NCBI GenBank assembly: GCA_017618175.1
Contig: JAFZUT010000023.1
Coordinates: 10,996-74,995 of the forward strand
Length of the DNA stretch: 64,000 nucleotides
Direction of reading: 5' to 3'
Source: Alphaproteobacteria bacterium
Lineage (GTDB): Bacteria; Pseudomonadota; Alphaproteobacteria; Rs-D84
In this document: positions 1 to 64,000 of the stretch, one piece after another
Numbering within the stretch: position 1 is the stretch's first letter
Layout: every line of letters starts with the position of its first letter
Program-made: the position numbers and the translations under genes
The notes under the pieces: model-generated
The model's input: only the letters and a program-made list of their open reading frames with translations
The model's database searches: none
Told to the model about the DNA's origin: nothing

Positions 1-1095
1 ATATATGGTGAATTTGCGCGTGACCGTGATATTACACCGGATGAAATAATTAAACATCTTGATAATGGCGCGGTGCCGACAATTCGCCTGTATTCAGGCG
101 GTGACCCTGAAAAAAGAATATTCTGTAAAGACGCGGTTCGTGGTTCAATTGGGTTCCCGGAAAATAACGAAGATATAGTATTGATAAAGTCAAATGATGG
201 TTTGCCAACGTACCATTTTGCGCACCTGTGTGATGACCACTTTATGCGGACGACACACGCTATTCGTGGCGAAGAATGGTTACCTTCATTGCCGTTGCAT
301 ACTCAATTGTTCCGTATGATGGGATGGCAACCGCCGATGTATATTCATACATCAACCATTGATAAAATTGATGACGAAACGGGCAAGCAACGCAAACTGT
401 CGAAACGTAAAGACCCGGAAAGTAATGTCGCGTTCTTTTTGCGCGATGGTTGGCCAACGGGTGCGGTTTTGGAATACCTTGGGAATATCGCCGCATCTGG
501 TTATGAAGAATCAAAGATGAAAGGTGCGGTTAAAAACTTTGATGAATATGAAATGCGGACAAAGAAAATTCCTATGTCGGGCGCGCTGTTTGATATGAAG
601 AAATTGGAATGGTGGTCACGCGAATATATTGGGGCGATGCCGGTTGCGGATTTGGTTGCAGCGGTGACCGATTGGGCAAATGAATACGGCGATGATAAAC
701 AAAAGATGCAGGTTCGTGACACAGATTATTTGACCGGTGTGTTATCCATCGAACGCGACAATCCGCGGCGTATACGCAAAGATTTTATTACTTGGAAACA
801 GACACTGGAAATCGAAGAATTTTTCTGGGATGAATTGTTTGTGCCGAACAAAGAGTATGAATATAACCGCGATGCGTTGAACGCGTTTTTATCAAATTTT
901 GATATCGCCGATGACAAAGATACTTGGTGGAATAAAATTGTTGAAATTGCGAATCGATTCGGTGTTAAAAATGGCGATGTTGCGATGAATCTGCGCGTGG
1001 CGGTTGCGGGCCGTACAAACACACCGGACCTGTATTCAATAATGCAAGTGATGGGTGGTACAAGAGTGATTAAAAGGATAAAGGCATTATTATGA
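1..1095 (+). CDS. gltX: Glutamyl-tRNA synthetase, 3' part (gene begins upstream of the window)
   Basis: Frame 1 is open from base 1 (YGEFARDRDITPDE...). Class I aaRS core PTYHFAHLCDDHFMRTTHAIRGEEW and a KLSKR (KMSKS-type) loop. Stop overlaps the next start (ATGA). Confidence 0.85.
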   Translation: MYGEFARDRDITPDEIIKHLDNGAVPTIRLYSGGDPEKRIFCKDAVRGSIGFPENNEDIVLIKSNDGLPTYHFAHLCDDHFMRTTHAIRGEEWLPSLPLHTQLFRMMGWQPPMYIHTSTIDKIDDETGKQRKLSKRKDPESNVAFFLRDGWPTGAVLEYLGNIAASGYEESKMKGAVKNFDEYEMRTKKIPMSGALFDMKKLEWWSREYIGAMPVADLVAAVTDWANEYGDDKQKMQVRDTDYLTGVLSIERDNPRRIRKDFITWKQTLEIEEFFWDELFVPNKEYEYNRDALNAFLSNFDIADDKDTWWNKIVEIANRFGVKNGDVAMNLRVAVAGRTNTPDLYSIMQVMGGTRVIKRIKALL

Positions 1096-1844
1096 CCAAA
1101 AATCGTAAACTGGTTAGAACAAAATTAAAACGGGTTCGGGGTGACCGGCATGCATCACGTTTGCTGCGGGTGTTGCGGGCAACGGGGCTGTTCCGGTGGG
1201 AACGGCGGTCAACGCGTGCCGAAGAGGTTTTGAACATTTTAACCCATGGAATTGGTATAGGTTTGGCTATCGCGGGTTTAACATTGTTGGTTGTGTTCGC
1301 GGCGATTTATGGAAATGCGTGGTCGGTTGTGTCCTGTGCGATTTTTGGGGTGACAATGTTCACGCTGTATTTTGGTTCAACAATGTGCCACATCACAATT
1401 GGTCGTAAAAGTGAATGTTTCTTTGAAGTGTGGGACAGTGTCGCCATCTATGCATTGATTGCCGGAACATACACGCCGTTTTTGTTGGTGAATCTGCGTG
1501 GTGGATTGGGGTGGAGTATTTTTGGTGTTCTGTGGGCGATTGTGATTTTCGGTGCGATTATGAAAATTCTTAACCCGCATCAACAGCCACGTTGGATGGT
1601 TGCGCTGTATTTAGTTATGGGTTGGACATTATTATTTATATTGCCGGCGATGATTAAACATATTCCGGCGCGGGGGTTGTGGTTTATATTGGCGGGTGGA
1701 TTGTCATATACTTTCGGGGTTATATTCTATCTGTGGCGGCGGTTAAAGTTTTCACATGCAATTTGGCATTTGTTTGTGATTGGTGGAACCGTGTGCTTTT
1801 TCTTTGCGGTTCTGTACGGTGCGATTTTGGACATAGCGGCTTAA
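1092..1844 (+). CDS. Hemolysin III / PAQR-family 7-TM membrane protein
   Basis: 250 aa with multiple hydrophobic segments. Family-like motifs LNILTHGIG, YFGSTMCH, YALIAGTYTPF, HAIWHLFVIGG. Confidence 0.8.
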   Translation: MTKNRKLVRTKLKRVRGDRHASRLLRVLRATGLFRWERRSTRAEEVLNILTHGIGIGLAIAGLTLLVVFAAIYGNAWSVVSCAIFGVTMFTLYFGSTMCHITIGRKSECFFEVWDSVAIYALIAGTYTPFLLVNLRGGLGWSIFGVLWAIVIFGAIMKILNPHQQPRWMVALYLVMGWTLLFILPAMIKHIPARGLWFILAGGLSYTFGVIFYLWRRLKFSHAIWHLFVIGGTVCFFFAVLYGAILDIAA

Positions 1845-1869
1845 TGAACTGTTGTTTTAGTAATTGGTT

Positions 1870-2020
1870 AAACCGGCGGAAATCCGCCGATTTTTTGTAT
1901 TCAAACTGGTCAAAAAAGGTACCTTTTTGTCCACCACTTTTTTTAGAAAGTGTGATTCAGTAAAATCAATGACTTACGAAATCTTGCGGGGTGGTCAAAA
2001 AAAGGTACCTTTTTGTTACC
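1870..2020. repeat. Conserved ~150-bp intergenic element, copy 1 (terminator hairpin plus two AAAAAGGTACCTTTTT palindromes 86 bp apart)
   Basis: Aligns with 53167-53318 with about ten mismatches/indels. 16-bp perfect palindromes at 1913-1928 and 1999-2014. Lies directly 5' of a paralogous secreted-protein gene in both copies. Confidence 0.85.
1874..1896 (+). terminator. Intrinsic terminator after the hemolysin-III gene (forms the 5' end of the conserved element)
   Basis: CGGCGG-aaat-CCGCCG hairpin followed by a T6 run. Confidence 0.7.
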
Positions 2021-2049
2021 ATATATACCAGGTAAAAAGAGGGGAAAAT

Positions 2050-2613
2050 ATGAGTAAAAAATTATTATTCGGGCTAATTGCATCTGTTTTATCAATCAAC
2101 GCATACGCAACATCATCCACCGTCACATCACGGGATTATGTTGATAATGTCGTTGCCACCAAACAGGCAAAAATTCCGGCGCAATCGGGCGACTATGTCG
2201 TAATGTATCCAAACAGTGAAAATGACGAAGACGACGGTGAAATCGGCATGCGTGCGATAATAACCGATGTTGGTGATTATGACGAAGGTACCGAATTGGT
2301 GACGGTTGGTGCGATAAATTCCGCCCTGCAAGATAGACAGAATCAAATTTCTGCGGGTACCAGTGGCAATTTGGTGACATATACCGGGACGGCGGGTTCG
2401 GTTGGTTCGGCATCGGTATATAACGGTTCAAATGCATACAGTGGTCAAACAACATCCCTGGTCCAGGCGCAACATGTTAACGCGGCGGCGGCGAATGCAT
2501 TTAATGCACATATAACGTGCAATACATACGCAACACCCAATGACCCAACCAGTGAATGCGTGTTGTGGAATGTAAATAACCTGTCGGGGACATATGTACC
2601 GCAAAACCAATAA
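2050..2613 (+). CDS. Secreted fibre-like protein, paralog A (signal peptide, TVTSRDYVD N-terminus, VTYxxxAG repeats, C-x11-C-VLW motif)
   Basis: ATG 2050 is preceded by AGAGGGG. 187 aa with an AYA/T signal-peptidase site. N- and C-terminal motifs are shared with 2752-3765 and 53358-53867. The ORF-track start at 1864 runs through the conserved non-coding element and is not used. Confidence 0.75.
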   Translation: MSKKLLFGLIASVLSINAYATSSTVTSRDYVDNVVATKQAKIPAQSGDYVVMYPNSENDEDDGEIGMRAIITDVGDYDEGTELVTVGAINSALQDRQNQISAGTSGNLVTYTGTAGSVGSASVYNGSNAYSGQTTSLVQAQHVNAAAANAFNAHITCNTYATPNDPTSECVLWNVNNLSGTYVPQNQ

Positions 2614-2614
2614 C

Positions 2615-2728
2615 CGTCATCCCGCCGAAGGGCGGGACCCCGTCGGCTCAAGATGCGTCCCCGTTACCCCGCGGACGCGCGGGGCCCATCAACCGAAGCC
2701 TTGGCGAAGGTTGACTGCGTCGCAGACA
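2615..2728. repeat. GC-rich multi-hairpin intergenic element (related to 7525-7598 and 55904-56019)
   Basis: Starts CGTCATCCCGCCGAAGGGCGGGAC, compared with CGTCATCCCGGCGTAGGCCGGGAT in the other copies. Further hairpins: CCCCGCG-gacg-CGCGGGG and CAACCGAAGCC-ttggc-GAAGGTTG. Confidence 0.6.
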
Positions 2729-2751
2729 GTAAATAAAAAAAGGAACACACA

Positions 2752-3765
2752 ATGAACAAGAGATTTTTATTTTGTATATTGGGAATGATTTTAACATTGC
2801 CGGCATATGCGGACCCGGTCACAGTGACCAGTCGTGATTACGTAGATACCACGGTTGGTGCCCGTCAAAACAAGATTGCGGCCGGTACGGGCGACCGTGT
2901 TGTGACATATTCGACAACGGCGGGCCAAATCGGTTCGCGTGCGATATTGGATGATTTAACCGGCACAACAACGACGGATACAAACCTGACCACCGCCGAG
3001 GTAGCCGAGAACGCAATATACAGTAAAAATCAAGAGGTGTTAAATATTGGTGCACCAAATGTTTTGACATACAGCGGTAATGCCGGCACATTGACATCGA
3101 CCCCGATATATGATTCAACGTTGAACACGTTTTCCAATGGGTTGGTTGATGCGGGAACGTTAAATACCGCAATGACAACGGCGGCGAACGATGAAATGAC
3201 ATGCGCCGAATATGCAACACCGGGTGATGCGACCACGGAATGTATATTATGGGAAATAAATACATCCGCCACGGCGCCATTGACCACAACGGCGTATTTA
3301 CCGGCAAATATCGCTGGAACATCGTATTGTTATAAATCGCATGACGCCAGGTATAATGGTCGTAATCAATGTTCTACGACAATGTATAATGCGTTTAACG
3401 CGGGCGAATGGGGCACGGTATTCCCGTATGGCGAGGTCAGTGGTATAAGTGTATGCAGTAATATCGAACCATCAATAAAATATGAATATGATTGGGGCAA
3501 TTCTTATCCATACCAGGTATCAACGAATCAAAGCGGTGTGCAATCACAATACGATGCGTGGGTCAGTGGCGGTCGCCCAACAACACCCGTTGGCGGGTAT
3601 TGTTATTGCAAACTGACCAATCCATCTGTTGCGGGTGCGCGTTGGGTGTTCCGGTACTCGCGCTCCGTTTCGGTCTGTGCGTCCTACTGTGCGATCAACT
3701 GCGCGTTCAACGTCCAGGCCTACGCCGACTTCCGTGGGGCCGTCTTCGGGGGTGTCGCGCAATGA
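2752..3765 (+). CDS. DGR target protein: secreted fibre-like protein (paralog B) with a C-terminal variable region
   Basis: 337 aa with signal peptide ...LPAYA/DP. TVTSRDYVD, VTYSxxAG repeats and a C-x11-C-ILW motif are shared with paralog A. An extra ~140-aa C-terminal domain has VR as its last 44 codons. Confidence 0.9.
   Translation: MNKRFLFCILGMILTLPAYADPVTVTSRDYVDTTVGARQNKIAAGTGDRVVTYSTTAGQIGSRAILDDLTGTTTTDTNLTTAEVAENAIYSKNQEVLNIGAPNVLTYSGNAGTLTSTPIYDSTLNTFSNGLVDAGTLNTAMTTAANDEMTCAEYATPGDATTECILWEINTSATAPLTTTAYLPANIAGTSYCYKSHDARYNGRNQCSTTMYNAFNAGEWGTVFPYGEVSGISVCSNIEPSIKYEYDWGNSYPYQVSTNQSGVQSQYDAWVSGGRPTTPVGGYCYCKLTNPSVAGARWVFRYSRSVSVCASYCAINCAFNVQAYADFRGAVFGGVAQ
3627..3758 (+). repeat. 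DGR variable repeat (VR)
   Basis: Matches TR at a constant offset of +326 with no indels. 117/132 positions are identical, and all 15 differences lie opposite TR adenines. Confidence 0.95.
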
Positions 3766-3792
3766 TGTTATCGCAGACCGTAAACCTTTTCC

Positions 3793-3830
3793 GCATATCA
3801 CGCACCGGAGAATCCGGTGACGTGATATGC
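3793..3830 (+). promoter_or_regulatory. Strong hairpin/cruciform ~35 bp downstream of VR (candidate DGR target-recognition structure)
   Basis: GCATATCACGCACCGGA-gaa-TCCGGTG(a)CGTGATATGC: 17-bp stem with one bulged A and a 3-nt loop. Flanked by the direct repeat CCGTAAACC (3778-3786 and 3830-3838). Confidence 0.6.
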
Positions 3831-3952
3831 CGTAAACCGTCACCGTGTGTGCGCGCGCAATGTGCGCGCATGCACGGTGTCATAAAAAATTCCCAATACG
3901 GGAATAGGCTGTATCGCCGTATCCAGTTGGTGGCCCTTTGGGTGGCCTGTTT

Positions 3953-4084
3953 TGTTGCGGGTGCGCGTTGGGTGTTCCAGAACTCGAACTCCGTTTCGAA
4001 CTGTGCGAACAACTGTGCGAACAACTGCGCGAACAACGTCCAGAACAACGCCGACTTCCGTGGGGCCGTCTTCGGGGGTGTCGC
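3953..4084 (+). repeat. DGR template repeat (TR), non-coding template for mutagenic retrohoming
   Basis: 25 adenines, comprising 11 AAC codons, 2 CAG and 1 GAC in the VR frame. 15 are substituted in VR. Contains three tandem 12-bp units TG(T/C)GCGAACAAC at 4002-4037. Confidence 0.95.
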
Positions 4085-4296
4085 TCCTTGGGATTGTGAA
4101 TACAGGGAAAACCTTTTGCCAACCTGCGGGACAGTGCCATGGCACTTTTATGCCTTTGGATAAACATCATCAAGGCGGGGGGGTATAGCCTGAGCCCCGG
4201 TTGTATGACCGGTGTGCCAAATACAAAACGTAGGGGATGTTTGGGCCAGTAGTTTGTTCTGTATCGTGACGAACGCCCGGAACATCCAATAAAAAA

Positions 4297-4629
4297 ATGA
4301 CTTTGGATGAAATAGAAAAATTTAGTAAGACCGAATGCCCGCGATTTTCGCAATTTGCCCGGGAACAGTTGCCTATGCCCGGTGTAAAAAAATACCTGAA
4401 TGATATCTTGAATCGCGAAATATTCGTCACAGATTTCAAAATTACAAAATCTAAACGCAAAGAGGGAACAGAATGTATGCAATTCCAATTTAAGTTGGAT
4501 AATCAGGTATGTGTCGCATTTACCGGCAGTGCCGTTTTGATGGACCAGATGCAATCTGCACGTGAAAATGACAAAATTCCCTTTGTGGGAACAATAGTCA
4601 AAATAGATAAATATTATTCTTTTTCTTGA
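4297..4629 (+). CDS. DGR accessory protein candidate, 110 aa, not recognisable as Avd
   Basis: ATG 4297. Stop lies 4 nt before the RT start, suggesting translational coupling. The sequence alternates hydrophobic and polar residues (strand-like, e.g. FVTDFKITKSKRKEGTECMQFQFKLDNQVCVAFTG), is near-neutral, and I recognise no four-helix-bundle Avd pattern. Confidence 0.6.
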   Translation: MTLDEIEKFSKTECPRFSQFAREQLPMPGVKKYLNDILNREIFVTDFKITKSKRKEGTECMQFQFKLDNQVCVAFTGSAVLMDQMQSARENDKIPFVGTIVKIDKYYSFS

Positions 4630-4633
4630 ATCA

Positions 4634-5635
4634 ATGAAAACATATAAAAATCTGTGGGATAAATTTATATCCGTTGAAAATTTCGAACTGGCCGCGCGTC
4701 GCGCCGTTAAAAGTAAAAAATCAAAAAAATCTGTGCAATATTTCTTGGAACACAAAGATGAACTGATTCAAAAACTGCGAACCAGTTTAATTAACGGAAC
4801 ATTCAAAACATCACAATATAAAATATTTACAATATATGAACCCAAAAAACGCGAAATATATAAATTGCCACTGTATCCCGACCATGTCCTGCATCATGCA
4901 TTGATAAATATCCTGGGGCCGATTTGGCAGAAAATGTTTATTCATGATTCATACGCATGTATCCCCGGGCGTGGATTACACGCCGCATCGCGCCGGACCA
5001 TGGATTTTGTGCGCAGAAATAAATATGTGTTGCAATGTGATATTCGTAAATTCTATCCAAGTATAAATCATAAAAAAATGATTGGGATTATCGCGCGTAA
5101 AATTCATGATAGGCGAATATTAAAAATACTGAAAGAAATCGTTTTTTCGGTCGGTGGCGAAACAAATTTGCCCATTGGAAATTTGACCAGTCAATGGTTG
5201 GGAAATGTGTACTTGAACGAACTGGATTATTTTGTAAAGCATATATTACATTGGCGTGACTATATACGGTATTGTGATGATTTTTGCCTGTATGGAAATA
5301 ACAAACATCAATTAAAATATATGTTAAGTAATGTAAAACGGTTTATAGAAATAAATTTGTTCATGTCTTTTTCACGAACAATTGTTCGTGAAACAAAAAA
5401 TGGAGTAGATTTTATTGGTTATCGACATTTTAGAAAATTTGTGTTGTTGCGGAAAAAATCGGCACTAAAAATAAAACGCAGAATATCAAATATAATCAAG
5501 TATCATGATTGGTCTGGACATTGTGTCGGGCAAATTGCCGCCGCATATGGATGGTTGAAATGGGCATGTACATACAACCTTAGAAATAAAATTTGTCAAG
5601 AAAAATGTGGACTTTTTGATTTAATGATAATATAA
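4634..5635 (+). CDS. DGR reverse transcriptase
   Basis: 333 aa with RT motifs: PLYPDHVLHHAL, LQCDIRKFYPSI, the DGR-typical IGNLTSQWLGNVYLNELD, catalytic YCDDF, and FIGYRHF. Confidence 0.92.
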   Translation: MKTYKNLWDKFISVENFELAARRAVKSKKSKKSVQYFLEHKDELIQKLRTSLINGTFKTSQYKIFTIYEPKKREIYKLPLYPDHVLHHALINILGPIWQKMFIHDSYACIPGRGLHAASRRTMDFVRRNKYVLQCDIRKFYPSINHKKMIGIIARKIHDRRILKILKEIVFSVGGETNLPIGNLTSQWLGNVYLNELDYFVKHILHWRDYIRYCDDFCLYGNNKHQLKYMLSNVKRFIEINLFMSFSRTIVRETKNGVDFIGYRHFRKFVLLRKKSALKIKRRISNIIKYHDWSGHCVGQIAAAYGWLKWACTYNLRNKICQEKCGLFDLMII

Positions 5636-5784
5636 TAGACACTATGAAACAGTTTTTGTTTATTTTCACAACATTCACAACTACAACCCCCGCGGGGGTA
5701 CGGTAATTTCTATTTGCGTTTTTTATGGCGCGCAGTATAATCAAACAGTTCAAAAAATAACAAAAGTAATTTAAGGGTTTTATT

Positions 5785-7518
5785 ATGTCTTATCCAATTG
5801 AATTGATTCGTCACTCGTTGGCGCACGTTATGGCCGCCGCGGTGAAAAAATTACACCCCGATGTTAAATTCGCGGGTGGTCCGGCAATTGAAAACGGGTT
5901 CTATTATGACTTTGATACAGATTATCGCTTTTCCGAAGAAGATTTCGAAAAGATAGAAAAGGAAATGCGCGATCTGATTAAATCAAACGGCCGTTTCGAA
6001 CAGAAAATTGTCGATTTAGATGAAGCAAAGAAAATCTTTACCGACCAACCATATAAAATGGAATGGTTGAACGAATATGATGCGGCGGGCGAAAAGTTGT
6101 CGATTTATACTTTCCGCGACTTTACCGATTTGTGCCGTGGTCCACATGTGGAAAGTTCCAAAGATTTGCCACGCGATGGGTTCAAAATTCGCAGTGTTGC
6201 CGGTGCATACTGGAAAGGGGACGCAAAAAACAAAATGTTGCAACGTATCTATGTCGATGCATTTGAAAACAAAGAGGCATTAGATGCCCACCTTAAAATG
6301 ATGGAAGAGGCCGCCGCGCGCGACAACCGCAAACTGGGCAAAGACATGGATTTGTTCCATTTCGAACCGGAATATGCGCCGGGTGCGGTATTTTGGCATG
6401 ACAAAGGTTTCAAAATTTATCGCCGTTTGATTGAATACATTCGTGCACGTCAAGAACGGGCGGGGTATCTGGAGATTTCTACGCCGTCTGTTATGGACCG
6501 GTGTTTGTGGGAACGTTCGGGACATTGGGCAAAATATGGTGCGCATAATTATTCCGGTAAAACCCAGGACGGAAAAGTGTTCTGTGTGAAGCCTATGTCT
6601 TGCCCGGGGGGGATGTTGGTATTCGGCCAGGGTATTAAATCTTATAAAGACTTGCCGTTATATTTGGCAGAATTTGGCAAGGTCAATCGGTACGAGGCCG
6701 CAGGTGCCTTGGCCGGTTTGATGCGTGTTCGCGAATTTACCCAAGATGATGCGCATATATTCTGTACCGAAGAACAATTGGAAGGCGAAGTTGTAAAAAT
6801 CTTGCGCTTTATCAAAGATATTTATAACAAATTCGGGTTTGAAAAAATTACTATGAAATTGGCAACGCGTCCGTTGTCAGAATTTCGTATTGGGTCTGAT
6901 GAGGTTTGGGACAAGGCCGAAGGCGCATTAAAGCATGCGTTGGATGCAAACGGTATTGAATACGAAATTGCAGAAAATGATGCCGCGTTCTATGGACCAA
7001 AAATTGATAATTACCTGAAAGATTCTATGGGGCGTGTATGGCAATGCGGTACGGTTCAATTGGATATGAATTTGCCGGAACGATTCGATTTGTCCTATAT
7101 CGGCGAAGATGGCGAAAAACATCGCCCAATTATGTTGCATCGTGCAATGTTGGGTTCAATTGAACGTTTTATGGGGATCCTGTTGGAATCGACCGGTGGT
7201 AATTTACCACTGTGGTTGTCACCGGAACCGGTTGTCGTTGTGCCGATTTCCGAAAAATATCGCGAATATGCAGAATCGGTTGTCGCCGATTTGCGTGCGG
7301 CGGGTGTTTATACCCGTGCCGATTTGCGTGACGAAAAGGTCAATTATAAAGTGCGCGAATTGTCACTTGCAAAAACCCCGATTATTGCGGTTGTTGGTGA
7401 AAAAGAAGCGAATGACAAAACCGTCACACTGCGCAAATTGGGCGTTGAAAAGCAGGAAGTTGTCGCATTGGCAGATTTCGTTGAACAAATGCGTGATGCG
7501 GTTAAATTGCCTATGTAA
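5785..7518 (+). CDS. thrS: Threonyl-tRNA synthetase (starts at the editing domain; no N-terminal TGS domain)
   Basis: 577 aa. IRHSLAHVMAAAV...NGFYYDF, class II motifs (FRDFTDLCRGPH, RVREFTQDDAHIF, GPKID) and an anticodon-binding C-terminus. Confidence 0.93.
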   Translation: MSYPIELIRHSLAHVMAAAVKKLHPDVKFAGGPAIENGFYYDFDTDYRFSEEDFEKIEKEMRDLIKSNGRFEQKIVDLDEAKKIFTDQPYKMEWLNEYDAAGEKLSIYTFRDFTDLCRGPHVESSKDLPRDGFKIRSVAGAYWKGDAKNKMLQRIYVDAFENKEALDAHLKMMEEAAARDNRKLGKDMDLFHFEPEYAPGAVFWHDKGFKIYRRLIEYIRARQERAGYLEISTPSVMDRCLWERSGHWAKYGAHNYSGKTQDGKVFCVKPMSCPGGMLVFGQGIKSYKDLPLYLAEFGKVNRYEAAGALAGLMRVREFTQDDAHIFCTEEQLEGEVVKILRFIKDIYNKFGFEKITMKLATRPLSEFRIGSDEVWDKAEGALKHALDANGIEYEIAENDAAFYGPKIDNYLKDSMGRVWQCGTVQLDMNLPERFDLSYIGEDGEKHRPIMLHRAMLGSIERFMGILLESTGGNLPLWLSPEPVVVVPISEKYREYAESVVADLRAAGVYTRADLRDEKVNYKVRELSLAKTPIIAVVGEKEANDKTVTLRKLGVEKQEVVALADFVEQMRDAVKLPM

Positions 7519-7524
7519 TTACGA

Positions 7525-7598
7525 CGTCATCCCGGCGTAGGCCGGGATCTGGACGTTACGGTTGAAACTATGAGTTCCCGACTTTCGTCGGGATGACG
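7525..7598. repeat. GC-rich hairpin element with terminal inverted repeats CGTCATCCCG...CGGGATGACG
   Basis: Its first 25 nt are identical to the start of 55904-56019. Internal hairpins CCCGGC-gtag-GCCGGG and TCCCGAC-tttc-GTCGGGA. Confidence 0.7.
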
Positions 7599-7617
7599 AG
7601 GGTAAAAAGGGGAAAAT

Positions 7618-7761
7618 ATGAAAAAAATATTTTTGATTTTGGTTATGTTGGCACCAGTGGTGTTGGCGGCGTGTTCGGGGACATGCGAAACCGAACCAAT
7701 TGTGGAAGAAAATCATAAATTGATTGTTCCACCAAACTTTGGTGCGCGACCCACAAAATAA
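7618..7761 (+). CDS. Small lipoprotein (47 aa)
   Basis: GGGGAAAAT precedes the ATG. MKKIFLILVMLAPVVLAAC lipobox signal. Below the ORF-track size cut-off; I translated it by hand. Confidence 0.5.
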   Translation: MKKIFLILVMLAPVVLAACSGTCETEPIVEENHKLIVPPNFGARPTK

Positions 7762-7818
7762 TTTTGTGATATCACATTTTTATGGTATAATATATGTGTT
7801 AATAAGGGAGAGACCATA

Positions 7819-8634
7819 ATGAATGATGACAATTTGGACCTGTTAGATTTGGACGATACCGATACGCCGGTTGACGATAATTTGCCGGATGCAACGCCGT
7901 TCGCGGCGCCGCGCCCGCATCGTCCGTGGTTGTTGTTGGTAATTGGATTGGCAATAATTATTTTGGCGGTGTTTATTATCATCCGCGTGGTGGGCAGTAA
8001 TTCATCTTCGTCTATTGATGTTGATTTGGGCGCGCCCATTGTGGTCGAAGAACGCACCGCAGATGTTCGGCCCGAACCGGGTGTGATGCCACCGGCACCA
8101 ATGCCGCAACCGGGTCAGGCATCTCAGCCCGCACCGGCACCAATGATGATTGTGCCTGTGGCGAATCCTGCGCCGGGGGCTGCGCCTGTACCTGGACCAG
8201 TTGCGCAACCGCAACCAATGCCACAACCGAATCAGAATGTCCGTGTTATTGAAGACCGCAAAGATGTGACATTTGATCCGTCACGTGCCGCGGCAACGCC
8301 TAAACCGATTCCGGCACCGGCGCCCAAGACGGCCAAGACACCGACTAAACCAAAGCCGGCACCAAAACCGGCCGCACAAAAGGTTGCAAATGGTGGTTGG
8401 TATGTTCAGTTTGGTTCGTACAGTACAAGGGCCGCCGCCGAAGCGTCCGAGAAAAAGATTCGTGCCGCGCACCCAAGTCTGTTCAGTGGCAAACAGTTCG
8501 TAATTCTGGCGGCCGTTTTGCCAAGTGGTCAAACAACATACAGATTGCGTGTGGCGTTTGCAAATTCAAACGATGCAAATGGTTTCTGTCGTAACGCAAA
8601 ATCCGATGGTTTGGATTGTTACGTCGCAAAATAG
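7819..8634 (+). CDS. SPOR-domain cell-division protein (TM anchor, Pro-rich linker, C-terminal SPOR)
   Basis: TM segment WLLLVIGLAIIILAVFIII, a long P/A/Q-rich linker, and C-terminal GGWYVQFGSYSTRAAAEA...YRLRVAF. Confidence 0.8.
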   Translation: MNDDNLDLLDLDDTDTPVDDNLPDATPFAAPRPHRPWLLLVIGLAIIILAVFIIIRVVGSNSSSSIDVDLGAPIVVEERTADVRPEPGVMPPAPMPQPGQASQPAPAPMMIVPVANPAPGAAPVPGPVAQPQPMPQPNQNVRVIEDRKDVTFDPSRAAATPKPIPAPAPKTAKTPTKPKPAPKPAAQKVANGGWYVQFGSYSTRAAAEASEKKIRAAHPSLFSGKQFVILAAVLPSGQTTYRLRVAFANSNDANGFCRNAKSDGLDCYVAK

Positions 8635-8647
8635 CAAGGAGATAAAA

Positions 8648-8896
8648 ATGTTTGGAAGATTAGGTTGGATGGAAATAATTGTTATCGTTTTATTGTTGGT
8701 GATTTTGTTTGGTCATGCCAAGATTCCAACAATGATGAAAAATTTGGCCGGTGGTATCAAAACCTTTAAGAAAGAGATGAAGGACGATGATGCCAAAAAA
8801 GTTGAATCAAAAAAAGAACCGGTAAAGAAAACGCCCGTAAAAAAGGCGGTGGCGAAAAAGCCTGCGACAAAAAAACGGGTGGTTAAAAAGAAATAA
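8648..8896 (+). CDS. tatA: Twin-arginine translocase subunit TatA/E
   Basis: AAGGAG RBS. MFGRLGWMEIIVIVLLLVILFG followed by an amphipathic, Lys-rich tail. The ORF-track start at 8525 is rejected. Confidence 0.85.
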   Translation: MFGRLGWMEIIVIVLLLVILFGHAKIPTMMKNLAGGIKTFKKEMKDDDAKKVESKKEPVKKTPVKKAVAKKPATKKRVVKKK

Positions 8897-8926
8897 AAAA
8901 TGGCGGTTTTTACCGCCGTTTTTTTA
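8896..8926. terminator. Bidirectional intrinsic terminator between tatA and dksA
   Basis: A-run, GGCGGT-tttt-ACCGCC hairpin, T-run. Confidence 0.75.
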
Positions 8927-8934
8927 TGTGTTTT

Positions 8935-9363
8935 TTATCTGCGTTTTTCGTGTTCTTCTTGTTCTTCAATTGTCATTGTGGCCAATGGGCGCGCCAACAT
9001 ACGCGAAAGGCCGATCTCATCGCCGGAAATAACACTGTATCCAAATGTACCGTTTTCAATTCGTTCCAATGCACCGTTTATTTTTGCCAACAATTTATTG
9101 TCACGTTCCGCCATACGCAATGTCATGGTGTTTTCTTGTTCGGCCACGGCGATATCAGAATCGTCACCGGTAATGTTGGCATTGGTTTTGTTCACATTAC
9201 TGATAGAATTTAATGCCGATGCATTTTGTTGCAAGATTTCTTCTTTTTGGGCGTTTAATAATTGATAGAAATACGCCAAATGTTCCGGGCACATATACGG
9301 CTCTGATTTTTTTGGTGTATATTTCGGTGCAAGTTTGATGTTTTTATAGTTTTGTTTTGCCAT
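8935..9363 (-). CDS. dksA: RNA polymerase-binding factor DksA (Cys-less zinc-finger variant)
   Basis: 142 aa with a coiled-coil region and C-terminal FGYSVISGDEIGLSRMLARPLATMTIEEQ. This aligns to the DksA C4 region with the cysteines replaced. Confidence 0.8.
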   Translation of the reverse strand: MAKQNYKNIKLAPKYTPKKSEPYMCPEHLAYFYQLLNAQKEEILQQNASALNSISNVNKTNANITGDDSDIAVAEQENTMTLRMAERDNKLLAKINGALERIENGTFGYSVISGDEIGLSRMLARPLATMTIEEQEEHEKRR

Positions 9364-9367
9364 TTTT

Positions 9368-9682
9368 TTAACCTTTTAATTCATTAATCCAATCAGTCAA
9401 AGTTTCTTCGTCCATCAAACCACTACGTGCCTCAATCAATTCGCCGTTTTTGAACGCCAAAACACTTGGAATTCCACGAATACCGAATTTCGCCGGCGTG
9501 CGGCGACCTTCTTCGACGTTGAATTTCACAAAGTTAACATCACGGATGTTTTCAGATGCGGATTCAAATATGGGACCAAACATACGACACGGACCGCACC
9601 ACGGTGCCCAAAAATCAACAAGGGTCAACGCGCCACCCGTCATTTCGGTAAAGTTGTCATCGTTTGCGTGCTGTATTGCCAT
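9368..9682 (-). CDS. trxA: Thioredoxin
   Basis: 104 aa from ATG 9682 (AAGGAGAAAAAT RBS). WAPWCGPC active site. Confidence 0.92.
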   Translation of the reverse strand: MAIQHANDDNFTEMTGGALTLVDFWAPWCGPCRMFGPIFESASENIRDVNFVKFNVEEGRRTPAKFGIRGIPSVLAFKNGELIEARSGLMDEETLTDWINELKG

Positions 9683-9755
9683 ATTTTTCTCCTTTGCTGT
9701 TGATATTTTGAACAAGTGTATTATAATCGCTGAAAAAAGCAAGAGAAAACGTAAA

Positions 9756-10871
9756 ATGAATAAAATCATATACTTAGATGCCGCCGCAAGCGCATTAAAA
9801 CCCGAATCTGTGATAAAGACCCAGACGGCGTTTTTGCGTGATTCCTATGCCAACGCGGGCCGGGGCGTGTGCGCGCGTGCGGTGGTGGTCGATGATATGG
9901 TGGCAAATGCGCGCAATCGGGTGGCAAAGTTTATAGGTGCCAAACCAAATCAAATTGTTTTTACATCAAATGCAACGGACGGATTGAATCGCATTGTAAA
10001 TATTATTGCGCGCCAGGCGGGTTACGACGAACGTTCAACTTTCGCGGTGTCTGATTTAGACCATCATTCGGCGAGGCTGCCGTGGCAAGAATTGATGTAT
10101 GCGGGTAAAATTCGCAAGATGAAAATTTGCGAATTGGATGAAAATTTTGATATCAATCCAAATTCAATTCCAAAAACAGATTTCTTGGTTATAACCGCAA
10201 TGTCTAATGTTTTGGGGCGGGCGCAAGACGTGAAAAAAATAATTGCGGCGGCGCGCAAAAAAAATCCAAATGTGGTCACAATTGTTGATGCATCACAATA
10301 TGTCGTTCATAAAAAAATAGATGTGAAAAAATGGGATACGGATTTCTTGGTGTTTTCGGGACACAAGATCGGTGCGGATACAGGCGTTGGAATTTTATAT
10401 ATTCGTGATAGCGATAAATATTTTCCGGATAAATTCGGTGGCGGAATGGTATTAAAAGTTTTTGATACAAAATTGGTTTTGAACGCTTCGCCCGGAAAAT
10501 GGGAGGCCGGCACATTGCCACTTACCCAAATTGCGGGATTGGTTCCGGCAATTGACTATTTGGAAAAATATCGACCAAATCAAGAATTGATAAAATATGC
10601 ATATGACGAATTATCAAAAGTTCCGCGTGTAAAAATTTTGACCACACGTGATGCGACAATTTTAAGTTTTGTTGTTGATGGAATGCATCCGTTGGATGTT
10701 GGTGCGTTGTTGGGCGCGAATGATATTTGTGTGCGTGCGGGGAATATGTGCGCATCTTGGATTCATCGTGCCATGGGAATTGATGGTTCGATTCGGTTGT
10801 CCATTGGTTCTTGGAACACGGTGGCGGATATTAAAAAGTTTATATCGGTGATGAAAAAGATTGTGAAATAA
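9756..10871 (+). CDS. sufS: Cysteine desulfurase (class V aminotransferase, SufS/Csd type)
   Basis: Starts MNKIIYLDAAAS. PLP-lysine context SGHKIG. Followed by sufT- and sufE-like genes. The ORF-track start at 9450 is antisense to trxA and is rejected. Confidence 0.85.
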   Translation: MNKIIYLDAAASALKPESVIKTQTAFLRDSYANAGRGVCARAVVVDDMVANARNRVAKFIGAKPNQIVFTSNATDGLNRIVNIIARQAGYDERSTFAVSDLDHHSARLPWQELMYAGKIRKMKICELDENFDINPNSIPKTDFLVITAMSNVLGRAQDVKKIIAAARKKNPNVVTIVDASQYVVHKKIDVKKWDTDFLVFSGHKIGADTGVGILYIRDSDKYFPDKFGGGMVLKVFDTKLVLNASPGKWEAGTLPLTQIAGLVPAIDYLEKYRPNQELIKYAYDELSKVPRVKILTTRDATILSFVVDGMHPLDVGALLGANDICVRAGNMCASWIHRAMGIDGSIRLSIGSWNTVADIKKFISVMKKIVK

Positions 10872-10872
10872 A

Positions 10873-11187
10873 ATGGCATTTACACGTGACGATATTATTG
10901 GTGCATTGAAAACCGTCTTTGACCCGGAAATTCCCGTGAACATTTGGGATATGGGTTTGGTGTACGATATTATTATATCGCCCGATTCGGTCGTGATAAA
11001 AATGACTTTTACCAGTCCCACATGCCCAATGATGGAAGAAATCTTGGTTCAGGTAAAAGATGCGGTTGGCGCGATTGTTGCACCAACACCGGTGCGTGTT
11101 GATTTGGTTTGGAAACCAGCGTGGGATTTGTCGCGGATGAGTGATGGGGCACGATTGGAATTGGATTTAACAAACAGTGGTTGGTAA
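10873..11187 (+). CDS. sufT: DUF59/MIP18-family Fe-S assembly protein (SufT-like)
   Basis: ALKTVFDPEIPVNIWDMGLVYDI ... TSPTCPM motif. Confidence 0.8.
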   Translation: MAFTRDDIIGALKTVFDPEIPVNIWDMGLVYDIIISPDSVVIKMTFTSPTCPMMEEILVQVKDAVGAIVAPTPVRVDLVWKPAWDLSRMSDGARLELDLTNSGW

Positions 11188-11189
11188 AA

Positions 11190-11552
11190 ATGACGTTTGA
11201 TAAAATTAAAAATTTATTAAGTATGACCGATGATGCGGCAACGCGTCTTGAAATTTTGATGGATATTGGACGTGAATTGTCGCCTGTGCCATCCAGGGCG
11301 GATTGTACCGAGATAACCGGATGTGCATCGTTTGTGCAAATTTGTCGTGTGGGGAATAATTTTTATGGCACGGCCGATTCGGCAATTGTGCGCGGAATTG
11401 TTGCAATATTTATATCCATTGTTGATGGCAAAACGCCGGCCCAGATAAAAAAATTGGATTTAGAAAAAATGTTTGCCGATTTGAAAATCAATGTCGGTGC
11501 CGCGCGATTGAACGGTATAAATTCTATGATTCGTTTTTTTAAGAATTTGTGA
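11190..11552 (+). CDS. sufE: SufE-like sulfur acceptor
   Basis: 120 aa with the conserved Cys context ITGCASFVQI. Located downstream of sufS. Confidence 0.75.
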   Translation: MTFDKIKNLLSMTDDAATRLEILMDIGRELSPVPSRADCTEITGCASFVQICRVGNNFYGTADSAIVRGIVAIFISIVDGKTPAQIKKLDLEKMFADLKINVGAARLNGINSMIRFFKNL

Positions 11553-11589
11553 TAAAATAGGATGATAAGAATTTAATCGGAAAAATAAA

Positions 11590-11880
11590 ATGAATGAAGA
11601 CGAAAAAATGTTTCGCATCGGTATAGGGATGCTGGTTGTGATGGTGGTGGTGACGGTCGCGTTGCAGGTGTGTTACCGCGCCCAAAACCGTGAACGCGAA
11701 CGTGTGCGGCGTGAAATCATTCAAACACAGCAAGATATTGCGGTGGCCCAGGCCAAGTTTGCGTCCCTGGTGCGGCCTGAAAGTTTGCGGAATCTGGTGT
11801 CGGGGGCGGTGCCACGCGCCGAAGTAATAAGTTTTCATAAATCTGTTGAAATCGGTGATTTACCCGATAGAATAAAGTGA
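11590..11880 (+). CDS. FtsL-like bitopic cell-division protein
   Basis: 96 aa with a single TM (IGIGMLVVMVVVTVAL) followed by a coiled-coil-like region. Lies immediately upstream of, and overlapping, ftsI. Confidence 0.55.
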   Translation: MNEDEKMFRIGIGMLVVMVVVTVALQVCYRAQNRERERVRREIIQTQQDIAVAQAKFASLVRPESLRNLVSGAVPRAEVISFHKSVEIGDLPDRIK

Positions 11881-13505
11881 TGTTTGAAGTAGGACGGGAT
11901 ATTTTTAAGCGTGGTTTTACCGGCGTTAGTGGAAACGCATTGGGACACAGTCGTCTGCGTTTTGTTTATGGTGTGTTTTTGGTTGCGTTTGTTATTTTTG
12001 CCGGGCGCACTTTGCAATTGGCAATCCAAGGAACAAACCGTGCCCGTCCAATGGGGGCAGATGGCGCATGGGGCGTAAGTCGGGCCGATATAGTTGATCG
12101 CAATGGTGATATATTGGCAAAAAATGTTATGTCCGGGCATATAACATTGCGTCCGCATCAGGTTAAAAATCGTGAAATGGCGGCACAATTGATTCACGAC
12201 GTGTTGCCGTATGAATATTCTGTGAACCAAGTTTTGAAATTGTTGGATTCGGGGCGGCGCTTCATTTACATTAAAAAATATGCATCTGATTCTGCGCGTG
12301 AAAAAATATTGTCTGCCAAGGTTCCCGGGGTTGGGGTTGAATCTGTTCAGGCGCGCCGTTATCCAAAACGCAGGTTATTTTCACATGTTGTCGGGTTTGT
12401 TGGAAATGATGGTCATGGATTGGAAGGCGTAGAACGTACGCATGATGCATATTTGCGTGACAGCAATACTCCGTTGCAGTTATCTTTGGATTCAAGAATA
12501 CAATCTGTTTTTTATGAACAGTTATCTGCCGCAATGCAAAAATATCGTGCAAAAAGTGCGATGGGGATGCTTATGAATTCAAGTACCGGTGAAATGATTG
12601 CGATGGTTTCTTTGCCGGATTTTGACCCAGAAAATCTAAGTTTAGATTCTGCGTCACAACGCAGTTTTATGCCGATGCGCGGTGTGTTTGAAATGGGATC
12701 TATTTTCAAAGTGTTTAATACTGCGATGGCAATGGAAAATGGTATCAAGAAAGAATACTATGTCAAAGAACCGTTCAAGATTCGTGATAAATTTGGTCGG
12801 GTTGCCGCAACCATTCATGATGTTCGCAGTTTCAAGCCGCCACGTCCAAATTTAAGTGTAGAAGAAATAATGTTGCATTCTTGTAATGTTGGCAGTGTGC
12901 AAATTGCATTGGATTTGCCGGACGGAACCCAACAAGAATTCTTTCATCGTATTCATTTAGATTCCCCATTAAATTTGGAATTCGGTAAAACCGAGGCACC
13001 TTTGACACCACGAAAATGGGGGCCGACCGAACGCGCGACTGTGTCGTTTGGACACGGTATTTCGGTGACACCGATGCATTTGTTGTTGGCGGTAAATTCT
13101 ATGACAAATGGTGGAATCTATATTTATCCAACTTTACAAAAACGTAATTTTGGACCATTGCGTGGCGAACGGGTTTTGTCAGACGAAATATCTGCGCGTT
13201 TGCGTGGAATAATGTTGCGGATTGCCGAAGAAACAACCGCGAAACAGGCGCGAATTGCGGGCATACAAATTGGCGGAAAAACCGCAACGGCAGAAAAACG
13301 TGTGAATGGGGCAATCGATAAATTCAAGAATTTGACCGCATTTGTTGGAATCTTTCCGGTTGCTGCACCGCAATATATTATACTGATTGTGTTGGATGAA
13401 CCCAAGGGAACCGAGGATACATATGGTTTGCGAACTGCGGCGTGGAATGCCGTGCCGACCGCGGGAAAAATTTTGGACAGCATACTGCCATTGCTATTTG
13501 AATAA
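11880..13505 (+). CDS. ftsI: Peptidoglycan D,D-transpeptidase FtsI (PBP3)
   Basis: SIFK (SxxK), SCN (SxN) and KTAT (KTG-type) motifs plus an N-terminal TM. An alternative GTG start exists at 11877. Confidence 0.88.
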   Translation: MFEVGRDIFKRGFTGVSGNALGHSRLRFVYGVFLVAFVIFAGRTLQLAIQGTNRARPMGADGAWGVSRADIVDRNGDILAKNVMSGHITLRPHQVKNREMAAQLIHDVLPYEYSVNQVLKLLDSGRRFIYIKKYASDSAREKILSAKVPGVGVESVQARRYPKRRLFSHVVGFVGNDGHGLEGVERTHDAYLRDSNTPLQLSLDSRIQSVFYEQLSAAMQKYRAKSAMGMLMNSSTGEMIAMVSLPDFDPENLSLDSASQRSFMPMRGVFEMGSIFKVFNTAMAMENGIKKEYYVKEPFKIRDKFGRVAATIHDVRSFKPPRPNLSVEEIMLHSCNVGSVQIALDLPDGTQQEFFHRIHLDSPLNLEFGKTEAPLTPRKWGPTERATVSFGHGISVTPMHLLLAVNSMTNGGIYIYPTLQKRNFGPLRGERVLSDEISARLRGIMLRIAEETTAKQARIAGIQIGGKTATAEKRVNGAIDKFKNLTAFVGIFPVAAPQYIILIVLDEPKGTEDTYGLRTAAWNAVPTAGKILDSILPLLFE

Positions 13506-13548
13506 ATTTGTATTATAATTAGCCCGATAATAAAAAAAGAGTAATACG

Positions 13549-15303
13549 TTGAGAAAGATAGTAGAAAAATCCATGCGTGGGCGGGCATGGGTTGTGGCGG
13601 ATGATAATAATTATTCTGGGACAGGCGAAGATGATTTGTTGCGCCACATTTTGTTGCGCCGTGGTATTGCGGATGCCGATGTGGAAAAATTTTTGAATCC
13701 GTCTGTAAAGGAATATATGCCTGATCCATTTGTTTTGCGTGATATGCGCGTTGCGGCGCAAATTATTTCAAATGCGGTTTTGAAAAATGACAAAATTGCA
13801 ATCTATGGCGATTATGATGTTGATGGTGTTACATCTACGGCCATTTTTGTAAAGTACCTAAGGATGGTTGGCGCGGATGTAATTTGGCATTTGCCAACAC
13901 GTGAAGGTGAAGGGTACGGTTTGAATGCCGATGCGGTACGCGCGATTGCGGAAGCGGGTGCGAAATTATTGGTAACGGTCGATTGTGGTATAAGTGGCGG
14001 GGCCGAGGTTGATTTGGCGCATTCTTTGGGTATGCGTGTCGTTGTGACCGACCATCATTCACCGGATAATCAATTGCCAAATGCCGATGCGGTCGTGAAT
14101 CCAAAACGCACGGATGACGAATCGGGGTTGTCATATTTGGCGGGCGTTGGGGTTGCGTTTTTAACATTGGTTGCGGTGAATCGGGAATTGAAAAATTCAG
14201 GGCGCGAAGACTTAATCCAAAAAATACAATCGATAAATTTATTAAATTTTCTGGATTGTGTGGCGTTGGGGACAATATGTGATACGATGGCTTTGGTGGG
14301 TTTAAATCGCGCGTTTGTCGCAACGGGGTTAAAGGTTTTGAACCTGCGCCAGAATTTGGGTTTGCGTGTTTTAATGGATGTGGCGGGGGTTGACAAGATT
14401 TCCGTCTATACGGCGGGATTTGTGATTGGACCGCGCCTTAATGCGGCGGGTCGGTTGGATTCTGCATCACCGGCGTTGGAATTGTTGCTGACCGATAATC
14501 CGTTGATTGCGTACGATTTGGCAAATAAATTGGATGCAATGAATCAAGAAAGAATAAACATACAAAATGCGATAATGATTCAGGCGACCGATATGGCGGA
14601 TAAATTCTGTGCGGATGGTCGGTGCAGTTTGTTCATATGTGGTGATAATTGGCATGGTGGTGTTATGGGAATTATCGCGGGCCGATTAAAAGATAAATAT
14701 AATTTACCGACATGTGTCGCAACACGTATGGATGGCATGATAAACGGTTCGGGGCGTTCCGTTGCCGGTGTGAATTTGGGTGCGATAATTCATGATGCAT
14801 TGGCGCACGGACTTATATGTGAGGGTGGTGGTCATGCGGCTGCTGCTGGATTTTCTTTGCCGGTTGATAAAGAGCATGCATTTTGCGAATTTTTGGAACG
14901 GTCGGTTTTGGACCAATTGAATGGTACTTTGCCCACAACCGATACTGTGGTTGATTTGGAAATGGATGCCGGTGGCGCAACAATGAAATTGGTAAAAAAA
15001 TTGGAACAAATGGAACCATTTGGCCAAGGAAACCCGGAACCGACGCTGGTATTGCGTGGTGCGGTTTTGAATCATACAATGATAATGGGACATGGCGGAT
15101 TGCATTTGCGCGGAGATTTTCGTACGTCCACTGGAACGCGTCTGGATTTTGTAGGGTTTAATCTGGTTGGGACGCCGGTTGGTAATTTTTTACTGGACGA
15201 TGCGAACATAAACACTAAAATAATGGTGTTGGGTCGATTGAAAGAAAATTCTTATAACGGCCGAACAAGTGTACAATTTATATTGGAAGATGTTGCAATA
15301 TGA
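13549..15303 (+). CDS. recJ: Single-stranded-DNA-specific exonuclease RecJ
   Basis: DHH motifs IYGDYDVDGVTS, VTVDCGI, VVTDHH, plus DHHA1 GGGHAAAAG. The start is uncertain (TTG 13549 or ATG 13573). Confidence 0.92.
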   Translation: MRKIVEKSMRGRAWVVADDNNYSGTGEDDLLRHILLRRGIADADVEKFLNPSVKEYMPDPFVLRDMRVAAQIISNAVLKNDKIAIYGDYDVDGVTSTAIFVKYLRMVGADVIWHLPTREGEGYGLNADAVRAIAEAGAKLLVTVDCGISGGAEVDLAHSLGMRVVVTDHHSPDNQLPNADAVVNPKRTDDESGLSYLAGVGVAFLTLVAVNRELKNSGREDLIQKIQSINLLNFLDCVALGTICDTMALVGLNRAFVATGLKVLNLRQNLGLRVLMDVAGVDKISVYTAGFVIGPRLNAAGRLDSASPALELLLTDNPLIAYDLANKLDAMNQERINIQNAIMIQATDMADKFCADGRCSLFICGDNWHGGVMGIIAGRLKDKYNLPTCVATRMDGMINGSGRSVAGVNLGAIIHDALAHGLICEGGGHAAAAGFSLPVDKEHAFCEFLERSVLDQLNGTLPTTDTVVDLEMDAGGATMKLVKKLEQMEPFGQGNPEPTLVLRGAVLNHTMIMGHGGLHLRGDFRTSTGTRLDFVGFNLVGTPVGNFLLDDANINTKIMVLGRLKENSYNGRTSVQFILEDVAI

Positions 15304-16262
15304 TAACAGACTACCAGGTAAAAATTTTTGACGAAAAAATCAGGGCCGCCCGGTCGATTGTTCTGTGTGCACACAAGAATCCAGATGGTGACGCGTTGTG
15401 TTCTGTGTTGGCGTTGGCGCACCTGATTGAATTGAATTATGGTAAAGAGGTTACATGCCTGTATGATGGAAATATTCCAGATAATTTGGATGAAGTTCCG
15501 TTGCGTAAAAAGGTCAAATATTATGAACGGGTTGAAGACGATATGCCCGTTGATGTTGCGATAGTGTTGGATTACGGAATTGAAAAAAATATTGGTGGTC
15601 CGCACAGGTTTGTTGAACGTGCCGATTTTGTGATTGAAATAGATCATCATATAAATCACAACAAGATTGGTGGGTTGTGCATTGATAATGAAGAAGCCGC
15701 TTCTACGGCCGGAATAATATATCAATTGATGATTGCCGCCGGATGGACGTGGGATATGACGGTGGGTCGTTTGATTATGACCGGAATAATAACAGATACG
15801 GGTTGTTTCAAATATGTTAAACACGGCGTGGTTATGCGTATAGTCGCAGATTTGATTGATGCGGGTATTGATATTCAGCGAATTATAAATGATTTGTCGA
15901 ACAAACCGCGCAAAACCGTTGTGACCGAGGCCGCCGCCGTTGGTGCCGCCGAATTCTTTTTTGGAAACAAATTGGCTGTCGTGATTATCGATAATAAACA
16001 ATACAAAAATCTGGATGGACGCGGCGAGACCGTTTTGAATTTGTTGGGTCAAATTCGTGGTTTGGAATATATGGTTTTGTTAAAGGAACAAAAGCAAAAT
16101 CAAATAGGTGTTTCTTTGCGTGGTCGCAGGCACGCGATTGATAAAATCGCCGTGGAATTGGGTGGGGGCGGACACGAATTTGCCGCCGGTGCCATTGTGC
16201 ACGACACATTAGAAAACGTAAAAGAACGCGTTTTAGAATTGTTTAAGGGGGTTGTAAAATGA
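15300..16262 (+). CDS. nrnA: DHH/DHHA1 phosphoesterase (NrnA-like oligoribonuclease/pAp phosphatase)
   Basis: HKNPDGDALCS, EIDHH and GGGHEFAAGA motifs. Overlaps the recJ stop. Confidence 0.8.
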   Translation: MITDYQVKIFDEKIRAARSIVLCAHKNPDGDALCSVLALAHLIELNYGKEVTCLYDGNIPDNLDEVPLRKKVKYYERVEDDMPVDVAIVLDYGIEKNIGGPHRFVERADFVIEIDHHINHNKIGGLCIDNEEAASTAGIIYQLMIAAGWTWDMTVGRLIMTGIITDTGCFKYVKHGVVMRIVADLIDAGIDIQRIINDLSNKPRKTVVTEAAAVGAAEFFFGNKLAVVIIDNKQYKNLDGRGETVLNLLGQIRGLEYMVLLKEQKQNQIGVSLRGRRHAIDKIAVELGGGGHEFAAGAIVHDTLENVKERVLELFKGVVK

Positions 16263-16873
16263 GAAGATTTTTAATTGCGTTTATCGGTGTAATGTTTGCA
16301 ACGTCCGGTTTCGCGGCGGTGGATGGCAATTTAATTACGCGCGCAGAAAAATATTTGAATTCGGTTACGGGGCTGGCCGGTGACTTTGTTCAAACAAATA
16401 ATGGAAAAAAAGAGCAGGGGACTTTTTCAATGTTGCGCCCGGGGCGTGTGCGTTTGGATTATAAAAATATGCCGGTGCAATTGATGGCGGACGGCGCAGA
16501 TTTATATTTCTATGATAAATCTTTGGACCAGATTACAACAGTGCCGCTTACCAGTACGCCCGCCGGAATTTTGGTGCGTAAAAAGATAGATTTGCAAAAT
16601 GCCGATATTCACGTTATCGACACGACCGAATCCAAAGATACCTTCACACTAAAAATGAATCTGCGGGGTCAAGAAGGTTTGGGTAATATGTCGGTTGTAT
16701 TTAATAAAATGCCTGTTGCGTTAAATTCTTGGACGATTGTTGATGCAACCGGAAACAAAACGGATGTTAAATTTAGTAATTTGAAACCGAAAACAAATTT
16801 TGGAAAAAATTATTTTCAAATTCAACGTCACAAAACGGTCAGTACCAGTGGCGGTGATGATTTCTATGATTAA
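16259..16873 (+). CDS. lolA: Outer-membrane lipoprotein carrier LolA
   Basis: Signal peptide. LAGDFVQ...GTFSMLRPGRVRLDY...LYFYD pattern. Confidence 0.75.
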   Translation: MRRFLIAFIGVMFATSGFAAVDGNLITRAEKYLNSVTGLAGDFVQTNNGKKEQGTFSMLRPGRVRLDYKNMPVQLMADGADLYFYDKSLDQITTVPLTSTPAGILVRKKIDLQNADIHVIDTTESKDTFTLKMNLRGQEGLGNMSVVFNKMPVALNSWTIVDATGNKTDVKFSNLKPKTNFGKNYFQIQRHKTVSTSGGDDFYD

Positions 16874-16875
16874 AT

Positions 16876-17151
16876 ATGTTTGGAATAAGTTGGGCGGAAT
16901 TTATCGTAATTTTGTTGGTCGCAGTTTTGGTTGTGCCTGCGCGGTATTGGCCCGATGTTGCGCGCGCATTGGCGCGGGCCGTTAAATTTATTCGGGAAAT
17001 AGTTTGGAAAATTACGGATGCGGGCGAAAAAATCAAAGAACAAATCGAATTGGAAGAACCGATAAATGACATTATGAATACCACAACGCGGGATGTGCTG
17101 GACGCGTTTTCGGTGAAAAAAACACGGCGACGGGGGCGGGCGAAAAAATGA
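16876..17151 (+). CDS. tatB: Twin-arginine translocase subunit TatB
   Basis: MFGISWAEFIVILLVAVLVV N-terminus. Overlaps the tatC start. Confidence 0.8.
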   Translation: MFGISWAEFIVILLVAVLVVPARYWPDVARALARAVKFIREIVWKITDAGEKIKEQIELEEPINDIMNTTTRDVLDAFSVKKTRRRGRAKK

Positions 17152-17852
17152 AAAAGATGACATTGATGCAACATTTTGCCGAACTGCGCCGCCGGATTTT
17201 ATGGACGGTTGCTTTTTTCATTGTCGCGTTCGGTCTGGGTTGGTTTGTTGCGCCATTTATCCAAGAATTTTTAACGGCGCCATTGATTGATGTTTGGGAT
17301 GATGCGCAATTGCTCTATACGGGAATAACCGATGGGTTGATGATTCAATTGTCATTGGCATTGTTGATTGCGGTTATGTTGACCACGCCATTTGCATTGT
17401 GGCAAATTTGGGCGTATGTCGCGCCGGGATTGCATAAGAATGAGCGGAATTTTATCGTGCCGATTTTTGTCATGTCGCCGATTTTGTTCCTGGCCGGTGC
17501 GGCGTTTGCGTTTTACCTGTTATTTCCAACCGTGTTCAGGTTTTTTATAGAATTGAACGAATCGGCGCCGGTGCCGGTGATAATAATGCCGGCGGCACGT
17601 GATTATTTGGGCTTTGCCATCAGTTTGTTAAAGGTTTTTGGAATTGCATTTCAATTACCATTGGTTATGGTTTTGTTAAATCGTGCGGGCGTGTTGTCGC
17701 GCGAACGCGTTGTCGCGATGCGGCGATATGCGATAATCTTTATAGTGATTGCGGCGGCGGTTTTGACGCCCCCGGATGTTGTTTCGCAAATATTACTGGC
17801 CGTACCAATGTGGGCATTATTTGAAGCCAGCATTTTATTTATGAAGAAATAA
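17148..17852 (+). CDS. tatC: Twin-arginine translocase subunit TatC
   Basis: 234 aa with six TM segments. HFAELRRRIL N-terminus and LTPPDVVSQ motif. Confidence 0.9.
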   Translation: MKKMTLMQHFAELRRRILWTVAFFIVAFGLGWFVAPFIQEFLTAPLIDVWDDAQLLYTGITDGLMIQLSLALLIAVMLTTPFALWQIWAYVAPGLHKNERNFIVPIFVMSPILFLAGAAFAFYLLFPTVFRFFIELNESAPVPVIIMPAARDYLGFAISLLKVFGIAFQLPLVMVLLNRAGVLSRERVVAMRRYAIIFIVIAAAVLTPPDVVSQILLAVPMWALFEASILFMKK

Positions 17853-17900
17853 CCGGCACAGAATATTTATTTTATGTCTTTTTTGTGATATAATTCGGGT

Positions 17901-19448
17901 ATGAGGAATTTTTGGACGGCTTTGGTGGCGTGTGTTTTTGGCGCGTTTTTGGCGTCGTGTGATTTACAGCCTAAAATTACCGCACTGCCCGATACGGTTG
18001 GGGATTTTATATCTGCGCGTTATCCCGCGATGTTGGCCGATCCCGATACGGAGCCAGAAATATATAATTCTGCGGTTTCAGATTATGGCGTGTATGCGTC
18101 ACCAGAACTGTATGGTTCGGTTGGTATGGATGACTATGTGAACTATGCCGCGGTCGATGATTATATATTGAAACCGGAACCAGAAGTCGAAGTAGTTGAA
18201 CCAAAAACTGAACCGGAACGTGCGGAACCAGTGGAATCCGCAACGCCCGTTACGGATGATATGCCAGACGAAGTTACGACCGAACCGGACGATGTACTGG
18301 ATATTCCAGAGTATAAAAATGATGAGTTAAATGTTCCGGCGCGCGCGGCACCCGGCGCGATTGTCGTGCGGCGTGGCGATACACTGTATGCGATTGCGCG
18401 CGAAAACAATACTACGGTTGCGGATTTGGCGCGCGCGAATAATTTGACGGAACCATACATAATAAAAATAGGGCAAACTTTGAAATTAAAATCCGAACCT
18501 GAACCGGTCAAGGCGCCGGCGACCGAGAAAAAGCCCGAGGCCGCAAAACAACCAACAACAAAACCAATCGAACAAAAAGCCGAGACAAAACCGGTCGAAT
18601 CAAAAAAGGTTGAACAGAAACCTGTTGCGACAAAGCCGGTTGCAAAAACCGTGACAGAAAAAAACGTTCGTGTGCCATTGAAAACGATAACTGTGGCGCG
18701 TGGCGATACACTGTATTCGTTGTCGCGGAAATATGAAATTCCGGTAAATGATTTGGCGGTTATGAATGATTTGCGCGCGCCGTTTGCGCTGAACGCGGGG
18801 CAAAAACTGCGCGTGCCCGATTTGCCAGAACCAAAGGTTAGTGCGCCGGTGGCTTCAAGTCCCGCCAAAGTCGCAAGTCAACCCAAGGTGACATCAAAAT
18901 CTGCAACAGAGAAACCCGCATCCACCAAAAGTGTGACCGAAAAGCCAAAGTCAAAAACAGTGGAAAAAACGCCGGCGAAAAAAACAACCAAACCGGCACA
19001 AACAAAAACCGAATCGAAACCGCAAAAACAAACGGCGCAGACAAAATCGCAATCGGTGCCATCGCGGTCATCGTCTAAATTTACTTGGCCGGTACGCGGA
19101 ACGATTTTATCGCACTATGGTGCCAAGACGGGTGGGTTGTATAATGACGGCATAAACATATCTGCGGCAACGGGTACGACGGTGGTCGCGGCGGAAAATG
19201 GCGTGGTTGCATATGCCGGAAACGAAGTCAAAGGTATGGGAAATTTGATTATAATTCAACACGAAGGTGGCTGGATGACGGTATATGCGCATTTGAATTC
19301 TATGGCGGTGCGGCGTGGCGTGCGCGTTTCGGTCGGTCAAAAAATCGGCACTGTTGGTCAAACAGGCAAGGTGACCAAACCCCAGTTGCACTTTGAAATT
19401 CGCAAAGGAACCAAATCTTATAATCCAACGAATTATTTGAAAAAGTGA
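17901..19448 (+). CDS. LysM-domain M23 peptidase (NlpD-like)
   Basis: Two LysM repeats (VRRGDTLYAIAR..., VARGDTLYSLSR...), low-complexity K/P/E/T linkers, and a C-terminal M23 domain (GINISA...GNLIIIQHEGGWMTVYAHL...LHFEIRKG). Confidence 0.88.
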   Translation: MRNFWTALVACVFGAFLASCDLQPKITALPDTVGDFISARYPAMLADPDTEPEIYNSAVSDYGVYASPELYGSVGMDDYVNYAAVDDYILKPEPEVEVVEPKTEPERAEPVESATPVTDDMPDEVTTEPDDVLDIPEYKNDELNVPARAAPGAIVVRRGDTLYAIARENNTTVADLARANNLTEPYIIKIGQTLKLKSEPEPVKAPATEKKPEAAKQPTTKPIEQKAETKPVESKKVEQKPVATKPVAKTVTEKNVRVPLKTITVARGDTLYSLSRKYEIPVNDLAVMNDLRAPFALNAGQKLRVPDLPEPKVSAPVASSPAKVASQPKVTSKSATEKPASTKSVTEKPKSKTVEKTPAKKTTKPAQTKTESKPQKQTAQTKSQSVPSRSSSKFTWPVRGTILSHYGAKTGGLYNDGINISAATGTTVVAAENGVVAYAGNEVKGMGNLIIIQHEGGWMTVYAHLNSMAVRRGVRVSVGQKIGTVGQTGKVTKPQLHFEIRKGTKSYNPTNYLKK

Positions 19449-19605
19449 TTTGTATAAGTGGTTAGTCCGTCTTCGCGCTAATCATGAAATTTGTATTGTA
19501 ATTATAAATTATGCTTTTGGCCCGTCTTCGTTCGCATAGCGAACTCCGCCGCGGCACTAAAAATTTTTAGGCCCGCACTTTTATGTGCGGGCCAACAAAT
19601 TTTTG

Positions 19606-19681
19606 TGGTGGGCGCATGGGGACTCGAACCCCAGACCCACTGATTAAGAGTCAGTTGCTCTACCAACTGAGCTATGCACCC
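19606..19681 (-). tRNA. tRNA-Lys (anticodon CUU), CCA encoded
   Basis: Reverse complement GGGTGCATAGCTCAGTTGGTAGAGCAACTGACTCTTAATCAGTGGGTCTGGGGTTCGAGTCCCCATGCGCCCACCA folds as a cloverleaf. Anticodon loop is CT-CTT-AA. Confidence 0.93.
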
Positions 19682-19865
19682 ATGGATCTTTTAGACCCGC
19701 AAATTATATAACCTTTTTTCAAAATTGCAAGTTTTTATCGTATGCCGCGCGTGCCGTGGCATAGAAAGGTATCCATACCTATATAAACTTTCATATCCAC
19801 ATGGTAAGATTTAATTGTCAAAGAGTGTCAATGCACCCTTAGAAACAACAAAAAAAGGAGAAAAA

Positions 19866-20474
19866 ATGAAAAAAGTTGCAATTCCTGTTTTGACCGCATT
19901 GGTTGCGTGTCCCGCAATGGCCGGTCAACAATACCAAAACGAAAGTTTTTGGGATTCAATAAATCCGTATATGGCATTACGTGTCGGTGCGGGATATACA
20001 AATCATAATTACAGCTATAACGATAAAAAGGAATCTTTGACCGATGAAGAACTGCATGGTCGGGTTGCGCTTGGTTTGTCAATGTGGTGCAACAAGGCGC
20101 GTACTGAAATTGAATGGTCAATGTTCACCAAGACCAAAGATGACGCGTCTTTTGATACCCCAACCAGTATCAAGGTTGATACAAAGTTACAAACTTTGTT
20201 AATGAACGCGTATATGGATTTGGGTGATTATCAAATGATTCGTCCGTTTGTTGGCGTTGGTGCCGGTGTCGCGTTCGCCGATGTGTCACGCACGGTTCCA
20301 GGCGAAAGAGCGTACAATCGTGACCGGACACGTTTTTCTGCAATGGGAACAATGGGTGTGACGTTTGATTGGCGTGTATTTGCCGTTGATATGGCATTCC
20401 GTTATACATATGCAGATGTTAATTCGGGCCTGCATAATTTTGGTGGTGATATCGGTCTTAGATATATGTTCTAA
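19866..20474 (+). CDS. Small beta-barrel outer-membrane protein (OMP_b-brl / Opa-like)
   Basis: AAGGAG RBS, signal peptide ...CPAMA/G, alternating beta-strand pattern, and a C-terminal GLRYMF aromatic terminus. Confidence 0.75.
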   Translation: MKKVAIPVLTALVACPAMAGQQYQNESFWDSINPYMALRVGAGYTNHNYSYNDKKESLTDEELHGRVALGLSMWCNKARTEIEWSMFTKTKDDASFDTPTSIKVDTKLQTLLMNAYMDLGDYQMIRPFVGVGAGVAFADVSRTVPGERAYNRDRTRFSAMGTMGVTFDWRVFAVDMAFRYTYADVNSGLHNFGGDIGLRYMF

Positions 20475-20508
20475 GGATATGTTCCGCATAATTCAATCAA
20501 ATGTTGTT

Positions 20509-20540
20509 AGACCCCAAATGTATTTGGGGTCTTTTTTTTA
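20509..20540 (+). terminator. Intrinsic terminator
   Basis: AGACCCCAAA-tgta-TTTGGGGTCT followed by a T-run. Confidence 0.85.
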
Positions 20541-20609
20541 GGTAATCATACCTGGCGAAAAAATAAAGCGGATATAATATAATTTTTCATCGTAACCAAG
20601 GAGAAAAAA

Positions 20610-21167
20610 ATGAATAAAATTTTTACCAAAATGACAACTGTTACACTATCAATTATTGCGGCGGTAATACTGGCCGGATGCACTAATAATTGTGGTGGGC
20701 GTCATCATATGAAAAAGCATCATGAACATCGGGCTATGTCGCAACCACAAGAAGTGGTGGTATACGAAGCAAGTGAGACCGTAATCGCAGAAATGCCGGT
20801 CGCAAATGTTATGAAGGCACGGATGTACACTCGCAGCAGCCGTGGCGGAACATCGGAAATGGGCTATATAAAATTTGCGCCGTCTGATAATGGTGTAAAA
20901 ATGATGGTTGATGTCACAGATCTGCGACCGGGTAAAGAATATACCATGAAAATCTATCCGTGTGGTAATTGCAGTGACAGCAGTTGTTGCGCATCAAAAT
21001 GTATGAATGTTAAACTGCCTGTGTTAAGTATTGATGAGCCGGGTCGTTTAACAAAAACCTACAATGTTCGCGGTTTAACGTGTTCCGATTTGGCAAACGC
21101 CAAAATAATATTGACACGTGACGGTGGGTACAAAGCTGCGTGGGGCAGAATTTATCAGGCGAACTAA
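20610..21167 (+). CDS. Lipoprotein with a His-rich N-terminus and a Cu/Zn-SOD-like pattern lacking the metal ligands
   Basis: LAGC lipobox. RHHMKKHHEH tract. GYIKFAPSDNGVKMMVDVTDLRPGKEYTMKIYPCGNC resembles the SodC strand pattern without the His ligands. Cys-rich CGNCSDSSCCASKC. Confidence 0.45.
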   Translation: MNKIFTKMTTVTLSIIAAVILAGCTNNCGGRHHMKKHHEHRAMSQPQEVVVYEASETVIAEMPVANVMKARMYTRSSRGGTSEMGYIKFAPSDNGVKMMVDVTDLRPGKEYTMKIYPCGNCSDSSCCASKCMNVKLPVLSIDEPGRLTKTYNVRGLTCSDLANAKIILTRDGGYKAAWGRIYQAN

Positions 21168-21199
21168 AATTTATGCTTGTTTGTGTAATGGTGTAAAAA

Positions 21200-21227
21200 A
21201 CGGACGCGATACGCGTCCGTTTTTTTG
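21200..21227 (+). terminator. Intrinsic terminator
   Basis: CGGACGCG-ata-CGCGTCCG followed by T7. Confidence 0.85.
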
Positions 21228-21279
21228 TTAATAATTTTTTGCTTTAAGAAAGAAATCCTGTGTGTTAATATGCATTCAA

Positions 21280-22806
21280 ATGAAAAAATTTGCACATATT
21301 ATTTTGGGGATTTTATGTGTATTTTTGCCACGCGTTTGCGTGGGTTTGGATATTTCTGGTGATTATACTTTCGGTGATGAAATAGATACAAATGAAGAAA
21401 TTCATATTGTTGGGTTATGCAGTATCAAAAATTATGGGGTGTTGCGTGGTACAATAATAATAGATTCTGGGGCCACGGTGCGGTTTCAAAATTTTGGTGA
21501 AATAACATCGGTGTTTAATGTTGCCGATGATGTCGCGATTATCCAGAATGTGACTTCGGCGGATGATATGCACACATTGGGAAATCTGGCCGGGCATACT
21601 GTCCATGTGTCCACTTTAAATCCGGACGGAACAAAAGATATTCTTGATATGGCGGATTTCATAGATTTTGTTGCCGGTGCATCCAGTGTAGAGGTTGAAT
21701 CGGGTGCATTCATGATTGGTTCAAATGTTCCGGATAATAATATTCCAATTAATGTGAATAATAGAACCACTTTCTATATAAACGGTTTACCCGATGATTG
21801 GTCAAAACCGTTGGTCAAGGGTGTTGTGGGAACCCCATTTGTTGAAACCGTGGGGATTGACCCAATGTATGATGTAACTGTGGATTGGCATGGGCCGGAT
21901 TTATATTTGTCGGTTGTACGGCGCACAGATTATTCTGCGATTATGCCTGATACTAATTTGGGAAATTATTTGGATGAACTGCGTGATAAAAATCCAGATG
22001 ATAAATTATTGAATGCGTTGGACAACGCGACAAACCGGCGGGAACTAAATAAAATTTTATCAAAGTCTGCGCGGACAAATCCTATTAAACTGATGGACGC
22101 GCCACGGTCGATAAATACTTTCTATGATTCTTTTGCAATGGATGATGTTGCGTTCGGTATTATTGCGCGGCCGTTTTATATTTCTGCGGATGATTTCTAT
22201 TTTGTTGGTGGCGCGGTAAATGTCGCGGGCAAAATTGCCAATAATACCGTTGGAACGGTTGGTATTATTGGTGGAATGTTAAAATATAATGGCGATTATG
22301 ATGATTACAATGGCAATCTATACGGCGGAAATATTGGCATTCGTTATATGGATGATGATTTTTATTTGCGTGCATTTGGGACCGTGTCATATGCAATCTT
22401 TGATGACATATATGCATTTGATGGTACCCATATGGTGCAAGATGTAAATGGCGTTGGTGGTGTTGCCACCGTTGATACGGGTTTGGTCTATCAGGTTATG
22501 GACGAATTAAAATTGATACCTTTTGTTGGTGCGCGTGTTGACTATGCGTCTGTATTAAATGATACGAAAATTGACGGTGTGGCGCGTGCGGGAATCAATG
22601 CAAATGTTGATACAGATGTGGACGGTAATAAGTATAAATTTGGTGCACGTTTATTTGGACAAACAGATGGTGCCGTTTATGGTGGTATTTATACCGATAT
22701 GATGTCAACGGTTGATGGGGTTGGTGGTGGGGCATCGGTTGGCGTTTTGTATGACGATATGGGTTTGTCTTATAAATTGGAATTAAATGTAAAATTTGAA
22801 TTTTAA
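21280..22806 (+). CDS. Autotransporter-like outer-membrane protein
   Basis: Signal peptide MKKFAHIILGILCVFL. The C-terminal ~250 aa has a Gly/Tyr/Asp-rich alternating beta-barrel pattern ending ...LELNVKFEF. Confidence 0.55.
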   Translation: MKKFAHIILGILCVFLPRVCVGLDISGDYTFGDEIDTNEEIHIVGLCSIKNYGVLRGTIIIDSGATVRFQNFGEITSVFNVADDVAIIQNVTSADDMHTLGNLAGHTVHVSTLNPDGTKDILDMADFIDFVAGASSVEVESGAFMIGSNVPDNNIPINVNNRTTFYINGLPDDWSKPLVKGVVGTPFVETVGIDPMYDVTVDWHGPDLYLSVVRRTDYSAIMPDTNLGNYLDELRDKNPDDKLLNALDNATNRRELNKILSKSARTNPIKLMDAPRSINTFYDSFAMDDVAFGIIARPFYISADDFYFVGGAVNVAGKIANNTVGTVGIIGGMLKYNGDYDDYNGNLYGGNIGIRYMDDDFYLRAFGTVSYAIFDDIYAFDGTHMVQDVNGVGGVATVDTGLVYQVMDELKLIPFVGARVDYASVLNDTKIDGVARAGINANVDTDVDGNKYKFGARLFGQTDGAVYGGIYTDMMSTVDGVGGGASVGVLYDDMGLSYKLELNVKFEF

Positions 22807-24119
22807 TACAAAACAAATTTACCACGCAGTGATGCACGATTTGCCGCGGTAATTTTTATTTCGGCCATTGTTGGTGCGGTTCCGTCTTTGGGTTTTGCAA
22901 CGATACATTGTTGCATATATGGTGTTCGATAGAGCAGGTGACGACCGGTTTTATCTGCGCCTTCATATAAACATATTAGAACTTTATTAATGCAAGTTTC
23001 ATTAAATTCACGTTGAATCTCGTTTAGTGTGTTGTCCAATATTGCAAGCCTTTCGCGTTTGATGTTTTCTGGGACCTGGTTCGGCATCAATGCCGCCGCC
23101 GTATGCGGGCGCGGCGAATATTTGAAAGAATAAGAATTTATATAACGAACGCGCCGAGCAATATCCAAAGTTTGTTCAAAATCGGCATCTGTTTCACCGG
23201 GGAAACCAACAATAAAATCACTGGAAATTTGTATGTCGGGTCGCGCGTTGCGCAATTTGTTTATTATTTCTAAATATCCATCTAAACTGTACGGACGATT
23301 CATACGTTCAAGAACATCGGGTGAACCACTTTGAATTGGCATATTCAAAAATGGCAGAAGTTTTGGTTCAACCGCAAACATCTCAATAAGGTCATCCGTC
23401 ATTTCGGTTGGGTAACTGGATGTAAAGCGTATGCGTTGGATTTCGGGCATTTGCGCCGTGGCGCGTATTAAATCAGATAACTTAAATGTTTTGCCGTTTT
23501 CATCGGTGTATTTATATCCGTTGACATTTTGACCCAAGAAACAAATCTCGACCGCACCGGTTTTTGCGGCCGTGGTTGTGTCACGCATAACATCATCAAA
23601 TGAACGCGAAATTTCACGACCGCGAGTGTAGGGTACAATACAATATGTACAGCAATGATTGCATCCTTCTTGGATTGGAATATAAGATACAACCGGCGCG
23701 TGCGTCATTTGGGGCAATTCATCAAATTTTTCAAGTCCGGTTAAGTCAATGTTTAATAACCGTGTGTCCGGGTCATCCAATATCATTGGTAATTTATGAT
23801 AACTTTGTGGGCCTAAAACAAAGTTCAATTCGGGGATTCGGTGAAACGCATTTGCGCCGGCTTCGCGTGCGACGCAACCAACAATACCAAAAATGGCATC
23901 TGGCTTTTTTGTGTCGCGTATACGCCCCAGTTCGGAAAATACTTTATTGGTTGCCTTTTCGCGAACCGAACAAGTATTCAGTATTATTATGTCTGCATCG
24001 GCAACATCGTTGGTTGCAATCATATCACGCGCGTCCAACATGGCGGCAATACGCCAACTGTCATACACGTTCATTTGACAACCAAATGTTTTAATAAAGT
24101 ATTTTTTCACCTTGGGCAT
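22803..24119 (-). CDS. miaB: tRNA-i6A37 methylthiotransferase MiaB
   Basis: FIKTFGCQMNVYDS (UPF0004 domain), radical-SAM CNHCCTYC, C-terminal TRAM domain. Confidence 0.92.
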   Translation of the reverse strand: MPKVKKYFIKTFGCQMNVYDSWRIAAMLDARDMIATNDVADADIIILNTCSVREKATNKVFSELGRIRDTKKPDAIFGIVGCVAREAGANAFHRIPELNFVLGPQSYHKLPMILDDPDTRLLNIDLTGLEKFDELPQMTHAPVVSYIPIQEGCNHCCTYCIVPYTRGREISRSFDDVMRDTTTAAKTGAVEICFLGQNVNGYKYTDENGKTFKLSDLIRATAQMPEIQRIRFTSSYPTEMTDDLIEMFAVEPKLLPFLNMPIQSGSPDVLERMNRPYSLDGYLEIINKLRNARPDIQISSDFIVGFPGETDADFEQTLDIARRVRYINSYSFKYSPRPHTAAALMPNQVPENIKRERLAILDNTLNEIQREFNETCINKVLICLYEGADKTGRHLLYRTPYMQQCIVAKPKDGTAPTMAEIKITAANRASLRGKFVLY

Positions 24120-24124
24120 TTTAA

Positions 24125-24298
24125 TTATCTTTGTTGGGGTCGATTGCTATGTTGCAGAATTGCGTTGGTTGCCGCGACCAAGCGTGCGCGCGCTTGTTTG
24201 AAATTTGTCGAAATCAAAGTATATGGTCTTGGAACCAATCTATAACTTTGGCCAAAGATGACATCGTAATCAAATTCCATTGTATATAATTCATCCAT
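24125..24298 (-). CDS. Small hypothetical protein (57 aa)
   Basis: Translated by hand: MDELYTMEFDYDVIFGQSYRLVPRPYTLISTNFKQARARLVAATNAILQHSNRPQQR. AAGGAG lies 6 nt upstream. Wedged between the 121-aa ORF and miaB. Confidence 0.4.
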   Translation of the reverse strand: MDELYTMEFDYDVIFGQSYRLVPRPYTLISTNFKQARARLVAATNAILQHSNRPQQR

Positions 24299-24314
24299 TG
24301 TTGTCTCCTTTATT

Positions 24315-24680
24315 TTATTTACATTGTGTACGGTTAAACAATTTCTGTTTTGTTTGATTATATTGTTTTATTGTGCGTTGCACTGCAGAATGTGGATGTT
24401 TGTTTTGTGTGTGTTTTGGAACATCTGGAATTATAATATCCGGTATTTGTAATTGCGCCTTTAATTTCATAATCTCTTGATAATAGTTTTCTATGATGGT
24501 TTCGGCAACCTTTTCCAATGTCATTCCAAACCCAGGAACATCTTTTTGAACACAAATTACAAGCGTGGCTTTCTCTTTTACATTTGTTGTTTCTATTTGA
24601 CGTATACGCAGTGTTTCTGCGATTTTTTGCGATTCGACCTCACTAAAACCTGGCCCAACATAGGCAATAATTTTGCTCAT
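24315..24680 (-). CDS. Hypothetical protein (121 aa)
   Basis: Starts 4 nt after the gatB stop. I recognise no motif. Confidence 0.5.
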   Translation of the reverse strand: MSKIIAYVGPGFSEVESQKIAETLRIRQIETTNVKEKATLVICVQKDVPGFGMTLEKVAETIIENYYQEIMKLKAQLQIPDIIIPDVPKHTQNKHPHSAVQRTIKQYNQTKQKLFNRTQCK

Positions 24681-24684
24681 ATTT

Positions 24685-26205
24685 TTAACCTAATTTCTTT
24701 TTCAAAATTTCGTTCACAACGGCGGGGTTCGCACTGCCGCCGGACTTTTTCATTACATTGCCGACAAAGAAGCCAAGCAGACCCGTTTTCCCGGATTTGT
24801 ATTGTTCAACTTGGGGGCCATTTGCCGCGATAACTTCATCGATAATTTTTTCAATCGCGCCGGTATCGGTGATTTGTTTCATACCAAATTTATCGGCAAT
24901 TGCACGTGGCGCGCCCGATTCGCCGTCCAACATTTTGATAAAGATTTCTTTGGCCTGTTTTCCATTGATGTCGTGGGCCGCGACCATATCAACCAATTCT
25001 GCCAAATCGGTCGGGGTGATAATGCGCATACCATCCACAATGCCGGATTTTTCATTTGTGATATCATAGTTTTCCGGGTGCGCGAACAATTCGCTTATCA
25101 TCCAATTTGCGACGCCTTTGGCGCGTTCGGGTTTACCATTTACCGCTGCATCGAACCAATGTGAAATATCAACGGTTTCGGTAAGGCGTGCGGCGTCGTA
25201 TTCCGCCAATCCTAATTTTTCAATATAACGTGCGCGTGTTGTCGCCGGCAATTCCGGCATGGTTTTACGAACACGTTCGATTTGTTCATCCGTGATAATC
25301 AATGGCAACAAATCGGGGTCCGGAAAATAACGATAATCCAACGCGTCTTCTTTGCTGCGCATTACCGTTGTAATGCCTTCATCGGGATGATATCGCATAG
25401 TGCAACGGTCAATGGTTCCGCCGTTTTCAAGAATCTCGATTTGACGTTTTGCCTCGTATTCAATGGCCGCTTTGATAAATTTGAAAGAAACCATATTTTT
25501 GATTTCGCAACGTTCATTAAAGTACTTGGCCCCGGCCGGACGCACGGAAACATTAACGTCTGCGCGCATAGAACCTTCTTCCATATTTGCATGTGATACA
25601 CCCAAAGCACGGGCAATTTCACGAATTTGACGCAGATATTTTTCTGCTTCATCTGGGCTTGTTATATACGAATTATTTTCTGGATTTTTTGTATCCAAGA
25701 ATGTGACGATTTCAAGCAATGCGACCCCCGTGCGATTGTAGTCGGCAAAAGATTTTGTCGGGTGAACATCGTGTTTCAACTTTCCGGCGTCTTGTTCCAA
25801 GTGTGCGCGTTCAATCAAAATCTTTTTTGGGTTTCCATCGTCACCGATAATTTCAATCCAACCACGGCCGACAACTGGTGGTTCTTCGGCGGGCTGTGAA
25901 ATTTGATAACCCTGGGGCAGGTCGGGATAGAAATATTGTTTACGTGCAAAACGGCTGACGTGGGAAATTTCGGCATTTATCCCAAGACCGAATTTAATCG
26001 CCTGGTCTACGCAATATTCGTTCAAAACCGGCAACATACCGGGCATCGCCACGTCAACCATGGAAACCTGGGTATTTGGGGCAACGGTTGGATTATAGTC
26101 CGCCGATGCGCCACTGAATAATTTGCTGTTGGACAATACTTCGATATGCGTTTCCAGTCCAACAACTACTTCCCAATCACCTGTTTTTCCCTGTATTGTA
26201 AACAT
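24685..26205 (-). CDS. gatB: Asp/Glu-tRNA amidotransferase subunit B
   Basis: True start is MFTIQGKTGDWEVVVGLETH at 26205. The 100 upstream codons of the ORF-track call cross the tRNA-Phe gene. GatB/YqeY C-terminus. Confidence 0.93.
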   Translation of the reverse strand: MFTIQGKTGDWEVVVGLETHIEVLSNSKLFSGASADYNPTVAPNTQVSMVDVAMPGMLPVLNEYCVDQAIKFGLGINAEISHVSRFARKQYFYPDLPQGYQISQPAEEPPVVGRGWIEIIGDDGNPKKILIERAHLEQDAGKLKHDVHPTKSFADYNRTGVALLEIVTFLDTKNPENNSYITSPDEAEKYLRQIREIARALGVSHANMEEGSMRADVNVSVRPAGAKYFNERCEIKNMVSFKFIKAAIEYEAKRQIEILENGGTIDRCTMRYHPDEGITTVMRSKEDALDYRYFPDPDLLPLIITDEQIERVRKTMPELPATTRARYIEKLGLAEYDAARLTETVDISHWFDAAVNGKPERAKGVANWMISELFAHPENYDITNEKSGIVDGMRIITPTDLAELVDMVAAHDINGKQAKEIFIKMLDGESGAPRAIADKFGMKQITDTGAIEKIIDEVIAANGPQVEQYKSGKTGLLGFFVGNVMKKSGGSANPAVVNEILKKKLG

Positions 26206-26217
26206 CTTTCTTTTTCC

Positions 26218-26246
26218 TTGCTTTTTTGTTTTTTGTATCTTATTAT
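26218..26246 (+). promoter_or_regulatory. Candidate sigma70-type promoter of tRNA-Phe
   Basis: TTGCTT, 17-nt spacer, TATTAT, ending 13 nt before tRNA position 1. Confidence 0.45.
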
Positions 26247-26259
26247 GTACCCCACGGAT

Positions 26260-26335
26260 GGCCAGATAGCTCAGTTGGTAGAGCAAGGGACTGAAAATCC
26301 CTGTGTCAGTGGTTCGATTCCACTTCTGGCCACCA
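26260..26335 (+). tRNA. tRNA-Phe (anticodon GAA), CCA encoded
   Basis: GGCCAGATAGCTCAGTTGGTAGAGCAAGGGACTGAAAATCCCTGTGTCAGTGGTTCGATTCCACTTCTGGCCACCA, with a canonical cloverleaf. Confidence 0.93.
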
Positions 26336-26338
26336 TTT

Positions 26339-27805
26339 TTATTTCCCCATAATTTTTGTTGGGCGGTTGTCCAGTGCCGCGAATTGTTCGATATGTTTCG
26401 CCAATTGCAGGACGCGAACATCGTCAAACATTTTACCCACAACCTGAACACCCAACGGCAGGTTGTTTGTTGCCAAACCCGCCGGAACAGAAACCGCCGG
26501 CACACCCGCCAAATTCATTGCAACCGTAAACAAATCCAACGCGTAATATTCAAGTGGTGTTAAATCAGATTCCAATGGCAATGCAGTTCCGGCACCCGAC
26601 GGGCATACGATTAAATCGCAATTTTCAAATGCGCGATTAAAACTGTCGGCAATCATACGGCGAACACGTGCGGCCTGCATAAAATATACTTCGTATGATT
26701 CACTGGACAGCACCGCCGTACCAATAATCATACGGCGTTGAACTTCTTCACCGAACCCGGCGGCGCGTGTCTTTTTATATGTGTCGTACAGGTCTGCACC
26801 TTCTACGCGCATGCCATAACGCATACCGTCATAGCGTGCCAAATTTGATGAAGCTTCGGCCGGGGCGATAATATAATACGCCGCCAATGCGTCCAATATG
26901 TTTGGAATGGAAACTTCGACGATTTCGGCGCCAAGCGACTTCAAATCTGCGATGCGTTTTTCGAACAATGTTTTCATATCGTCAGAAATTTTTACATCTG
27001 CGAATTCTTTGATAACACCGACACGCAATTTTTTACCATCACCCAAAATTGGCTTTAATGGGGTTTCTAAATTTAAATGAAAATCTGCGCTGGTTGAATC
27101 TTTGGGGTCATGCCCCGCCATTGCCGATAATAACAGTGCCGCGTCATCAACCGTGCGTGCAATTGGACCGGGGGTATCCAAACTGGACGCAAAGGCAACG
27201 CAACCCCAACGCGATGACAAACCGTATGTTGGTTTCATACCTACAAGGCCGGTAATAGAACACGGAAAACGAATTGAACCACCGGTGTCTGTGCCGGTTG
27301 CGCCCATTGCCATACCCGATGCCACGGCCGAAGTTGAACCGCCCGATGAACCACCGGCGGTTAAATGCCGTTCCATTTGCCATGGGTTTACCGGCGCACC
27401 AAAGTAAGAAGTTTTGGAAAATGTTCCCATCGCGAATTCGTCCAGGTTCGCCTTGCCCAACAACACCGTGCCACTATCAATAAATTTTTGTGAAACGGTG
27501 GATTCATATTCTGGAACAAAGTTTTCGAGCATTTGTGAAGCCGCCGTTGTGCGAATTCCCCGCGTTGCAAATAAATCTTTCATTGCGATTGGAATTCCGT
27601 CCAGTGTGCGAGCGGTGCCGTTTTTAATGCGTTCGTCCGCGGCGGCGGCGTCCGCCAAAGCGCGTTCCGCCGTGACCGTAATATACGCATTTAATTCCGG
27701 ATTATATTTTTCAATGCGGTCAATGTGCGCACGCGCAAGTTCAGTTGCGCTGATTTCGCGTGATTTTAATTTCTTTAATGCTTCGGTAATGGTTAGGTCT
27801 ATCAT
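26339..27805 (-). CDS. gatA: Asp/Glu-tRNA amidotransferase subunit A
   Basis: 488 aa with the amidase signature GGSSGGSTSAVASG and catalytic-Lys context IAMKDLF. Confidence 0.94.
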   Translation of the reverse strand: MIDLTITEALKKLKSREISATELARAHIDRIEKYNPELNAYITVTAERALADAAAADERIKNGTARTLDGIPIAMKDLFATRGIRTTAASQMLENFVPEYESTVSQKFIDSGTVLLGKANLDEFAMGTFSKTSYFGAPVNPWQMERHLTAGGSSGGSTSAVASGMAMGATGTDTGGSIRFPCSITGLVGMKPTYGLSSRWGCVAFASSLDTPGPIARTVDDAALLLSAMAGHDPKDSTSADFHLNLETPLKPILGDGKKLRVGVIKEFADVKISDDMKTLFEKRIADLKSLGAEIVEVSIPNILDALAAYYIIAPAEASSNLARYDGMRYGMRVEGADLYDTYKKTRAAGFGEEVQRRMIIGTAVLSSESYEVYFMQAARVRRMIADSFNRAFENCDLIVCPSGAGTALPLESDLTPLEYYALDLFTVAMNLAGVPAVSVPAGLATNNLPLGVQVVGKMFDDVRVLQLAKHIEQFAALDNRPTKIMGK

Positions 27806-27811
27806 AGTTTT

Positions 27812-28150
27812 CTACCTTGATTTTTTGTTTGGTATATTTGTAAATATTTGTCGGGCGATTTTATATGGACATTTGCCATCTTGCATATTTTGCAGACACT
27901 TTTGAATTTTATTTTCCGTTGGTTTTTGTGCGTTTGGCGACATACATTTGAATTTTATATCATCGCAATGAATAAAGAAAGTGTCTTCAAAATAATTCGG
28001 TTTTTGCAAGTGCATATGGGTTAAACATTCACATGCTTTGTAATCCCAAACAATGTTGGTCACATTAACATCGTTACCGTTTTTATGCTTTACGGTTTTG
28101 CTAATATCATGCATTACAAAAATGATTTTTTTTGTTTTGCTCATCATCAT
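27812..28150 (-). CDS. Small Cys-motif protein X2 (112 aa), paralog of X1, inserted in the gat operon
   Basis: Starts 1 nt after the X1 stop and stops 6 nt before the gatA start. Shares C-x2-3-MQDG(K/Q)C-x3-4-I-x3-F with X1. Start chosen at MMMSKTKK. Confidence 0.6.
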   Translation of the reverse strand: MMMSKTKKIIFVMHDISKTVKHKNGNDVNVTNIVWDYKACECLTHMHLQKPNYFEDTFFIHCDDIKFKCMSPNAQKPTENKIQKCLQNMQDGKCPYKIARQIFTNIPNKKSR

Positions 28151-28151
28151 C

Positions 28152-28580
28152 CTATTTGTGTTTCGCATATTTTTCTGGGAATAATACTTCGCCGACAAAT
28201 TTTTTGATAAACGGTGATGTGCATTGTCCGTCCTGCATACATAACGGGCACGTCGACGGGCATGCCGGCCAACATTCACGATTTTCTTCGTCGGTAATAA
28301 TTTCAATAATCAATTCGTTCTTTTTATTTTTAGATTTTATTGGCCGGAATATTTTTGGCGCGTCAAAGCCACGCGAATGAATCACGTATTTATCAAAATG
28401 CACATTAAATGCGCAGGTGTTATAGTAATGCCCATCGGCAAGAGGTCGAAAACCACGAACATAATTCAAAAAATCTTGTGTTTGTTTTTCGGTCCATGTA
28501 CCCAACTTTAATTTTGTTGGCGCGCGTCTATCCAGGGAATAGGTTGTAAGAATTACATTTGTTTCTTTCTTGACCGCCAT
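28152..28580 (-). CDS. Small Cys-motif protein X1 (142 aa), inserted in the gat operon
   Basis: AAGGAG RBS. Starts 1 nt after the gatC stop. C-terminal CWPACPSTCPLCMQDGQCTSPFIKKF. Confidence 0.65.
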   Translation of the reverse strand: MAVKKETNVILTTYSLDRRAPTKLKLGTWTEKQTQDFLNYVRGFRPLADGHYYNTCAFNVHFDKYVIHSRGFDAPKIFRPIKSKNKKNELIIEIITDEENRECWPACPSTCPLCMQDGQCTSPFIKKFVGEVLFPEKYAKHK

Positions 28581-28581
28581 T

Positions 28582-28878
28582 TTAATCTCCTTCCATAACC
28601 TTGGGAACCGCAAAGTACCCGCGCGAAACGCCCGCTTTGTCCGGTGCGTTTGCCATAACCGCATCGCGAATACCACCGTCGGTGACCGTGTCCGTCCGCC
28701 GGGGCAGGGGGTGCGTTGCCGGCGACAGCATCGGTTCAACCCCACGCGTATCAATTTGCTTTAATTTATCAATCCATTCAACAACAGAATCGATGTTCAT
28801 CTGTTCCAATTTTTCATCCGGAATATCAATTTTGATAAGGTCCGCGAATTTATGTAATTGCTGCTTGCTAAATGCCAT
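28582..28878 (-). CDS. gatC: Asp/Glu-tRNA amidotransferase subunit C
   Basis: 98 aa from MAFSKQQLHKFADLIKIDI...VEPM, a typical GatC sequence. Confidence 0.88.
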   Translation of the reverse strand: MAFSKQQLHKFADLIKIDIPDEKLEQMNIDSVVEWIDKLKQIDTRGVEPMLSPATHPLPRRTDTVTDGGIRDAVMANAPDKAGVSRGYFAVPKVMEGD

Positions 28879-28915
28879 TTTGAATCCTATATTTAAATGC
28901 AAAGGTGATTATACA

Positions 28916-29371
28916 ATGATTTTAGGTGATTTCAAGGTTTTTCCCCGTACCGGCCGATTGATTGGAATCGATTGGGGCGCGCGGCGCACCGGGGTCGCAG
29001 TATCGTGTGCCGATGGTATGATTGTGTCGGCGCGCCCGGCAATTTCAATGTCGAAATACAGCCACCAAGAATTGGTGGCGCAAATTGTCCAGATTGCCAA
29101 AGATGAAAAGGTTTCTGGAATTGTAATTGGTTTGCCGTTGCGTACAGACGAAACTGAATCGGAAACAACAAAAATGGTTCGTGATTTTGCGGATGTGTTG
29201 GCGCGTGTGACCGATATACCAATTATATTTATTGATGAAACATTATCGTCTGCGACTGCCCAGGAACAAATGGGGCGCGTACGCCCGCGCGACATCAAAG
29301 AAAAATTGGATTCTAATGCCGCCTGCGTAATATTGGAAAACGCGATTGCGGTGATAAAAAGAAACAATTAG
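28916..29371 (+). CDS. ruvX: YqgF/RuvX putative pre-16S rRNA nuclease / Holliday-junction resolvase-like protein
   Basis: 151 aa. LIGIDWGARRTGVAVS N-terminus and GLPLRTDETESE motif. The ORF-track start at 28601 is antisense to gatC and is rejected. Confidence 0.85.
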   Translation: MILGDFKVFPRTGRLIGIDWGARRTGVAVSCADGMIVSARPAISMSKYSHQELVAQIVQIAKDEKVSGIVIGLPLRTDETESETTKMVRDFADVLARVTDIPIIFIDETLSSATAQEQMGRVRPRDIKEKLDSNAACVILENAIAVIKRNN

Positions 29372-30399
29372 TCTTCGTCTTTATCGGGAATTTTTCCGTC
29401 CGCGGACAGCAGGACCGCAATCCAACGTGTTGAATCAAACTGTGCCGTGATGATAAATGTTGCAACCAATAATGGAACACTGAAAAACATTCCGGCGACG
29501 CCCCATATTAAACCCCAAAATACCAAGTTTATCAATATCGCCAATGTCGAAAGGTTTAATGTTGTGCCCGTCAATTTTGGTTCTATGATATTTCCAAATA
29601 ATATTTGCAGGCCGATTAACCCCAGTGACAGCAAGACCAATTCATTTAATGTTGCACCAATCAAAATCGCAAACAATATTGGCAACCCGCAACCGATAAT
29701 TGCACCGATTGTTGGAATGTAACTTAAAATAAATATCGCAAACGCCCATATGCCGGCGAATTCCAATCCCAACATCAACATCCATATGTATGATATTATG
29801 CCGGTAATGCCCGATACCAATGTTTTCATAAACAGGTATTTTTTCATATTTTCATCAATGCTGGTTAAAATAAAACGCATTTTTTTATATTGTGTTTTGT
29901 TTGGAAACAATTCGGCGAATTTTTTGTGAAATGTGCGTTGTTCAACAAACATAAATATCATATATACGATAACCATTCCCATTGATGTTGCCAATTTTGC
30001 AACGGACGATCCAACAACGGATACAATCTGTTCAATACTGGGCATGGCGATGCCGGTAATATTGATGCTGAACGTGTCGTTTACATAATGCCACAGTGTG
30101 TTCAGTTTATGCTGGATTTCTGGAATTGCCGGCAATATTTCGCCGAACATTGGGCGAACGCGCGTTGCAAACAGGTATATCAAACCGACATATGTTGCAA
30201 CGGATAACACGTTTGCAAGTATGTTAAGAAATACTGCGACACCGTGGCTTTGGGGTGTCTTTGGAAAAATTTTGCGATAATATGTTGCCGTGGCATTTAT
30301 CAAATACCATAAAAATGTCGCAACCAGCAGGGGTATAAAAATTGAACTGCCAATCCAGAGCAGAAGAATAAATCCTGCAAATAAAATAAGTCCGTTCAT
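29368..30399 (-). CDS. AI-2E family transporter (PerM/UPF0118)
   Basis: Polytopic membrane protein. GGGGGAA RBS before ATG 30399. Family-like C-terminal pattern FWGLIWGVAGMFFSVPL. Confidence 0.75.
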   Translation of the reverse strand: MNGLILFAGFILLLWIGSSIFIPLLVATFLWYLINATATYYRKIFPKTPQSHGVAVFLNILANVLSVATYVGLIYLFATRVRPMFGEILPAIPEIQHKLNTLWHYVNDTFSINITGIAMPSIEQIVSVVGSSVAKLATSMGMVIVYMIFMFVEQRTFHKKFAELFPNKTQYKKMRFILTSIDENMKKYLFMKTLVSGITGIISYIWMLMLGLEFAGIWAFAIFILSYIPTIGAIIGCGLPILFAILIGATLNELVLLSLGLIGLQILFGNIIEPKLTGTTLNLSTLAILINLVFWGLIWGVAGMFFSVPLLVATFIITAQFDSTRWIAVLLSADGKIPDKDED

Positions 30400-30425
30400 T
30401 TGTTTCCCCCTTTGATCCATTCATA

Positions 30426-31106
30426 CTATTTTATCACAACTTTGCCATTTGACAAAGTGGTTGTGTGCGTTGGTGCAACCAATTCTGTAAAATCGTTTTG
30501 ATGACTAATGAAAACAAACGTTGTGTTCGGCATAGATTTTATAGTTTCGGCAATTTGTGCCTTGACGGTTGCATCCGCCCCGGAATCTGGTTCATCCAAA
30601 ATTGCAAGTTTTGGATTGGTCATAATAAGCCGTAATAACATTATGCGTTTGCGTTCACCGCCCGAAAAACCAACATTCACTGAACGATTCAACCAATCGC
30701 GTGGTATGTTCAATTTTTCGCGTGCCGATTCTAACATTTCCAGAAATTCGCCCATTGATAAATCTTGGCCTGTTTGAAAATGATGATGGGCGGCAATGGA
30801 ATGTTTAAGAAAACTGATGATGGTCAGTCCCGGTATTTCCGGAACATTTTGCGCACCAACAAAAATTCCCATCAATGCACGCGTTGTTGCGTTGTCGTGT
30901 GTAATATCGCGACCATCGAAAATTATTTGACCACTGTCCGCGCTGTACATTGGATTTCCGGCGATTGCACCGACCAAGGTCGATTTGCCCGAACCGTTAT
31001 GACCGCATATCAAATGGCGTGCACCGGTATCCACAGACATATTTATGTCGGTCAATAATTTTTTACCATTAAATGACACATTCAAACTTTTTATCTCTAA
31101 AATCAT
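30426..31106 (-). CDS. sufC: Fe-S cluster assembly ATPase SufC
   Basis: Walker A GHNGSGKST, ABC signature FSGGERKR, Walker B AILDEPDSG. Confidence 0.9.
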   Translation of the reverse strand: MILEIKSLNVSFNGKKLLTDINMSVDTGARHLICGHNGSGKSTLVGAIAGNPMYSADSGQIIFDGRDITHDNATTRALMGIFVGAQNVPEIPGLTIISFLKHSIAAHHHFQTGQDLSMGEFLEMLESAREKLNIPRDWLNRSVNVGFSGGERKRIMLLRLIMTNPKLAILDEPDSGADATVKAQIAETIKSMPNTTFVFISHQNDFTELVAPTHTTTLSNGKVVIK

Positions 31107-31109
31107 TTT

Positions 31110-32447
31110 TTACCCCTTGTTACTCAACGCCATTTGAATCAATTGTTTTGATTCAACCAAAAATTCCATTGGCAATCGTGATAATATTGGTGTTGCCATA
31201 GAACCGATAATTAATGCCGTGGCCGTATCATCATCCAGACCCGCCATATTCAAATATAATAATTGTGATGCATCAATCGCACCGGTGGCGGCCTCGTGCG
31301 TTTGGACGTTATCGCAATTTTCGTATACTATATCGGGCAATGCGTTGATTTGCGCCGTATTGCCGATTATGCGTGTGTCACATTTCGATACGTTTTTGCC
31401 GCCTGTGCCGGAAAATTTTACCAAACTGCGAAATGTTTGACGCGACCAATCCAATGCAACCCCGTATGATAATATATTGGATGTAGTGTTGTTCCCAATG
31501 TGCAACATTTTTGTTCCGGTGTCACTTTGTTGGCCACCACGTGTTATGGTCAATGAATAAAAATCACTGGCAGAACCATCGCCATATAAAATAGTGGACG
31601 GATATTTCCATGTCATTGCGGAACCGACCTCAAACTGAGTCCAATCCAGTCGCGCGTTCTCATAACACTTGCCGCGTTTGGTCACAAAATTTAATATGCC
31701 GGTATTGTTGTATACGCCGGATTCCGTTGCATTGCCGGCGTGCCAATTTTGAACGGTGGCATATTTTACATACGCGCCATCCATAACAACAATTTCAACA
31801 ACGCCGCTGTGCAGTTGATGATTTGGGCGACGGGGGGCACTGCAACCTTCCATATAACTTAGTTTTGAACCGGTGTCGGCGATAATTAATGTGCGTTCGA
31901 ATTGACCTATCTTGGCGGTTTCGATTCTAAAATAACTGGCCAAATCAATTGGGCATTCGGTATTTGGTGGAATATATACAAATGTGCCATCGGAAAAAAC
32001 GGCCGAATTTAGTGCAGCAAAAAAATTATCCGCAACCGGTACAACCGTGCCAAGATATTTTTTTACCAATTCAGGATGCTTTTTTACCGCATCAGAAAAC
32101 GACATAAAGATAATGCCGCGCGCCGCCAATTCCGCCGTATAAGACGTATAAACAGACGAACTGTCGATAACTGTGTCGGTGGCCATTCCAAGAAGAGCGC
32201 GTTGCTCATTTTCCGGCAGACCCATTTTATCGTATGTGGGTTTCAGGTCACTGTTATCAATCGGTTTTTGTTCGTTGTAATAATTCAGTTTTGTATAGTC
32301 TATTGGTGCGTAATCTATTTCTGCCCAATGTGGTTCGGTCATTTTTTGCCAAATGCGTAATGCATCAAGTCGCCAATCGGTTAACCATTTCGGTTCGCCC
32401 CGAAGTGTCGAAATTTTTCGAACAAGATTTTCATCTGGCCCCGTCAT
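31110..32447 (-). CDS. sufB: Fe-S cluster assembly scaffold SufB
   Basis: 445 aa. FERTLIIADTGSKLSYMEGCSAP and a beta-helix C-terminus. No sufD follows. Confidence 0.88.
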   Translation of the reverse strand: MTGPDENLVRKISTLRGEPKWLTDWRLDALRIWQKMTEPHWAEIDYAPIDYTKLNYYNEQKPIDNSDLKPTYDKMGLPENEQRALLGMATDTVIDSSSVYTSYTAELAARGIIFMSFSDAVKKHPELVKKYLGTVVPVADNFFAALNSAVFSDGTFVYIPPNTECPIDLASYFRIETAKIGQFERTLIIADTGSKLSYMEGCSAPRRPNHQLHSGVVEIVVMDGAYVKYATVQNWHAGNATESGVYNNTGILNFVTKRGKCYENARLDWTQFEVGSAMTWKYPSTILYGDGSASDFYSLTITRGGQQSDTGTKMLHIGNNTTSNILSYGVALDWSRQTFRSLVKFSGTGGKNVSKCDTRIIGNTAQINALPDIVYENCDNVQTHEAATGAIDASQLLYLNMAGLDDDTATALIIGSMATPILSRLPMEFLVESKQLIQMALSNKG

Positions 32448-32995
32448 TTATCCCCTTCATCGGCCGTTGCCAATTGATATGCCTGGGTAAAAAAGGTCAA
32501 CGATTGCCCCAACAGTCCGTTTATAAATGTCTTGGTTAAAATTCCGTCTGGTTCAGATTCAGACAGGTGTCGCAACAAATTGTCTGCGCGATTCATATAA
32601 TTTGAAACATTGCGTTTAACCTCGGCATCCAGTTTTATTGCGCGGCGCAATTTTTCCATAACGAACGGATTTTTTGCGTATTCATCAATCAATCCGCCCA
32701 ATGTACGCCACAGTGGATGTTCGGTCGTGTTTCGTGGCATTATGTCCAGTGCCGCCAAAATTGGAATCAGGTTTTGCAAAAGGTCCTGATAAATCATCTC
32801 GGCGTGTTCGGCAACCGCATTTGTTGCAGATTTACTTTTTAACAAACTTTGAATTTTTACAATCAGGTTATATTGAAAGCCCGCATTTTTTTCTAATGCG
32901 GCAATTCTGCGATACGTATTCACTGCCATAAACAATATCGTTCCGGTCATAACCGCTAAAAGTCCTAAAATAATCCATAAAAGTGTGTTTTGCAT
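32444..32995 (-). CDS. Hypothetical membrane-anchored protein (183 aa)
   Basis: N-terminal TM LLWIILGLLAVMTGTILFMAV. Overlaps the sufB start by 4 nt. Confidence 0.5.
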   Translation of the reverse strand: MQNTLLWIILGLLAVMTGTILFMAVNTYRRIAALEKNAGFQYNLIVKIQSLLKSKSATNAVAEHAEMIYQDLLQNLIPILAALDIMPRNTTEHPLWRTLGGLIDEYAKNPFVMEKLRRAIKLDAEVKRNVSNYMNRADNLLRHLSESEPDGILTKTFINGLLGQSLTFFTQAYQLATADEGDK

Positions 32996-33176
32996 GTTCT
33001 TGTTCCCTTTGTTATATCACAGAGTATATCATCTTTTGCCGATTCGTGCGATTTTATATGCACATTTTTACAAAAAAATAAAAAACATCAATAGATGCAT
33101 TTTTAGGTCTTGCACAGATTCGGTCAAATTGTTATAATGACATATAAATAAGGAATAATTAGGAAAGGAAGTTCTT

Positions 33177-34160
33177 ATGTTTCGCAAGATTTTAATTGCT
33201 GCAATGTTTGCAACCGCCGCAGGATACTGCTTTGCGGACGCCGGTTTGCCCCAGGTGGTGACGTCCGAGGTGTTCTATGAAGAAGATCGGGATGTTCGTG
33301 AAAATACAAATGTTCAGGAACAGTTTTACGATAATTCGTATCAGCAACAGGAAATTTACCAGCCCCAGGTTTATCAACCTGTGGTTCCGGTCGATATTCC
33401 GGCGTGGCCGTTGGCGGGGTCTGATGCCGATGTCACCGTTTCGTGCGAGCAGGGCGGGTGTGCCAAGACTGCGCGGTCTGATAACATCAAGATTGTTTCT
33501 AAAATAGGTTCGGATTTGGTTGTTGAAAACAACTTTAATTTGGGTGCGCGCGATGGTTGGTCGGGTGGTGCGAATATGTTGCACGGTACACAAATTCCGG
33601 TCGGGTTTGATGACGAATGTGCGCGTGGGTCGGAAATGCCGTTATTGCATCGCGAGGTTTTAGAAGATGATGGTGGAAATGTTTTGGCATTGTCGCGCAG
33701 TGGTCGCCGGAATTGTGCAAAATATGCCGATGGTTATGATGCATATCTGGCACGCAACGGGTTGGTTGAGCGGACCGCAAACGGTGATATTGTTACCGGC
33801 GGTGGCGTTATTGGTATAAATGGCATCACCAGTTATGTCGAAGGCGACACGGAGATAACGGTTGATTTGTCTGCGGATGCGGAACCGGCAAATTCCATCC
33901 AAGACCAGGTTCGTTCTTGGGTCGTGGCCAGTGGTCAAACGCTGCGTGAAGTTTTGCAATCTTGGTGCGACAAAGAAGGTTGGGATTTGGTATGGGCCAC
34001 ATCGCGTGAATATCCAATTCAGGCAAGTGCGGTATTCAAGGGGCGCTTTGTTGATGTCGCATCGGCGGTTGTGCGGAATTTTGAACGCGCAATACCGGTG
34101 CCGTATGCCAAGTTCTATAAGGGGAATCGTGTTTTGGTTATATCTACGTCCGAAGAATAA
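33177..34160 (+). CDS. Secreted protein with a TcpQ/PilL-like C-terminal domain
   Basis: Signal peptide. The C-terminus SWVVASGQTLREVLQSWCDKEGWDLVWATSREYPIQASAVFKGRFVDVASAVVRNF matches the TcpQ-type pattern (W..a.G.tL...L..W....GW.l.W). Confidence 0.6.
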   Translation: MFRKILIAAMFATAAGYCFADAGLPQVVTSEVFYEEDRDVRENTNVQEQFYDNSYQQQEIYQPQVYQPVVPVDIPAWPLAGSDADVTVSCEQGGCAKTARSDNIKIVSKIGSDLVVENNFNLGARDGWSGGANMLHGTQIPVGFDDECARGSEMPLLHREVLEDDGGNVLALSRSGRRNCAKYADGYDAYLARNGLVERTANGDIVTGGGVIGINGITSYVEGDTEITVDLSADAEPANSIQDQVRSWVVASGQTLREVLQSWCDKEGWDLVWATSREYPIQASAVFKGRFVDVASAVVRNFERAIPVPYAKFYKGNRVLVISTSEE

Positions 34161-34187
34161 TTTGACAGATTGTAGGAGAAAGAATAG

Positions 34188-35813
34188 ATGTTAAAGTATA
34201 TAAAATATTTTATGGCGATATTTGCGGTGACGGTTTTTGCGGGATGCGCTACGCGTGATTCTGCGCGTGTTGCGGCGTCTGTGGACCAAGATTTTGTTAA
34301 TGTGTACGACGCATTTGAAATGGCCAAGAACCCAACGGCCAAGGTTGCCAGTGGTGACACGGTTTCTATGTCCGAAGGCGTTTGGTTGGGTGATAAATCC
34401 ACATTGGTTGAACATAAAAATAATTTGCCGGCCCAATATGAAACCGACAGTGGTATAACAATATTATTAAATGAACCGGTCACTTTGCAGGTTTTGGCAA
34501 ATAACATCAATTCTATTACCCAGATTCCGGTTAAAATCGATAGCCAGGTTGCATCAGAAAAATTAAAGAAAACAATGAATGTTGCCTATACCGGCAAATT
34601 GTCGGGTTTGTTGTCCCAGGTTGCGACAGATTTAGATTTGTTGTGGTATTATGATAAAAGTGCAATTGTTTTCTATGAAACAGAAACCAAGACGTTCACA
34701 CTGTATGCGTTGGGAACAGATGTTTCGTATCAATCAACCGTCCAAACCGATAACGGAAACCAAGTTTATTTGGAATCTACGTTGAAAGAGTGGGACGAGG
34801 TTGAAAGTACAATTTCTTCTATTGTTGGAAAATCTGAAAATGCGAACTTTACTGTGTCGCGCAGTTTGGGAACAATAACGGTCACGGCGCCGCCATCTGT
34901 GTTGAACCGCGTTGGTGATTATATCGCGCGTCAAAATAAACGTTTATCGCAATTGGTTACCATTGATGTCAAGGTTTTGCAGGTGTCTATTTCAAACAAC
35001 TCGGCATTTGGGTTGAATTTGGCGGCGGCAATTAATTCGGCATCGGGATTGAACATAGTTGCAAATCCAAAAAATAACCTTGGAAATCCGGAAACCAGTT
35101 CTATGAATATCGCGGTTCTGTCGAATACTGTGTCGGCATTGACCGGGGCAACACATATGGAAAATGGGTCATCGGTTGCCGGTGCATATACCCAAGACCA
35201 GATAAACAATGGTTCGTTGTCTGCGATGGCGGGCAGTACCGCACTTATCGAAGCGTTGGCGAAACAAGGCAAGGTTTCATTGGTGACAAATGTCGGTGTG
35301 ACCACGCGTAATAACCGCGTTGCGCCGGTGAATAATACCAAGAGCACCGGATACATCAAACGATTTGAATCGCGGAACTTTACGACGGTCGAATCCAGTA
35401 CCGTTGACCAAGATAATTTGGAAACCGGGTTTTCGATGCAATTGTTGCCGAACGTTTTGGAAAACGGCAAGATATTGTTGTTATTCCGGATGTCGGTGCG
35501 TGAATTGTTAAAGATGGCAACCCAGACCATTGGCGAGGTCACATTGCAATTGCCCGAGGTTGAAGAACGCAGTTTTATGCAGGAAGTTATTATGGAATCG
35601 GGTCAAATGTTGGTTGTGTCCGGTTTTGAAAAGCAAACAAACAATGACACAAGATACGGCCTTGGTGACCCAGACTTTATGTTGTTGTCCGGTTCGCGTG
35701 GAACGGAATCAACGCGTGATGTTTTGGTTGTTATCTTAACGCCCCAGGTTTTGGTCAGCCCGATGGATGCAGAACGAAGTATTCAACAGCATTGGGGGGC
35801 ACCGTTGAATTAA
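34188..35813 (+). CDS. Lipoprotein secretin (PilN/TcpC-like, type IVb-pilus-type outer-membrane channel)
   Basis: Lipobox VFAGC. C-terminal secretin domain (VTIDVKVLQVS..., LVTNVGVTTRNNRVAPV, VVSGFEKQT..., DVLVVILTPQVL). Confidence 0.78.
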   Translation: MLKYIKYFMAIFAVTVFAGCATRDSARVAASVDQDFVNVYDAFEMAKNPTAKVASGDTVSMSEGVWLGDKSTLVEHKNNLPAQYETDSGITILLNEPVTLQVLANNINSITQIPVKIDSQVASEKLKKTMNVAYTGKLSGLLSQVATDLDLLWYYDKSAIVFYETETKTFTLYALGTDVSYQSTVQTDNGNQVYLESTLKEWDEVESTISSIVGKSENANFTVSRSLGTITVTAPPSVLNRVGDYIARQNKRLSQLVTIDVKVLQVSISNNSAFGLNLAAAINSASGLNIVANPKNNLGNPETSSMNIAVLSNTVSALTGATHMENGSSVAGAYTQDQINNGSLSAMAGSTALIEALAKQGKVSLVTNVGVTTRNNRVAPVNNTKSTGYIKRFESRNFTTVESSTVDQDNLETGFSMQLLPNVLENGKILLLFRMSVRELLKMATQTIGEVTLQLPEVEERSFMQEVIMESGQMLVVSGFEKQTNNDTRYGLGDPDFMLLSGSRGTESTRDVLVVILTPQVLVSPMDAERSIQQHWGAPLN

Positions 35814-35821
35814 AATATTAC

Positions 35822-35848
35822 AAGCCACCCTCGGGTGGCTTTAATTTT
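35822..35848 (+). terminator. Intrinsic terminator after the secretin gene
   Basis: AAGCCACC-ctcg-GGTGGCTT followed by TAATTTT. Confidence 0.65.
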
Positions 35849-35877
35849 GAAATGAATAACGAACCAAGGAGGTATAT

Positions 35878-36231
35878 ATGGGTGTATTTAAAAAGAATAA
35901 ATCAAAAAAATACAAACCCCCGTCAAGCAATCACGAATTAAATAAAATACGTGAAGAAAATTTTAATTATATATCCAATATTGTGTCAAAATGTCATCAT
36001 GTTAAATTTGTTGATGATGGAAATACCATAATTTTTGCAGGGGGTTATAAATTTACTGTGCGCGATGGGCACAGATGCGTGTTATGTCCAAATGGGACGT
36101 TGGTTGATATGTCGCGCATTCAAATAGATAAAATATACGGTCTTATAATGGAACGACAGAGTTTTTTGATGCATCACCTAAGGTCAAGAATTATGGTGGA
36201 ACATATCAGGGGCCTTAGACACAGGTTTTGA
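35878..36231 (+). CDS. Hypothetical small protein (117 aa), paralog of the next gene
   Basis: GGAGG RBS. Shares the GY-x-[FV]...G..V...[ND]G.....IDK[IL][YF] pattern with 36296-36634. Confidence 0.55.
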   Translation: MGVFKKNKSKKYKPPSSNHELNKIREENFNYISNIVSKCHHVKFVDDGNTIIFAGGYKFTVRDGHRCVLCPNGTLVDMSRIQIDKIYGLIMERQSFLMHHLRSRIMVEHIRGLRHRF

Positions 36232-36295
36232 CGGAAAAAATAGTTGTGTTTTGTTTATGCGGTGTTTAATATGTTAATATCTTAAAGGAGTTTTT

Positions 36296-36634
36296 ATGGG
36301 TGCGAACATACAGGTTTCGGTTGAGGTCACAGACCCGCTTGGTCGATTACATGGCGGTTTTAATGCGAATGTCGAGAAGGGAATTTTTAACGTTTTGGCG
36401 GATTTAATTAAAATAGACAATATTGTTTGGGACCCGGTTGGTGCGTTCTTTTCCCTGTCGTGCGGTTACAGTGTTCATAAATATCAGGCCGGTGGTGGCG
36501 CGGTGTATGATTCGGATGGCGCGGAAATATTTTTAACACAAAATCATATTGATAAACTGTTTGCGATGGCGACCGCCAAAAGGAATGGACGTACGCGCAG
36601 ATTATCGCCTTTGGGTGACGGTCACAGTAAATAA
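36296..36634 (+). CDS. Hypothetical small protein (112 aa), paralog of the previous gene
   Basis: AAGGAG RBS. Pattern as described for 35878-36231. Confidence 0.55.
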   Translation: MGANIQVSVEVTDPLGRLHGGFNANVEKGIFNVLADLIKIDNIVWDPVGAFFSLSCGYSVHKYQAGGGAVYDSDGAEIFLTQNHIDKLFAMATAKRNGRTRRLSPLGDGHSK

Positions 36635-36665
36635 TCCGGTTGTTGATTTTTTTCCAAGAACAAAA

Positions 36666-36697
36666 GGCGTGCAAAAAAATGCACGCCGAATTTTTTA
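36666..36697. terminator. Bidirectional intrinsic terminator
   Basis: GGCGTGCA-aaaaaa-TGCACGCC flanked by A- and T-runs, between convergent genes. Confidence 0.75.
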
Positions 36698-36706
36698 ATG
36701 GTTTAA

Positions 36707-36967
36707 CTAGGCCATTTTGGCGGCCGCGCGTGTTAAACGAGAAACCTTGCGTGAGGCGCGTTTTTTCGGCATTGTTTTGCCGGCGGCCTTCATCATTTTG
36801 CTTTCCGCACTGCGCACCGCGGTGACCGCCGCGGCCTTGTCACCCGAAGCGATGGCTTTCAGTGCCTTTTTGTTTTCTGTTTTAACAGCACTGCGACGTG
36901 CAGTATTTACGGCGTTCTTTTTCGCCGTGACCAAGATTCTTTTTTTAGATGATTTGTGGTTTGCCAC
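36707..36967 (-). CDS. rpsT: 30S ribosomal protein S20
   Basis: MANHKSSKKRILVTAKKNAVNTARRSAVKT..., a typical S20 sequence. Confidence 0.9.
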   Translation of the reverse strand: MANHKSSKKRILVTAKKNAVNTARRSAVKTENKKALKAIASGDKAAAVTAVRSAESKMMKAAGKTMPKKRASRKVSRLTRAAAKMA

Positions 36968-37050
36968 TTTATTTTCCTTTTATTTGTTTTTGTTTTTTGA
37001 TATTTTATAGAAAACAAACATAAAATCAAGGGAAAAAAGGAAAAATAGAA

Positions 37051-37638
37051 ATGTTATATATATTGGGAATAATTGTGTCTTATTTGATGGGTTCCGTGCC
37101 GTTTGGGGTGTTGGTGACACGTTGGTCGGGACATGGTGACCTGCGCCGGGTCGGCAGTGGCAATATCGGTGCGGCAAATGTTATGCGGGCCGGTGGGTTC
37201 AAATTGGGTTTGTTGACATGGGTTCTTGATATGGCGAAAGTGATATTCCCGGTGTTAATTGGTTTATATATCGGTGGCATCGGTTTTGCCGCGTGGTGTG
37301 GTTTTGCGGCCGTATTCGGGCATTGCTTTCCGGTGTGGTTGAGGTTCCACGGGGGCAAAGGTGTATCATGTTTGTTTGGCGTTATGTTGGTGATAAACCC
37401 GTTAATGTTCGTTATTTGCGGAATTGAATGGTTGGTCGTTGCGTTGTCTTTGGGTTATTCTTCATTGGCATCGTTGGTGGTATTTTTGGTTGCGCCGATT
37501 TTGGGTTTTGTTATTGGAACAAATGTTGGATTGGCATTGTTGATGATAAGTTTGATTGGTATATGGCGGCACCATGAAAATATAGGTCGATTGGTCGGTG
37601 GTACAGAATCAAAACTGTCTTGGCGGTGGAAAAAATAA
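37051..37638 (+). CDS. plsY: Glycerol-3-phosphate acyltransferase PlsY
   Basis: GSVPFGVL and GSGNIGAANVMRAGG motifs. Polytopic membrane protein. Confidence 0.9.
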   Translation: MLYILGIIVSYLMGSVPFGVLVTRWSGHGDLRRVGSGNIGAANVMRAGGFKLGLLTWVLDMAKVIFPVLIGLYIGGIGFAAWCGFAAVFGHCFPVWLRFHGGKGVSCLFGVMLVINPLMFVICGIEWLVVALSLGYSSLASLVVFLVAPILGFVIGTNVGLALLMISLIGIWRHHENIGRLVGGTESKLSWRWKK

Positions 37639-37720
37639 GGTGCCGGCCTTTTATCCTTTATTTTATAGCGTTTTTGTGGTATAATAACTGCGTTAAGTTG
37701 TATTTGATGGAGGGTTTACA

Positions 37721-38551
37721 ATGAAAAAGTTTTTTGCCGTATTGTTTATGGCCGTGCCGGTTGTTGCGGTGGCCGCGGATGCGCGTGACCCGCGTGTGGG
37801 CACGACCAGTATGGTGAACGCAAAATTTGCGCCGGCACAGAATAGGGCGATGATTGCGTCTAAAAATCAATTGACCACGCCAGATATTTCTTTAAGTACG
37901 AATCGTTCGCCAAGTATAAAAGATGACGATGTTGGACCGGCGTTCCCAAAAGATACAGAAAAAGACAAACGTGAAGCCGAACGCGCGGCGTGTTTGAATA
38001 ATAATATCGGTATTGGAAATACTTTTGTTTGGGCGTCGCGGTACAGCAACACAGCCAGTTATGCAACCATGCAAGAAGATACAGAAAACCCGGAAAACAA
38101 TGTATGTTTTGTCAAAGTGGATTTGAAATCGGCCGATTCGCGTATAAATGTTTCTGATATTCCATCGCGGTATTTCCAATGGGGCGAAACAATCAATTGT
38201 GGTTCTTGGGTGGATGAAGAAATGTTGAAGCAACGCATTTTGGATGCCAAGAAAAAGGGCCGTACATGGGCAACGGTTGGTGGCGCGGTTGGTGGCGCGG
38301 CCGTTGGTGTTGGTTCTATGGAATTGTTCGGGAATAAATTGATTGGTGGTGCGGTCGAAGGCCAAAAGGATTTAAGTGGTATACCGCTTTTGCGTTCGCA
38401 ACTGTTAACGTTAAAGAATAAAGGTGATTCGCGTTACGAAGAATTCAAGACTGATTTGAAGGCGTTAAAGACTGCGTGCGACAAATTCAAAAGTTCGGGT
38501 GGCACATTACCAAGTGAATGCACAGAATTTGAATCTTTGATGGATATCTAA
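37721..38551 (+). CDS. Hypothetical secreted protein with a Gly-zipper hydrophobic segment
   Basis: Signal peptide MKKFFAVLFMAVPVVAVAA and a WATVGGAVGGAAVGVGS segment. No motif recognised. Confidence 0.5.
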   Translation: MKKFFAVLFMAVPVVAVAADARDPRVGTTSMVNAKFAPAQNRAMIASKNQLTTPDISLSTNRSPSIKDDDVGPAFPKDTEKDKREAERAACLNNNIGIGNTFVWASRYSNTASYATMQEDTENPENNVCFVKVDLKSADSRINVSDIPSRYFQWGETINCGSWVDEEMLKQRILDAKKKGRTWATVGGAVGGAAVGVGSMELFGNKLIGGAVEGQKDLSGIPLLRSQLLTLKNKGDSRYEEFKTDLKALKTACDKFKSSGGTLPSECTEFESLMDI

Positions 38552-38572
38552 GGCATTCTACATATTATATAT

Positions 38573-38595
38573 AACGCCCCACGGGGCGTTTTTTC
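38573..38595 (+). terminator. Intrinsic terminator
   Basis: CGCCC-cacg-GGGCG followed by T6. Confidence 0.7.
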
Positions 38596-38632
38596 TTGCG
38601 GTTTGCATAAAAAAGATTTTATAGTGCGGAAT

Positions 38633-39646
38633 ATGAAAGATTTGTTTGAACGTTTATTGATACTGCGATCGCCAAAAATTGGCCCGGCATCTTATAATAA
38701 TTTGTTGCGTCAATTTGGGTCTGATGCGGCGATTTTGGAACATATGAATGTTTCGGTTGAATTGCGCGATTCTGTTTCGCGGGAAATGGATTTGGCCAAT
38801 CGGTTAAATGTGCGTTTTATTTGTGATACAGACGAAGTTTATCCGGCGCACCTTAAATCCATAAAAAATCATCCGCCAATTTTGACCGCACGTGGGAACA
38901 TTGAAACTTTGCGTTGCGAATCGGTTGCGATTGTTGGAACGCGTCATGCAACCGGTGGCGGGATGAATTTTGTGGCCGATATTGCGTGCGCATTTGCCGA
39001 ACATAATGTTGCGGTTGTATCGGGTATGGCGATGGGAACAGACGCGGCCGCGCATCGTGGTGCGTTGCGCGCGGCGGGCGATATGAACACTGTTGCGGTT
39101 TTGGCGGGCGGGGTGGATTATATATGGCCCGTTGAAAATGAAAGATTGTATTATGAAATACTGGAACGCGGTGTTGTGGTCAGTGATATGCCCGTCGGGT
39201 TCGTACCCAAGGGAACAAATTTCGTGCAAAGAAATCGCATAATTGCCGGAATCGGTGAAAAACTTATTTTGTCTGAGGCCGATTCGAATTCAGGCAGTAT
39301 GAAAACCGCAGAATTCGCACAAGAATATGGTCGCAAAATTTATGCGATTCCGTCACATCCGGCGGATTCCCGTGCGGTTGGACCCAATTCACTGATTCGG
39401 TCGGGCGCGGCAATTTTGTGTATGGGTGCGACAGACTTCTTTACAGAAAAAAATTCTGTAAAGAAAACAGAAAAAACGCGCGAATCGGAAAACCCGATTT
39501 TGGATAAAATTGGAACCGTTCCGGTATCGGAATCTGTATTGGCAGAAATTGTCGGAAAAAGTATTCTGGAAATAAAACGCGAATTGGTGATGTTAGAATT
39601 ACAAGGTTTGATTCGAAAATGTGATTCGGGATATGTTCGTGCGTGA
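38633..39646 (+). CDS. dprA: DNA-processing protein DprA
   Basis: Rossmann-like core VAIVGTRHATGGG...VVSGMAMGTDAAAHRGAL...VLAGGVD...QRNRIIAG. ATG 38633 is preferred over TTG 38603. Confidence 0.85.
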   Translation: MKDLFERLLILRSPKIGPASYNNLLRQFGSDAAILEHMNVSVELRDSVSREMDLANRLNVRFICDTDEVYPAHLKSIKNHPPILTARGNIETLRCESVAIVGTRHATGGGMNFVADIACAFAEHNVAVVSGMAMGTDAAAHRGALRAAGDMNTVAVLAGGVDYIWPVENERLYYEILERGVVVSDMPVGFVPKGTNFVQRNRIIAGIGEKLILSEADSNSGSMKTAEFAQEYGRKIYAIPSHPADSRAVGPNSLIRSGAAILCMGATDFFTEKNSVKKTEKTRESENPILDKIGTVPVSESVLAEIVGKSILEIKRELVMLELQGLIRKCDSGYVRA

Positions 39647-40036
39647 TAAAAAAATTGTCTATACAGTGTATATACAAAGCGCAGAAATCTGGTAAAAAAA
39701 CGAATCGTGTCAAAAAATAAATTTGAAAAAATTTATTAATATTTGGTTGTAAATGGAAATGAATCTTATACATTGTTTCACGTAGTCAGGACAAGTAAGG
39801 AAAGGCGGAATTGGTTTTGTGATAGACGTATGAAAAACAGTTCTGATGTTATGGTAAAAAGTTAGGTTTCAAAACAAGAAGAAAAGGCGAGAGAGCACGG
39901 TAGGAAAAAAACATAAACAGACGTTAAATTTTATTCAAATATTTTTGTTTGGTAATTTTTGGCGTTTGTATGCGGGTGGCTTTTGCACACCTTAACAACC
40001 GGCAGGAAACTCTTTCGAAAACAAAGGAGAAACGGC

Positions 40037-41311
40037 ATGCAGGCAGCAAGTTTGACAAGACAGGTAAATCCGGACGAAATCAAATCTGCGATTTCATCTA
40101 GAATGGATGCGGCCTGTTTTTCCGCCTGGATCGCGCCATTAAGTTTTAATTTGTTTGATAATGTTTTGGAATTGTGTGCGCCGAATCAGTTTACTGCGGA
40201 TTTTGTTTCAATGACGCACATGGGGGTATTGAATGCAGTCGCGGCCGAATATGGATTGGATGTACGTATTTCGGTCGCACAACCCAAGACCATTGTTTGC
40301 AAAAACGCAAATGATAATAATGCACAAACATATTCTGCGCCGGCCGAAAAAAATAATGCCGGCGATTTTGATTCTTTTATCACGTACGAAGAAAACGCAT
40401 TTGTATTATCTGCGTGCAAGAAAATGGCGGCGGGGGCGGCAACATTTTCACCGTTGTTTATTTATGGGCCGGCGGGATGTGGAAAAACCGTTTTGGCGGC
40501 GGCAATCAATGGTGCGTCAAATGGGCGGGTCGTTATGATGTCGGGTGCGATGTTTGTGGCTGAATTTGCACGTGCGTTACATGACCGCACAATATTTGCG
40601 TTCAAAGATTATTGTCGTAATTGTGATACATTCATTTTAGATGATGTCCAGGTTTTGTCCGGCAAACGCGCCACATGCGAAGAATTTTTGCAATTGATAA
40701 TTGATTTGCGGGCGGCCGGTAAAAATATTGTTTTAACATCTAATGCTGCGCCGGGTAATTTAACAGGTTTTGATCATCGGGTTCAATCTTTGTTCGCATC
40801 GGGTTTGGTTGTGGATGTTGTTGCGCCAACGCGTGCGGTGCGCCGTGAAATGTTTGTTCGGGCCGGCGTGAATTCAAAATTGGCCGATACAATTGCGGGC
40901 CGCGTTCCGGCCGATGGTCACGTGACTTCCGGCGTTGTGAACAAGATTCGTGCGTATACGGAAATTATGGGTGCGGGTATAGATGAAACAATCGTTGAAA
41001 AATTATTGGCGGACACATTAAAGAAATCTAAATCGCCGATTGTAATGGTAAAATCTATGTGTGAAAAATTGGGCGTGTCGTATGATGCGGTGTGTAGTTC
41101 GGGGCGCGCGCGCGCATTGGTATTGGCGCGTCAAATGATGATGGTTGTGTTGAAAAACGTAACGGGTTTGTCTTTGGCGGAAATTGGTGAATATGTTGGC
41201 GGTCGTGATCATGCGACGGTTATGTACGGAATTGATAGAATTGAAAAATTGTTGACGACCGATTTGGTAATGTCTGCGACAATTGCCGAGATGATAGAAG
41301 AATATAAATAA
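40037..41311 (+). CDS. dnaA: Chromosomal replication initiator DnaA (short form, 424 aa)
   Basis: AAGGAG RBS before ATG 40037. Walker A GPAGCGKT, Walker B FILDDVQ, and the C-terminal DNA-binding helix GGRDHATVMYG. Confidence 0.9.
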   Translation: MQAASLTRQVNPDEIKSAISSRMDAACFSAWIAPLSFNLFDNVLELCAPNQFTADFVSMTHMGVLNAVAAEYGLDVRISVAQPKTIVCKNANDNNAQTYSAPAEKNNAGDFDSFITYEENAFVLSACKKMAAGAATFSPLFIYGPAGCGKTVLAAAINGASNGRVVMMSGAMFVAEFARALHDRTIFAFKDYCRNCDTFILDDVQVLSGKRATCEEFLQLIIDLRAAGKNIVLTSNAAPGNLTGFDHRVQSLFASGLVVDVVAPTRAVRREMFVRAGVNSKLADTIAGRVPADGHVTSGVVNKIRAYTEIMGAGIDETIVEKLLADTLKKSKSPIVMVKSMCEKLGVSYDAVCSSGRARALVLARQMMMVVLKNVTGLSLAEIGEYVGGRDHATVMYGIDRIEKLLTTDLVMSATIAEMIEEYK

Positions 41312-41369
41312 TTGCTTGGTATTTTTCCCGCAATATGGTAAAATATTTGCAAAGTAGGAGCGGGAAGAT

Positions 41370-42389
41370 ATGAAAAAATTTCTTGTGTTTTTTGTGTTTT
41401 TATTTGGACTGGCGTGCAGCGCGATGGCGGGGTATCAGGGCAACCAACCAGACCAAAAAGGTGGCGATGGTAGTTGTATTTTGAAGCCAGATGATATAAA
41501 CAGTGAACCTTATGCGGTTTATTTCAAGACCGCGGAAGATATGGTGTCGAATGAATGCAAAGATGATTTTGAATCTGTAAAAAGTGAATTGGCAAATTTG
41601 TATGCGGGTAATGGTATAGCATATTTTGTTGTTATTGGCAGTGCAGACCAACAAGGTGATAAAGATGCCTATGATAATTCTGGTTTATCCAATAGACGTC
41701 GTACGTACGTTGTAAATAATATTTTGCCAACGGGCGCGAAGGTTGAATCTGTGGGGTGGGTCGCAGGTAGTGCAACCGCCAGGAAATTTGAACCGCAGTA
41801 TACCGGAAACTGGACATACCGCAGTGTATATATTTACCCGGTATGGGCGCGGAATATGTGCACGGCAGAACAGATAAATAATATGAAAGCAAACCTGAAT
41901 ATGTTGACGGATGCGTCCAAGAAGTATCCTGATAGTGCAGATATTAAAAAATTGATTAGTAATTACCAGGCGGCTTTGGGTATATGTACTGAACCGAATA
42001 AGACTTTAACAAAAGGGGAAACCGAAAAGTTGGTCGATTTGTTGATAGATTCGATGGCGTTGATAGAAACCGTGAACACGCAATATAATATTGGTCTTAG
42101 TCAGACAACGGTTGTTAATGCCGATATCAGTAAATATTATTCACGGTTGACCCAATTGCGGGACAGTTTGAAAGTGTCGGCGTGGCGTGATGCCGAAGGT
42201 AATTTTAATACGGCGCGCCTTGCATCTGATTCTATTGCCGGTGTGGTGTTGGGGACCGTGGGTGGAATCGTCACCAGTAAATTGGTTAAAAAGAATCAAT
42301 TAAAGCGCGGTTTTGAAGATTTGTCTTGTAATGTCGGTGGACAAAAGGTCGCAGATTATGGCGATACTTTCCGCGTAGGATTACAATAA
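41370..42389 (+). CDS. Hypothetical secreted/membrane protein with an OmpA-like motif
   Basis: Signal peptide. VVIGSADQQGDKDAYDNSGLSNRRRTYVVNNIL resembles the OmpA_C peptidoglycan-binding motif. C-terminal Gly-zipper TM. Confidence 0.45.
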   Translation: MKKFLVFFVFLFGLACSAMAGYQGNQPDQKGGDGSCILKPDDINSEPYAVYFKTAEDMVSNECKDDFESVKSELANLYAGNGIAYFVVIGSADQQGDKDAYDNSGLSNRRRTYVVNNILPTGAKVESVGWVAGSATARKFEPQYTGNWTYRSVYIYPVWARNMCTAEQINNMKANLNMLTDASKKYPDSADIKKLISNYQAALGICTEPNKTLTKGETEKLVDLLIDSMALIETVNTQYNIGLSQTTVVNADISKYYSRLTQLRDSLKVSAWRDAEGNFNTARLASDSIAGVVLGTVGGIVTSKLVKKNQLKRGFEDLSCNVGGQKVADYGDTFRVGLQ

Positions 42390-42403
42390 GTTTGATAGCA
42401 ATT

Positions 42404-42431
42404 AAAAATCCCAATTTTTGGGATTTTTTTA
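42404..42431. terminator. Bidirectional A/T-flanked hairpin between convergent genes
   Basis: AAAATCCCAA-ttt-TTGGGATTTT. Confidence 0.6.
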
Positions 42432-42857
42432 TTTTTTGGAAAGTGTCTGCAATGCGCCACGAATTCCATCAAATGCGCTTTTGCGTTTATTATACGTTTT
42501 GACCAAATCTTCCATGGCGGTGATTGTTAAATGTTGTTGCCAATCTTGGTCGTGAATTTCAACATCTGCATTTGGAAATAATGTGATAAGTGCGTGACCG
42601 TCCGTGGCAATATATTCTATGACGGTGCGGGCATCACGATTTGTCATCGGGAACAATACCGGGTATTGTTCAATCATACGTTTGGCGGGACGTTCCGCAA
42701 AAAGTTTTGTCATTTTTGGGGTATCTGTGACAACATTGCCATTGATTTTTTCAATCGGCAATAATATGCCGTTCAGCGTATAGTTTGTCGGTTGCTTACT
42801 CAATTTTGCCATATCTATCATATATTCGTTTTTGAAAGGTGTCACTTTCTTGGCCAT
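42429..42857 (-). CDS. Hypothetical protein (142 aa)
   Basis: ORF downstream of parE. No motif recognised. Confidence 0.45.
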   Translation of the reverse strand: MAKKVTPFKNEYMIDMAKLSKQPTNYTLNGILLPIEKINGNVVTDTPKMTKLFAERPAKRMIEQYPVLFPMTNRDARTVIEYIATDGHALITLFPNADVEIHDQDWQQHLTITAMEDLVKTYNKRKSAFDGIRGALQTLSKK

Positions 42858-42919
42858 ATTCGCCCCCTTTGGTTCACAAGCCCAGGAAAATATATAACAA
42901 ATTTGAAAAATGTCAACAG

Positions 42920-44899
42920 TTATACAAATAAATCTTTAACGAATTGTGCGTGTTCGGTTATAAAGCGGAAACGAAATTCCGGTTTTTTGCCCATCAGTTC
43001 CGATACAATGGTGCGTGTTTTTTCGGTGTCTTCGGCACCTTCGTCCGTGCGCGGTGGCAAATCGACCCGTATCAGCCGCCGTGTTTTTGGCGACATAGTT
43101 GTTTCTTTTAATTGGTTCGGCATCATTTCACCCAATCCCTTGAACCGGGATATCTCAACACGTTTATTTTTATATTTCCCGTTGGTCAGTGATTCCAATT
43201 CTTCATCACTGTCCACATAAACCGATTCGGTACCGTGTGTCAATTTATACAGTGGTGGACACGACAGATAAAGGTGCCCCCCGTAAATCAATTGCGGCAT
43301 CATTTGATAGAAAAATGCCATCAGTAATGATGCAATATGGCTGCCATCGACATCGGCATCGGTCATAATAATAATTTTTTCATACCGTAATTTTGAATCG
43401 TCCCAATTTTTTGCGGTGCCCGCGCCGATAATATCAATTAAATCATTTAATTCGCGGTTGTTGCCGAATCGTTCGTCTGAATTTGAAATAACATTCAAAA
43501 CCTTGCCCCGCAGTGGCATAATCGCCTGGGTCGCGCGGTCGCGGGCCTGTTTCGCGGTGCCGCCCGCCGATTCGCCTTCGACAATAAACAGTTCGGTTCC
43601 GGCAACGCCGTGTTTGGAACAATCGGCCAATTTTGCCGGCATACGAATCCGCTTGGTCGGGGTTTTGCGGGCAACCTCTTTAACCTGTTTTACGCGGATA
43701 CGGGCGTTTGCCAAATTTATAACAAATTCCAACAAAGCATTTGCGGTTTTTGGGTCGGACGCCAAAAACATTTCCCACGGGTCGCGCAGGGCGTTTTCGG
43801 TATATCGCGCAATTTCCGGGTTAGACAATTTTTCCTTGGTTTGACCCAGAAATTGTGGAGTTTTATAGAACACAGATACAATCGCCGCGACCGAATCAAA
43901 AACGTCTTCGCCGATAATATTCGCCGCATTTTTATTGTTTATTTTTTCACCGTATGCCTTAATTCCGCGGGTGATTGCAGATTTGAAACCGCTTTCGTGG
44001 GTGCCACCGTCAATGGTTGCGATGGTGTTGCAATATGATGCAAAGAATCCATCATCAGACGCCGCGCCATTTTCATCGGTTAAAAAAGTCAATGCCCATT
44101 CCACACGACCCGAATCGTCGGGAAAATCCACCGACCCAGAAAACAGTTTTGGCAAAATGCGTGGTTTATCACGGGTCTTTTCATCCAAGAAATCCGCCAC
44201 GCCGTTTGGATAGTAAAATGTCGTGTCGGTTGGAATTTCCATATCCGCGGTCAACAGTTCCGGGTTGCAATGCCAATCTATTTTAACCCCGCGTGACAAA
44301 AACGCCTTGGCACGTGCCATACGATAGATTTTAATTGGTTTGAATACCGCCGATTCGCCGAATATTTCATCATCAATTGTAAATTTGATTGATGTGCCGT
44401 GCGCACGTGTTGCCGCGCCCCGTGTCATTTTTGATGTTGGTTGTCCGCGCGAAAATGTTTGATGCCATTCGTACCCATCGCGCGAAATTGTCACATCCAT
44501 ATTTGAAGATAATGCGTTGACGACCGCACTGCCTACACCGTGCAGACCGCCACTGGTTTTATATACATTATTATTAAATTTGCCGCCCGAATGCAGTGTG
44601 GTAAGAATAACCTCCAATGCCGATTTGCCCGGGTATTTTGGGTGTTCATCAACCGGGATTCCGCGGCCGTCATCGGTTATTTCGATTGTTTTAGAATCAA
44701 TTAAATTTACAGTGATTTTCTTGGCAAAACCGGCAACGGCCTCGTCAATAGAATTGTCCATAATCTCCACCGGCAAATGATGCCATGCCTTTTCGTCTGT
44801 GCCGCCGATATACATACCCGGGCGCAGGCGAACCGGTTCCAGTCCTTCCAGTACCTGGATATCAGATGCATCATAAGAGTGCGAATTTTGTTCTGCCAT
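42920..44899 (-). CDS. parE: DNA topoisomerase IV subunit B
   Basis: 659 aa, which is ParE-sized rather than GyrB-sized. GHKL ATPase N-terminus LEGLEPVRLRPGMYIGGTDE...EIMDNSIDEA. Toprim motifs EGESAGG and IMTDADVDGSHI. Confidence 0.85.
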   Translation of the reverse strand: MAEQNSHSYDASDIQVLEGLEPVRLRPGMYIGGTDEKAWHHLPVEIMDNSIDEAVAGFAKKITVNLIDSKTIEITDDGRGIPVDEHPKYPGKSALEVILTTLHSGGKFNNNVYKTSGGLHGVGSAVVNALSSNMDVTISRDGYEWHQTFSRGQPTSKMTRGAATRAHGTSIKFTIDDEIFGESAVFKPIKIYRMARAKAFLSRGVKIDWHCNPELLTADMEIPTDTTFYYPNGVADFLDEKTRDKPRILPKLFSGSVDFPDDSGRVEWALTFLTDENGAASDDGFFASYCNTIATIDGGTHESGFKSAITRGIKAYGEKINNKNAANIIGEDVFDSVAAIVSVFYKTPQFLGQTKEKLSNPEIARYTENALRDPWEMFLASDPKTANALLEFVINLANARIRVKQVKEVARKTPTKRIRMPAKLADCSKHGVAGTELFIVEGESAGGTAKQARDRATQAIMPLRGKVLNVISNSDERFGNNRELNDLIDIIGAGTAKNWDDSKLRYEKIIIMTDADVDGSHIASLLMAFFYQMMPQLIYGGHLYLSCPPLYKLTHGTESVYVDSDEELESLTNGKYKNKRVEISRFKGLGEMMPNQLKETTMSPKTRRLIRVDLPPRTDEGAEDTEKTRTIVSELMGKKPEFRFRFITEHAQFVKDLFV

Positions 44900-44980
44900 A
44901 GTGCCTATATTATTAGAACATTATTTCGTTTTGTGCAAGCCCAATCGTAAAAACCGCCCGAAAAATAAGATTTTTATGGG

Positions 44981-45008
44981 CTTGATTTTGTTCGAAACCG
45001 CATTATAT
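44981..45008 (+). promoter_or_regulatory. Candidate RpoH (sigma32)-type heat-shock promoter of dnaJ
   Basis: CTTG-N17-ATTATAT, one mismatch from the alphaproteobacterial CTTG-N17-CYTATNT consensus. Ends 32 nt upstream of the dnaJ ATG. Confidence 0.35.
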
Positions 45009-45039
45009 ATTTAGGCAAGAAATAATTACGGACCGTAAA

Positions 45040-46167
45040 ATGAACAAAAATCCTTATGAAGTTTTGGGCGTGTCGCGCGATGCGTCGGACGCCGATATTA
45101 AAAAGGCATACCATAAATTGGTGATGAAATATCATCCGGATAAAAACCCGGGGGACAAGGCGGCCGAAGAAAAATTCAAAGAAGTTAATAATGCGTTTGA
45201 CATATTAAAAGATCCGCAAAAACGTGCGGCATATGACCGGTATGGTGATGCGGCATTCGCCGGTGGAAATGGGGCATCGGCCGGAATGGGCGGAAATCCA
45301 TTTGGGGGCGGATTTCATTTTGATATGGGTGGGGGCGCCGGGATGGAAGATATCTTGCGTGAGGCGATGCGCGGTTTCGGCTTTGGTGGATTCGAAGGTG
45401 CCACCAGGGCGGGCGGGGCATCTGCCCGGACGCGTGGACGCGATTTGTTGGATGAAGTCGAAATTTCACTGCGTGATGCATATTTTGGTAAAACACATAC
45501 GGTTAAGTTTTCCAGTAATGTAAAATGTGAAAAATGTAACGGGTACGGAACGGCGGATGGCAAGCCGGCACCAGTATGTTCGCGTTGTCACGGAACAGGT
45601 TATGTAAATGTTCAACGCGGATTTTTTGCGATGCAGGCCCCGTGTCCGGAATGTAATGGTTTGGGACATAAAATTGATAAAAAATGTCCAGATTGCGATG
45701 GTGCGGGCGTTGTCCATAAAAACAGAACTATTGATGTGAAAATCCCGGCGGGTATTGAAGACGGTGCGCGGTTACGCCTGGGTGGTCAGGGCGAGGCCGG
45801 TCAAAATGGTGGCGCCGCGGGTGATTTCTATCTGGATGTGCGTGTGCGCCCGGACCCGCGTTTCGAACGCGACGGGGCGAATTTAATAATGCGTGCCGAT
45901 TTGCCATTCACAACACTTGCATTGGGTGGTGAAATAGAGGTTGAAACAATTGACGACAAAAAATTGTCGGTCAAAGTGCCGGCGGGAACCCAGACGAACG
46001 AAAAATTGCGTGTACGTGGACACGGTATGCCGACCGGGCGTGCATCGTCATTTGGTGATTTGTATATAGAAATAGGAATTGTTGTTCCAACAAAACTGAC
46101 CGAGAAGCAAAAGAAAATTTTGACCGAATTTGCGGAAACAAAATCCGCCAAAAAAGGTTGGTTCTAA
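45040..46167 (+). CDS. dnaJ: Chaperone DnaJ
   Basis: J domain with HPD (YHPDKNPGD), G/F-rich region, four CxxCxGxG zinc-finger repeats. Confidence 0.95.
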
Positions 46168-46213
46168 ATTCGCCTGTACGCCGGTTTGTGGCGTATAGGT
46201 GTTTTTTTATTGT

Positions 46214-46250
46214 AAAAAACAACCCGCCGTGGCGGGTTATTTTATTTTTT
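46214..46250. terminator. Intrinsic terminator between dnaJ and pgsA
   Basis: ACCCGC-cgtg-GCGGGT flanked by A- and T-runs. Confidence 0.65.
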
Positions 46251-46835
46251 TAATTTGTGGACAACATCCATTGTGTATTGGGTCGCCGACCAAATTGATG
46301 CGACCAATGCAAACCAAAGACCAAATATACCAATGTTTGGTAATGCATAAATTGCGTATAATATAAATTTGCCACTTGATGCCGATCCAACCGATGCGCC
46401 CAATGCAAACAATGCCAAAAATGCGATTATTGAAATCATCTGCATTGCGGTTTTGATTTTGCCCATTGAAAAACGTGTTTTGGCGTGCGGAACAGACATT
46501 TTTTGTGTGCCCAAGAATTCACGCAGGCCACTTATGTACAAATCACGTGCGACCATAACGATAATTGGAATCACAATGAACCAAACCGGCATCATAATGC
46601 ACAGCAATATAAATGTGTTTATAATCAAGAATTTATCAGCGACACTGTCCAATACAACGCCCATCTTGGTGCATACGTCATATTTCCGGGCAAGGTATCC
46701 GTCCAAAAAATCACTTAACGCCGCCAAAACAAACAGAATTAACGTTGTGGTATAAAGGCCGGACATCAATGTGCCGATAAGGGCAAATGACGCAAAAATG
46801 CGAAAGCCCGATAAAAAGTTCACGAAAAATTTCAT
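46242..46835 (-). CDS. pgsA: CDP-alcohol phosphatidyltransferase (PgsA-type)
   Basis: DFLDGYLARKYDVCTKMGVVLDSVADK, i.e. the D-x2-DG-x2-AR...G-x3-D-x3-D motif. Confidence 0.85.
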   Translation of the reverse strand: MKFFVNFLSGFRIFASFALIGTLMSGLYTTTLILFVLAALSDFLDGYLARKYDVCTKMGVVLDSVADKFLIINTFILLCIMMPVWFIVIPIIVMVARDLYISGLREFLGTQKMSVPHAKTRFSMGKIKTAMQMISIIAFLALFALGASVGSASSGKFILYAIYALPNIGIFGLWFALVASIWSATQYTMDVVHKLKK

Positions 46836-46881
46836 TTTGTTCTCCTTGGGTTATATTTTACAGACAAGATTATATCATATT

Positions 46882-48306
46882 TTAATGAAAATAATTGTAT
46901 ATTTTTTTTGCCGCAGATTTACCAAGCCCCGGTACGCATAACAGTGTCGGCATATCCGCATCCATAATGCCACGCACAGAACCGAAATGGTTTAACAATA
47001 ATTTTTTGCGTGCCGGCCCAATACCATCAATTTCATCCAGGCAAGAACCCGTCATCGTTTTTGCACGACGTGTTCGATGGTATGTGATAACAAATCTGTG
47101 TGCCTCGTCACGGACGCGGCGTAGCATTAAAAACAGTTTTGAATCTTTGGGCATTGTGCGATATTCGTCCCCATCCGGCATAATAAAATGTTCATCGCCA
47201 TTCCTAACTTCGCCCTTGGTAACACCCAAAATTGGAATGTTTGGTGCGGTTTCATGTGCAATGTTCCATTGGGCACGACCACCATCGACAATGATTAAAT
47301 CTAATTCAGGACTGTTTTTTACGGCACGTTCGATAAATTCTGCCATCATGGCAATATCGTTTCCGGCGCGCGCATGATCACGCAACTTGAAATGACGATA
47401 TCCGGATTTTATAAAACCGTTATGTCCAAATGTTATCATTGCGCCGACCGGATTCGTTCCAAACAAATGTGAATTATCAAATACACCGGCATATGTAATT
47501 TTACGACCAATCCATTTTTCCATTTCGCATATAATTTTGTCCCAATTTTTTGTATCGATTGAATCTTGGCTATACGGCGGATTCCGGCGTATACCGCGTA
47601 CAGATGTGTTTGTTAATGCCGATATTTTATCGCGTAAAATCGCCGCATTTTCAAAGTCCATTTTATCGGAAAATTTTTTCATCTGGGCGGACAGTTCTGT
47701 TATAATTGGTTCGCTGTCGCCGGTCAATATTCGTCGTGCCAATTTTACATTTTCGTCATAGTTCGGTACGTTCATTGTGCATGGTGCGCTGCATCGGCCG
47801 ATTTGGTACAGCAAGCATGGACGAACGCGGTTATTCATAAAACCGTCGGTACAGGTACGAATTTGACACACCTTTTGAATCATTTTTATGGTTTCATTTA
47901 ACGCCTGAACCGAAGGATATGGACCATATACATCGCGGCGTTGGGAAATTTTTCCGCGGAATTTCAATAAACGCGGATATTTATGATTTGTTAATGCCAA
48001 CATTGGGTACATTTTCCCATCGGTCAGCATAATGTTATATTTCGGTTTTTCTGATTTGATAATTTTTTGTTCCAATACCAACGCATCCGATTCGGTTGCG
48101 GTCGTTTCCCACGTCACCCGCGCAACCAGGGTGCGCATAACCTGTTTGTGTAATTCCAGTTTTGATATATCAGTGTACTGGCGCAACCGATTCGCAAGAT
48201 TTTTTGCCTTGCCAACGTAAAGCAGGCCATCGTTTGCATCATACATTCGATAAATGCCCGGAGATTCGGGTGCATTTTCAATTAAATCGCGGAATTGAAT
48301 ATTCAT
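46882..48306 (-). CDS. uvrC: Excinuclease ABC subunit C (short, 474 aa)
   Basis: GIY-YIG N-terminus (PGIYRMYDANDGLLYVGKAKNLANRL), RNase-H-like endonuclease domain, C-terminal (HhH)2 GIGPARKKLLLNHFGS. ATG 48306. Confidence 0.85.
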   Translation of the reverse strand: MNIQFRDLIENAPESPGIYRMYDANDGLLYVGKAKNLANRLRQYTDISKLELHKQVMRTLVARVTWETTATESDALVLEQKIIKSEKPKYNIMLTDGKMYPMLALTNHKYPRLLKFRGKISQRRDVYGPYPSVQALNETIKMIQKVCQIRTCTDGFMNNRVRPCLLYQIGRCSAPCTMNVPNYDENVKLARRILTGDSEPIITELSAQMKKFSDKMDFENAAILRDKISALTNTSVRGIRRNPPYSQDSIDTKNWDKIICEMEKWIGRKITYAGVFDNSHLFGTNPVGAMITFGHNGFIKSGYRHFKLRDHARAGNDIAMMAEFIERAVKNSPELDLIIVDGGRAQWNIAHETAPNIPILGVTKGEVRNGDEHFIMPDGDEYRTMPKDSKLFLMLRRVRDEAHRFVITYHRTRRAKTMTGSCLDEIDGIGPARKKLLLNHFGSVRGIMDADMPTLLCVPGLGKSAAKKIYNYFH

Positions 48307-48357
48307 ATTGGTTATGATAGAATAAATATAACCGAATAGCAAACAAAGGAATAAAAA

Positions 48358-48822
48358 ATGAAATATGAATCTGGACGTTCTATGATAGAAATGTTGGGGG
48401 TTTTGGCAATTATGGGTGTCATAACCGTTGGTGCAATTGGGTTGATTTCAACCGCAATGCGTACGCAAAAGCGTAACACCGTGAATGAAGAAGTGTTGCA
48501 AATTGTGACCGGGGTTCGGCAATTATTGGGCGAATATGACGATTTTTCGAACATAAACAATTCGACCATTTTTGGTGCAATTGGAATGTCGGCCAAGAAT
48601 CCTTATGGTGGAACATATGAATTGGCGGTGGATTCGACAAATAATCGTCAGTTTATTGTTTCTATAACCGGGTTGTCCGATGGTGATTGTGAATATTTTG
48701 TGACCAAGGCTTGGTCGGATTCTGTGGAATACATTGCTTCGGACGGCAAGAAAAGCGGTGCATCCGGGAACTGTAATGCGGGTAACGGCAAGAATGTTGT
48801 CAAAATAACTTATGGCGAATAA
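48358..48822 (+). CDS. Type IV pilin / pseudopilin-like protein
   Basis: Class III signal MKYESG/RSMIEMLGVLAIMGVITVGAIGLI, with Glu at +5 after the Gly cleavage site. Confidence 0.65.
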   Translation: MKYESGRSMIEMLGVLAIMGVITVGAIGLISTAMRTQKRNTVNEEVLQIVTGVRQLLGEYDDFSNINNSTIFGAIGMSAKNPYGGTYELAVDSTNNRQFIVSITGLSDGDCEYFVTKAWSDSVEYIASDGKKSGASGNCNAGNGKNVVKITYGE

Positions 48823-48827
48823 CCCGT

Positions 48828-49796
48828 ATGGCGGAATTGATAACGGTTTCTTCGGTTGAGGACGGGACGCGATTGTTACGTTGGTTTTTGCGTCACTTTC
48901 CATCTATGCCCCAGCGTGAGTTCTATCGACTGTGTCGTGGTGGACAAATACGTGTGAATTCGCGGCGGTGTCGTGGAACCGAAATTCTGCGTGAAGATGA
49001 TGTTGTGCGTGTTCCGCCAACCGTTGCAGAATACGCCGTGGCACCAAAGAAAAAAACCGAGTCCGGCGAGAACTTTTCATTATCAGATTTGGAAAAATTA
49101 CGTTTGTCTATAATTCACAATGATGACGATATCGTGGTTTTTAACAAGCCGGCGGGATTGGCGGTTCAGGGTGGAACGGGCATAAGAAAGTCTGTTGATA
49201 AAATGGCGGCGGCGTTATTCCCGTATGCCAAAATTTCGTTGGTGCATCGGTTAGATATGGAAACCAGTGGTTTATTGGTTGTTGCCAAGACTCAGCAGGC
49301 CGCCCAGGTTTTGTCGCGTCAATTTCAAACAAAAACCGCGCGTAAAGAATACTTGGCGTTATTGAATGGCGATGTTCCGGAATCCAAAGGCGTGATAGAT
49401 AATTATTTGTTAAAGGGGCGTGTGTTTGATTCGCTGGGGCGTGAAAATGGGACCGGTGCGCGTCCGCATCACGCGGTGACAGAATTTCGTGTGTTGGCGC
49501 GTGCGTCTGGGATGTTGACGTGGATTTTGTTTTTGCCCCAAACGGGACGGACACACCAATTGCGTATGCACAGTGCGTTTTCTTTGAATGCGCCAATTGT
49601 TGGCGATGATTTATATGGACGTGGGCATGAAATGGATGTGGGGTTGCGTTCAGTTGTTGCAACAAACAATTTGTTTTTGTTTGCACACAAGATTACGTTT
49701 CAGCATCCATCAACGGGGCGTATGGTGACGTTTCGGGCCCCGATTCCAGAATTTATGAAACCAGTGATTAACTTATTAGAATTGCCATTACCATAA
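48828..49796 (+). CDS. RluA-family 23S rRNA pseudouridine synthase (RluC/D-like) with an S4 domain
   Basis: HRLDMETSGLLVVAK catalytic-Asp motif and TGRTHQLRMH motif. Confidence 0.88.
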   Translation: MAELITVSSVEDGTRLLRWFLRHFPSMPQREFYRLCRGGQIRVNSRRCRGTEILREDDVVRVPPTVAEYAVAPKKKTESGENFSLSDLEKLRLSIIHNDDDIVVFNKPAGLAVQGGTGIRKSVDKMAAALFPYAKISLVHRLDMETSGLLVVAKTQQAAQVLSRQFQTKTARKEYLALLNGDVPESKGVIDNYLLKGRVFDSLGRENGTGARPHHAVTEFRVLARASGMLTWILFLPQTGRTHQLRMHSAFSLNAPIVGDDLYGRGHEMDVGLRSVVATNNLFLFAHKITFQHPSTGRMVTFRAPIPEFMKPVINLLELPLP

Positions 49797-49805
49797 GGAT
49801 TTCTA

Positions 49806-51914
49806 ATGACACGAAAGAAAAAATTTTTAGTTATAGCGCGGGTTGTGTTCATATTCTTTATGGCGGTTGGGGTGGCCATAGTAATTGCACTGGCCAAGAT
49901 GGATATGAATGTTTTGCGTTCAAATTTACTTGGGGTGTTGCGTTCTTCTACGGGTTTGCCAATCGAAATTACCGGCGATGTATCTTGGAAATTATCATTG
50001 CGTCCGCGTGTGACAATGCACGGGGTTAGTGTACCAAATGAAAAAAATGCAAAGCACAAAAATTTATTTGAGGCCGAAACAATCGAGGTTGGATTAAATC
50101 TGATTTCGTTGTTTTCGAATCGTCCAACCATACAAAGAATTCGCGTGAATGATGCAAAAATATATATTGATAAAAATGCGAACGGAAAATATGAATTATT
50201 TGATTCTGTGAACGGTGATAAAAATGGCTATACAGCGGATTCCGCCGTACAGGACGAAAATGAACAACCGGAATATCCGTTCATTGACCCCGGTTTTGGT
50301 ATGTTGGCAATAAACAATTTTACCGCATATGTTGATGGGCAAAAATATTCTGTTCCGCAATTGAGTTTCAGGGCAGGGAACTTTTCGAAAAATCGTGAAT
50401 ACAAAGGTTGGGTTAAATTAGAAAAAACACTTATACCGTTTATAATTTCTTTTGACAGGTATAATGCGGAACGCAAAGTGTATCCGGTTAAAATAGCTTT
50501 CTCGTCCGATGGGGACGCGTTGATTGCAGATGTCGCATTAGAAGGTACAAGCAAAATACCAATCGATTTTATTATCAAAGGTGATATTCCGGATGTGACA
50601 CCGATTGGTGAATTCTTGGGTGTGAAATTACCAAAGATGCCAGAGATAAATGTTAATATCGCCGGTGGATTTGGCAATGATAAATTGACGCTGTATAAAT
50701 CGTATGTTGGTGTCCGGGGCAGTGATATTATCATTTCTGGGAATATAGATTGGTCGAAAAAAATCACAGATATAAATGTGAATTTATCATCCAAGAAAAT
50801 AAATCTTTTGGAATTGTTCCCAGAACTATATGGATCTTCAAAACGTCCGGCAAAAAATTATAAACCAAATGTGTTCAAAGATATGCCGTTGTTCGGGTCG
50901 TTCCTGTATAACAAAAAGATGACATTAAATGTGGATTTAGGGCGTTTGATTGTATATCGCAATTTGTCTTTGAATAATATGAAGGTCGGTGCGCGTGTGC
51001 GTGACAATGTGATAAGAATAACCGCCGATACAGGTTTTGCCGATGGAAACATAAATGCCGCGATTGATGGAACCATAGAATCGTCTGGGCGTATGAATCT
51101 GGAAATGGGTGGTGTTGGCCGCGGCGTGGTGATTGGAAAATTACTGGAACAAATAAACACAAATGATTTTATATCTGAATTGCCAATCGATTTTGAAATA
51201 TATGTTCGCGGTTCTGGTTCAAATATGGCCGAGGTTATGAAAACCATAACCGGTCCGGTGCGTTTGTATTCTGCGGATTCGGGATATGCTCATTCTGATT
51301 TGGTTGCGTATATGTATGGTGCAGATTTCTTGACCAGTTTGCGTCACAGTATTCAAGATATGTTTTCATCAAAAAAGAAATATGATCAAATGAAAATAAA
51401 TTGTTTGGCGGTGAATCTAAAATTGCGCGATGGGTTGGCGGAAACGCGCAATGGGGTGGCCATAGAAACAAATGCGATAAATGTTATGTTGGATGGCGAT
51501 ATAAATTTAGGACGCGAAAAAATAGATTTGTCTTTGACGACCATACCTGTGCGCGGTATCAAACTTTCTTTGTCGGGCAATGTCGTGAACACAATCAAGA
51601 TATCCGGGAACTTGGCGGAACCCGATATAACAATCAGTGGTGCCGCCATTGCGGGCAAGGCGTTGTCGGCAACCGGTCTTGGACTTTTGTTGGCCCCGCT
51701 TACGGGCGGATTGGGCTTGGTTGCGGGTGCGGGTGTGGGACTGTTGGCTGGGGATTTGTTGGAAAACTGGCTGGCGGATGATCATCCGTGCAAGACTGCG
51801 TTGAAAAAGGGCGCGCCGGCGCATCGTGATGACCCAGAATGGATGGATTTACCGGTTTTGGACTTGGCCAATGGGGTTATAAATCCCGAATCTGGACCCG
51901 TTTCAAACAAATAA
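49806..51914 (+). CDS. AsmA-family outer-membrane biogenesis protein
   Basis: 702 aa with an N-terminal TM anchor and a long beta-rich repetitive body. The general AsmA architecture is recognised. No catalytic motif. Confidence 0.65.
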   Translation: MTRKKKFLVIARVVFIFFMAVGVAIVIALAKMDMNVLRSNLLGVLRSSTGLPIEITGDVSWKLSLRPRVTMHGVSVPNEKNAKHKNLFEAETIEVGLNLISLFSNRPTIQRIRVNDAKIYIDKNANGKYELFDSVNGDKNGYTADSAVQDENEQPEYPFIDPGFGMLAINNFTAYVDGQKYSVPQLSFRAGNFSKNREYKGWVKLEKTLIPFIISFDRYNAERKVYPVKIAFSSDGDALIADVALEGTSKIPIDFIIKGDIPDVTPIGEFLGVKLPKMPEINVNIAGGFGNDKLTLYKSYVGVRGSDIIISGNIDWSKKITDINVNLSSKKINLLELFPELYGSSKRPAKNYKPNVFKDMPLFGSFLYNKKMTLNVDLGRLIVYRNLSLNNMKVGARVRDNVIRITADTGFADGNINAAIDGTIESSGRMNLEMGGVGRGVVIGKLLEQINTNDFISELPIDFEIYVRGSGSNMAEVMKTITGPVRLYSADSGYAHSDLVAYMYGADFLTSLRHSIQDMFSSKKKYDQMKINCLAVNLKLRDGLAETRNGVAIETNAINVMLDGDINLGREKIDLSLTTIPVRGIKLSLSGNVVNTIKISGNLAEPDITISGAAIAGKALSATGLGLLLAPLTGGLGLVAGAGVGLLAGDLLENWLADDHPCKTALKKGAPAHRDDPEWMDLPVLDLANGVINPESGPVSNK

Positions 51915-52017
51915 TTTTTGGTACGCTTTTGCTCTTGCACCGAATCGGCATTTTTTGGTAAAATTCCCCCAAGAGAATGTAGGAAAGAATTTAAAAGAAA
52001 GATAACAGGAGCGTAAA

Positions 52018-53136
52018 ATGGAATTTTCTGTGTTTCGTCAGGTTTTAATCCGGGCGTTGGGTCACATGCAGTCTATTGTTGAAAAACGTGCAACTTTACC
52101 GATTTTGATGAATGTTAAATTGGATGTGGGTGATGATTTGGTGTTGTCTGCAACCAATGTAGATTTAGAATTGGTCGAACATGTGGCCGCCGATGTGACG
52201 TTGGGTGGAAGAATCACTGTGCCGGTTCAAATGCTGTACGACATTGTTCGTAAATTGCCGGACGATGCGGAAATTTCTTTCAAACAATCGGGTGATGCCT
52301 TGGTCGTGACCAGTGGTCGTGCGGTGTTCCATTTGCCGACTTTACCGGCGGAAAATTTCCCGGCTATGGCGGGCAGCAACCTGACCACAAAATTCCAAAT
52401 GACGACCGGTGATTTGGCGCACCTTATCAATCAAACAAAGTTTGCAATTCCAACGGACGATGTGCGTTATCATTTGGGCGGAATTTATTTCCATATTTCT
52501 AATGATGATGGTAAAAATAAATTGACGGCGGTTGCAACGGATGCCCAGCGTATGGCACTGTGTGCGATGAACGCCCCGGCGGGCAGTGCGGATATGCCGG
52601 CGGTTATTTTGCCACGCCGCGTGATTGGCGAATTGTCAAAATTGTTAGAGGATGCAACCGTTGACGATGTCAATGTTGAATTGTCTGATACCAAGGCGCG
52701 TTTCACAATTGGTGCCGCCATTTTAACCAGTAAATTGGTCGATGCCCAATATCCAAACTATCGCGTTGTTATACCTAAGGGTAATGACAAGATTGCGATT
52801 ATGGACCGGAAACAATTCTTGAACGCGGTTGATTTGGTTTCGGTGGCCAGTATTGATAAAACCAAATCTGTTCAGTTGACTTTCTCGATGAATAAATTGG
52901 TTGTCAATGCATCCAGTCCAGATGCCGGCACCGCGACCCAGGAATTAGATATTGAATACAATGGCGATGCATCATTCAGTGTGACATTTAATGTAAAGTT
53001 CCTTATGGATGTTGCGGGCCAGGTCGAAGGTGAAAAATTCCAAATGGAAATGCAGGATCCGCTTTCGCCAACAATTATTAAATCCACCAACAAAGATACA
53101 GATGCGTTGTTCATTTTAATGCCAATGCGGATGTAG
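52018..53136 (+). CDS. dnaN: DNA polymerase III beta sliding clamp
   Basis: 372 aa, three-domain clamp pattern, C-terminal ...LFILMPMRM. Confidence 0.93.
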   Translation: MEFSVFRQVLIRALGHMQSIVEKRATLPILMNVKLDVGDDLVLSATNVDLELVEHVAADVTLGGRITVPVQMLYDIVRKLPDDAEISFKQSGDALVVTSGRAVFHLPTLPAENFPAMAGSNLTTKFQMTTGDLAHLINQTKFAIPTDDVRYHLGGIYFHISNDDGKNKLTAVATDAQRMALCAMNAPAGSADMPAVILPRRVIGELSKLLEDATVDDVNVELSDTKARFTIGAAILTSKLVDAQYPNYRVVIPKGNDKIAIMDRKQFLNAVDLVSVASIDKTKSVQLTFSMNKLVVNASSPDAGTATQELDIEYNGDASFSVTFNVKFLMDVAGQVEGEKFQMEMQDPLSPTIIKSTNKDTDALFILMPMRM

Positions 53137-53166
53137 GTGTTAGTGGTTAGTGGATAGTGATTAGTG

Positions 53167-53318
53167 AAAACCGGCGGGAATCCGCCGGTTTTTGTGTGCA
53201 AACTGGTCACAAAAAGGTACCTTTTTGTCCACCACTTTTTTTAGAAAATACGATTCAGTAAAATCAATGACTTACGAAATCTCGCGGGGTGGTCAAAAAA
53301 AGGTACCTTTTTGTTACA
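53167..53318. repeat. Conserved ~150-bp intergenic element, copy 2
   Basis: See copy 1. Terminator hairpin CCGGCGG-gaa-TCCGCCGG followed by a T-run. Palindromes at 53211-53226 (18 bp perfect including the flanking C/G) and 53297-53312. Confidence 0.85.
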
Positions 53319-53357
53319 CTATAAACATACCAAACAAGCATAACAAAGGAAGGGAAT

Positions 53358-53867
53358 ATGAGGATTTCAATTCTTAGCATCGGTACAATTGCATCGGTTT
53401 TAGCGTTCAACGCATACGCGGTATCATCCACCGTCACATCCCAGGATTACGTCGATGCAAGGGACGCGTTGAAACAAAATTTAATCGAAGCGACCGGCAA
53501 TATTTTTCCGGTCGGCAGTGTTGTCGAGACAACCGATGAAGATGGTGAGGTCATGCAACGCGGAATTTGCAATAGCATTGCAGATACATTTGGTGATTGT
53601 CGTAATGATTTCTTGGTGACACGGGATTTATTGGAAAGTGCGACAAATAATGTGGCGGATAATCTGCCGGAAACAACCGTCACATATAAAACGTGTTATC
53701 AGGAAGTAAATGGTGATTGCATACTTTGGAATTTAAGTGATAAAGATGTTTATGGGGCGGAACATTGTACATGGTCCAGTGATTGTAGTTCGGGGTGCCC
53801 CTATGGAGGAAACGGAGCTTGTAACAATGGGGTCTGTGATTATAGCGATGGGTGCATGATGTACTAA
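53358..53867 (+). CDS. Secreted Cys-rich fibre-family protein, paralog C
   Basis: AAGGAAGGGA RBS. Signal peptide ...FNAYA/VSSTVTSQDYVD. C-x8-C-ILWNL motif. Cys-rich tail CTWSSDCSSGCPYGGNGACNNGVCDYSDGC. Confidence 0.75.
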   Translation: MRISILSIGTIASVLAFNAYAVSSTVTSQDYVDARDALKQNLIEATGNIFPVGSVVETTDEDGEVMQRGICNSIADTFGDCRNDFLVTRDLLESATNNVADNLPETTVTYKTCYQEVNGDCILWNLSDKDVYGAEHCTWSSDCSSGCPYGGNGACNNGVCDYSDGCMMY

Positions 53868-53887
53868 AAATAAAATCTATTTTAACG

Positions 53888-53919
53888 AAAAAACGGATGC
53901 GGTTGCATCCGTTTTTTTA
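53888..53919. terminator. Bidirectional intrinsic terminator
   Basis: ACGGATGC-ggtt-GCATCCGT flanked by A- and T-runs. Confidence 0.8.
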
Positions 53920-53936
53920 TATGTAAATTTTTCTAA

Positions 53937-55175
53937 CTATGGGCATACGGCGATTTGGTTCAATACGTTTTGAACATCGTCATTTATCGAAACGGTTATT
54001 TGCCGGTTCAGGCCGTCTGTATAGGTCCAATAGAATGGTGATTGGGCAAATTCTGGACTTGCATTCCACGCCTCGACAAACGGGGCCAACATTGCCGTGA
54101 ACCATTGACGACCGCGACACAGGCATCCGTTGCGTACGTCTGCGATAACCGCGGCGGTTGCCGTTTCTGGATATTTCTCGTCCAATTCAGTGTCGTTCAT
54201 CATCAAGCAACGTTCGCCGATATTATAGAAATTTGCGTCATCCGACATAAATTTATAAATCAGTCCGTCAGATGCGCCCGCTTTGCGCAGGGAATATTTC
54301 ATACCTTCAACGCAGCACGCCCGTGCAGAATTCATTAACATTTTATATCGTTCGACCAATGGTGCCGCGGCCGCCGAATTTGCATCCAATTCACCGTTGC
54401 AATTTGCAGACGACAAAATTTCGTACATTTTATCTGCGCGGATTTTTGGACTGCGCGGGGAAACGGTTTCGCGAATAATCGGTTTGCGACGCCATATATT
54501 ACATTCTGTTTCGGTTTCAAATGGGCAACCGTCATCACCAAACGCGGTGCGAATTGGCGTGGACATATCTTGGGCCGTGTATTTTGGATCGGGGGCAAAA
54601 CTTGTTTCCACTGTGTCACATGGTTCGGTTGGTGCACCGTCCAACCACAGGTTCCCGACCGGGCGATTTGGCGACAATAATTCTTCGATGCGCGCGCGCG
54701 TTGTTGCCGCGTCATTCATTGTGTCGTTATACAATTCGACCAATTCTGCGTCACCGGATTCACGCAAATAAAGTTCCGGCATATCAGTTAACATCCAATC
54801 ACGGAAATCTTTGGTGCGATAATCGGATATAGAATCATCCCAAAGCGGCACACCGTTTTTCCAACTGACCGTTTTGGGGTAAGTGCGCGGTTTGTATTTC
54901 CCGTTTGTGCCGTCCCAAACCGGTGCGCGGTCATCAATTGGTGCCGGCTTAATAGAAAGCAACTTTACGTTCCGCATCGGCATAACGTTTGATTGACGGT
55001 ATTCAACATTTGCCACATTGGCATCGCCGTCAAACCAAGAATATTCGGTGTCGTCCGTATATTCATATACCGTTTCAGGTTCATAACATGCATCGCCCGA
55101 ACATTCGGACGCGACCGCGGCCGCCATGCTGCATACACAGACCATCGACGACAAAAATAAAATCTTTGTTCTCAT
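53937..55175 (-). CDS. Hypothetical secreted Cys-containing protein (412 aa)
   Basis: Signal peptide MRTKILFLSSMVCVCSMAAAVA. No motif recognised. Confidence 0.5.
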   Translation of the reverse strand: MRTKILFLSSMVCVCSMAAAVASECSGDACYEPETVYEYTDDTEYSWFDGDANVANVEYRQSNVMPMRNVKLLSIKPAPIDDRAPVWDGTNGKYKPRTYPKTVSWKNGVPLWDDSISDYRTKDFRDWMLTDMPELYLRESGDAELVELYNDTMNDAATTRARIEELLSPNRPVGNLWLDGAPTEPCDTVETSFAPDPKYTAQDMSTPIRTAFGDDGCPFETETECNIWRRKPIIRETVSPRSPKIRADKMYEILSSANCNGELDANSAAAAPLVERYKMLMNSARACCVEGMKYSLRKAGASDGLIYKFMSDDANFYNIGERCLMMNDTELDEKYPETATAAVIADVRNGCLCRGRQWFTAMLAPFVEAWNASPEFAQSPFYWTYTDGLNRQITVSINDDVQNVLNQIAVCP

Positions 55176-55284
55176 GTTTTGAATTATATCATAAATTGCC
55201 CCAGAAAAAAAGAATAAAAAACTTGCGTTTTCGGGATGTTTTTTATACCCTGTGCCACGTATAAATAAACCAAGAGGATTGAAA

Positions 55285-55854
55285 ATGGCATCTGTGACAG
55301 CAAATGATATGAGGGTCGGTTGGGTGATTTCCCATAATGGCCGCCGTTATACGGTGACTTCGATAACCAAGGTTAAACCGGGCAAGGGCGGCGCGTTTGT
55401 CCAGGCCGACCTGCGTGATATTGATTCTGGAAACAAGGGGGGGGACCGTTGGCGCGCCGAAGACAAAGTCGAAAAGTTGATGGTCGAAGATCGCGATTGC
55501 CAATATTTGTATTCTGATGGAACGGATGCATATTTTATGAACCTGTCTGATTATGAACAATTTACTATGCCGATGGATTCGTTGGGCGAACAGGTTAAAT
55601 TCTTGGCGCCGGATATGACGGTGAAAACAAATTTTGTCGAAGGTCAACCGGTTTCTATGTCTTTGCCAAAGACCGTTATCGCAACCGTTGCGGAAACCGA
55701 ACCGGCGTTAAAGGGTCAAACCGCAACCGGCAGTGGTGGTAAACCCGCAATTTTGGATAACGGTGTTCGGGTTCAAGTTCCGGTCTTTGTTGAACAAGGC
55801 GAAAAGATTGTGGTGAATACTGAAACGCTGGAATATGTGGAACGCGCAAAATAG
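55285..55854 (+). CDS. efp: Translation elongation factor P
   Basis: AGAGGA RBS. MASVTANDMRVGWVISHNGRRYTV...KPGKGGAFVQ loop. 189 aa. Confidence 0.9.
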   Translation: MASVTANDMRVGWVISHNGRRYTVTSITKVKPGKGGAFVQADLRDIDSGNKGGDRWRAEDKVEKLMVEDRDCQYLYSDGTDAYFMNLSDYEQFTMPMDSLGEQVKFLAPDMTVKTNFVEGQPVSMSLPKTVIATVAETEPALKGQTATGSGGKPAILDNGVRVQVPVFVEQGEKIVVNTETLEYVERAK

Positions 55855-55880
55855 GACGAGAGTGTTAGTGGTTAGTGAAA

Positions 55881-55902
55881 ACGGCGCAACGCGCCGTTTT
55901 TT
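55881..55902 (+). terminator. Intrinsic terminator of efp
   Basis: ACGGCGC-aac-GCGCCGT followed by T6. Confidence 0.8.
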
Positions 55903-55903
55903 G

Positions 55904-56019
55904 CGTCATCCCGGCGTAGGCCGGGATCTCTTTGATTTACGACGAGACTGAAGGGGGCCCGACTGTATCACCCAAAAAATGCTGTGCATTTTTCGGGACC
56001 CGATGTCGTCGGGATGACG
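55904..56019. repeat. GC-rich hairpin element with terminal inverted repeats CGTCATCCCG...CGGGATGACG (long copy)
   Basis: Same termini and same first 25 nt as 7525-7598, with a different, longer interior. Confidence 0.7.
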
Positions 56020-56031
56020 GTGGTATATTTA

Positions 56032-56982
56032 CTAACTAACCACTTTATTCACTGAGCCCATAATGTTGATTATTTCCCCGACTGTATTTTCGTATACGGC
56101 GGATTTTGCGGCGTTCAGGTATTCGCGCGGATTAAACATTTCCGGGTTTTGATTCAATGTTTCACGAATTGCCGCGGTGAATGCCATACGATTATCACTG
56201 TCTACATTTATTTTGCATACGTTCATTTCTGCGGTGTGGCGCAGTTGGTCAATTGGAATTCCGTGTGCATTTTTTAATGCCCCGCCATTTTGATTTATTA
56301 TATCAACCAATACGTCCGGAATACATGATGCGCCGTGCAAAACAATTGGAAAGTTCGGCATCAATTTATCTATTTTTTCCAAAATATCGAACCGCAAAGT
56401 CTCATTATTGGATTTGCGTTTGTATGCGCCGTGTGATGTTCCAATTGCAACTGCCAAAGAATCTATGTTGGTACGTGACACGAATTCGGCCGCTTGGTCG
56501 GGGTGCGTAAATGATTCTGCAGGGGAATTTGTTTTTTCGTCTTCGAATCCGGCAAGTGTGCCCAATTCTGCTTCGACCGACACATTATGTTTGTGGGCAT
56601 ATTCGGCAACGCGCGCAGACAGTTCAACATTTTTATCAAATGGCATTTGACTTGCATCAATCATAACACTGGAAAACCCCAAATCTATGGCGTGGGCACA
56701 TGCATCAAAACTGTGGCCGTGGTCCAAATGCAATGCGATTTGTTCATTTGGTTGAATGCCGGCACCGCGAATCATAGACATTAGCATTTTATCACCCATA
56801 TATTTCAATGCAGATTCCGATACGGCCAAAATAACCGGTGAACGCGTTGTTCGTGCCGCCGCCAATATTGCGGCGAACGTTTCCATGTTATAAAAATTGA
56901 ACGCGCCCACGGCATAACCGCCGGCATTGGCGTCCAAAAACATATTTTTGGTGTTTACTAAACCAAATTGTTCATAATTCAT
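56032..56982 (-). CDS. fba: Class II fructose-bisphosphate aldolase
   Basis: 316 aa from ATG 56982. GYAVGAFNFYNMET, HLDHGHSF, GTSHGAYK and VLHGAS motifs. Confidence 0.9.
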   Translation of the reverse strand: MNYEQFGLVNTKNMFLDANAGGYAVGAFNFYNMETFAAILAAARTTRSPVILAVSESALKYMGDKMLMSMIRGAGIQPNEQIALHLDHGHSFDACAHAIDLGFSSVMIDASQMPFDKNVELSARVAEYAHKHNVSVEAELGTLAGFEDEKTNSPAESFTHPDQAAEFVSRTNIDSLAVAIGTSHGAYKRKSNNETLRFDILEKIDKLMPNFPIVLHGASCIPDVLVDIINQNGGALKNAHGIPIDQLRHTAEMNVCKINVDSDNRMAFTAAIRETLNQNPEMFNPREYLNAAKSAVYENTVGEIINIMGSVNKVVS

Positions 56983-57145
56983 AATGAAAATTCCATCCTG
57001 TGTCACATAATTATACCATATTTTTTCGTTTTGTCCCAGCGGATAAAAACCCAGCATAAAATAATTGACACCGGTGGCATTTGTGCCAAAATGGCATTGA
57101 ACGAATCGGGAGTGTGATAGAGGTAAAAAACATAAGGAAAAGGCG

Positions 57146-57511
57146 ATGAAAAAACTTCTGGTTTATACGATTGCGATGGCGGGTTTGGCGGGATGCACAT
57201 ACTATGATTATTACAAGGGTGGCGTGCGCTATACCCAAGATGGTAAGGATTGCATATATTACAGTGACGAATATGCGCGTCATTATTCTGCCAGCATTGA
57301 TGGCATTGACGGCAATAATCGCATTGTTTATAAAAATACGAAATGTGAGGATTTGTTTGCGCGTGATAATGCGGGTCGCACTGCGCGCAATGACCGGAAA
57401 ATTATCGTTCCGGCGGCGGTTGAAAACGTTCAAACGGTACCGGTTGCGGAATGCGGATGCTGTCGGGCAGAACCGATTTCCCGTCGTTTTTACACGATTT
57501 CTGGGAAATAA
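57146..57511 (+). CDS. Small lipoprotein (121 aa)
   Basis: MKKLLVYTIAMAGLAGC lipobox. Six further Cys, including CGCC. Confidence 0.55.
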   Translation: MKKLLVYTIAMAGLAGCTYYDYYKGGVRYTQDGKDCIYYSDEYARHYSASIDGIDGNNRIVYKNTKCEDLFARDNAGRTARNDRKIIVPAAVENVQTVPVAECGCCRAEPISRRFYTISGK

Positions 57512-57520
57512 TTATGAATT

Positions 57521-57556
57521 AAAAAAACACCGCCCAATATTGGGCGGTGTTTTTAA
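57521..57556 (+). terminator. Intrinsic terminator
   Basis: ACACCGCCCA-atat-TGGGCGGTGT followed by T5. Confidence 0.85.
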
Positions 57557-57613
57557 TTTTGTTTGAAATGTGAGTATTTTTGTGATAGAATGCACGAGAA
57601 AAGGAGATTTAAT

Positions 57614-57958
57614 ATGAAGAAGATTTCAAATTATTTTTTGGCTGCGTCCGTATTTGTAATGGCAAGTGTGCCCGCATTTGCAGACGAAGCGGTTTGTAAA
57701 CTGATTACCGGATTAAAGCCGATTATAAACACGCTGCGGACATTGGCGTTTATCGGTGCGGCGTTTGTTTTGATGGATTGGGCATGGGGCTTTATCAAAA
57801 AAGGTGAAGTCAAGAAAGATGATTTGCAGGACAAAGGTGTTGGTATGTTGGTTGGGTTCTTCCTGTTGTTCAGTGTTGGACTTATCTTGCAATTCGTTGG
57901 TTCCAAGGGCGGCGCAGAATTCTTTAATTGCCCGGTTGATTTCTTGGGATTCAAATAA
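57614..57958 (+). CDS. VirB2/TrbC-like small membrane protein (putative T4SS pilin family)
   Basis: AAGGAG RBS. Signal peptide ...VPAFA/DEA followed by two hydrophobic helices separated by a charged loop (LAFIGAAFVLMDWAWGFIKKGE...GVGMLVGFFLLFSVGLILQFVG). Architecture only. Confidence 0.45.
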   Translation: MKKISNYFLAASVFVMASVPAFADEAVCKLITGLKPIINTLRTLAFIGAAFVLMDWAWGFIKKGEVKKDDLQDKGVGMLVGFFLLFSVGLILQFVGSKGGAEFFNCPVDFLGFK

Positions 57959-57976
57959 TCGCAGGCGCGTAAAAAT

Positions 57977-58003
57977 TAAAAGGCGTCAAATGACGCCTTT
58001 TTG
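57977..58003. terminator. Bidirectional intrinsic terminator
   Basis: AAAGGCGTCA-aa-TGACGCCTTT with flanking A/T runs. Confidence 0.75.
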
Positions 58004-58005
58004 TT

Positions 58006-58965
58006 TTATCGTATTTTTTCGTTTATATATTTTTTTGCGAACGCCAATCTGTTTTCGTTCAAGCATTTTTCAACCGATTTGATTCCAAATTGGTTCAGGT
58101 TGGCCAAAGGACTGGTTTCACCATTGCACCAAAAATCGGCAACTATATTGTGCAACGCATAATATGTCATATCGCGCAACGCAAAATAATTATGGTTTTG
58201 CGGATTTGCATCCCATTTTTCAATAATAGATTTTGCCGCATTGATATATGCATTTAACAAACGTTTGTTCATATAGTCATACATCTGGGTGTGTGCCGGA
58301 TTTGCCAATGTGCCGGCCTTGGGTTTTTGAACATTTGGGAACAATGCACGTTGTTTGATGATTTCTTTTTTGGTTTTGTTGTTAAACAACCATTCTATTT
58401 TTTCATGGTTGAATTTAGCAAAATGTTGGTGTGTTGCGCCCAGTGAATAAAAGATACCATCCAAAGTGTCGTTCAATTTTGCAACCTGTTCACGCAAAGG
58501 TACGCGTCCGGTTTGTTCGGACATATGATATAAATCGAACAAAGATGCGTTCGGGCGTATAAAATATGCTTCGACAAATTCGGTTGGCATAGTTTTACCG
58601 ATTTCTTTGATTAATGTCCACGCCGCATAACGTGACAATTCCATATCGTTGTTGTCGTTGGTTGGGCGCATATGGTGATATGCCAATTCTTTTTTATCTA
58701 ATTTGGCGAATTCTTTACCATTTGGGGTATTTTGTTCAAACGCCATATCCAATGTCAGCGGATTTGCAAAGAAACCTTTGTCTTGGGGTTTAATGATGTC
58801 CAACAATTCGTTTAACCGCCAATATTCATTAGATGTGACGGCATGGCGTTCGTTTGGCGCCCAATTTGGCCAAATGGACAATTCATCGTACAAATGTATG
58901 GTGGTTTTTGCCCGGACCAAGTCGTAATATTGTTGTTTTGTTGGGACAAGAATGTTTTCTTTCAT
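58006..58965 (-). CDS. Hypothetical protein (319 aa), downstream partner of the BrnA-like gene
   Basis: 15-nt gap after the upstream gene. By eye, more A+T-rich than neighbouring genes. No catalytic motif recognised. Confidence 0.5.
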   Translation of the reverse strand: MKENILVPTKQQYYDLVRAKTTIHLYDELSIWPNWAPNERHAVTSNEYWRLNELLDIIKPQDKGFFANPLTLDMAFEQNTPNGKEFAKLDKKELAYHHMRPTNDNNDMELSRYAAWTLIKEIGKTMPTEFVEAYFIRPNASLFDLYHMSEQTGRVPLREQVAKLNDTLDGIFYSLGATHQHFAKFNHEKIEWLFNNKTKKEIIKQRALFPNVQKPKAGTLANPAHTQMYDYMNKRLLNAYINAAKSIIEKWDANPQNHNYFALRDMTYYALHNIVADFWCNGETSPLANLNQFGIKSVEKCLNENRLAFAKKYINEKIR

Positions 58966-58980
58966 CGTTTCTTTCCTTTT

Positions 58981-59211
58981 TTATTGTTTGTTGTTGTCTT
59001 CGGTATTCGCCAATGAAAACAATACAGACGAAATCAGTGATTGATACGGAACGTGCTGCGCGGCCGCCAATTCTTTTAATCGGTCCAGTATGGGGCGCGG
59101 AATACGCATATTAATAACCGCATCCGATTTATTGAATGCGCGATACGCGGCATATTCCCGCAACAGGGATTCAATATTCATAACGAAAAGTTGTTGCATA
59201 ACGTTTGGCAT
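58981..59211 (-). CDS. BrnA/CopG-like ribbon-helix-helix antitoxin-family protein
   Basis: GAGGTG RBS before ATG 59211. INMRIPRPILDRLKELAAAQHVPYQSLISSVL matches the BrnA pattern (..lRlp..ll..lK..A...giPYQ.li...l). Confidence 0.6.
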   Translation of the reverse strand: MPNVMQQLFVMNIESLLREYAAYRAFNKSDAVINMRIPRPILDRLKELAAAQHVPYQSLISSVLFSLANTEDNNKQ

Positions 59212-59508
59212 TTTTTCACCTCTATACATTACTCAATACAACCGTCTTTACAGGTCACTATACCATTGTATTTACATTTGTCAATACATTTGTCTAGGCG
59301 TCAGTATTTACGGGCGTGTTGGCGGATGTATAGGGGTTTGTATAGGGCGGAAATCTGGGAAAAATTTGCGATACAAAAAAATTTATTGTATTTGTTTTTT
59401 GTGGTCTGTTTTGGGGTAATTTTTGGCCATTTGGGGGCTTGCACTTTACATATGGATGTTATAAAATGCGAATCGGTTCAAAGGAAAACATACAGGAAAG
59501 GATTTTCA

Positions 59509-60831
59509 ATGATAAAACGGATTTTAATGTTGGCGGTTGCCATATTTGCATTTGTTGTGCCGGCGGCGCGCGCAGAATTAAAGGTTGATATTGTTGCGGG
59601 TGGCGCAGAACCGATTTCGGTTGCAATTCAAAAGTTTGAGGTTGCAAATGGTGCGTCTGCGACCGATGCCGCGACAATTCGCAGTGTGGTTGAGGCCGAC
59701 CTTAAACGCACCGGATTGTTCCACATTGTGAATCACGATGCGTTCCCGGAATTTGTGAAAATGGACGCGATGCCGGCGTTCAAATCTTGGACGGCGATAA
59801 AGGCGGCGGTTTTGGTTCAATCTAAATTGACCAAGACGGCGGACGGCAAATATCAATTGGATTTCTATGTTTGGGATGTTGCCGGCCAAGAACAGATTGA
59901 GGCGCAATCGTTATCCGCGTCTAAAAAATCTGTGCGGCGATTGGGGCACATTATGGCGGACGCGATTTATGAAAGATTAACGGGCGAGGTTGGTTATTTC
60001 GACACCCAAATCGTGTTTATTGCGGAAACGGGGCCGATTGACCGCCGTACCAAGCGTATGGCGATTATGGACCAAGACGGTTACGGTATGCGGTATTTGT
60101 CGGATGCCAAGACTTTTGTTATGTCGCCGCATTTTTCGCCGAATATGCAATCGATAGTGTTTTTGTCTTACTATAACGATGACCCGATGGTTTGGATTTT
60201 GGATTTGAATACCGGGGCCCAACGGCGGCTTGGCCAATTTGGGGGCATGAATTTTGCACCGCGGTTTTCGCCGGACGGGACGCGGGTGGCATTGTCGTTG
60301 GTGAAAAACGGGATTACGCACATATATGAATATGACATAGAAAACAATTCTTTGAAACAGTTGACGACCGGCGATTCGATTAACACCAGTCCTTCTTATT
60401 CCCCGGACGGCCGCAAAATTGCGTTCAATTCAGACAGAAGTGGGTCCCAGCAAATTCATATCTTGGACATAGAGTCCGGCGCGGTGGAACGCATCACATA
60501 CGGGGCGGGGCGGTATGCGACCCCGGCGTGGTCACCGGACGGGCAATTTATTGCGTTCACGAAAATGGCGGACGACACGTTCTATGTTGGCGTGATGGCG
60601 CCAAGTGGCAAGAATGAGAAGATTTTGGCGGGCGGTTGGTTTATGGAGGCCCCATCATGGGCGCCGGGTTCGCGCCGCGTGGTTTATTATGAAACCGAAC
60701 GGACGGACGACAACATTGAACGGGTCAGCCATATTCGCAGTGTCGATATCACCGGCCAGAACATTTATGACATAGATTTGCCGGACGGCGTGAACGGATT
60801 GGAACCGACATGGTCGCCACGGTTACCGTAA
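59509..60831 (+). CDS. tolB: Tol-Pal system beta-propeller protein TolB
   Basis: Signal peptide MIKRILMLAVAIFAFVVPAARA. Repeated SP(D/N)G...(V/I)(A/V)F propeller blades. The ORF-track start at 59191 is rejected. Confidence 0.9.
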   Translation: MIKRILMLAVAIFAFVVPAARAELKVDIVAGGAEPISVAIQKFEVANGASATDAATIRSVVEADLKRTGLFHIVNHDAFPEFVKMDAMPAFKSWTAIKAAVLVQSKLTKTADGKYQLDFYVWDVAGQEQIEAQSLSASKKSVRRLGHIMADAIYERLTGEVGYFDTQIVFIAETGPIDRRTKRMAIMDQDGYGMRYLSDAKTFVMSPHFSPNMQSIVFLSYYNDDPMVWILDLNTGAQRRLGQFGGMNFAPRFSPDGTRVALSLVKNGITHIYEYDIENNSLKQLTTGDSINTSPSYSPDGRKIAFNSDRSGSQQIHILDIESGAVERITYGAGRYATPAWSPDGQFIAFTKMADDTFYVGVMAPSGKNEKILAGGWFMEAPSWAPGSRRVVYYETERTDDNIERVSHIRSVDITGQNIYDIDLPDGVNGLEPTWSPRLP

Positions 60832-61241
60832 TGAGAATATTTATTGGTGCGATTTTTGGAATTTTGTTTGTGGGTGTGGCAAATGCCACGCCTGCGCGCG
60901 TTGAACGCGTGATTGATGGTGACACATTTGATGCGACCGTTATGTTGGATGCCGATATTCGGGTTGCTGCGCGGGTTCGCATTCGGGATGTTGACACGCC
61001 GGAAATTCACGGGAAATGCGCGGCGGAACGTGAAATGGCGGCGCGTGCGCGCGACCGATTGGCGGAAATGATTCCGCCGGGTTCGATTGTGGAATTGACC
61101 AATATCAAAGACGATAAATATTTGGGGCGCATAGACGCGAATGTTGCGGACGGCCGCGGCGTGGATGTTGGACGCGCATTGGTTCGTGCGGGATTGGGCC
61201 GGTCATACAACGGCGGCCGCCGGGCAGGTTGGTGCAGATAG
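60831..61241 (+). CDS. Secreted staphylococcal-nuclease-like (SNase/thermonuclease) protein
   Basis: TAATG overlap with tolB. Signal peptide. VIDGDTFDA...VRIRDVDTPE...DKYLGRIDANV pattern. Confidence 0.75.
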   Translation: MRIFIGAIFGILFVGVANATPARVERVIDGDTFDATVMLDADIRVAARVRIRDVDTPEIHGKCAAEREMAARARDRLAEMIPPGSIVELTNIKDDKYLGRIDANVADGRGVDVGRALVRAGLGRSYNGGRRAGWCR

Positions 61242-61361
61242 GGGTGTTAGTGGTTATCCGTCTTCGCAATCTTACGATTGCTATGCCGAGACTGCGCCCG
61301 ACAGGTCGGGCTTGGTGTAAGTGGTTAGTGTGGGGGCATTGCGCCCGGATTGAAAAGTGGA

Positions 61362-61505
61362 TTACAGTTGGACATACACCAATTTCCCGTTTTTGGCATA
61401 GCATACGGGAACCTTGGCTTTTCTTGCAGCAGCCCGGGCCTTGCGGACGCCACGGTCTGCACACCGTTGTATTTTTTTAGATAATTCAATAGATTCTTTT
61501 GTCAT
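61362..61505 (-). CDS. Small basic ORF (47 aa) downstream of darG
   Basis: Translated by hand: MTKESIELSKKIQRCADRGVRKARAAARKAKVPVCYAKNGKLVYVQL. Weak RBS (AGGGA). Below the ORF-track cut-off. Confidence 0.35.
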   Translation of the reverse strand: MTKESIELSKKIQRCADRGVRKARAAARKAKVPVCYAKNGKLVYVQL

Positions 61506-61524
61506 TTTTTCCCTGGATGAAAAA

Positions 61525-62553
61525 TTATTTGACCAAATGGCAATTTTTCAATTGTCTATATGCGCGCAAAATATTATCTGGTGACATTATAGCTTTTTTT
61601 CTGTCATTCCAAGAATGAACGTATTTGACTATATCTTGTTCGGATTTTATATTATTGTGTGTGCAGACCCAATGCACAGTTCCAAGCAATTCCATACCAA
61701 AAGGTGTTTCATAACCGTATATTATCTTTTTTATTCTTTCTATGGCATGTAATAAATATGGTCTTGCGGCGATATATTTATCAACCTCGGCGATAACACC
61801 CGGCATAACATCTATATGATTTTGCTGTTGGCCATCGCCGAAGCCACTTAAATATGTCCCTGACATGTCACGCAATGCATTGTTTAATTGTGGAAAATAC
61901 GGTCCATAAATATGTTTTATATAGCGATTTATTATATCGTGTCTATCCAAGACCAGGCCTATGAAATATGCCAATTTTTGTGCCTCGATATTTCCAAGTT
62001 CATACATCCTGTCTAGTGCGGAATTATATATATTCACACATTTAATAAATGTTGCACGAAAATCGTTTAGATCAACCTTTGTTGCGTGCCTAACCTCATT
62101 AAATCTTGTGCTTGGTTCAAAGATAATGATGTCTGTGTCTAAATCGTTTAATTTTTGTATTATTAACTGTTTTACAGTTAACCAATCTAATCCGCCATTA
62201 CCGGCCCCAAGTGGCGGAATAGCAACTGATTTAATATTATATTTCTGTAATACAAGTTTCAAATCATCCAGCCCGGTTTCTATGTACTCCAGTTTAGATT
62301 TGCCACGCCAATGTTCTTTGGTTGGAAAATTGATAATATAATTCGGCTTTAACAGACCATTTTTTGTAACAAACATTTTTCCAACGACAACTTTGCCATT
62401 ATCACATGCATGTTTATATGATTTATAATTTTCAGGATATTTTTCACGAAATTGCAGGGCAATTCCTTTGCCCATTATTCCGACACAGTTGACGGTGTTC
62501 ACAACCGCTTCTGTCTCTGCCTTAAAGATATCGCCGTCTTGAATGAATTGCAT
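61525..62553 (-). CDS. darG: DarG antitoxin (N-terminal macrodomain ADP-ribosyl hydrolase plus C-terminal DarT-binding region)
   Basis: Macro motifs AVVNTVNCVGIMGKGIALQF and IPPLGAGNGGL. 342 aa. Starts immediately after the darT stop. Confidence 0.85.
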   Translation of the reverse strand: MQFIQDGDIFKAETEAVVNTVNCVGIMGKGIALQFREKYPENYKSYKHACDNGKVVVGKMFVTKNGLLKPNYIINFPTKEHWRGKSKLEYIETGLDDLKLVLQKYNIKSVAIPPLGAGNGGLDWLTVKQLIIQKLNDLDTDIIIFEPSTRFNEVRHATKVDLNDFRATFIKCVNIYNSALDRMYELGNIEAQKLAYFIGLVLDRHDIINRYIKHIYGPYFPQLNNALRDMSGTYLSGFGDGQQQNHIDVMPGVIAEVDKYIAARPYLLHAIERIKKIIYGYETPFGMELLGTVHWVCTHNNIKSEQDIVKYVHSWNDRKKAIMSPDNILRAYRQLKNCHLVK

Positions 62554-63243
62554 TTAGAAATACCAATCTTCCCTTATTTCCACTTTAATCTTTATTCCAA
62601 ATTCGTGCAACATGTTTTCTACACTATTTTTCATTTTTTCATTTTTAACAACAATCAAAGTTATTTTGCCCAAAGGGACACTTTCGAATACCAGGAATTC
62701 TGCTTGTCGCGCTTCTTTGCGTTTTACATACTTTTCTTCTGTGTCTGAATTTTGAAAGTATTTACAATATCCCGGAAATGGTGAATGTGCCACTGGCAAA
62801 TGCGGTTTTTCGTGTATCAATTCCCAACAAATTTTATCTAAATCTGTCTGGTTGTCATAGAAAGTGGCATATGCCGATACGGCCTGATAATCGGTAAATC
62901 TGAAATCTGTATTCAGCAGATTTAATATATCGGTAACAAAATATATGAAATTATTTTGGTTTGTTTCTTCTGCTTCTGGCACATTTTTGCCGACAACAGA
63001 ATATAACATTGGTGAACGTGGTGCAAAATAAAAGGGCACATAATCATGCAATGTCCGATCACCAGTGCCGACCAGGGTGCGTGCCCGTTTGTCTTGTATA
63101 TTGTTGCATGCGATGTTTATCGGCACAATTTTTTCCCGTCTTAGTACAAGTTTAGATTTTAATGCTTTACTTTGCAGTATGCTTTTCAAGTTTCGAAAAG
63201 CGGTGAAATGAAATACAAAGATTTTATCGGGTATATTTGCCAA
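62554..63243 (-). CDS. darT: DarT DNA ADP-ribosyltransferase toxin (DUF4433)
   Basis: FHFTAFRNLKSIL, LHDYVPFYFAPRSPMLY, and C-terminal QAEFLVFESVPL (catalytic Glu context). Confidence 0.85.
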   Translation of the reverse strand: MANIPDKIFVFHFTAFRNLKSILQSKALKSKLVLRREKIVPINIACNNIQDKRARTLVGTGDRTLHDYVPFYFAPRSPMLYSVVGKNVPEAEETNQNNFIYFVTDILNLLNTDFRFTDYQAVSAYATFYDNQTDLDKICWELIHEKPHLPVAHSPFPGYCKYFQNSDTEEKYVKRKEARQAEFLVFESVPLGKITLIVVKNEKMKNSVENMLHEFGIKIKVEIREDWYF

Positions 63244-63312
63244 TTTTATGCCTTGTCATTATGTTTTATTATATTTGTATATTTTCTTAAAATCAAATTT
63301 ATATTAGATAGT

Positions 63313-63340
63313 ATAAGAAAAGAGCTACCGAGGTAGCTCT
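63313..63340 (-). terminator. Intrinsic terminator of the upstream fibre gene (minus strand)
   Basis: AGAGCTAC-ctcg-GTAGCTCT followed by TTTCTT on the minus strand. Confidence 0.6.
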
Positions 63341-63370
63341 TTCAAGGACACAAGCATAATTTTGGTTAGA

Positions 63371-64000
63371 TTACGGATTGGTTACGTCACCCAATACACC
63401 ACCTTGGTGAGTTGCTGTGGCTATTGTGCGCCAGTGCAATCCATCGGATTCTGCGACCAAAGCACACGGAGCATAATTGGCGTTGCCGCAGATATTTGTA
63501 TTCATTTCCGGAATCGTATTACCACCGGTTGCGTTGTCAATTGCACTATACACAGCGGCCGCGGACGGATATTCGGTTGAGGTCGAATTGCTGTCAACTG
63601 TTTGAGTCTTGTTGGAAACATCTTCCTTCGCAGCCAAACCAGTATAAACTTGACCACCGTTTACCAATCCAGTGTTACCACTTACAATTGAACCAGCGGT
63701 TGCACTAAATGTATTGGTTGTGGTATCCAATGTGATAGTCGTACCATCGGCAGCATATGTTGTAGCAGCTTGGCTAGTTTGGATGGCATCATACACTGCA
63801 TCACCAGTTACCAACGTTGTTGCTCCATCTGCAACGGCACCAGTTGTCGCAGCGATAGCATTGTTGTTGGCATCAATTGAGATGTTGCTACCTGCGGTGT
63901 ATGTGGTATCGGTAAGAGCGATCGTCACATCAGAACCTGTGGCTTGGTTAGCGGTAAATGTTCCCACCGAGGTTCCGTTTTGTGTAACTGTCAATTGACC
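63371..64000 (-). CDS. C-terminal ~210 aa of a large Thr/Ala/Gly-rich fibre/adhesin-like protein (5' end beyond the window)
   Basis: The frame stays open to base 64000. Repeats of the type LVTGDAVYDAI, LVNGGQVYTGL, YPSAAAVYSAI. C-terminal C-x7-C-ALV motif resembles the C..C-[IV]LW motif of paralogs A-C. Confidence 0.7.
   Translation of the reverse strand, partial: GQLTVTQNGTSVGTFTANQATGSDVTIALTDTTYTAGSNISIDANNNAIAATTGAVADGATTLVTGDAVYDAIQTSQAATTYAADGTTITLDTTTNTFSATAGSIVSGNTGLVNGGQVYTGLAAKEDVSNKTQTVDSNSTSTEYPSAAAVYSAIDNATGGNTIPEMNTNICGNANYAPCALVAESDGLHWRTIATATHQGGVLGDVTNP

Follow-up and report, generated by a model that had tools for sequence, protein, structure and literature searches.

The stretch of DNA analysed here (the window; 64,000 nucleotides, C15:10996-74995) belongs to an 891,628-bp (0.89-Mb) assembly of 29 contigs that is 96% complete. 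The host is an alphaproteobacterium from gut or rumen that belongs to the Candidatus Enterousia group (order Rs-D84) and is uncultured; the homologues of the recombinase dealt with below stem from MAGs labelled Candidatus Enterousia or Alphaproteobacteria, sampled from rumen and gut. Enterousia (order Rs-D84) has been described as a group of gut bacteria with genomes below 1 Mb and scant biosynthetic capacity, in an account that makes no mention of inversions (PMC12306168).

Two similar non-coding elements lie in the window, one between hlyIII and a gene for a secreted protein (copy A, paralog A), the other between dnaN and a second gene of the same family (copy C, paralog C; Table 1). Alignment of positions 1800-2200 with 53097-53500 bears out the ~93% identity of 1870-2020 and 53167-53318 given in an earlier note on this DNA (about 10-11 differences over ~152 bp), as well as the divergence of the paralogs beyond the element: similarity falls after GTTAC and returns at the signal-peptide codons. 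The palindrome AAAAAGGTACCTTTTT starts at 1913, 1999, 53211 and 53297 and is found nowhere else in the window, with 0 expected from 100 shuffles, and its centres are indeed 86 bp apart in both copies. The supposedly identical 52-nt core, on the other hand, is broken by three mismatches (GTGT/ATAC) around 1955-1958.

Each element had also been credited with a terminator-like hairpin and T-run closing the upstream gene. A terminator scan called this structure at 1874-1889/1896, yet it does not belong to hlyIII or dnaN alone: in at least 17 copies of the element, the left palindromic site is preceded at 16-21 nt by the end of a GC hairpin with a T-run, and this recurrence at many loci assigns the hlyIII and dnaN 'terminators' to a repeated cassette. 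TAGTGRT heptads, which place a stop codon in each of the three frames, precede the hairpin at 53137-53167 in the window and lie upstream of about 7-10 other modules. Heptads and terminator together fit an insulator that would keep an OFF switch silent, the terminator of copy A being predicted to shield the switch from hlyIII read-through.

Table 1. Parts of copies A and C of the module, in window coordinates.
Feature	Position	Strand	Remarks
Copy A terminator, CGGCGG-AAAT-CCGCCG + T-run	1874-1896	+	Terminator scan
Copy A left recombination site, TGGTCA-AAAAAGG-TA-CCTTTTT-GTCCACC	1907-1935	.	Flipped-copy breakpoints inside palindrome
Copy A left palindrome	1913-1928		Presumed crossover TA 1920-1921
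Copy A invertible core, 70 bp	1929-1998	+	Majority ('standard') orientation, presumed OFF
Copy A IHF-consensus match, AATCAATGACTTA (consensus WATCAANNNNTTR)	1964-1976	+	Near middle of 86-bp segment
Copy A right recombination site, TGGTCAA-AAAAAGG-TA-CCTTTTT-GT	1992-2016	.	
Copy A right palindrome	1999-2014		Crossover TA 2006-2007
Copy A fixed extended -10, TGT-TACCAT	2014-2022	+	Directly outside right site
Paralog A, 187-aa secreted YVD-family protein	2050-2613	+	Gene behind switch A
Copy C insulator: TAGTGRT heptads, hairpin CCGGCGG-GAAT-CCGCCGG, T-run	53137-53193	+	After dnaN
Copy C left recombination site	53204-53233	.	Palindrome 53211-53226, crossover TA 53218-53219
Copy C invertible core, 70 bp	53227-53296	+	Standard orientation; IHF consensus 53262-53274
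Copy C right recombination site	53290-53314	.	Palindrome 53297-53312, crossover TA 53304-53305
Copy C fixed extended -10, TGT-TACACT	53312-53320	+	
Paralog C, 169-aa secreted cysteine-rich YVD-family protein	53358-53867	+	Gene behind switch C

Copy number and conservation

Instead of the two copies assumed previously, BLAST of the element against the 0.89-Mb assembly returned about 30 matches. The palindrome (A[GC]GTAC[GC]T-type core) is present 58 times in the genome, always within modules and never elsewhere, and these 58 sites, arranged in pairs or triplets, delimit 28 segments of 85-86 bp, counted from crossover to crossover (the core between the palindromes measures 70 bp). The segments are spread over 17 contigs, one of them adjoining a recombinase gene, and more than 12 module copies are located at contig ends; the presence of such modules would explain the breaks that assemblies of these genomes have at these loci. 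Listing the downstream genes, as had been proposed in the earlier note, places ~28 modules before genes of a single family, here termed the YVD family: wherever the downstream flank is readable, the module lies in one and the same orientation just in front of a family gene, at a distance of about 35-75 nt from the start codon. The sole apparent exception to this orientation rule is the locus with a flipped core at C26:6087 (see below).

Among 14 copies, the median pairwise identity amounts to 94.6% for the module from IR to IR, as against 56% in the 5'UTR/leader, 69% in codons 1-30 and 51% in the remainder of the gene. The module is thus held constant while its surroundings drift, in agreement with the original remark that non-coding DNA is more conserved here than coding DNA, and two readings of the element find support, namely non-coding DNA that is linked to the paralogs and either has a function or has been homogenised, and a promoter module. 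A passive repeat without function, that is, the gene-conversion-homogenised 5' region of a recently expanded family or a MITE-like selfish element, would be compatible with the many copies, the terminal palindromes and the species specificity of the DNA, which gave no BLAST match in 40 relatives. However, gene conversion of 5' ends alone would not yield a module so much better conserved than the leader and coding DNA on the same side. Many copies scattered at random had been named as the mark of a selfish MITE; the copies are indeed many, but they are not random, neither position nor orientation deviating from the pattern described in copies with readable flanks, and the homology runs on into the signal-peptide codons. 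Moreover, the sites, their spacing, the TGTCCA end, the T-run and the extended -10 are kept in species whose sequences have otherwise diverged. We consider a passive repeat very unlikely for these reasons. Since BLAST of the element gave no match, the relatives in question were located through recombinase homology combined with a site-pattern search.

Three of the loci (C2:51541-51712, C26:25229-25400 and C17:13851-14022) are triple-site arrays, in which two adjoining 85/86-bp segments have a common middle site. In two of them the array separates family genes that diverge from each other, and in the third it stands in tandem ahead of one gene; nested or alternative inversions could take place in such arrays.

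Probable recombination sites, flipped copies and a solo site

At C26:6089-6190, the 70-bp core is reverse-complemented between standard outer flanks, with the terminator on one side and GTTACCAT, leader and gene on the other, and both junctions fall within the palindromes. This is one flipped core among about 27 copies in the genome. In the sister genome G081, whose recombinase is 93% identical, 16 loci were read: nine are standard, two contain a variant-B core in standard orientation, and three (L164, L165, L166) of about 14 copies are flipped. A further G081 locus (L171; G081:C7:31650-32300) has a family gene behind a single site that is fused to both outer flanks and without any core; it looks like the product of a deletion between two sites, and the gene would be locked as a result.

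Genomes with the closest recombinase (G081-G086) show a strong excess of the site pattern, mostly as pairs about 86 bp apart; in ten other genomes of the same genus, including the three without an Mpi homologue, it is at background level. Two of the former, G084 and G083, have asymmetric AA/TT-centred sites, AAAGGAACGTTT (AAAGG-AA-CGTTT), the members of a pair being inverted and 85-87 bp apart, which is the layout that a serine invertase requires. In the genome studied here, the crossover centre is a symmetric TA, and the asymmetry of the half-sites is in direct orientation, the left-outer half-site resembling the right-inner one and the left-inner half-site the right-outer one. The 26-bp inverted sites with asymmetric crossover of the Hin/Gin type are therefore not what is found in this genome, inverted sites being a feature of the related AA/TT-centred species. 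Owing to the symmetric TA, the sites themselves do not impose inversion over deletion, and the direct layout of the half-sites is compatible with both.

Other assemblies of the same species were retrieved via five exact proteins and compared at five loci, with copy C represented in four of them. The loci A, C, C3:7457 and C7:322 were standard throughout and C26:6041 was again flipped, so that the opposite orientation was found at none of the five loci; given this constancy per locus across assemblies, the states could be fixed. The flipped junction TGGTGGACAAAAAGGTACCTTTTTGTTAC had no match in the scanned metagenome contigs, and a scan of the same contigs with a 22-mer of the core hit four unrelated contigs, all of them without recombination sites; the species seems to be absent from this metagenome collection. 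The 22-mer in question, TTCAGTAAAATCAATGACTTAC, is exact in these four contigs (L127-L130), which range in GC content from 0.33 to 0.64 and are phage-like in some cases; in L130 three tandem IHF-consensus matches coincide with it. With about 0.2-1 such hits expected by chance, four represent a mild excess.

The sites might, alternatively, serve mainly for recombination between loci, reshuffling the gene family and the chromosome through cassette or promoter swaps, large inversions and deletions. As the sites are near-identical and share the symmetric TA crossover, any pair could recombine, and the solo-site deletion, the head-to-head and tandem triple-site arrays and the more than 12 contig ends inside modules can all be quoted in favor of such a role, although repeats explain contig breaks equally well. 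An identical protein (P0020) is encoded behind an A-type core in one sample (L152) and behind a B-type core in another (L153), which could mean that cores are exchanged between loci or that the contig of L153, a short one, is chimeric. The regular 86-bp unit and the orientation-dependent promoter described below favor local switching instead, and we regard recombination between loci as the main function of the sites as improbable. The two activities can nevertheless coexist.

The recombinase

Besides two large serine recombinases and four tyrosine recombinases, the genome encodes one small serine recombinase. The latter has 199 aa (C9:153-752, minus strand) and consists of a Resolvase domain and a weak C-terminal HTH_7, and its best PDB matches are DNA invertases. 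Residues 3-197 of 199 match the NF009949 family, 'master DNA invertase Mpi family', with E = 9e-81 and a score of 270.4 bits, 1.6 under the curated cut-off of 272, while the next-best family has E = 7e-7. Homologues are present in 25 of 28 same-genus genomes, in 1-4 copies each and with scores of up to 317 bits, some above the cut-off; in 14 control genomes, only Bacteroides thetaiotaomicron exceeded it. The catalytic motif GYIRVSS, which includes the catalytic Ser, and the RLGR motif are kept across 54 homologues.

A module in front of a family gene on the opposite strand has its left site 40 bp away from the recombinase start codon. The arrangement recurs in the relatives: upstream of the recombinase gene lies an IR-bounded segment, and beyond that a divergent gene for a secreted protein. 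In L078, the ~140-bp IR-bounded segment next to the recombinase gene is inverted relative to L070 and L062, with both flanks collinear. We infer that the C9 recombinase acts in trans on the sites of the ~28 modules. A contig labelled Bacteroides fragilis from a metagenome bin (L104) encodes a recombinase 67% identical to the C9 enzyme and has a matching layout, in which a segment between IRs is accompanied by a secreted-protein gene in divergent orientation; either the contig is alphaproteobacterial and was mis-binned, or it hints at an exchange across gut phyla.

The findings on sites and enzyme also bear on the suggestion that the palindromes form a paired operator for a dimeric regulator. 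In such a static regulatory module, a repressor or activator would loop the 86 bp, and the flips would be rare fixed accidents. Perfect palindromes about 8 helical turns apart, the overlap of the right palindrome with the promoter spacer and the identical orientation per locus across independent assemblies would suit this model. It does not account well for the four copies flipped independently and the one precise deletion product, together from two species, for asymmetric sites that are inverted rather than direct in relatives, or for a putative Mpi-family invertase linked to the modules here and in relatives, with the adjoining segment flipped between genomes; nor was a candidate regulator identified. 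With flipped cores, a solo site and the nearby putative Mpi-family invertase, the palindromes behave as recombination sites, and we judge a static operator pair to be rather unlikely.

Predicted promoter architecture and IHF-consensus sites

This genome typically uses extended -10 promoters: a whole-genome search for a -35 element with at least 5/6 bases, a spacer of 16-18 bp and TGnTAnnnT identified 79 sites, many of them textbook-like. A conserved TG[TC]-TAC(AC/CA)T borders the right site on its outer side as a fixed element in all copies of the module; without their TG extension, the hexamers TACACT and TACCAT would be weak -10s. Standard copies have GTCAAA at the -35 position, or TGGTCA at a 19-bp spacer, and a sigma-70 scan of a standard copy detected no promoter. 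Upon flipping, the left-inner TGTCCA (the left end of the core in copy A) supplies TGGACA at a 17-bp spacer in every copy (18 bp in some G081 copies), which gives the form TGGACA-N17-TGnTACCAT, and the T7 run (1938-1944 in copy A) becomes an A7 tract just upstream of this -35. Only the -35 (TGGACA) and the A-tract are carried by the segment, then, and the extended -10 is outside it. Because the 79 sites include the naturally flipped copy at C26 but not a single standard copy, we infer that the standard orientation represents the OFF and the flipped one the ON state. Read in this way, about 26 switches would be OFF and one ON in the genome studied, and three would be ON in G081. The variant-B copies, the C9:793 copy beside the recombinase gene and L174 have GGACA or TGGTCA at 17-18 bp as assembled; here flipping may change little, and expression may be leaky or constitutive.

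Two other possibilities were considered and discarded. Promoter candidates inside the core (TAAAAT, and TTGATT-N18-TAAAAA) are without the TG extension and the -7 T typical of this genome, and slipped-strand switching at the homopolymers is at odds with tract lengths that are nearly constant among copies.

The position of the -10 also bears on the proposal of a small RNA or structured 5' leader. The palindromes could pair in RNA, and a terminator is located upstream; with the predicted -10 downstream of the entire module, however, most of the module would be untranscribed in the direction of the gene, flipped copies retain the sites and not a strand-specific fold, and an Rfam search assigned no family (best E = 0.55). 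An RNA function of the module strikes us as the least credible of the alternatives.

A perfect match to the IHF consensus begins at position 44 of 86 in 23 of the 28 segments, where 0.44 matches would be expected at the genome density of 0.18 per kb. Diverged relatives keep the consensus positions and vary at the N positions (TGAC, TTAC, TAAC, TCAC, TAAG), the match being lost in two more distant copies, and genes for HU-like, IHF-alpha-like and IHF-beta-like proteins are present. A length of 86 bp is far below the persistence length of DNA, and the placement of the consensus suggests a synapse that would be assisted by IHF.

The secreted protein family

An HMM census of the genome yielded a family of ~40 genes, about 27 of which lie behind a module. 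The proteins are small and secreted, with an N-terminus comprising a signal peptide followed by T-V-T-S-[RK]-D-Y-V-D...K-Q-x-K-I. They have no match in Pfam or NCBIfam, their homologues are 'hypothetical proteins' of uncultured Alphaproteobacteria, and an AlphaFold2 model of paralog C (mean pLDDT 64.6) found no fold match in the PDB.

A different conserved leader is found at family genes that have no switch (C2:21690, C7:16647, C9:55606, C16:6095, C16:11256 and C17:18619; L154-L157). It consists of CCCCGA...TCGGGGTGC followed by the hairpin ACCGTCAATTTCCATTGACGGT with a T-run, and a canonical promoter, TTGACC-N17-TGATAGAAT, lies in front of it; L154, with its non-inverton paralog, is one of the examples. 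This is probably a terminator-forming regulatory leader RNA, in which case the family would have two alternative control devices.

The window also contains a complete diversity-generating retroelement (DGR; 2752-5635), with a VR at 3627-3758 and a TR at 3953-4084 that differ solely at template adenines, and an RT at 4634-5635. Its target gene belongs to the YVD family and begins 139 bp after paralog A. As no T-run terminator intervenes, the DGR target, and possibly the entire cassette, might be co-transcribed from the switch.

Discussion

Taken together, these observations make it probable, in our estimation, that the element is a portable phase-variation cassette and part of a multi-locus inverton regulon, in which one Mpi-family enzyme flips ~28 switches. 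The cassette would comprise, in this order, a terminator (often after three-frame stop heptads), the 86-bp invertible segment, the fixed extended -10, a short leader with RBS and the signal peptide. The palindromes would be hix-like sites, composed of two 11-13-bp A-tract half-sites around the central TA and recognised in trans by the single small serine recombinase of the Mpi master-invertase family. Bending at the central IHF-consensus site would bring the two sites together in so short a segment, and flipping of the core would change the sequence beside the right site from GTCAAA or TGGTCA (19-bp spacer; OFF) to TGGACA (17 bp; ON), with the A7 tract upstream of the flipped -35 acting like a proximal UP element. 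With ~28 switches before most of the ~40 family genes, each switched separately, cells would display changing subsets of the proteins, and flipping may be ongoing within populations.

The closest mechanism among known systems is the Bacteroides Mpi regulon, and the closest layout is that of the mpl promoters of Mycoplasma penetrans. Master-invertase phase variation is known mainly from Bacteroides, where Mpi-type invertible segments are roughly 170-230 bp long. The relatives of our organism carry AAACGTTCGTTT-type sites, which we take to fit the Bacteroides IR consensus ARACGTWCGT. In B. fragilis, the single serine master recombinase Mpi inverts at least 13 dispersed regions, seven of them capsule promoters (PMC5903667, PMC4611039), and a paper cited in PMC5903667 states in its title that the repeats of the Mpi regions resemble hin repeats; the count of invertible regions given in PMC7641763 is 28. 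Common to B. fragilis and the present system are a small serine recombinase, probably of the same family, many dispersed IR-flanked segments before genes for surface structures, hix-like sites and the gut habitat. Here, however, an alphaproteobacterium with 0.89 Mb of DNA is the host, segments are 86 bp long with a symmetric central TA, and apparently only the -35/UP half moves while the -10 is fixed outside; a protein family takes the place of the glycan operons, and no UpxY/UpxZ layer was seen. The inverton density is about 31 switches per Mb, as against those 28 regions in a genome of about 5.2 Mb.

The promoters of the mpl genes of M. penetrans are inverted with the aid of tyrosine-type recombinases, on longer segments with 12-bp repeats. 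As relayed in PMC10502178 from Horino et al. 2003, there are 38 mpl (P35 lipoprotein) genes, each with an invertible promoter of its own. A reduced genome, a large surface family (38 genes there, about 40 here), inversion per gene and combinatorial display are features of both systems, whereas the proteins are unrelated and our organism would rely on an Mpi-type serine invertase and hix-like sites of 26-30 bp.

The Hin/hix system of Salmonella and the Gin/gix system of phage Mu share with ours a small serine recombinase with C-terminal helix-turn-helix, and sites in which two ~12-bp A-tract half-sites enclose a 2-bp crossover. The segments inverted by Hin and Gin measure 1-3 kb, the reaction depends on Fis and an enhancer, the crossover dinucleotide is asymmetric, and each enzyme serves one switch, with the gene inside or beside the segment. 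No kb-long segment, Fis/enhancer dependence, asymmetric crossover or one-switch-per-enzyme relation was seen here; the 70-bp core is too short for a Hin-type enhancer and has an IHF consensus instead. In E. coli fimS, the tyrosine recombinases FimB/FimE invert 314 bp with a complete promoter inside, at a single locus. Like the switches proposed here, fimS is a short invertible promoter element controlling a surface structure, and its inversion depends on bending by IHF; unlike fimS, these switches would involve a serine enzyme, 86 bp, a split promoter and ~28 loci. We know of no Mpi- or Hin-type switch as short as 86 bp, and no account of such a switch set was found in the literature searched; to our knowledge it would be the shortest and densest set of invertons. 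It differs from the known systems in five respects, namely lineage, segment size, symmetric crossover, split promoter and density.

A broader reading goes further and is more doubtful, being possible at best in our view. One Mpi-type invertase would run an expression lottery over ~28 IHF-bent 86-bp invertons that complete promoters, by bringing a -35/UP half to a fixed -10, and do not carry them. As the crossover dinucleotide is the symmetric TA, deletion of switches by this enzyme, with locked solo sites as the outcome, and recombination from one locus to another would also occur. The DGR, which mutates one family member, would bring the total to three stacked layers of surface variation in a gut symbiont with less than 1 Mb of DNA.

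Conclusions

Uncultured gut Alphaproteobacteria of the order Rs-D84, with genomes below 1 Mb, appear to have recruited the enzyme family of the Bacteroides master invertases, and the switches would control about 3% of all their genes. If the regulon operates as proposed, a minimal serine-invertase switch would be smaller than thought, at 86 bp and probably enabled by IHF bending, and would follow a split-promoter design in which inversion exchanges only the -35/UP half. Surface variability would then be central to these genome-reduced symbionts, which most likely face hosts, phages or partner cells.

Follow-up and report, generated by a model that had tools for sequence, protein, structure and literature searches.

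The window that we analyzed, a 64-kb stretch of alphaproteobacterial DNA, carries a compact cassette at positions 2752 to 5635, with all features on the plus strand. It opens with a gene for a secreted variable protein of 337 aa (2752..3765), whose N-terminus resembles a signal peptide and for which we found 65 homologs. The 3' end of this open reading frame (ORF) holds the variable repeat (VR, 3627..3758), and downstream of it follow a template repeat (TR, 3953..4084), a structured non-coding RNA 3' of TR (4085..4296), an accessory gene encoding 110 aa (4297..4629), and the gene of a 333-aa DGR reverse transcriptase (RT, 4634..5635), with the accessory stop codon preceding the start codon of the RT by 4 nt. 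No natural system known diversifies proteins to a greater extent than diversity-generating retroelements (DGRs), and efforts to engineer them for directed evolution are under way; to our knowledge, all mechanistic understanding of them stems from the bRT-Avd-RNA particle of one phage.

Upon rerunning the alignment of the two repeats, we recovered the pattern on which the initial annotation had called a DGR. VR and TR match without gaps over 132 nt at an offset of 326, with 117 identical and 15 different positions, and the TR base is an A at 15/15 of these differences, for which the hypergeometric chance is 1.5e-13. As had been claimed, 15 of the 25 TR adenines are changed, 14 of them in 9 of the 11 AAC codons and one in a CAG codon; the TR sequence includes QNSNSVSNCANNCANNCANNVQNNAD, which in VR reads RYSRSVSVCASYCAINCAFNVQAYAD (target frame). 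The first base of VR is the third of a codon, which puts the first complete in-frame codon at 3628, and VR makes up about the last 44 codons of the ORF, with 11 AAC codons and no stop codon within reach. A similar restriction was obtained for 43 related loci, preselected for at least 80% A-mismatches, in which 584 of 1092 TR adenines (53.5%) differed in VR versus 36 of 4659 other bases (0.8%), and alignments of target homologs vary exactly at the AAC positions. VR ends in an A-free, G+C-rich stretch of 30 nt (3729..3758) that is the same as the TR 3' end (4055-4084), occurs as an exact match only at 3729 and 4055, and directly past which the two repeats diverge; this IMH-like end may function as an IMH. 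The DNA between the repeats (3759-3952) folds strongly (z = -6.5; 0/200 shuffles fold as well) into a first hairpin at 3793..3830 and a second, G+C-rich hairpin with a 17-bp stem at 3841..3879, both of which have equivalents in related loci. By analogy with the G+C-rich inverted repeat of BPP-1 known from the literature (Wu et al. 2018), the second hairpin is a candidate cruciform target-recognition element.

Mapping population reads to VR had been suggested as a test of the annotation, and we approximated this with public assemblies from different samples, such that the evidence for variation is at the level of assemblies. TR proved invariant, with 0/132 mismatches in all contigs from other samples, and VR occurred as three alleles, whose pairwise differences fell at TR-adenine positions in 18/18, 18/19, and 21/22 cases. 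The contigs carrying the other alleles encode an identical accessory protein, and their flanks differ at 0/1173 and 1/1240 nt; in allele 3, 1 of the 16 mismatches falls at a G. Relative to the closest species (L001), we could account for all 26 VR differences: 17 fall at TR-adenine positions, another 8 go along with the same substitution in TR, and the last one corresponds to an A in the TR of L001. The anatomy of the cassette, the restriction of TR/VR mismatches to adenines, the occurrence of one unchanging TR with several VR alleles, and the concerted change of TR and VR between strains are thus directly supported. Judged from these sequences, the DGR is active in nature and uses the adenines of its template to alter the tip of a secreted protein, and the cassette is very probably a functional chromosomal DGR of a Candidatus Enterousia-like gut/rumen alphaproteobacterium.

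The RT is of the DGR type. Its IGNLTSQ motif starts at residue 181 and its YCDD box at residue 213, consistent with the initial annotation, and it conserves the equivalent of bRT R74. The former motif fits the [I/V/L]GxxxSQ signature that DGR RTs carry in place of the QGxxxSP of group II RTs (PMC7826257). Among solved structures, the RT is most closely related to the Bordetella phage bRT (8ub7_A, E 2.5e-43 over residues 2-318), with group II RTs at E 3e-19 and retron Ec86 at E 3e-4, and it matches phrog_1423 at E 8e-95. The notion that TR and VR arose by simple duplication of a segment and have drifted apart through point mutation or gene conversion, beside an unrelated retron or group II RT, could draw on sub-threshold NCBIfam matches (TIGR04416, group II, 113 bits versus a cutoff of 300; retron St85, 71 versus 235), but it is contradicted by the present data and retains next to no probability, given that every such match lies far under its cutoff, that the mismatches are A-only (p ~1e-13) with an invariant TR and a variable VR in natural populations, that the motif is IGxxxSQ and unlike QGxxxSP, and that Rfam searches of the cassette, run with the gathering threshold as well as with E <= 1, had no match at all and hence neither group II intron nor retron RNA.

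The cassette had been described as a resident chromosomal system between housekeeping genes, and its placement was confirmed: gltX and TrhA/hlyIII lie directly upstream and thrS directly downstream, followed by genes for an FtsN-like SPOR protein, TatA, DksA, thioredoxin, and SufS. The term resident needs qualifying, because the position next to thrS is shared only by the closest relative and because the RT and accessory resemble phage versions. The accessory-RT half, judged by eye in the annotation to be A+T-richer, is so by measurement (G+C of 37% for the accessory gene and 34% for the RT gene, versus 49% for the target gene and 43.5% for the window), and both genes fall below the G+C content of their flanks here and in 60/61 related loci. 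Together with the viral nature of the closest relatives of the RT and the accessory within GenBank phage records and IMG/VR, this could suit a cassette carried as cargo by a prophage or mobile element, in which case the target would be a phage or element protein. We regard such an origin as very improbable, as both immediate flanks are housekeeping genes, integrase, capsid, and tail genes are absent among the neighbors of the cassette, the target and VR-module family was found only in these alphaproteobacterial MAGs, the same module recurs in 69 species-level genomes, and a VR-less paralog of the target adjoins. A further candidate paralog, the ORF at 52018-53136, was tested and rejected.

The RNA that surrounds TR is conserved and shows covariation. 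Across the TR-upstream flanks of 34 loci, a 5' hairpin (AUUCCC-loop-GGGAAU, 3889..3905) shows stem covariation by eye, and next to it lies the 5' strand of a 12-bp duplex, GGCUGUAUCGCC (3907..3918), which pairs with 4179-4190 and thereby encloses TR. In the alignment of this duplex (A9), 94.4% of the cells were paired compared to 39-53% in slid controls, 9 of the 12 pairs had compensatory changes, and no shuffle matched the paired fraction or the covariation score. For the RNA 3' of TR (A4, 31 loci), we obtained 34 pairs, of which 22 show compensatory changes, and a paired fraction of 95.8% versus 30-46% in slid controls and with 0/500 shuffles doing as well. The helices comprise P1 (4123-4127 with 4230-4234), a short P2 hairpin (~4133-4148), a local hairpin (4152-4156 with 4172-4176), and a terminal hairpin domain P5/P6 (4235-4287). 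A P3 hairpin that is present in other loci is missing from the window and from L001, and a 2-bp local 'P4' proposed by RNAalifold was rejected and reread as belonging to the long-range duplex, of which it forms one strand. Only the comparative alignment revealed the structure; a single-sequence fold of the TR-accessory spacer was not significant (z = -0.64). Rfam held no match to the 3' RNA at E <= 1, and a promoter scan gave sites no more often than chance, none of them convincing upstream of TR. A model of the 3' hairpin domain (R1, 4218..4295, 87.7 bits) matched 23 times among the 80 viral loci, each time immediately 5' of the RT gene, while its covariance search of the BPP-1 TR-brt spacer yielded no match. 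The domain is shared with phage and archaeal-virus DGRs of the same accessory family and is common only to DGRs carrying that family; it was the only part of the RNA common to the viral loci, in which none of the 5' RNA sequence motifs occurred.

The accessory protein (pI 8.4) differs from the known DGR helper Avd. Its family is large (~786 clusters) and unannotated, with members of 97-110 aa, a pI of ~8.5, and no Pfam domain, and sequence searches of Pfam, NCBIfam, PHROGs, and PDB with it gave nothing informative. The AF2 model (pLDDT 91) has the topology b1-b2-b3-helix-b4-b5, rich in beta strands with one long helix, and is predicted to be OB-fold-like; the Foldseek matches included the OB domains of RuvBL DII, hSSB1, RPA70, and HIN, at weak scores (E 0.03-0.4, TM 0.3-0.45). 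A bAvd-like four-helix bundle was rejected for this protein, as the model is beta-rich and PF22296 (bAvd) gave no match, compared to 7e-36 for the bAvd control on the same model; hhalign against Avd returned a probability of 0.2%. The small ORF downstream of brt in BPP-1, Bbp4, was likewise rejected as a homolog (hhalign 0.1%). We found no other Avd-capable ORF in the cassette, and tblastn with bAvd against the 64-kb window and all loci, a weak test, gave nothing credible.

The family is tied to DGR RTs in the genomes that encode it. A DGR RT was adjacent or fused to it at 67/69 bacterial loci and at 78/80 viral loci, the latter found by a scan with a narrow accessory alignment and including the archaeal virus ANMV-1. 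This obligate genomic linkage is, like the RT type and the RNA covariation, directly supported. It is conceivable that the 110-aa ORF is a mere conserved neighbor or a generic nucleic-acid binder that is dispensable for homing, with the RT acting on its own or together with an Avd from another part of the genome. In line with this, 29% of the DGRs in the catalogue lack a recognised accessory gene (Wu et al. 2018), the assignment of the fold is weak, with a best Foldseek E of 0.03, and a role of the protein is suggested by genomic association and a predicted fold. We nevertheless hold a bystander to be unlikely, because the linkage spans Alphaproteobacteria, Bacteroidales, phages, and archaeal viruses, because the accessory occupies the Avd slot in 7 viral loci (VR-accessory-TR-RT) and is fused to the RT C-terminus in three independent representatives, which carry an IGNYxSQ motif, because so few nucleotides separate it from the RT gene here, and because the RNA domain that co-occurs with it went undetected in BPP-1. 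A search of the open-access literature found no factor that replaces Avd. Avd is present in ~74% of DGRs and is not strictly needed for membership. About one quarter of DGRs lack it and must have a different mode of action, and an Avd-independent mechanism was explicitly proposed for avd-less DGRs (Wu et al. 2018). With its tight link to DGR RTs across bacteria, phages, and archaeal viruses and with an RNA element of its own, the family would be a concrete, testable candidate for a replacement of Avd.

Among the known systems closest to the cassette is the BPP-1 DGR (mtd-avd-TR-brt; bRT-Avd-RNA). The RTs are homologous over their full length (E 2.5e-43), with IGxxxSQ, the R74 equivalent, and YxDD in common; VR lies at the target 3' end, TR differences are A-only at ~50-60% of adenines, the two repeats end in a common G+C-rich stretch, and VR is followed by inverted repeats, although the spacing of the IMH-like end and these hairpins differs. 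In both, a ~12-bp duplex of upstream and downstream RNA encloses TR, the one in BPP-1 being the avd:Sp cPRT Stop duplex described in the literature. Unlike BPP-1, the cassette has an OB-fold-like 110-aa protein instead of Avd, the gene order target-TR-RNA-accessory-RT, a 212-nt RNA 3' of TR whose terminal hairpin domain was undetected in the BPP-1 TR-brt spacer, a target with no detectable C-type lectin, and a chromosomal setting. Further close systems are those of ANMV-1 and the Methanosarcinales virus vir525, where an accessory homolog of 38-40% identity, annotated only as a hypothetical protein, lies immediately downstream of a DGR RT that is 33-45% identical to the one here, and where the R1 RNA motif sits just upstream of the RT (E 1e-3 in vir525; E 0.15 in ANMV-1). 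In contrast to the present cassette, these systems are viral, are ordered target-TR-RT-accessory, and have tail-fibre targets; the Avd candidates previously considered for ANMV-1 were ORFs of Avd-like size and pI between RT and target (Paul et al. 2015). With the Avd-less or minor-accessory DGRs (HRDC, MSL, CH1, PAG1-4; Wu et al. 2018), the cassette shares the lack of avd and a small conserved accessory ORF. Going by the descriptions of CH1, HRDC, and MSL (Wu et al. 2018), the small, basic accessory family without a Pfam domain is unlike CH1 (160-169 aa, acidic, pI 4.7) and unlike HRDC and MSL, which have recognisable domains.

The target protein begins with the sequence resembling a signal peptide and has two modules, an N-terminal one of ~170 aa and a C-terminal one of ~150 aa. 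The latter is rich in cysteines, with an invariant pattern of CxC and CxxxCxxxC, and has VR at its end. The VR module often occurs as a stand-alone protein of ~150 aa with a signal peptide, the domain itself being ~125 aa. All 65 homologs are annotated as hypothetical and have no Pfam domains, and sequence searches of Pfam, NCBIfam, PHROGs, and PDB with the target were uninformative. The AF2 model of the C-terminal domain (pLDDT > 90) predicts that a cysteine-rich helix with a CAxxCAxxCAxx repeat displays the variable residues. The domain might instead be a highly divergent C-type-lectin fold, the fold known from every DGR variable protein characterized structurally, with the predicted helix a modelling artefact. 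Annotated VR regions are systematically C-type lectins (Roux et al. 2021), and the model is a prediction from 38 sequences. In addition, VR is C-terminal and AAC-rich with an FR-containing motif at its end. Such an end motif is common in C-type-lectin DGR targets. Still, we consider a hidden lectin the less probable reading, at a level well short of dismissal. No Pfam family matched any of the 38 homologs, including the C-type-lectin families (FGE-sulfatase, DUF1566, and related; 0/38); a VR-domain profile had no match in the PDB, which holds solved structures of DGR variable proteins; hhalign of the VR domain against Mtd and ANMV-1 AdtA gave ~0.1% probability; and the invariant cysteine pattern is foreign to C-type lectins. 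Foldseek searches of PDB and BFVD with the target model returned only noise despite the high pLDDT of the VR domain (best E 0.47 for PDB and 0.015 for BFVD, TM < 0.15). All of these negative results are to be read with the caveat that remote similarity could fall below the sensitivities of the searches. The target resembles Mtd, TvpA, TaqVP, and AvpA in being a secreted or surface protein with a C-terminal VR, mutagenesis at AAC codons, and an invariant framework between the variable positions. It differs from them in that no sequence or structural similarity was detected, in the predicted placement of its variable residues on the CAxxCAxxCAxx helix, and in its often stand-alone module.

We propose a mechanism in four steps. 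A transcript of ~3889-4296 would carry TR within the structured RNA, where the 12-bp duplex, with one strand from the TR-upstream flank and one from the downstream domain, would loop TR off, followed by further helices and the terminal hairpin. The RT and the OB-fold-like accessory, the latter as a substitute for Avd, would then bind this RNA and copy TR into cDNA with misincorporation opposite adenines; binding of both RT and RNA by the accessory is suggested here by analogy with Avd. Subsequently, the cDNA would replace VR, guided by the common A-free, G+C-rich 3' end and probably also by the hairpins directly 3' of VR. Finally, up to 14 codons (11 AAC, 2 CAG, and 1 GAC) would be recoded in the C-terminal cysteine-rich domain of the secreted protein, which would allow for ~5.5e14 peptides with zero stop codons, the variable residues being predicted to sit on a helix. 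We also infer cis-priming, the roles of the hairpins, a disulfide-stapled helix, and a ligand-binding role of the target.

Beyond a routine DGR, the cassette has a non-Avd accessory, a conserved covarying RNA around TR, and a VR domain unmatched in Pfam and solved structures; its most unusual traits would be a previously undescribed small OB-fold-like helper that replaces Avd and a variable domain with no detectable C-type-lectin fold. We tentatively suggest, with slightly less than even confidence in the combined claim, that it represents a distinct, widespread, and Avd-independent class of DGRs, in which an OB-fold-like protein of ~100 aa, in some cases as a fusion with the RT, and a covarying hairpin domain in the 3' RNA take the place of the Avd barrel and its RNA-binding stem-loop, and that the Enterousia lineage has, in addition, a new variable scaffold, a small disulfide-rich domain with its variable residues on a cysteine-stapled helix. 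If true, the VR fold would be the first that is not a C-type lectin, and a compact ~125-aa domain would widen the range of scaffolds known to tolerate massive variation and could serve as a minimal display scaffold. For the organism itself, the finding would mean that an uncultured but common gut/rumen alphaproteobacterial lineage continuously diversifies a secreted protein.

We confirmed that the variable repeat (VR, 3627-3758) and the template repeat (TR, 3953-4084) of this diversity-generating retroelement (DGR), both on the forward strand, align without gaps at a constant offset of 326, with differences at template adenines only, as the initial annotation had claimed. The repeats are identical at 117 of 132 positions, and at all 15 mismatches the TR base is A, an outcome with a probability of ~1.5e-13 for 15 random mismatches; 15 of the 25 TR adenines are changed. 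Read in the frame of the 337-aa target open reading frame (ORF; 2752-3765), 9 of the 11 AAC codons hold 14 of the changes and a CAG codon holds the remaining one, again as originally described. The likeness stops sharply at both ends, and no second partner for the TR was found within the 64-kb window. The 25 adenines span a variant space of 4^25 (~1.1e15) DNA sequences and ~5.5e14 peptides, with no stop codon reachable by changing them. Other loci showed different layouts: one (L033) has two VRs (2791-2921 and 4168-4300) for one TR (5045-5177), with 13 and 18 mismatches, all at adenines, and the lineage therefore includes two-target DGRs, while six others (L011, L023, L031, L045, L047, L051) have a VR 3' of the reverse transcriptase (RT) gene or on the opposite strand.

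Judged from assembled sequences, the DGR is active in nature. The window derives from a metagenome-assembled genome (MAG) labelled Alphaproteobacteria bacterium, with relatives named Candidatus Enterousia, and public contigs from other samples encode an identical accessory protein and carry an identical TR (0 of 132 mismatches). Alongside this invariant TR, three different VR alleles occur: that of the window with 15 mismatches to the TR, a second with 14, all at A, and a third with 16 (15 at A and 1 at a G adjoining an A). Upon pairwise comparison, 18 of 18, 18 of 19, and 21 of 22 allele differences fell at TR-adenine positions, upholding the initial expectation for VR polymorphism, and the flanks outside the VR in two contigs of the same strain differed from the window at 0 of 1173 nt (L163) and 1 of 1240 nt (L162). 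Samples containing the strain include SRR12529217, SRR12710963, and the runs underlying ERZ27256899, ERZ27297857, and ERZ27298411. All 26 VR differences from the closest species-level relative (L001) were accounted for, 17 lying at TR-adenine positions, 8 showing the same substitution in the TR, and 1 coinciding with an A in the L001 TR; the eight mirrored differences are, on this alignment evidence, a concerted TR-to-VR transfer. Across 43 related loci, chosen beforehand for having an A-bias of 80% or more, the VR differed at 584 of 1092 TR adenines (53.5%) versus 36 of 4659 other bases, matching the ~50% mutation density reported for Bordetella and Bacteroides DGRs. The variable columns of the homolog alignment are exactly the AAC positions (RWVFxxSxSVSxCAxxCAxxCAxxVRxxADFRGAVFG). 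Several contigs of this strain (L159, L160, L162, L163) stop inside the target gene just 5' of the VR, near window positions 3280-3600, and L159 starts with an inverted 104-nt piece of that gene; the assemblies appear broken or mis-joined close to the hypervariable region, a hint of VR heterogeneity within samples.

The RT (4634-5635) is of the DGR type. Among solved structures, its best match was the RT of Bordetella phage BPP-1 (bRT; 8ub7_A, E 2.5e-43 over residues 2-318), compared with ~3e-19 for group II RTs and ~3e-4 for the retron Ec86, and it matched phrog_1423 at 8e-95, while the NCBIfam models for group II, retron, Drt, and Abi RTs matched far under their cutoffs. Both motifs of the original DGR-type assignment were found: IGNLTSQ fits the [I/V/L]GxxxSQ signature that stands in place of QGxxxSP, and the YCDD box is kept, as is the equivalent of bRT Arg74. 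The nearest RTs of GenBank phages are likewise DGR RTs, from a Methanosarcinales virus (45% identity), crAss-like phages (36-39%), and ANMV-1 (33%).

Ending 4 nt before the RT start codon, a forward-strand ORF (4297-4629) encodes a 110-aa accessory protein with a pI of 8.4; searches of Pfam, NCBIfam, and the PDB sequences gave no match to it. We rejected its identification as Avd, the BPP-1 accessory protein, given an hhalign probability of 0.2% for the family profile against Avd of BPP-1 (bAvd) and the missing Pfam match, with bAvd itself, as positive control, matching PF22296 at 7e-36. In the AF2 model (pLDDT 91), short helices at the N-terminus precede b1-b2-b3-helix-b4-b5, the element order of an OB fold, and Foldseek matches included the OB domains of RuvBL DII, hSSB1, RPA70, and HIN, but weakly (E 0.03-0.4, TM 0.3-0.45); we therefore call the predicted structure OB-fold-like, short of a proven OB fold. 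A profile search gathered 786 clusters at 50% identity, mostly of 95-110 aa and 288 of them at E <= 1e-10. A DGR-type RT lies beside the accessory gene in 67 of 69 GTDB species genomes (nearly all of them Enterousia-like, with one Bacteroidales and one Clostridia MAG besides) and in 78 of 80 IMG/VR loci. Of these 80 viral loci, 61 also have an A-biased TR/VR pair; 71 are arranged as VR-TR-RT-accessory, and in 7 the accessory gene occupies the Avd slot (VR-accessory-TR-RT). In three representatives (P0155, 507 aa; P0246, 414 aa; P0199, 324 aa), the C-terminus of a DGR-type RT with IGNYxSQ is fused to the accessory domain, Rosetta-stone evidence from sequence for a joint action of the two. A Bacteroidales chromosome (L068, OY781105.1) has a distant homolog in the order VR-TR-RT-accessory with 19 of 20 mismatches at A, and the Clostridia MAG (L069) has only the first 50 residues of a homolog, without an RT.

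Among GenBank phages, homologs of the accessory protein occur only in ANMV-1 (AJP62065.1, 4983-5279 of locus L150) and vir525 (DBA35194.1, 4992-5279 of L151), in both straight after the RT and annotated as hypothetical proteins; the original ANMV-1 paper had taken as Avd candidates the ORFs of Avd-like size and pI between RT and target. Wu et al. 2018 distinguished the accessory classes Avd, HRDC, MSL, CH1, and PAG1-4, and expressly left Avd-independent homing open. By size, charge, or domain, the protein fits neither Avd nor HRDC, MSL, or CH1, and we found no other classification of DGR accessories in the searchable literature.

The 212 nt from the TR to the accessory gene are conserved among loci in which the accessory proteins share only 50-70% identity. 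RNAalifold predicted 34 pairs with compensatory changes in 22, and 95.8% of cells were paired versus 30-46% with the partners slid, values matched by 0 of 500 shuffles. Alignment of the upstream flanks revealed a conserved hairpin 5' of the TR (3889-3905, forward strand) and, next to it, the 5' strand (3907-3918, GGCUGUAUCGCC) of a 12-bp helix with 4179-4190, which was 94.4% paired versus 39-53% in slid controls and had compensatory changes in 9 of 12 pairs. On this covariation, the helix closes the TR into a loop, as the avd:Sp 'cPRT Stop' duplex does in BPP-1; Handa et al. predicted that duplex in 207 of 278 DGRs with Avd as well. For the terminal hairpin domain, a covariance model (R1) scored 87.7 bits at 4218-4295 and found the hairpin in 23 accessory-bearing viral loci, always on the coding strand and directly 5' of the RT; it matched vir525 (E 1e-3), ANMV-1 weakly (E 0.15), and nothing in the BPP-1 TR-brt spacer, and no Rfam family matched the template RNA. 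We infer that the terminal hairpin may be the docking site for the accessory protein, a counterpart of the Avd-binding stem-loop of BPP-1. The P3 hairpin of other Enterousia-type template RNAs (CAGAUG...CAUCUG; columns 105-132 of a 31-locus alignment, A4, of the RNA 3' of the TR) is absent from the window (4150-4176) and L001, replaced by a shorter local hairpin (4152-4156/4172-4176); as both have diversified VRs, P3 appears dispensable. Beyond the RT stop codon lies a G+C hairpin (ACCCCCGCGGGGGT, 5689-5702) followed by a T-rich stretch, the probable terminator of the TR-accessory-RT transcript; a consensus scan made no call there.

The VR and TR have in common an A-free, G+C-rich 30-nt 3' end (3729-3758 and 4055-4084), after which they diverge at once, and two strong forward-strand hairpins (3793-3830 and 3841-3879, z = -6.5) follow the target stop codon. 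Most relatives have an equivalent pair, the second often of the form GGGGGCGGCG...CCCCGCCCCC. The shared end and the hairpins fit the IMH and G+C-rich inverted repeat described for BPP-1 and, by this analogy, are candidate target recognition elements.

The neighbours named in the initial annotation were confirmed: gltX and TrhA/hlyIII lie on one side of the cassette and thrS, an FtsN-like SPOR protein, TatA, DksA, thioredoxin, and SufS on the other, with no adjoining phage or integrase genes. Its impression of an A+T-rich accessory-RT half also agrees with the G+C content (accessory 37%, RT 34%, window 43.5%); in 60 out of 61 related loci, the flanking DNA is richer in G+C (median 43%) than the two genes (36% and 38%), while TR and VR are G+C-rich (60-65%). 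A foreign origin or selection acting on the mRNA may explain the low G+C. Synteny with thrS is common only to the closest relative, so the cassette moved, or genomes rearranged, within the lineage. We interpret it as a cellular DGR that has been domesticated and whose ancestry is ultimately phage-like; overall, the initial finding was correct and its interpretation is supported.

By its sequence, the target begins with what looks like a Sec signal peptide (MNKRFLFCILGMILTLPAYA, with the break before D), and residues 1-170 are 39% identical (E 1e-32) to the product of the gene immediately 5' (2050-2613, forward strand), a secreted 187-aa paralog without the VR domain; L002 and L003 have similar upstream paralogs. 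A stretch covering the hlyIII end, the intergenic region, and the paralog start (1858-2145) has an 82%-identical DNA copy ~51 kb off (53155-53456), which may mark a further gene-family member or a common promoter/leader; the ORF at 52018-53136 was rejected as the paralog. The conserved part of the target is its C-terminal module of ~150 aa, the profile of which gathered 230 clusters, mostly stand-alone ~150-aa proteins with a signal peptide; none has a Pfam domain, and all named members are from Alphaproteobacteria MAGs. AF2 was confident at residues ~185-333 (pLDDT mostly >90), where the VR is modelled as one strand (299-303) and two helices (306-323 and 325-331). Two cysteine motifs are invariant: a CxC that lies in a strand (C284, C286), and a CxxxCxxxC of the VR helix (C309, C313, C317) that has the variable residue pairs between its cysteines. 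In this model, disulfides would staple the helix to the sheet and present the variable residues on its exposed face, which recalls the cysteine-stabilised alpha/beta principle.

As a DGR, the cassette belongs to a known kind, and new here are a non-Avd accessory family, an associated RNA domain, and a VR scaffold without an assigned fold, the accessory role and the new fold being proposed from comparative genomics and structure prediction. That the VR domain is instead a very divergent C-type lectin seems unlikely, if still worth weighing: none of 38 homologs matched C-type-lectin-type Pfam families, hhalign gave ~0.1% against the BPP-1 variable protein Mtd and the ANMV-1 protein AdtA, the module profile had no match in the PDB, and Foldseek found no similar structure in PDB or BFVD. 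On the other side, Roux et al. 2021 found annotated VR regions to be systematically C-type lectin, so confirming another VR fold would be of interest.

Follow-up and report, generated by a model that had tools for sequence, protein, structure and literature searches.

A small protein family with a predicted OB-like fold accompanies the reverse transcriptases of DGRs that lack Avd

The open reading frame at positions 4297-4629 of the 64-kb stretch of alphaproteobacterial DNA analysed here (the window) encodes a protein, named ACC in this work, that is probably the dedicated subunit taking the place of Avd in the RNP of an Avd-less class of DGRs. DGRs of this kind are as such already known, and it is the ACC partner family that is new. 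An avd homologue is missing from 26% of DGRs and any accessory gene from 29%, and an Avd-independent mechanism has been proposed for the 'Lineage 3' DGRs (Wu et al. [quoted passage not shown] Ever since Wu et al. 2018, it has been asked how Avd-less elements, which make up about a quarter of the catalogue, accomplish reverse transcription. The Avd-less DGRs of Architecture A and of Lineage 3 (PMC5758913) and the LMMB element share the order target-VR-TR-RT and the lack of avd with the window locus, whereas the latter carries a conserved extra gene that could be the missing factor, and ACC, being linked and sometimes fused to the reverse transcriptase (RT), provides a concrete candidate partner for such elements. 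A full-text literature search retrieved no paper on the ACC family or on a DGR in Enterousia. The preliminary description of the window had considered that the reading frame could specify a new class of DGR accessory factor, and this proposal is strengthened by the RT linkage observed across genomes, the lack of homology to Avd, and the existence of RT fusions, from which context we infer the role of the protein.

The complete DGR spans positions 2752-5635 in a chromosomal setting (Table 1) and is flanked by housekeeping genes, including a GluRS fragment, an HlyIII-family protein, ThrRS, and a SPOR protein. The closest loci elsewhere are encountered in MAGs from gut and rumen that bear the label Alphaproteobacteria or Candidatus Enterousia. 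The element is a genuine DGR, as judged by the adenine pattern of its TR/VR pair, the DGR type of its RT, and the position of its VR. All 15 differences between VR and TR occur at TR adenines, of which TR holds 25 in the 131 nt compared, and VR is located at the 3' end of the target reading frame (2752-3765), the product of which has no match in Pfam. Moreover, the RT aligns over its full length with the BPP-1 bRT structures 8ub7-8ube (E 2.5e-43). The positions given in the preliminary description were all reproduced to within one base, including the frame of ACC, the 4 nt between its stop codon (4627-4629) and the ATG of the RT gene at 4634, and the 212-nt spacer between TR and the frame (4085-4296), but the distance from the target stop to TR amounts to 188 nt (3766-3953) and not to 187 bp. 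The two hairpins at 3793-3879 have counterparts of other sequence in the VR-TR interval of 15 related loci; presumably, they have a role like that of the target-site hairpin of BPP-1, or act as terminators.

Table 1. Features of the DGR locus, with positions in the window
Feature	Position	Strand	Basis
Target gene; product of 337 aa with signal peptide and variable C-terminus	2752..3765	+	ORF with VR at 3' end
VR	3628..3758	+	Ungapped alignment with TR over 131 nt, 15 mismatches
Two 17-bp GC-rich hairpins, 3' of VR	3793..3879 (3793-3830, 3841-3879)	+	DNA fold z-score -5.9
5' segment of DGR RNA: predicted hairpin 3889-3905, then duplex strand 3906-3918	3889..3918	+	24-sequence alignment
TR	3954..4084	+	131 nt, repeat comparison with VR
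Predicted structured spacer RNA (Sp equivalent)	4085..4292	+	RNAalifold, pair counts, covariance model
Predicted spacer helix	4123-4127 with 4230-4234	+	Alignment-mapped
Predicted palindrome hairpin	4133-4146	+	Alignment-mapped
Predicted spacer helix	4152-4156 with 4172-4176	+	Alignment-mapped
Predicted 3' strand of TR-bracketing duplex	4179-4191	+	Pairs with 3906-3918
Predicted 3' long hairpin	4235-4246 with 4275-4287	+	Alignment-mapped
ACC, 110-aa DGR accessory protein, new family, predicted N-terminal helices and OB-like barrel	4297..4629	+	Homologues, dN/dS, AlphaFold
DGR reverse transcriptase, 333 aa	4634..5635	+	RVT_1; phrog_1423 E 8e-95

A word-indexed search yielded 72 full-length homologues of ACC, nearly all of which are 108-110 aa long, with identities of 48-96%, and their alignment contains 20 invariant columns. 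The median pairwise dN/dS of 30 orthologues was 0.195, with values of 0.09-0.39 in the pairs that take in the window protein, which is indicative of purifying selection. On basis of the homologues of constant length, the invariant columns, and the low dN/dS, ACC is regarded as a real gene, and a spurious reading frame was rejected. Comparison with Pfam, NCBIfam, and the sequences of the PDB gave no match, and the PHROGs collection gave a single marginal match, to phrog_19665, which is itself unannotated. ACC has a pI of 8.43, with 17 K+R and 15 D+E residues, and is thus mildly basic and near neutral, in agreement with the earlier characterization of the protein as roughly charge-neutral and not strongly basic; within the family, the mean pI is 8.1-8.3 and individual values range from 5.0 to 10.1.

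The AlphaFold2 model of ACC, built on a 61-sequence alignment, has a mean pLDDT of 89.9 and consists of three short N-terminal helices (H3-7, H17-24, and H34-37) followed by a beta-beta-beta-alpha-beta-beta barrel (E41-51, E59-67, E70-76, H79-90, E96-103, and E106-109). The five predicted strands coincide with what had been noticed in the primary sequence as strand-like alternating stretches. Both this model and that of an RT-fused homologue display the strand order of the OB fold (beta1-beta2-beta3-alpha-beta4-beta5). Foldseek comparison with the PDB returned weak matches (best E 0.026, query-normalised TM 0.34-0.41), the top-ranked of which are mostly OB domains, including RuvBL DII, HIN-200, hSSB1, RPA70N, and AB5 B subunits. 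An OB-like fold, which the preliminary description had raised as a possibility, is therefore supported at the level of the model by the order of the strands and the nature of the neighbours, rather than by the superpositions on solved OB structures, which are weak. Among the predicted viral structures of BFVD, RT proteins were the first-ranked Foldseek neighbours of ACC (E 2e-7), and phage proteins that carry the name 'SsDNA binding protein' are among the neighbours as well.

ACC is not peculiar to the window locus: the family is broad, and one of its members is a gene of the published ANMV-1 DGR. When 1.84 billion representative proteins were searched in full with an HMM of the family, 787 clusters (50% identity) were detected with an E of 1e-3 or below, and 297 with an E of 1e-10 or below. 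Most of these proteins have a length of 94-110 aa, and the phage and archaeal-virus members among the 787 led to the rejection of ACC as an Enterousia-only gene. Of the 71 Enterousia-type ACC loci, 70 contain an RT, which starts 0-31 nt past ACC in 59 of these 70; the exception, L010, has kept ACC and the RNA and has lost the RT. When 24 viral contigs were picked from IMG/VR by a motif from distant ACC members, 17 of the loci proved to have a same-strand RT gene immediately 5' of ACC, and two further loci have an Mtd-like target gene upstream. ACC loci without an RT within the flank are L083/L084, L092, and L095. This survey of homologues beside DGR RTs, an approach already suggested when the gene was first noticed, shows that the genomic linkage of ACC to DGR RTs is near-obligate. 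The gene order varies: siphophage contigs have the order target-ACC-TR-RT, with ACC in the classical slot of Avd, and the RT precedes ACC on a Bacteroidales chromosome as well as in the archaeal viruses ANMV-1 and vir525. Among the phages in GenBank, tblastn with two family members as queries detected the ACC family in two archaeal viruses alone. TR/VR pairs that differ at adenines only were confirmed in about 40 Enterousia-type loci and nine phage loci. Moreover, ACC occurs as a C-terminal domain of RVT_1 proteins (P0091, 507 aa; P0183, 414 aa; and P0141), and P0120 consists of an ACC domain duplicated in tandem. The AlphaFold model of P0183 predicts the same fold for the C-terminal ACC domain with a pLDDT above 90, and has a low-confidence linker (residues 286-310), so that domain packing is not readable from this model.

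The statement that the window DGR has no Avd was corroborated by Pfam analysis of all 118 reading frames with a length of 85-175 aa that the 64-kb stretch contains, among which there was no match to Avd (PF05635, PF22296), HRDC, or MutS_I. Likewise, no Avd family member was detected among 96 same-strand small reading frames that surround ACC in a set of 25 loci, from phages and other sources. Avd and ACC are thus mutually exclusive within the loci sampled, and the absence of Avd wherever ACC is found suggests that ACC fills the role of Avd.

Comparative analysis of the aligned loci shows the TR-flanking RNA to be conserved and to have a predicted structure that is maintained by covariation, in line with the initial idea that the spacer may correspond to the RNA region that primes cDNA synthesis in known DGRs; in this respect, the spacer behaves like the functional RNA segment at the 3' side of a DGR. 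The spacer alignment contains invariant blocks, for example GCYAACCUGYRGGACA, and its predicted helices are 87% paired in 17 sequences, a value that drops to 30-48% if the partners are slid. Compensatory changes are seen at 25 pairs, and the pairing score was matched by 0 of 500 shuffles. Best supported is the 3' hairpin 4235-4246/4275-4287, in which 8 of the 12 pairs are compensatory. The 14-bp perfect palindrome reported earlier, AGTGCCATGGCACT, is found exactly at 4133-4146 and would form the top of a conserved hairpin, AAAGUG/CACUUU, the GUG/CAC stem of which reads GCG/CGC or GUA/UAC in other loci. Pairing of CCUGC (4123-4127) with GUAGG (4230-4234) is predicted to close a multi-helix domain, and the window spacer is devoid of a hairpin, CAGAUG/CAUCUG, that most of its relatives have. 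Besides the spacer helices, a 13-bp duplex (3906-3918/4179-4191) is predicted to bracket TR; this duplex is 95% paired in 24 loci, versus 39-57% in slid controls, has compensatory changes at 8 of its 13 pairs, and is also predicted by single-sequence folding. A pseudoknot in which the 3' end of TR (CCUUG) would pair with the first hairpin loop of the spacer, with 51% of the cells paired, was unsupported as drawn and was rejected.

The covariance model of the spacer element (R1) detected the element in 48 further Enterousia-type loci at E 3e-20 or better, with weaker matches in L037, and the element is always located directly after TR, even where TR sits elsewhere in the locus (L051 and L015). 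The only other Enterousia-type locus searched, L040, gave no R1 match, because its spacer is cut off by the contig end, 140 nt from which its ACC gene starts. The spacer matched no family in Rfam, and a search with R1 in the ACC-bearing phage loci and BPP-1 returned nothing convincing (best E 0.35), which in the case of the phage loci provides no support for ACC co-evolving with a specific RNA element.

The predicted architecture of the RNA can be compared with that of the BPP-1 DGR RNA, which comprises the 3' end of avd, TR, and Sp, and is contained in the cryo-EM RNP structures 8ub7-8ube. In that RNA, the stem-loop adjoining the 3' end of TR is the contact site of Avd, bRT is bound by a long stem-loop at the 3' side, and the cPRT Stop duplex averages 13 bp in a survey that was limited to DGRs with Avd homologues (Handa et al., bioRxiv 10.1101/2023.10.23.563531). 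The BPP-1 and window RNAs have in common a long-range duplex of ~13 bp that brackets TR, a stem-loop region immediately 3' of TR, and, where the spacer ends, a long stem-loop with interruptions, and the window locus thereby shows, at the level of predicted structure, the overall RNA plan of BPP-1 in an Avd-less element. The two RNAs lack sequence similarity, as is also apparent from the lack of an R1 match in BPP-1. Moreover, the Enterousia spacer is longer (212-340 nt versus 140 in BPP-1), contains, unlike that of BPP-1, an extra multi-helix domain closed by CCUGC/GCAGG, and is followed next by ACC, whereas the BPP-1 spacer leads directly to the RT gene.

These data can be combined in a scheme in which transcription would probably run from upstream of TR (about position 3889) through TR, the spacer, ACC, and RT, and in which ACC and RT would be translated from adjacent cistrons that are 4 nt apart. 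ACC is proposed to bind the RT and the folded TR-flanking RNA, and would hold the RNA on the RT as pentameric Avd does in phage BPP-1, setting template and primer in the active site. Cis-primed, adenine-mutagenic cDNA synthesis would follow, and the cDNA would replace VR in the target gene. Binding of ACC to RT or RNA and its functional equivalence with Avd are the presumptive elements of this scheme. The replacement of Avd by ACC is argued for by the linkage to RT through three gene orders and in distant hosts, the RT fusions, and the exclusivity with Avd, as well as by a kind of fold that is commonly nucleic-acid binding, the BPP-1-like RNA scaffold, and the homology of the RT to bRT. Counted against it were the mildly basic character of ACC, the weak OB matches, the loci without RT, and the lack of R1 matches in phages.

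In the main rival explanation, ACC would not scaffold RT and RNA but act after reverse transcription, as an SSB-like protein that coats or protects the mutagenised cDNA or aids its annealing or integration at VR, a role that we consider rather unlikely. Its OB-like topology would be suitable for such a task, since an OB fold could equally bind single-stranded cDNA, and the same is suggested by the BFVD neighbours that are named 'SsDNA binding protein' and by the DNA-binding OB domains (hSSB1, RPA70N, and HIN-200) among the PDB neighbours. Moreover, ACC is fused at the C-terminus of RTs, which is where the RTs of group II introns have their DNA-binding domain. However, all structural matches concerned are weak, Avd-type DGRs work without a dedicated SSB, and the absence of Avd from the loci that contain ACC rather suggests the role of Avd itself. 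Scaffolding of RT and RNA and handling of cDNA are compatible, and the two roles of ACC are not mutually exclusive. A position of ACC outside the retrohoming machinery, as a passenger or regulator that is co-inherited with DGR RTs and, for example, controls RT expression, is improbable. Loci in which ACC is encountered without an RT nearby (L010, L083, L092, and L095) would fit this explanation, but the linkage is retained from Alphaproteobacteria and Bacteroidales to bacteriophages and archaeal viruses in three gene orders, under which amount of rearrangement passengers normally lose linkage, and both the in-frame RT fusions and the strong purifying selection on ACC are at odds with it.

Finally, descent from Avd was evaluated, in which case ACC would be a highly diverged member of the four-helix-bundle pentamers; this explanation is hardly credible and was rejected within the reach of profile comparison and structure prediction. 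ACC resembles Avd in size and occupies its position in some phage cassettes, and the reading frame drawn as 'Avd' in the ANMV-1 DGR (PMC4372165, as labelled in a figure legend) is probably a homologue of ACC. Nevertheless, comparison of the ACC family profile with bAvd (BPP-1 Bbp7) gave an hhalign probability of 0.2%, the Pfam Avd families PF22296 and PF05635 gave no match at E up to 1, and Avd structures were absent among the PDB fold matches of ACC obtained with Foldseek. Furthermore, the confident, beta-rich model has five beta strands and short helices where an Avd protomer would be a four-helix bundle. The absence of the helical pattern of Avd, which had been noticed by eye, is thus borne out by structure prediction and profile comparison.

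With ACC as the probable replacement of Avd, the two proteins can be compared as small components of the DGR cassette that are encoded beside TR and RT, and that probably have in common that they act in concert with the RT and with a structured RNA flanking TR. Sequence or profile similarity is lacking between them, and the four-helix bundle of Avd contrasts with the predicted combination of alpha helices and an OB-like beta-barrel in ACC. ACC also tends to be less basic, with a pI of about 8.2-8.4 versus a mean of 9.5 +/- 0.7 for Avd (Wu et al. 2018, PMC5758913), and, unlike Avd, it occurs fused to the RT C-terminus. Other recurrent non-Avd genes of DGR cassettes are CH1, MSL, HRDC, and PAG1-4 (PMC5758913), a category to which ACC can be added. 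CH1 proteins are acidic (pI 4.7), have a length of 160-169 aa, and are confined to avd-less DGRs; ACC (110 aa, pI 8.43) agrees with this description in its avd-less context alone and is set apart by the remainder. MSL is MutS-like and is always found together with avd, and the HRDC accessory protein has its own Pfam domain (PMC5758913), whereas ACC has no HRDC or MutS_I match and the window contains no avd. One of the 'potential accessory genes' PAG1-4 (PMC5758913) might have been an early sighting of the ACC family.

At a more general level, we see even chances that a second, Avd-independent type of DGR RNP exists, in which a monomeric or RT-fused OB-like subunit and a different spacer RNA replace the pentameric Avd barrel, and to which a considerable part of the 'no accessory gene' DGRs across bacteria, phages, and archaeal viruses would belong. 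The RT, the 110-aa protein, and a defined structured RNA constitute a compact three-part system from gut bacteria, with possible use in structural work or in DGR-based tools for targeted mutagenesis, and the ACC profile provides a new marker for the annotation of DGR cassettes.

Such annotation is also relevant to published elements, as labelling of genes as 'Avd' by size and charge alone can mislead. A probable example is the ANMV-1 DGR, the first archaeal DGR described (Paul et al. 2015, PMC4372165), for which an 'Avd' reading frame is named in the legend of Fig. 1b. The ANMV-1 genome (KP703175) encodes an ACC homologue of 98 aa immediately 3' of the RT (AJP62065.1, a hypothetical protein in GenBank), which has 44-48% identity with the two query sequences, the family members P0080 and P0108. 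This homologue has a pI of 9.1 and a mass of 11.4 kDa, and the 64-aa CDS that is annotated in the interval from target to RT overlaps TR; on these grounds, the frame drawn as 'Avd' in that figure is probably the ACC homologue, labelled by its size and charge. The ANMV-1 DGR thus shares its ACC homologue with the window locus, and differs from it in having the RT gene first and ACC second.

The gene directly 5' of the DGR target is a non-diversified sibling of the target gene. Its product shares 37% identity (E 1e-30) with the N-terminal 170 residues of the target, and the two proteins share their signal peptide and the TSRDYVD motif. The gene contains no variable repeat (VR).

Features in the window and in related loci
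Feature	Location	Remarks
Paralogue of the DGR target N-terminus	window 1864-2613	likely start Met63, nt 2050
Two GC-rich hairpins, 17 bp each	window 3793-3830 and 3841-3879	between VR and template repeat (TR)
Small hairpin and 13-bp covarying duplex around TR	window 3889-3918 with 4179-4191	
Gene for ACC (candidate accessory protein) after Mtd-like tail-fibre gene	L083/L084 2652-4291	viral contigs; Pfam mtd_2nd, E 4e-18

The paired hairpins in the VR-TR interval have a fold z-score of -5.9, and hairpins of equal strength and different sequence occupy the matching position in related loci; they may represent either terminators or target-site cruciforms. The duplex, which brackets TR together with the small hairpin, is similar to the cPRT Stop duplex in the DGR RNA of phage BPP-1. 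Within the spacer RNA, nearly all other Enterousia-type loci contain a CAGAUG/CAUCUG hairpin (columns 109-136 of the spacer alignment), which is missing from the window copy (4149-4172) and from L005, its nearest relative.

Some of these small genomes keep more than one ACC-type DGR, as three MAGs each carry two separate loci on different contigs (L058 and L064, L025 and L066, and L055 and L068). At locus L037 (2791-2921, 4168-4218, 5045-5175), two variable repeats match one TR with differences at adenines only, indicating that a single template would serve two target genes.

Locus L010 (5749-6628) retains an intact spacer RNA and ACC, has a 92-aa remnant ORF in the place of the RT, and is an element in decay. 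At the viral loci L083 and L084, no RT was found within 4 kb to either side of the ACC-containing region. Three family proteins are unusual: P0176 and P0154 have ACC joined directly to a short N-terminal piece of RT, and these joins may be deletions or assembly artefacts, and P0120 (233 aa) carries the ACC domain as a tandem duplicate preceded by an acidic N-terminus. Finally, the annotated 64-aa CDS (3708-3902) between target and RT of the archaeal virus ANMV-1 (L074; KP703175) coincides in part with the template repeat, which lies at 3698-3805, and this CDS is unlikely to be a true gene.

Follow-up and report, generated by a model that had tools for sequence, protein, structure and literature searches.

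Near one end of the window, by which is meant the whole 64,000-nt stretch of contig that was analysed, two genes abut on the minus strand. The upstream gene, darT (62554-63243), begins with a TTG codon preceded by AAGG and encodes 229 aa, starting with the N-terminus MANIP... that is common to its homologues; the downstream gene, darG (61525-62553), begins with ATG and encodes 342 aa. The spacer between them is 0 nt, the TAA stop codon of darT (62556-62554) being followed directly by the darG ATG (62553), and these abutting stop and start codons suggest that the two genes are translationally coupled. An initial annotation of this DNA had described the same two reading frames, with no gap between them and with no strand given, and this description was confirmed, both frames lying on the minus strand. 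The motifs that it quoted for the first protein (FHFTAFRNLKSIL, DYVPFYFAPRSPMLY, and AEFLV) and for the second (VVNTVNCVGIMGKGIALQF and PPLGAGNGGL) are likewise all present.

The upstream edge of the darTG unit is formed by the terminator hairpin of the preceding fibre-like gene, a perfect 11-bp inverted repeat followed by a T-run (63319-63342, minus strand; …gagctacctcggtagctctttt…). Between this hairpin and darT, a consensus scan picked out a candidate sigma-70-like promoter (TTGATT-17 nt-TATAAT; 63268-63296, minus strand), which has 10 of 12 matches and ends 25 nt upstream of the darT start; it is a pattern match only, and the scan returned 20 promoter-like sites versus 8.9 expected, AT-rich DNA yielding many such matches. 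The composition of the pair is atypical. Its GC content of 35.5%, versus 43.5% for the genome (891,628 bp), lies at the 2.7th percentile of segments of the same size (z = -2.5), whereas next to it the 3' end of tolB and the region of the nuclease gene have a GC content of 53-55%. Thus, the A+T richness relative to the flanking tolB and nuclease genes, to which attention had been drawn earlier, is real.

Nineteen nucleotides after darG lies orf47 (61362-61505, minus strand), which has a GGGA ribosome-binding site and encodes a basic protein of 47 aa that has no Pfam match. Of 31 genomes of the genus, 6 encode a homologue (44-64% identity), and three of these 6 are without DarT. The possibility that orf47 is a third gene of the darTG operon was considered and rejected on the grounds that it has these homologues in the absence of DarT, that in one DarT-bearing relative (G014) it is found on a contig other than that of darTG, that it is absent from all 79 of the related darTG loci, and that its GC content is host-like. 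It is a genuine small host gene, and if it shares a transcript with darTG here, as is probable, this is owed merely to where it happens to lie. Farther downstream, the intergenic DNA after the nuclease gene contains an element of ~80 nt (61243-61330) with two GGTGT(T/A)AGTGGTTA copies 71 nt apart. Two other contigs of the same genome have further copies (G000 C1:590-669 and C9:41633-41680) that are 94-96% identical to it; judged from this recurrence, the element belongs to a small dispersed host repeat family and is not part of a darTG islet. The DNA that had been described as repeat-rich does contain a repeat, but one of only ~80 nt that lies just after the nuclease gene.

On the other side of the pair, the fibre-like gene (63371-64255, minus strand) runs past the end of the window, and it was followed, together with its upstream region to ~64760 of the window numbering, on the contig itself (C15 74366-75760). 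The neighbour reported as a large fibre gene does adjoin darTG, but its product has only 294 aa when followed past the window end. The protein has a signal peptide, is rich in Thr, Ala, Gly, and Asn, and has no Pfam match. In strains of the same species, fibre variants of 294 aa versus at least 318 aa are found beside an identical DarT. A tandem repeat with a period of ~127 nt is present in the non-coding DNA upstream of the fibre gene (C15 75269-75466), and beyond this gene lie those for a second secreted protein (~392-398 aa), a beta-barrel OMP, and ftsEX.

Family and subtype of the two proteins

The 229-aa protein, which had been assigned to DUF4433/DarT, matches the whole of that profile (PF14487, positions 1-201 of 201; 1.1e-53, 182.4 bits, cut-off 22.5). 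It also matches the NCBIfam toxin_DarT equivalog NF048013 over its full length (positions 1-204 of 204; 187.9 bits, cut-off 150) and the PADLOC DarT model PDLC02991 (1.2e-54). In the 342-aa protein, an N-terminal macrodomain (~1-150) and a C-terminal DarT-binding domain (~186-329) are predicted. This protein matches Pfam Macro PF01661 (2.4e-25), the PADLOC DarG model PDLC02990 over residues 4-337 (7.4e-116), and the NCBIfam antitoxin_DarG equivalog NF048014 over positions 4-338 of 338, with 381.3 bits (cut-off 250), whereas no YmdB-like ADP-ribose-binding model gives it more than 41.6 bits, the cut-offs there being 246 or higher. Thus, the protein is not a housekeeping macrodomain of the YmdB type, which had been named as the alternative to a DarG antitoxin.

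Among solved structures, the macrodomain of DarG matches those of Mycobacterium tuberculosis DarG (5m3i, 9.6e-52) and Thermus aquaticus DarG (5m31, 1.7e-46), and residues 186-329 match 7yk3_B, the DarG chain of the M. tuberculosis DarT:DarG complex (8.2e-15). The segment FPTK79EHW82 aligns with FPTKKHW of the T. aquaticus and M. tuberculosis structures; K79 corresponds to the catalytic K80 of T. aquaticus DarG, and W82 corresponds to its W83, which stacks on thymine. In addition, both ADP-ribose-binding loops are kept.

DarTG systems are split according to the antitoxin: in DarTG1 this is a NADAR protein and the target is guanosine, while in DarTG2 it is a macrodomain DarG and the target is thymidine (PMC11543638, PMC11825919). 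The window pair is assigned to DarTG2 because the partner of DarT combines a macrodomain with a DarT-binding C-terminal domain. DarTG1, represented by the system of Escherichia coli C7 (8baq), belongs to the same DarT superfamily and shares the toxin-antitoxin logic of ADP-ribosylating a DNA base. However, an assignment to DarTG1 was rejected. The antitoxin is a NADAR protein there and a macrodomain protein with no NADAR match here, DarT1 has Ser in place of the Tyr of the H-Y-E motif that is present in the window DarT, and the modelled fold of the window DarT resembles that of C7 DarT1 (TM 0.57/0.62) less well than it does the DarT2 structures. By analogy with characterised DarTG2 toxins, the window DarT is expected to target thymidine.

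The arrangement of the genes is also that of the family. Among the related loci, 79 in all, darT is followed immediately by a macrodomain darG in 78, and in the remaining one the contig stops short of the position in question. In the window, the DarT and DarG models of PADLOC are both matched by genes that abut on the same strand, and the canonical DarTG arrangement that had been proposed is borne out by the Pfam, NCBIfam, and PADLOC models together with the structure comparisons. The molecular identity of the pair as a canonical DarTG2 module can accordingly be stated with great confidence, and the probability that it constitutes an intact two-gene DarTG2 toxin-antitoxin operon is put at about 0.9. 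As a standard example of an already known module, the pair adds little on mechanism.

Fold and active site of DarT

An AlphaFold2 model of DarT made with 118 homologues has a mean pLDDT of 93.9 and a pTM of 0.91. It has the ART fold of Thermus DarT (7omv; TM 0.81/0.88) and also resembles M. tuberculosis DarT (TM 0.75/0.77), and both of these proteins are found among solved structures by sequence as well (7omv, 1.8e-19; 7yk3_A). In the DarTG2 systems of T. aquaticus and Thermus sp. 2.9 (7omv-7on0 for DarT, 5m31/5m3e for the DarG macrodomain), the genes have the same order, darT and then darG, but the DarT proteins of Thermus and the window are only ~28% identical. Identity to DarT of the M. tuberculosis system (Rv0059/Rv0060; 7yk3, 5m3i), which resembles the window pair in both the macrodomain and the C-terminal domain of DarG, is ~22%.

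In Thermus DarT2, H13, T15, and N19 bind NAD+, R51 polarises NAD+ and abstracts a proton, the active site further includes H65, Y71, and M78, with E160 as the catalytic glutamate, and the thymine is locked by H119 (PMC9967889; PMC11543638). The PDB chain used for mapping these residues has one extra N-terminal residue and an E160A mutation. In the structure-sequence alignments, H13, T15, and N19 correspond to H12, T14, and N18 of the window DarT, and R51, H65, Y71, M78, and E160 correspond to R53, H66, Y72, M79, and E182; all are kept. All 118 homologues have H66, M79, and E182; 117 have H12, 117 have R53, and 107 have Y72.

The sole departure in the catalytic set is Gln120, which takes the place of the thymine-locking His119 of Thermus. 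The equivalent position is Asn in 83, Gln in 18, and His in 17 of the 118 homologues, Gln being typical of the query's own clade (~52% identity or higher). M. tuberculosis DarT, which is proven to be thymidine-specific, is also without His at this position and has Asn. Because the His, Asn, and Gln variants all belong to macrodomain-paired systems, His119 is, as far as the alignment goes, a Thermus-specific feature and not one that defines the family. The idea that Gln120 is a sign of changed base specificity was also considered, and it is unsupported, given both the Asn of M. tuberculosis DarT and the pairing of all three variants with a macrodomain DarG.

A further difference from Thermus DarT is an extra stretch of ~20 residues before the catalytic Glu (residues ~146-173; window ~62725-62808). 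It is found in this clade and in 223-aa relatives and is absent from Thermus and M. tuberculosis DarT. Within it, G158, Y159, and C160 are conserved (GYCKYF…RYVKRKE), as is a motif RYVKRKE, and the query's clade adds ~7 further residues (PHLPVAHSPFP). The target motif of Thermus DarT is TNTC, and that of the window DarT cannot be read across from it. It is an unlikely but conceivable reading that the Gln120 clade, whose loop ahead of the catalytic Glu is extended, recognises a new ssDNA motif. This clade brings to three the residue types known where DarT2 enzymes contact the base, and it may be of interest for DarT2 engineering for DNA editing (PMC13368585).

Distribution and inheritance

The host genome is a MAG of 0.89 Mb in 29 contigs that is 96% complete, and the genomes of its relatives in the genus and the order are ~0.7-1.1 Mb. 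The genus comprises at least 257 species-level genomes, all of ~0.6-1.1 Mb, and the order of the genes round tolB, the nuclease gene, plsC, and ftsEX has undergone strong rearrangement from one species to another. Only 3 of 257 species genomes encode a DarT that scores above the NCBIfam cut-off, which makes it rare in the genus. The three loci are all different: in the window genome the pair has the fibre-like gene on one side and orf47 with the nuclease gene on the other, in G014 darT lies beside aspS, and in G099 it lies among small ORFs without an assigned function. In the genome collection, the nearest records with a DarT are MAGs of Alphaproteobacteria, of which one comes from yak caecum. 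A plasmid or phage origin was rejected, since no close relative is found there: the best plasmid match has 38% identity, and the best phage match, in a single Thermus phage, has 30%. Furthermore, no convincing flanking direct or inverted repeats, integrase, or transposase were found beside darTG.

Within the species, nine independent metagenome contigs encode an identical DarT in the same arrangement, which indicates that both genes remain intact and are being maintained. A search for an empty site in conspecific strains yielded none, every contig with an identical nuclease, orf47, or fibre protein having darTG as well; the same comparison with other species is uninformative, since the neighbourhood is rearranged between them. 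A sister species (DarT P0004) has the same synteny as the window, with ftsEX and OMP, a ~400-aa protein (39x/415 aa), fibre, darT, and darG. Its identity to the window is about 77-78% for DarT, 81% for DarG, and 81% for ftsE. This divergence like that of ftsE, together with the shared synteny, marks darTG as an accessory module of long residence rather than one inserted recently, and suggests that it has been inherited vertically at this locus since the window and sister species split.

The earlier suggestion of a small accessory or defence islet is upheld in part. The low GC content and the rarity (3/257) agree with it, but neither a sign of mobility nor another defence gene adjoins the pair, which seems to be long-resident, and the term "defence islet" overstates the locus. 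What has been retained in this gut-MAG lineage, in a genome of ~0.9 Mb, is a costly DNA-ADP-ribosylating toxin-antitoxin pair kept over speciation timescales; 99% of the species of the genus are without darTG, and the case is a small data point on the defence or addiction burden of reduced genomes.

Mechanism and possible roles

For enzymatic activity, toxicity, neutralisation, and target motif, the window pair is read through its characterised homologues. By this analogy, DarT would take ADP-ribose from NAD+ and join it to the N3 of a thymidine that lies within a short ssDNA motif, and the resulting thymidine ADP-ribosylation would block replication. The DarG macrodomain would hydrolyse the ADP-ribosyl-thymidine adduct by means of the catalytic Lys79 and the thymine-stacking Trp82, and the C-terminal domain of DarG would bind, sequester, and inhibit DarT directly. 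Adduct removal and DarT sequestration would together make a hybrid type II/IV toxin-antitoxin system, in which coupled translation would tie antitoxin synthesis to toxin synthesis. Upon phage infection, DarT would be expected to escape the control of DarG and ADP-ribosylate the phage DNA.

Anti-phage defence is taken as the leading role, at slightly better than even odds. Both DarTG1 and DarTG2 are experimentally established phage defences, according to LeRoux 2022 as cited in PMC11825919, and a defence role is proposed for the window pair because it is of the same subtype as the E. coli DarTG2 system (LeRoux et al. 2022), with a macrodomain DarG and matches to both PADLOC models. In contrast to that system, the window pair is found in an uncultured gut alphaproteobacterium with a genome of 0.89 Mb, and it has no defence-island context. 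Two findings have to be counted against this explanation: Gln120 stands in place of the Thermus His119, and no other defence gene, integrase, or prophage adjoins the pair. In addition, the pair has diverged from that of the sister species to the same degree as ftsE, and the long residence that this indicates is no less compatible with an addiction module or a physiological function than with defence.

An unlikely reading, although the first to be set beside defence, keeps the same machine but makes it a selfish addiction module or locus stabiliser. Loss of the locus would let a stable toxin outlast the antitoxin, and darTG would thereby anchor the adjacent cluster of variable surface proteins (OMP, 39x-aa protein, fibre) under strong genome reduction. 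The retention of the synteny in the sister species, where DarT (77%) and DarG (81%) have diverged like ftsE (81%), speaks for such an anchor, as does the fact that no other defence genes adjoin the window darTG and that the sister-species darTG sits inside an invertible fibre-gene cassette. However, this reading presupposes a difference in stability between DarT and DarG of the window pair, DarTG2 homologues do defend against phages, and stabilising and defence roles are not mutually exclusive.

Defence is also preferred to the improbable alternative that the same machine is an endogenous regulator of replication or growth. This alternative has a precedent in M. tuberculosis, in which reversible ssDNA ADP-ribosylation by DarTG controls replication and stationary-phase adaptation (PMC12170906, PMC7689832), and a domesticated function would fit the long vertical residence and the intact genes in all sampled strains. 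Yet the M. tuberculosis system is a conserved chromosomal replication regulator with an essential antitoxin, whereas the window pair is a rare accessory in its genus. A core regulator ought to be widespread and to keep its synteny, while DarT is confined to 3 of 257 species, with a different locus in each, and the GC content of the window pair is still foreign.

The invertible cassette of the sister species (L134 3770-8076; also L135-L137) is a block made up of a fibre gene (282 aa), darT, darG, and a convergent fibre gene (334 aa). It is bounded by 312-nt inverted repeats that are 99% identical and that span the promoters or upstream DNA and the signal-peptide codons, and hence the 5' ends, of both fibre genes. 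The block is seen in both orientations, in contigs from four metagenome samples, with the breakpoints exactly at the repeat edges. From its architecture, it looks like an inversion for phase or antigenic variation of the fibre, with darTG as a passenger. A cassette of this kind was ruled out for the window genome, which has a single fibre gene and no second copy of a fibre 5' end or repeat arm. It is doubtful, with odds well below those of defence, that darTG, instead of being a defence gene in its own right, is a long-term passenger and stabiliser of a variable surface-fibre locus. If this were true, the placement of darT and darG with the two fibre genes between 312-bp inverted repeats, in both orientations, could couple darTG transcription to fibre phase variation, and the dosage of toxin and antitoxin would change when the phage-receptor-like fibre switches.

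That darTG is a decaying or inactive remnant is hardly credible, for although the host genome is highly reduced and the change from His119 to Gln could in principle lower activity, both frames are intact and of full length with all catalytic residues kept, the DarT protein is identical in nine contigs from several samples, and Gln120 is conserved across its whole clade (18 of 118 homologues), which argues for selection and not decay.
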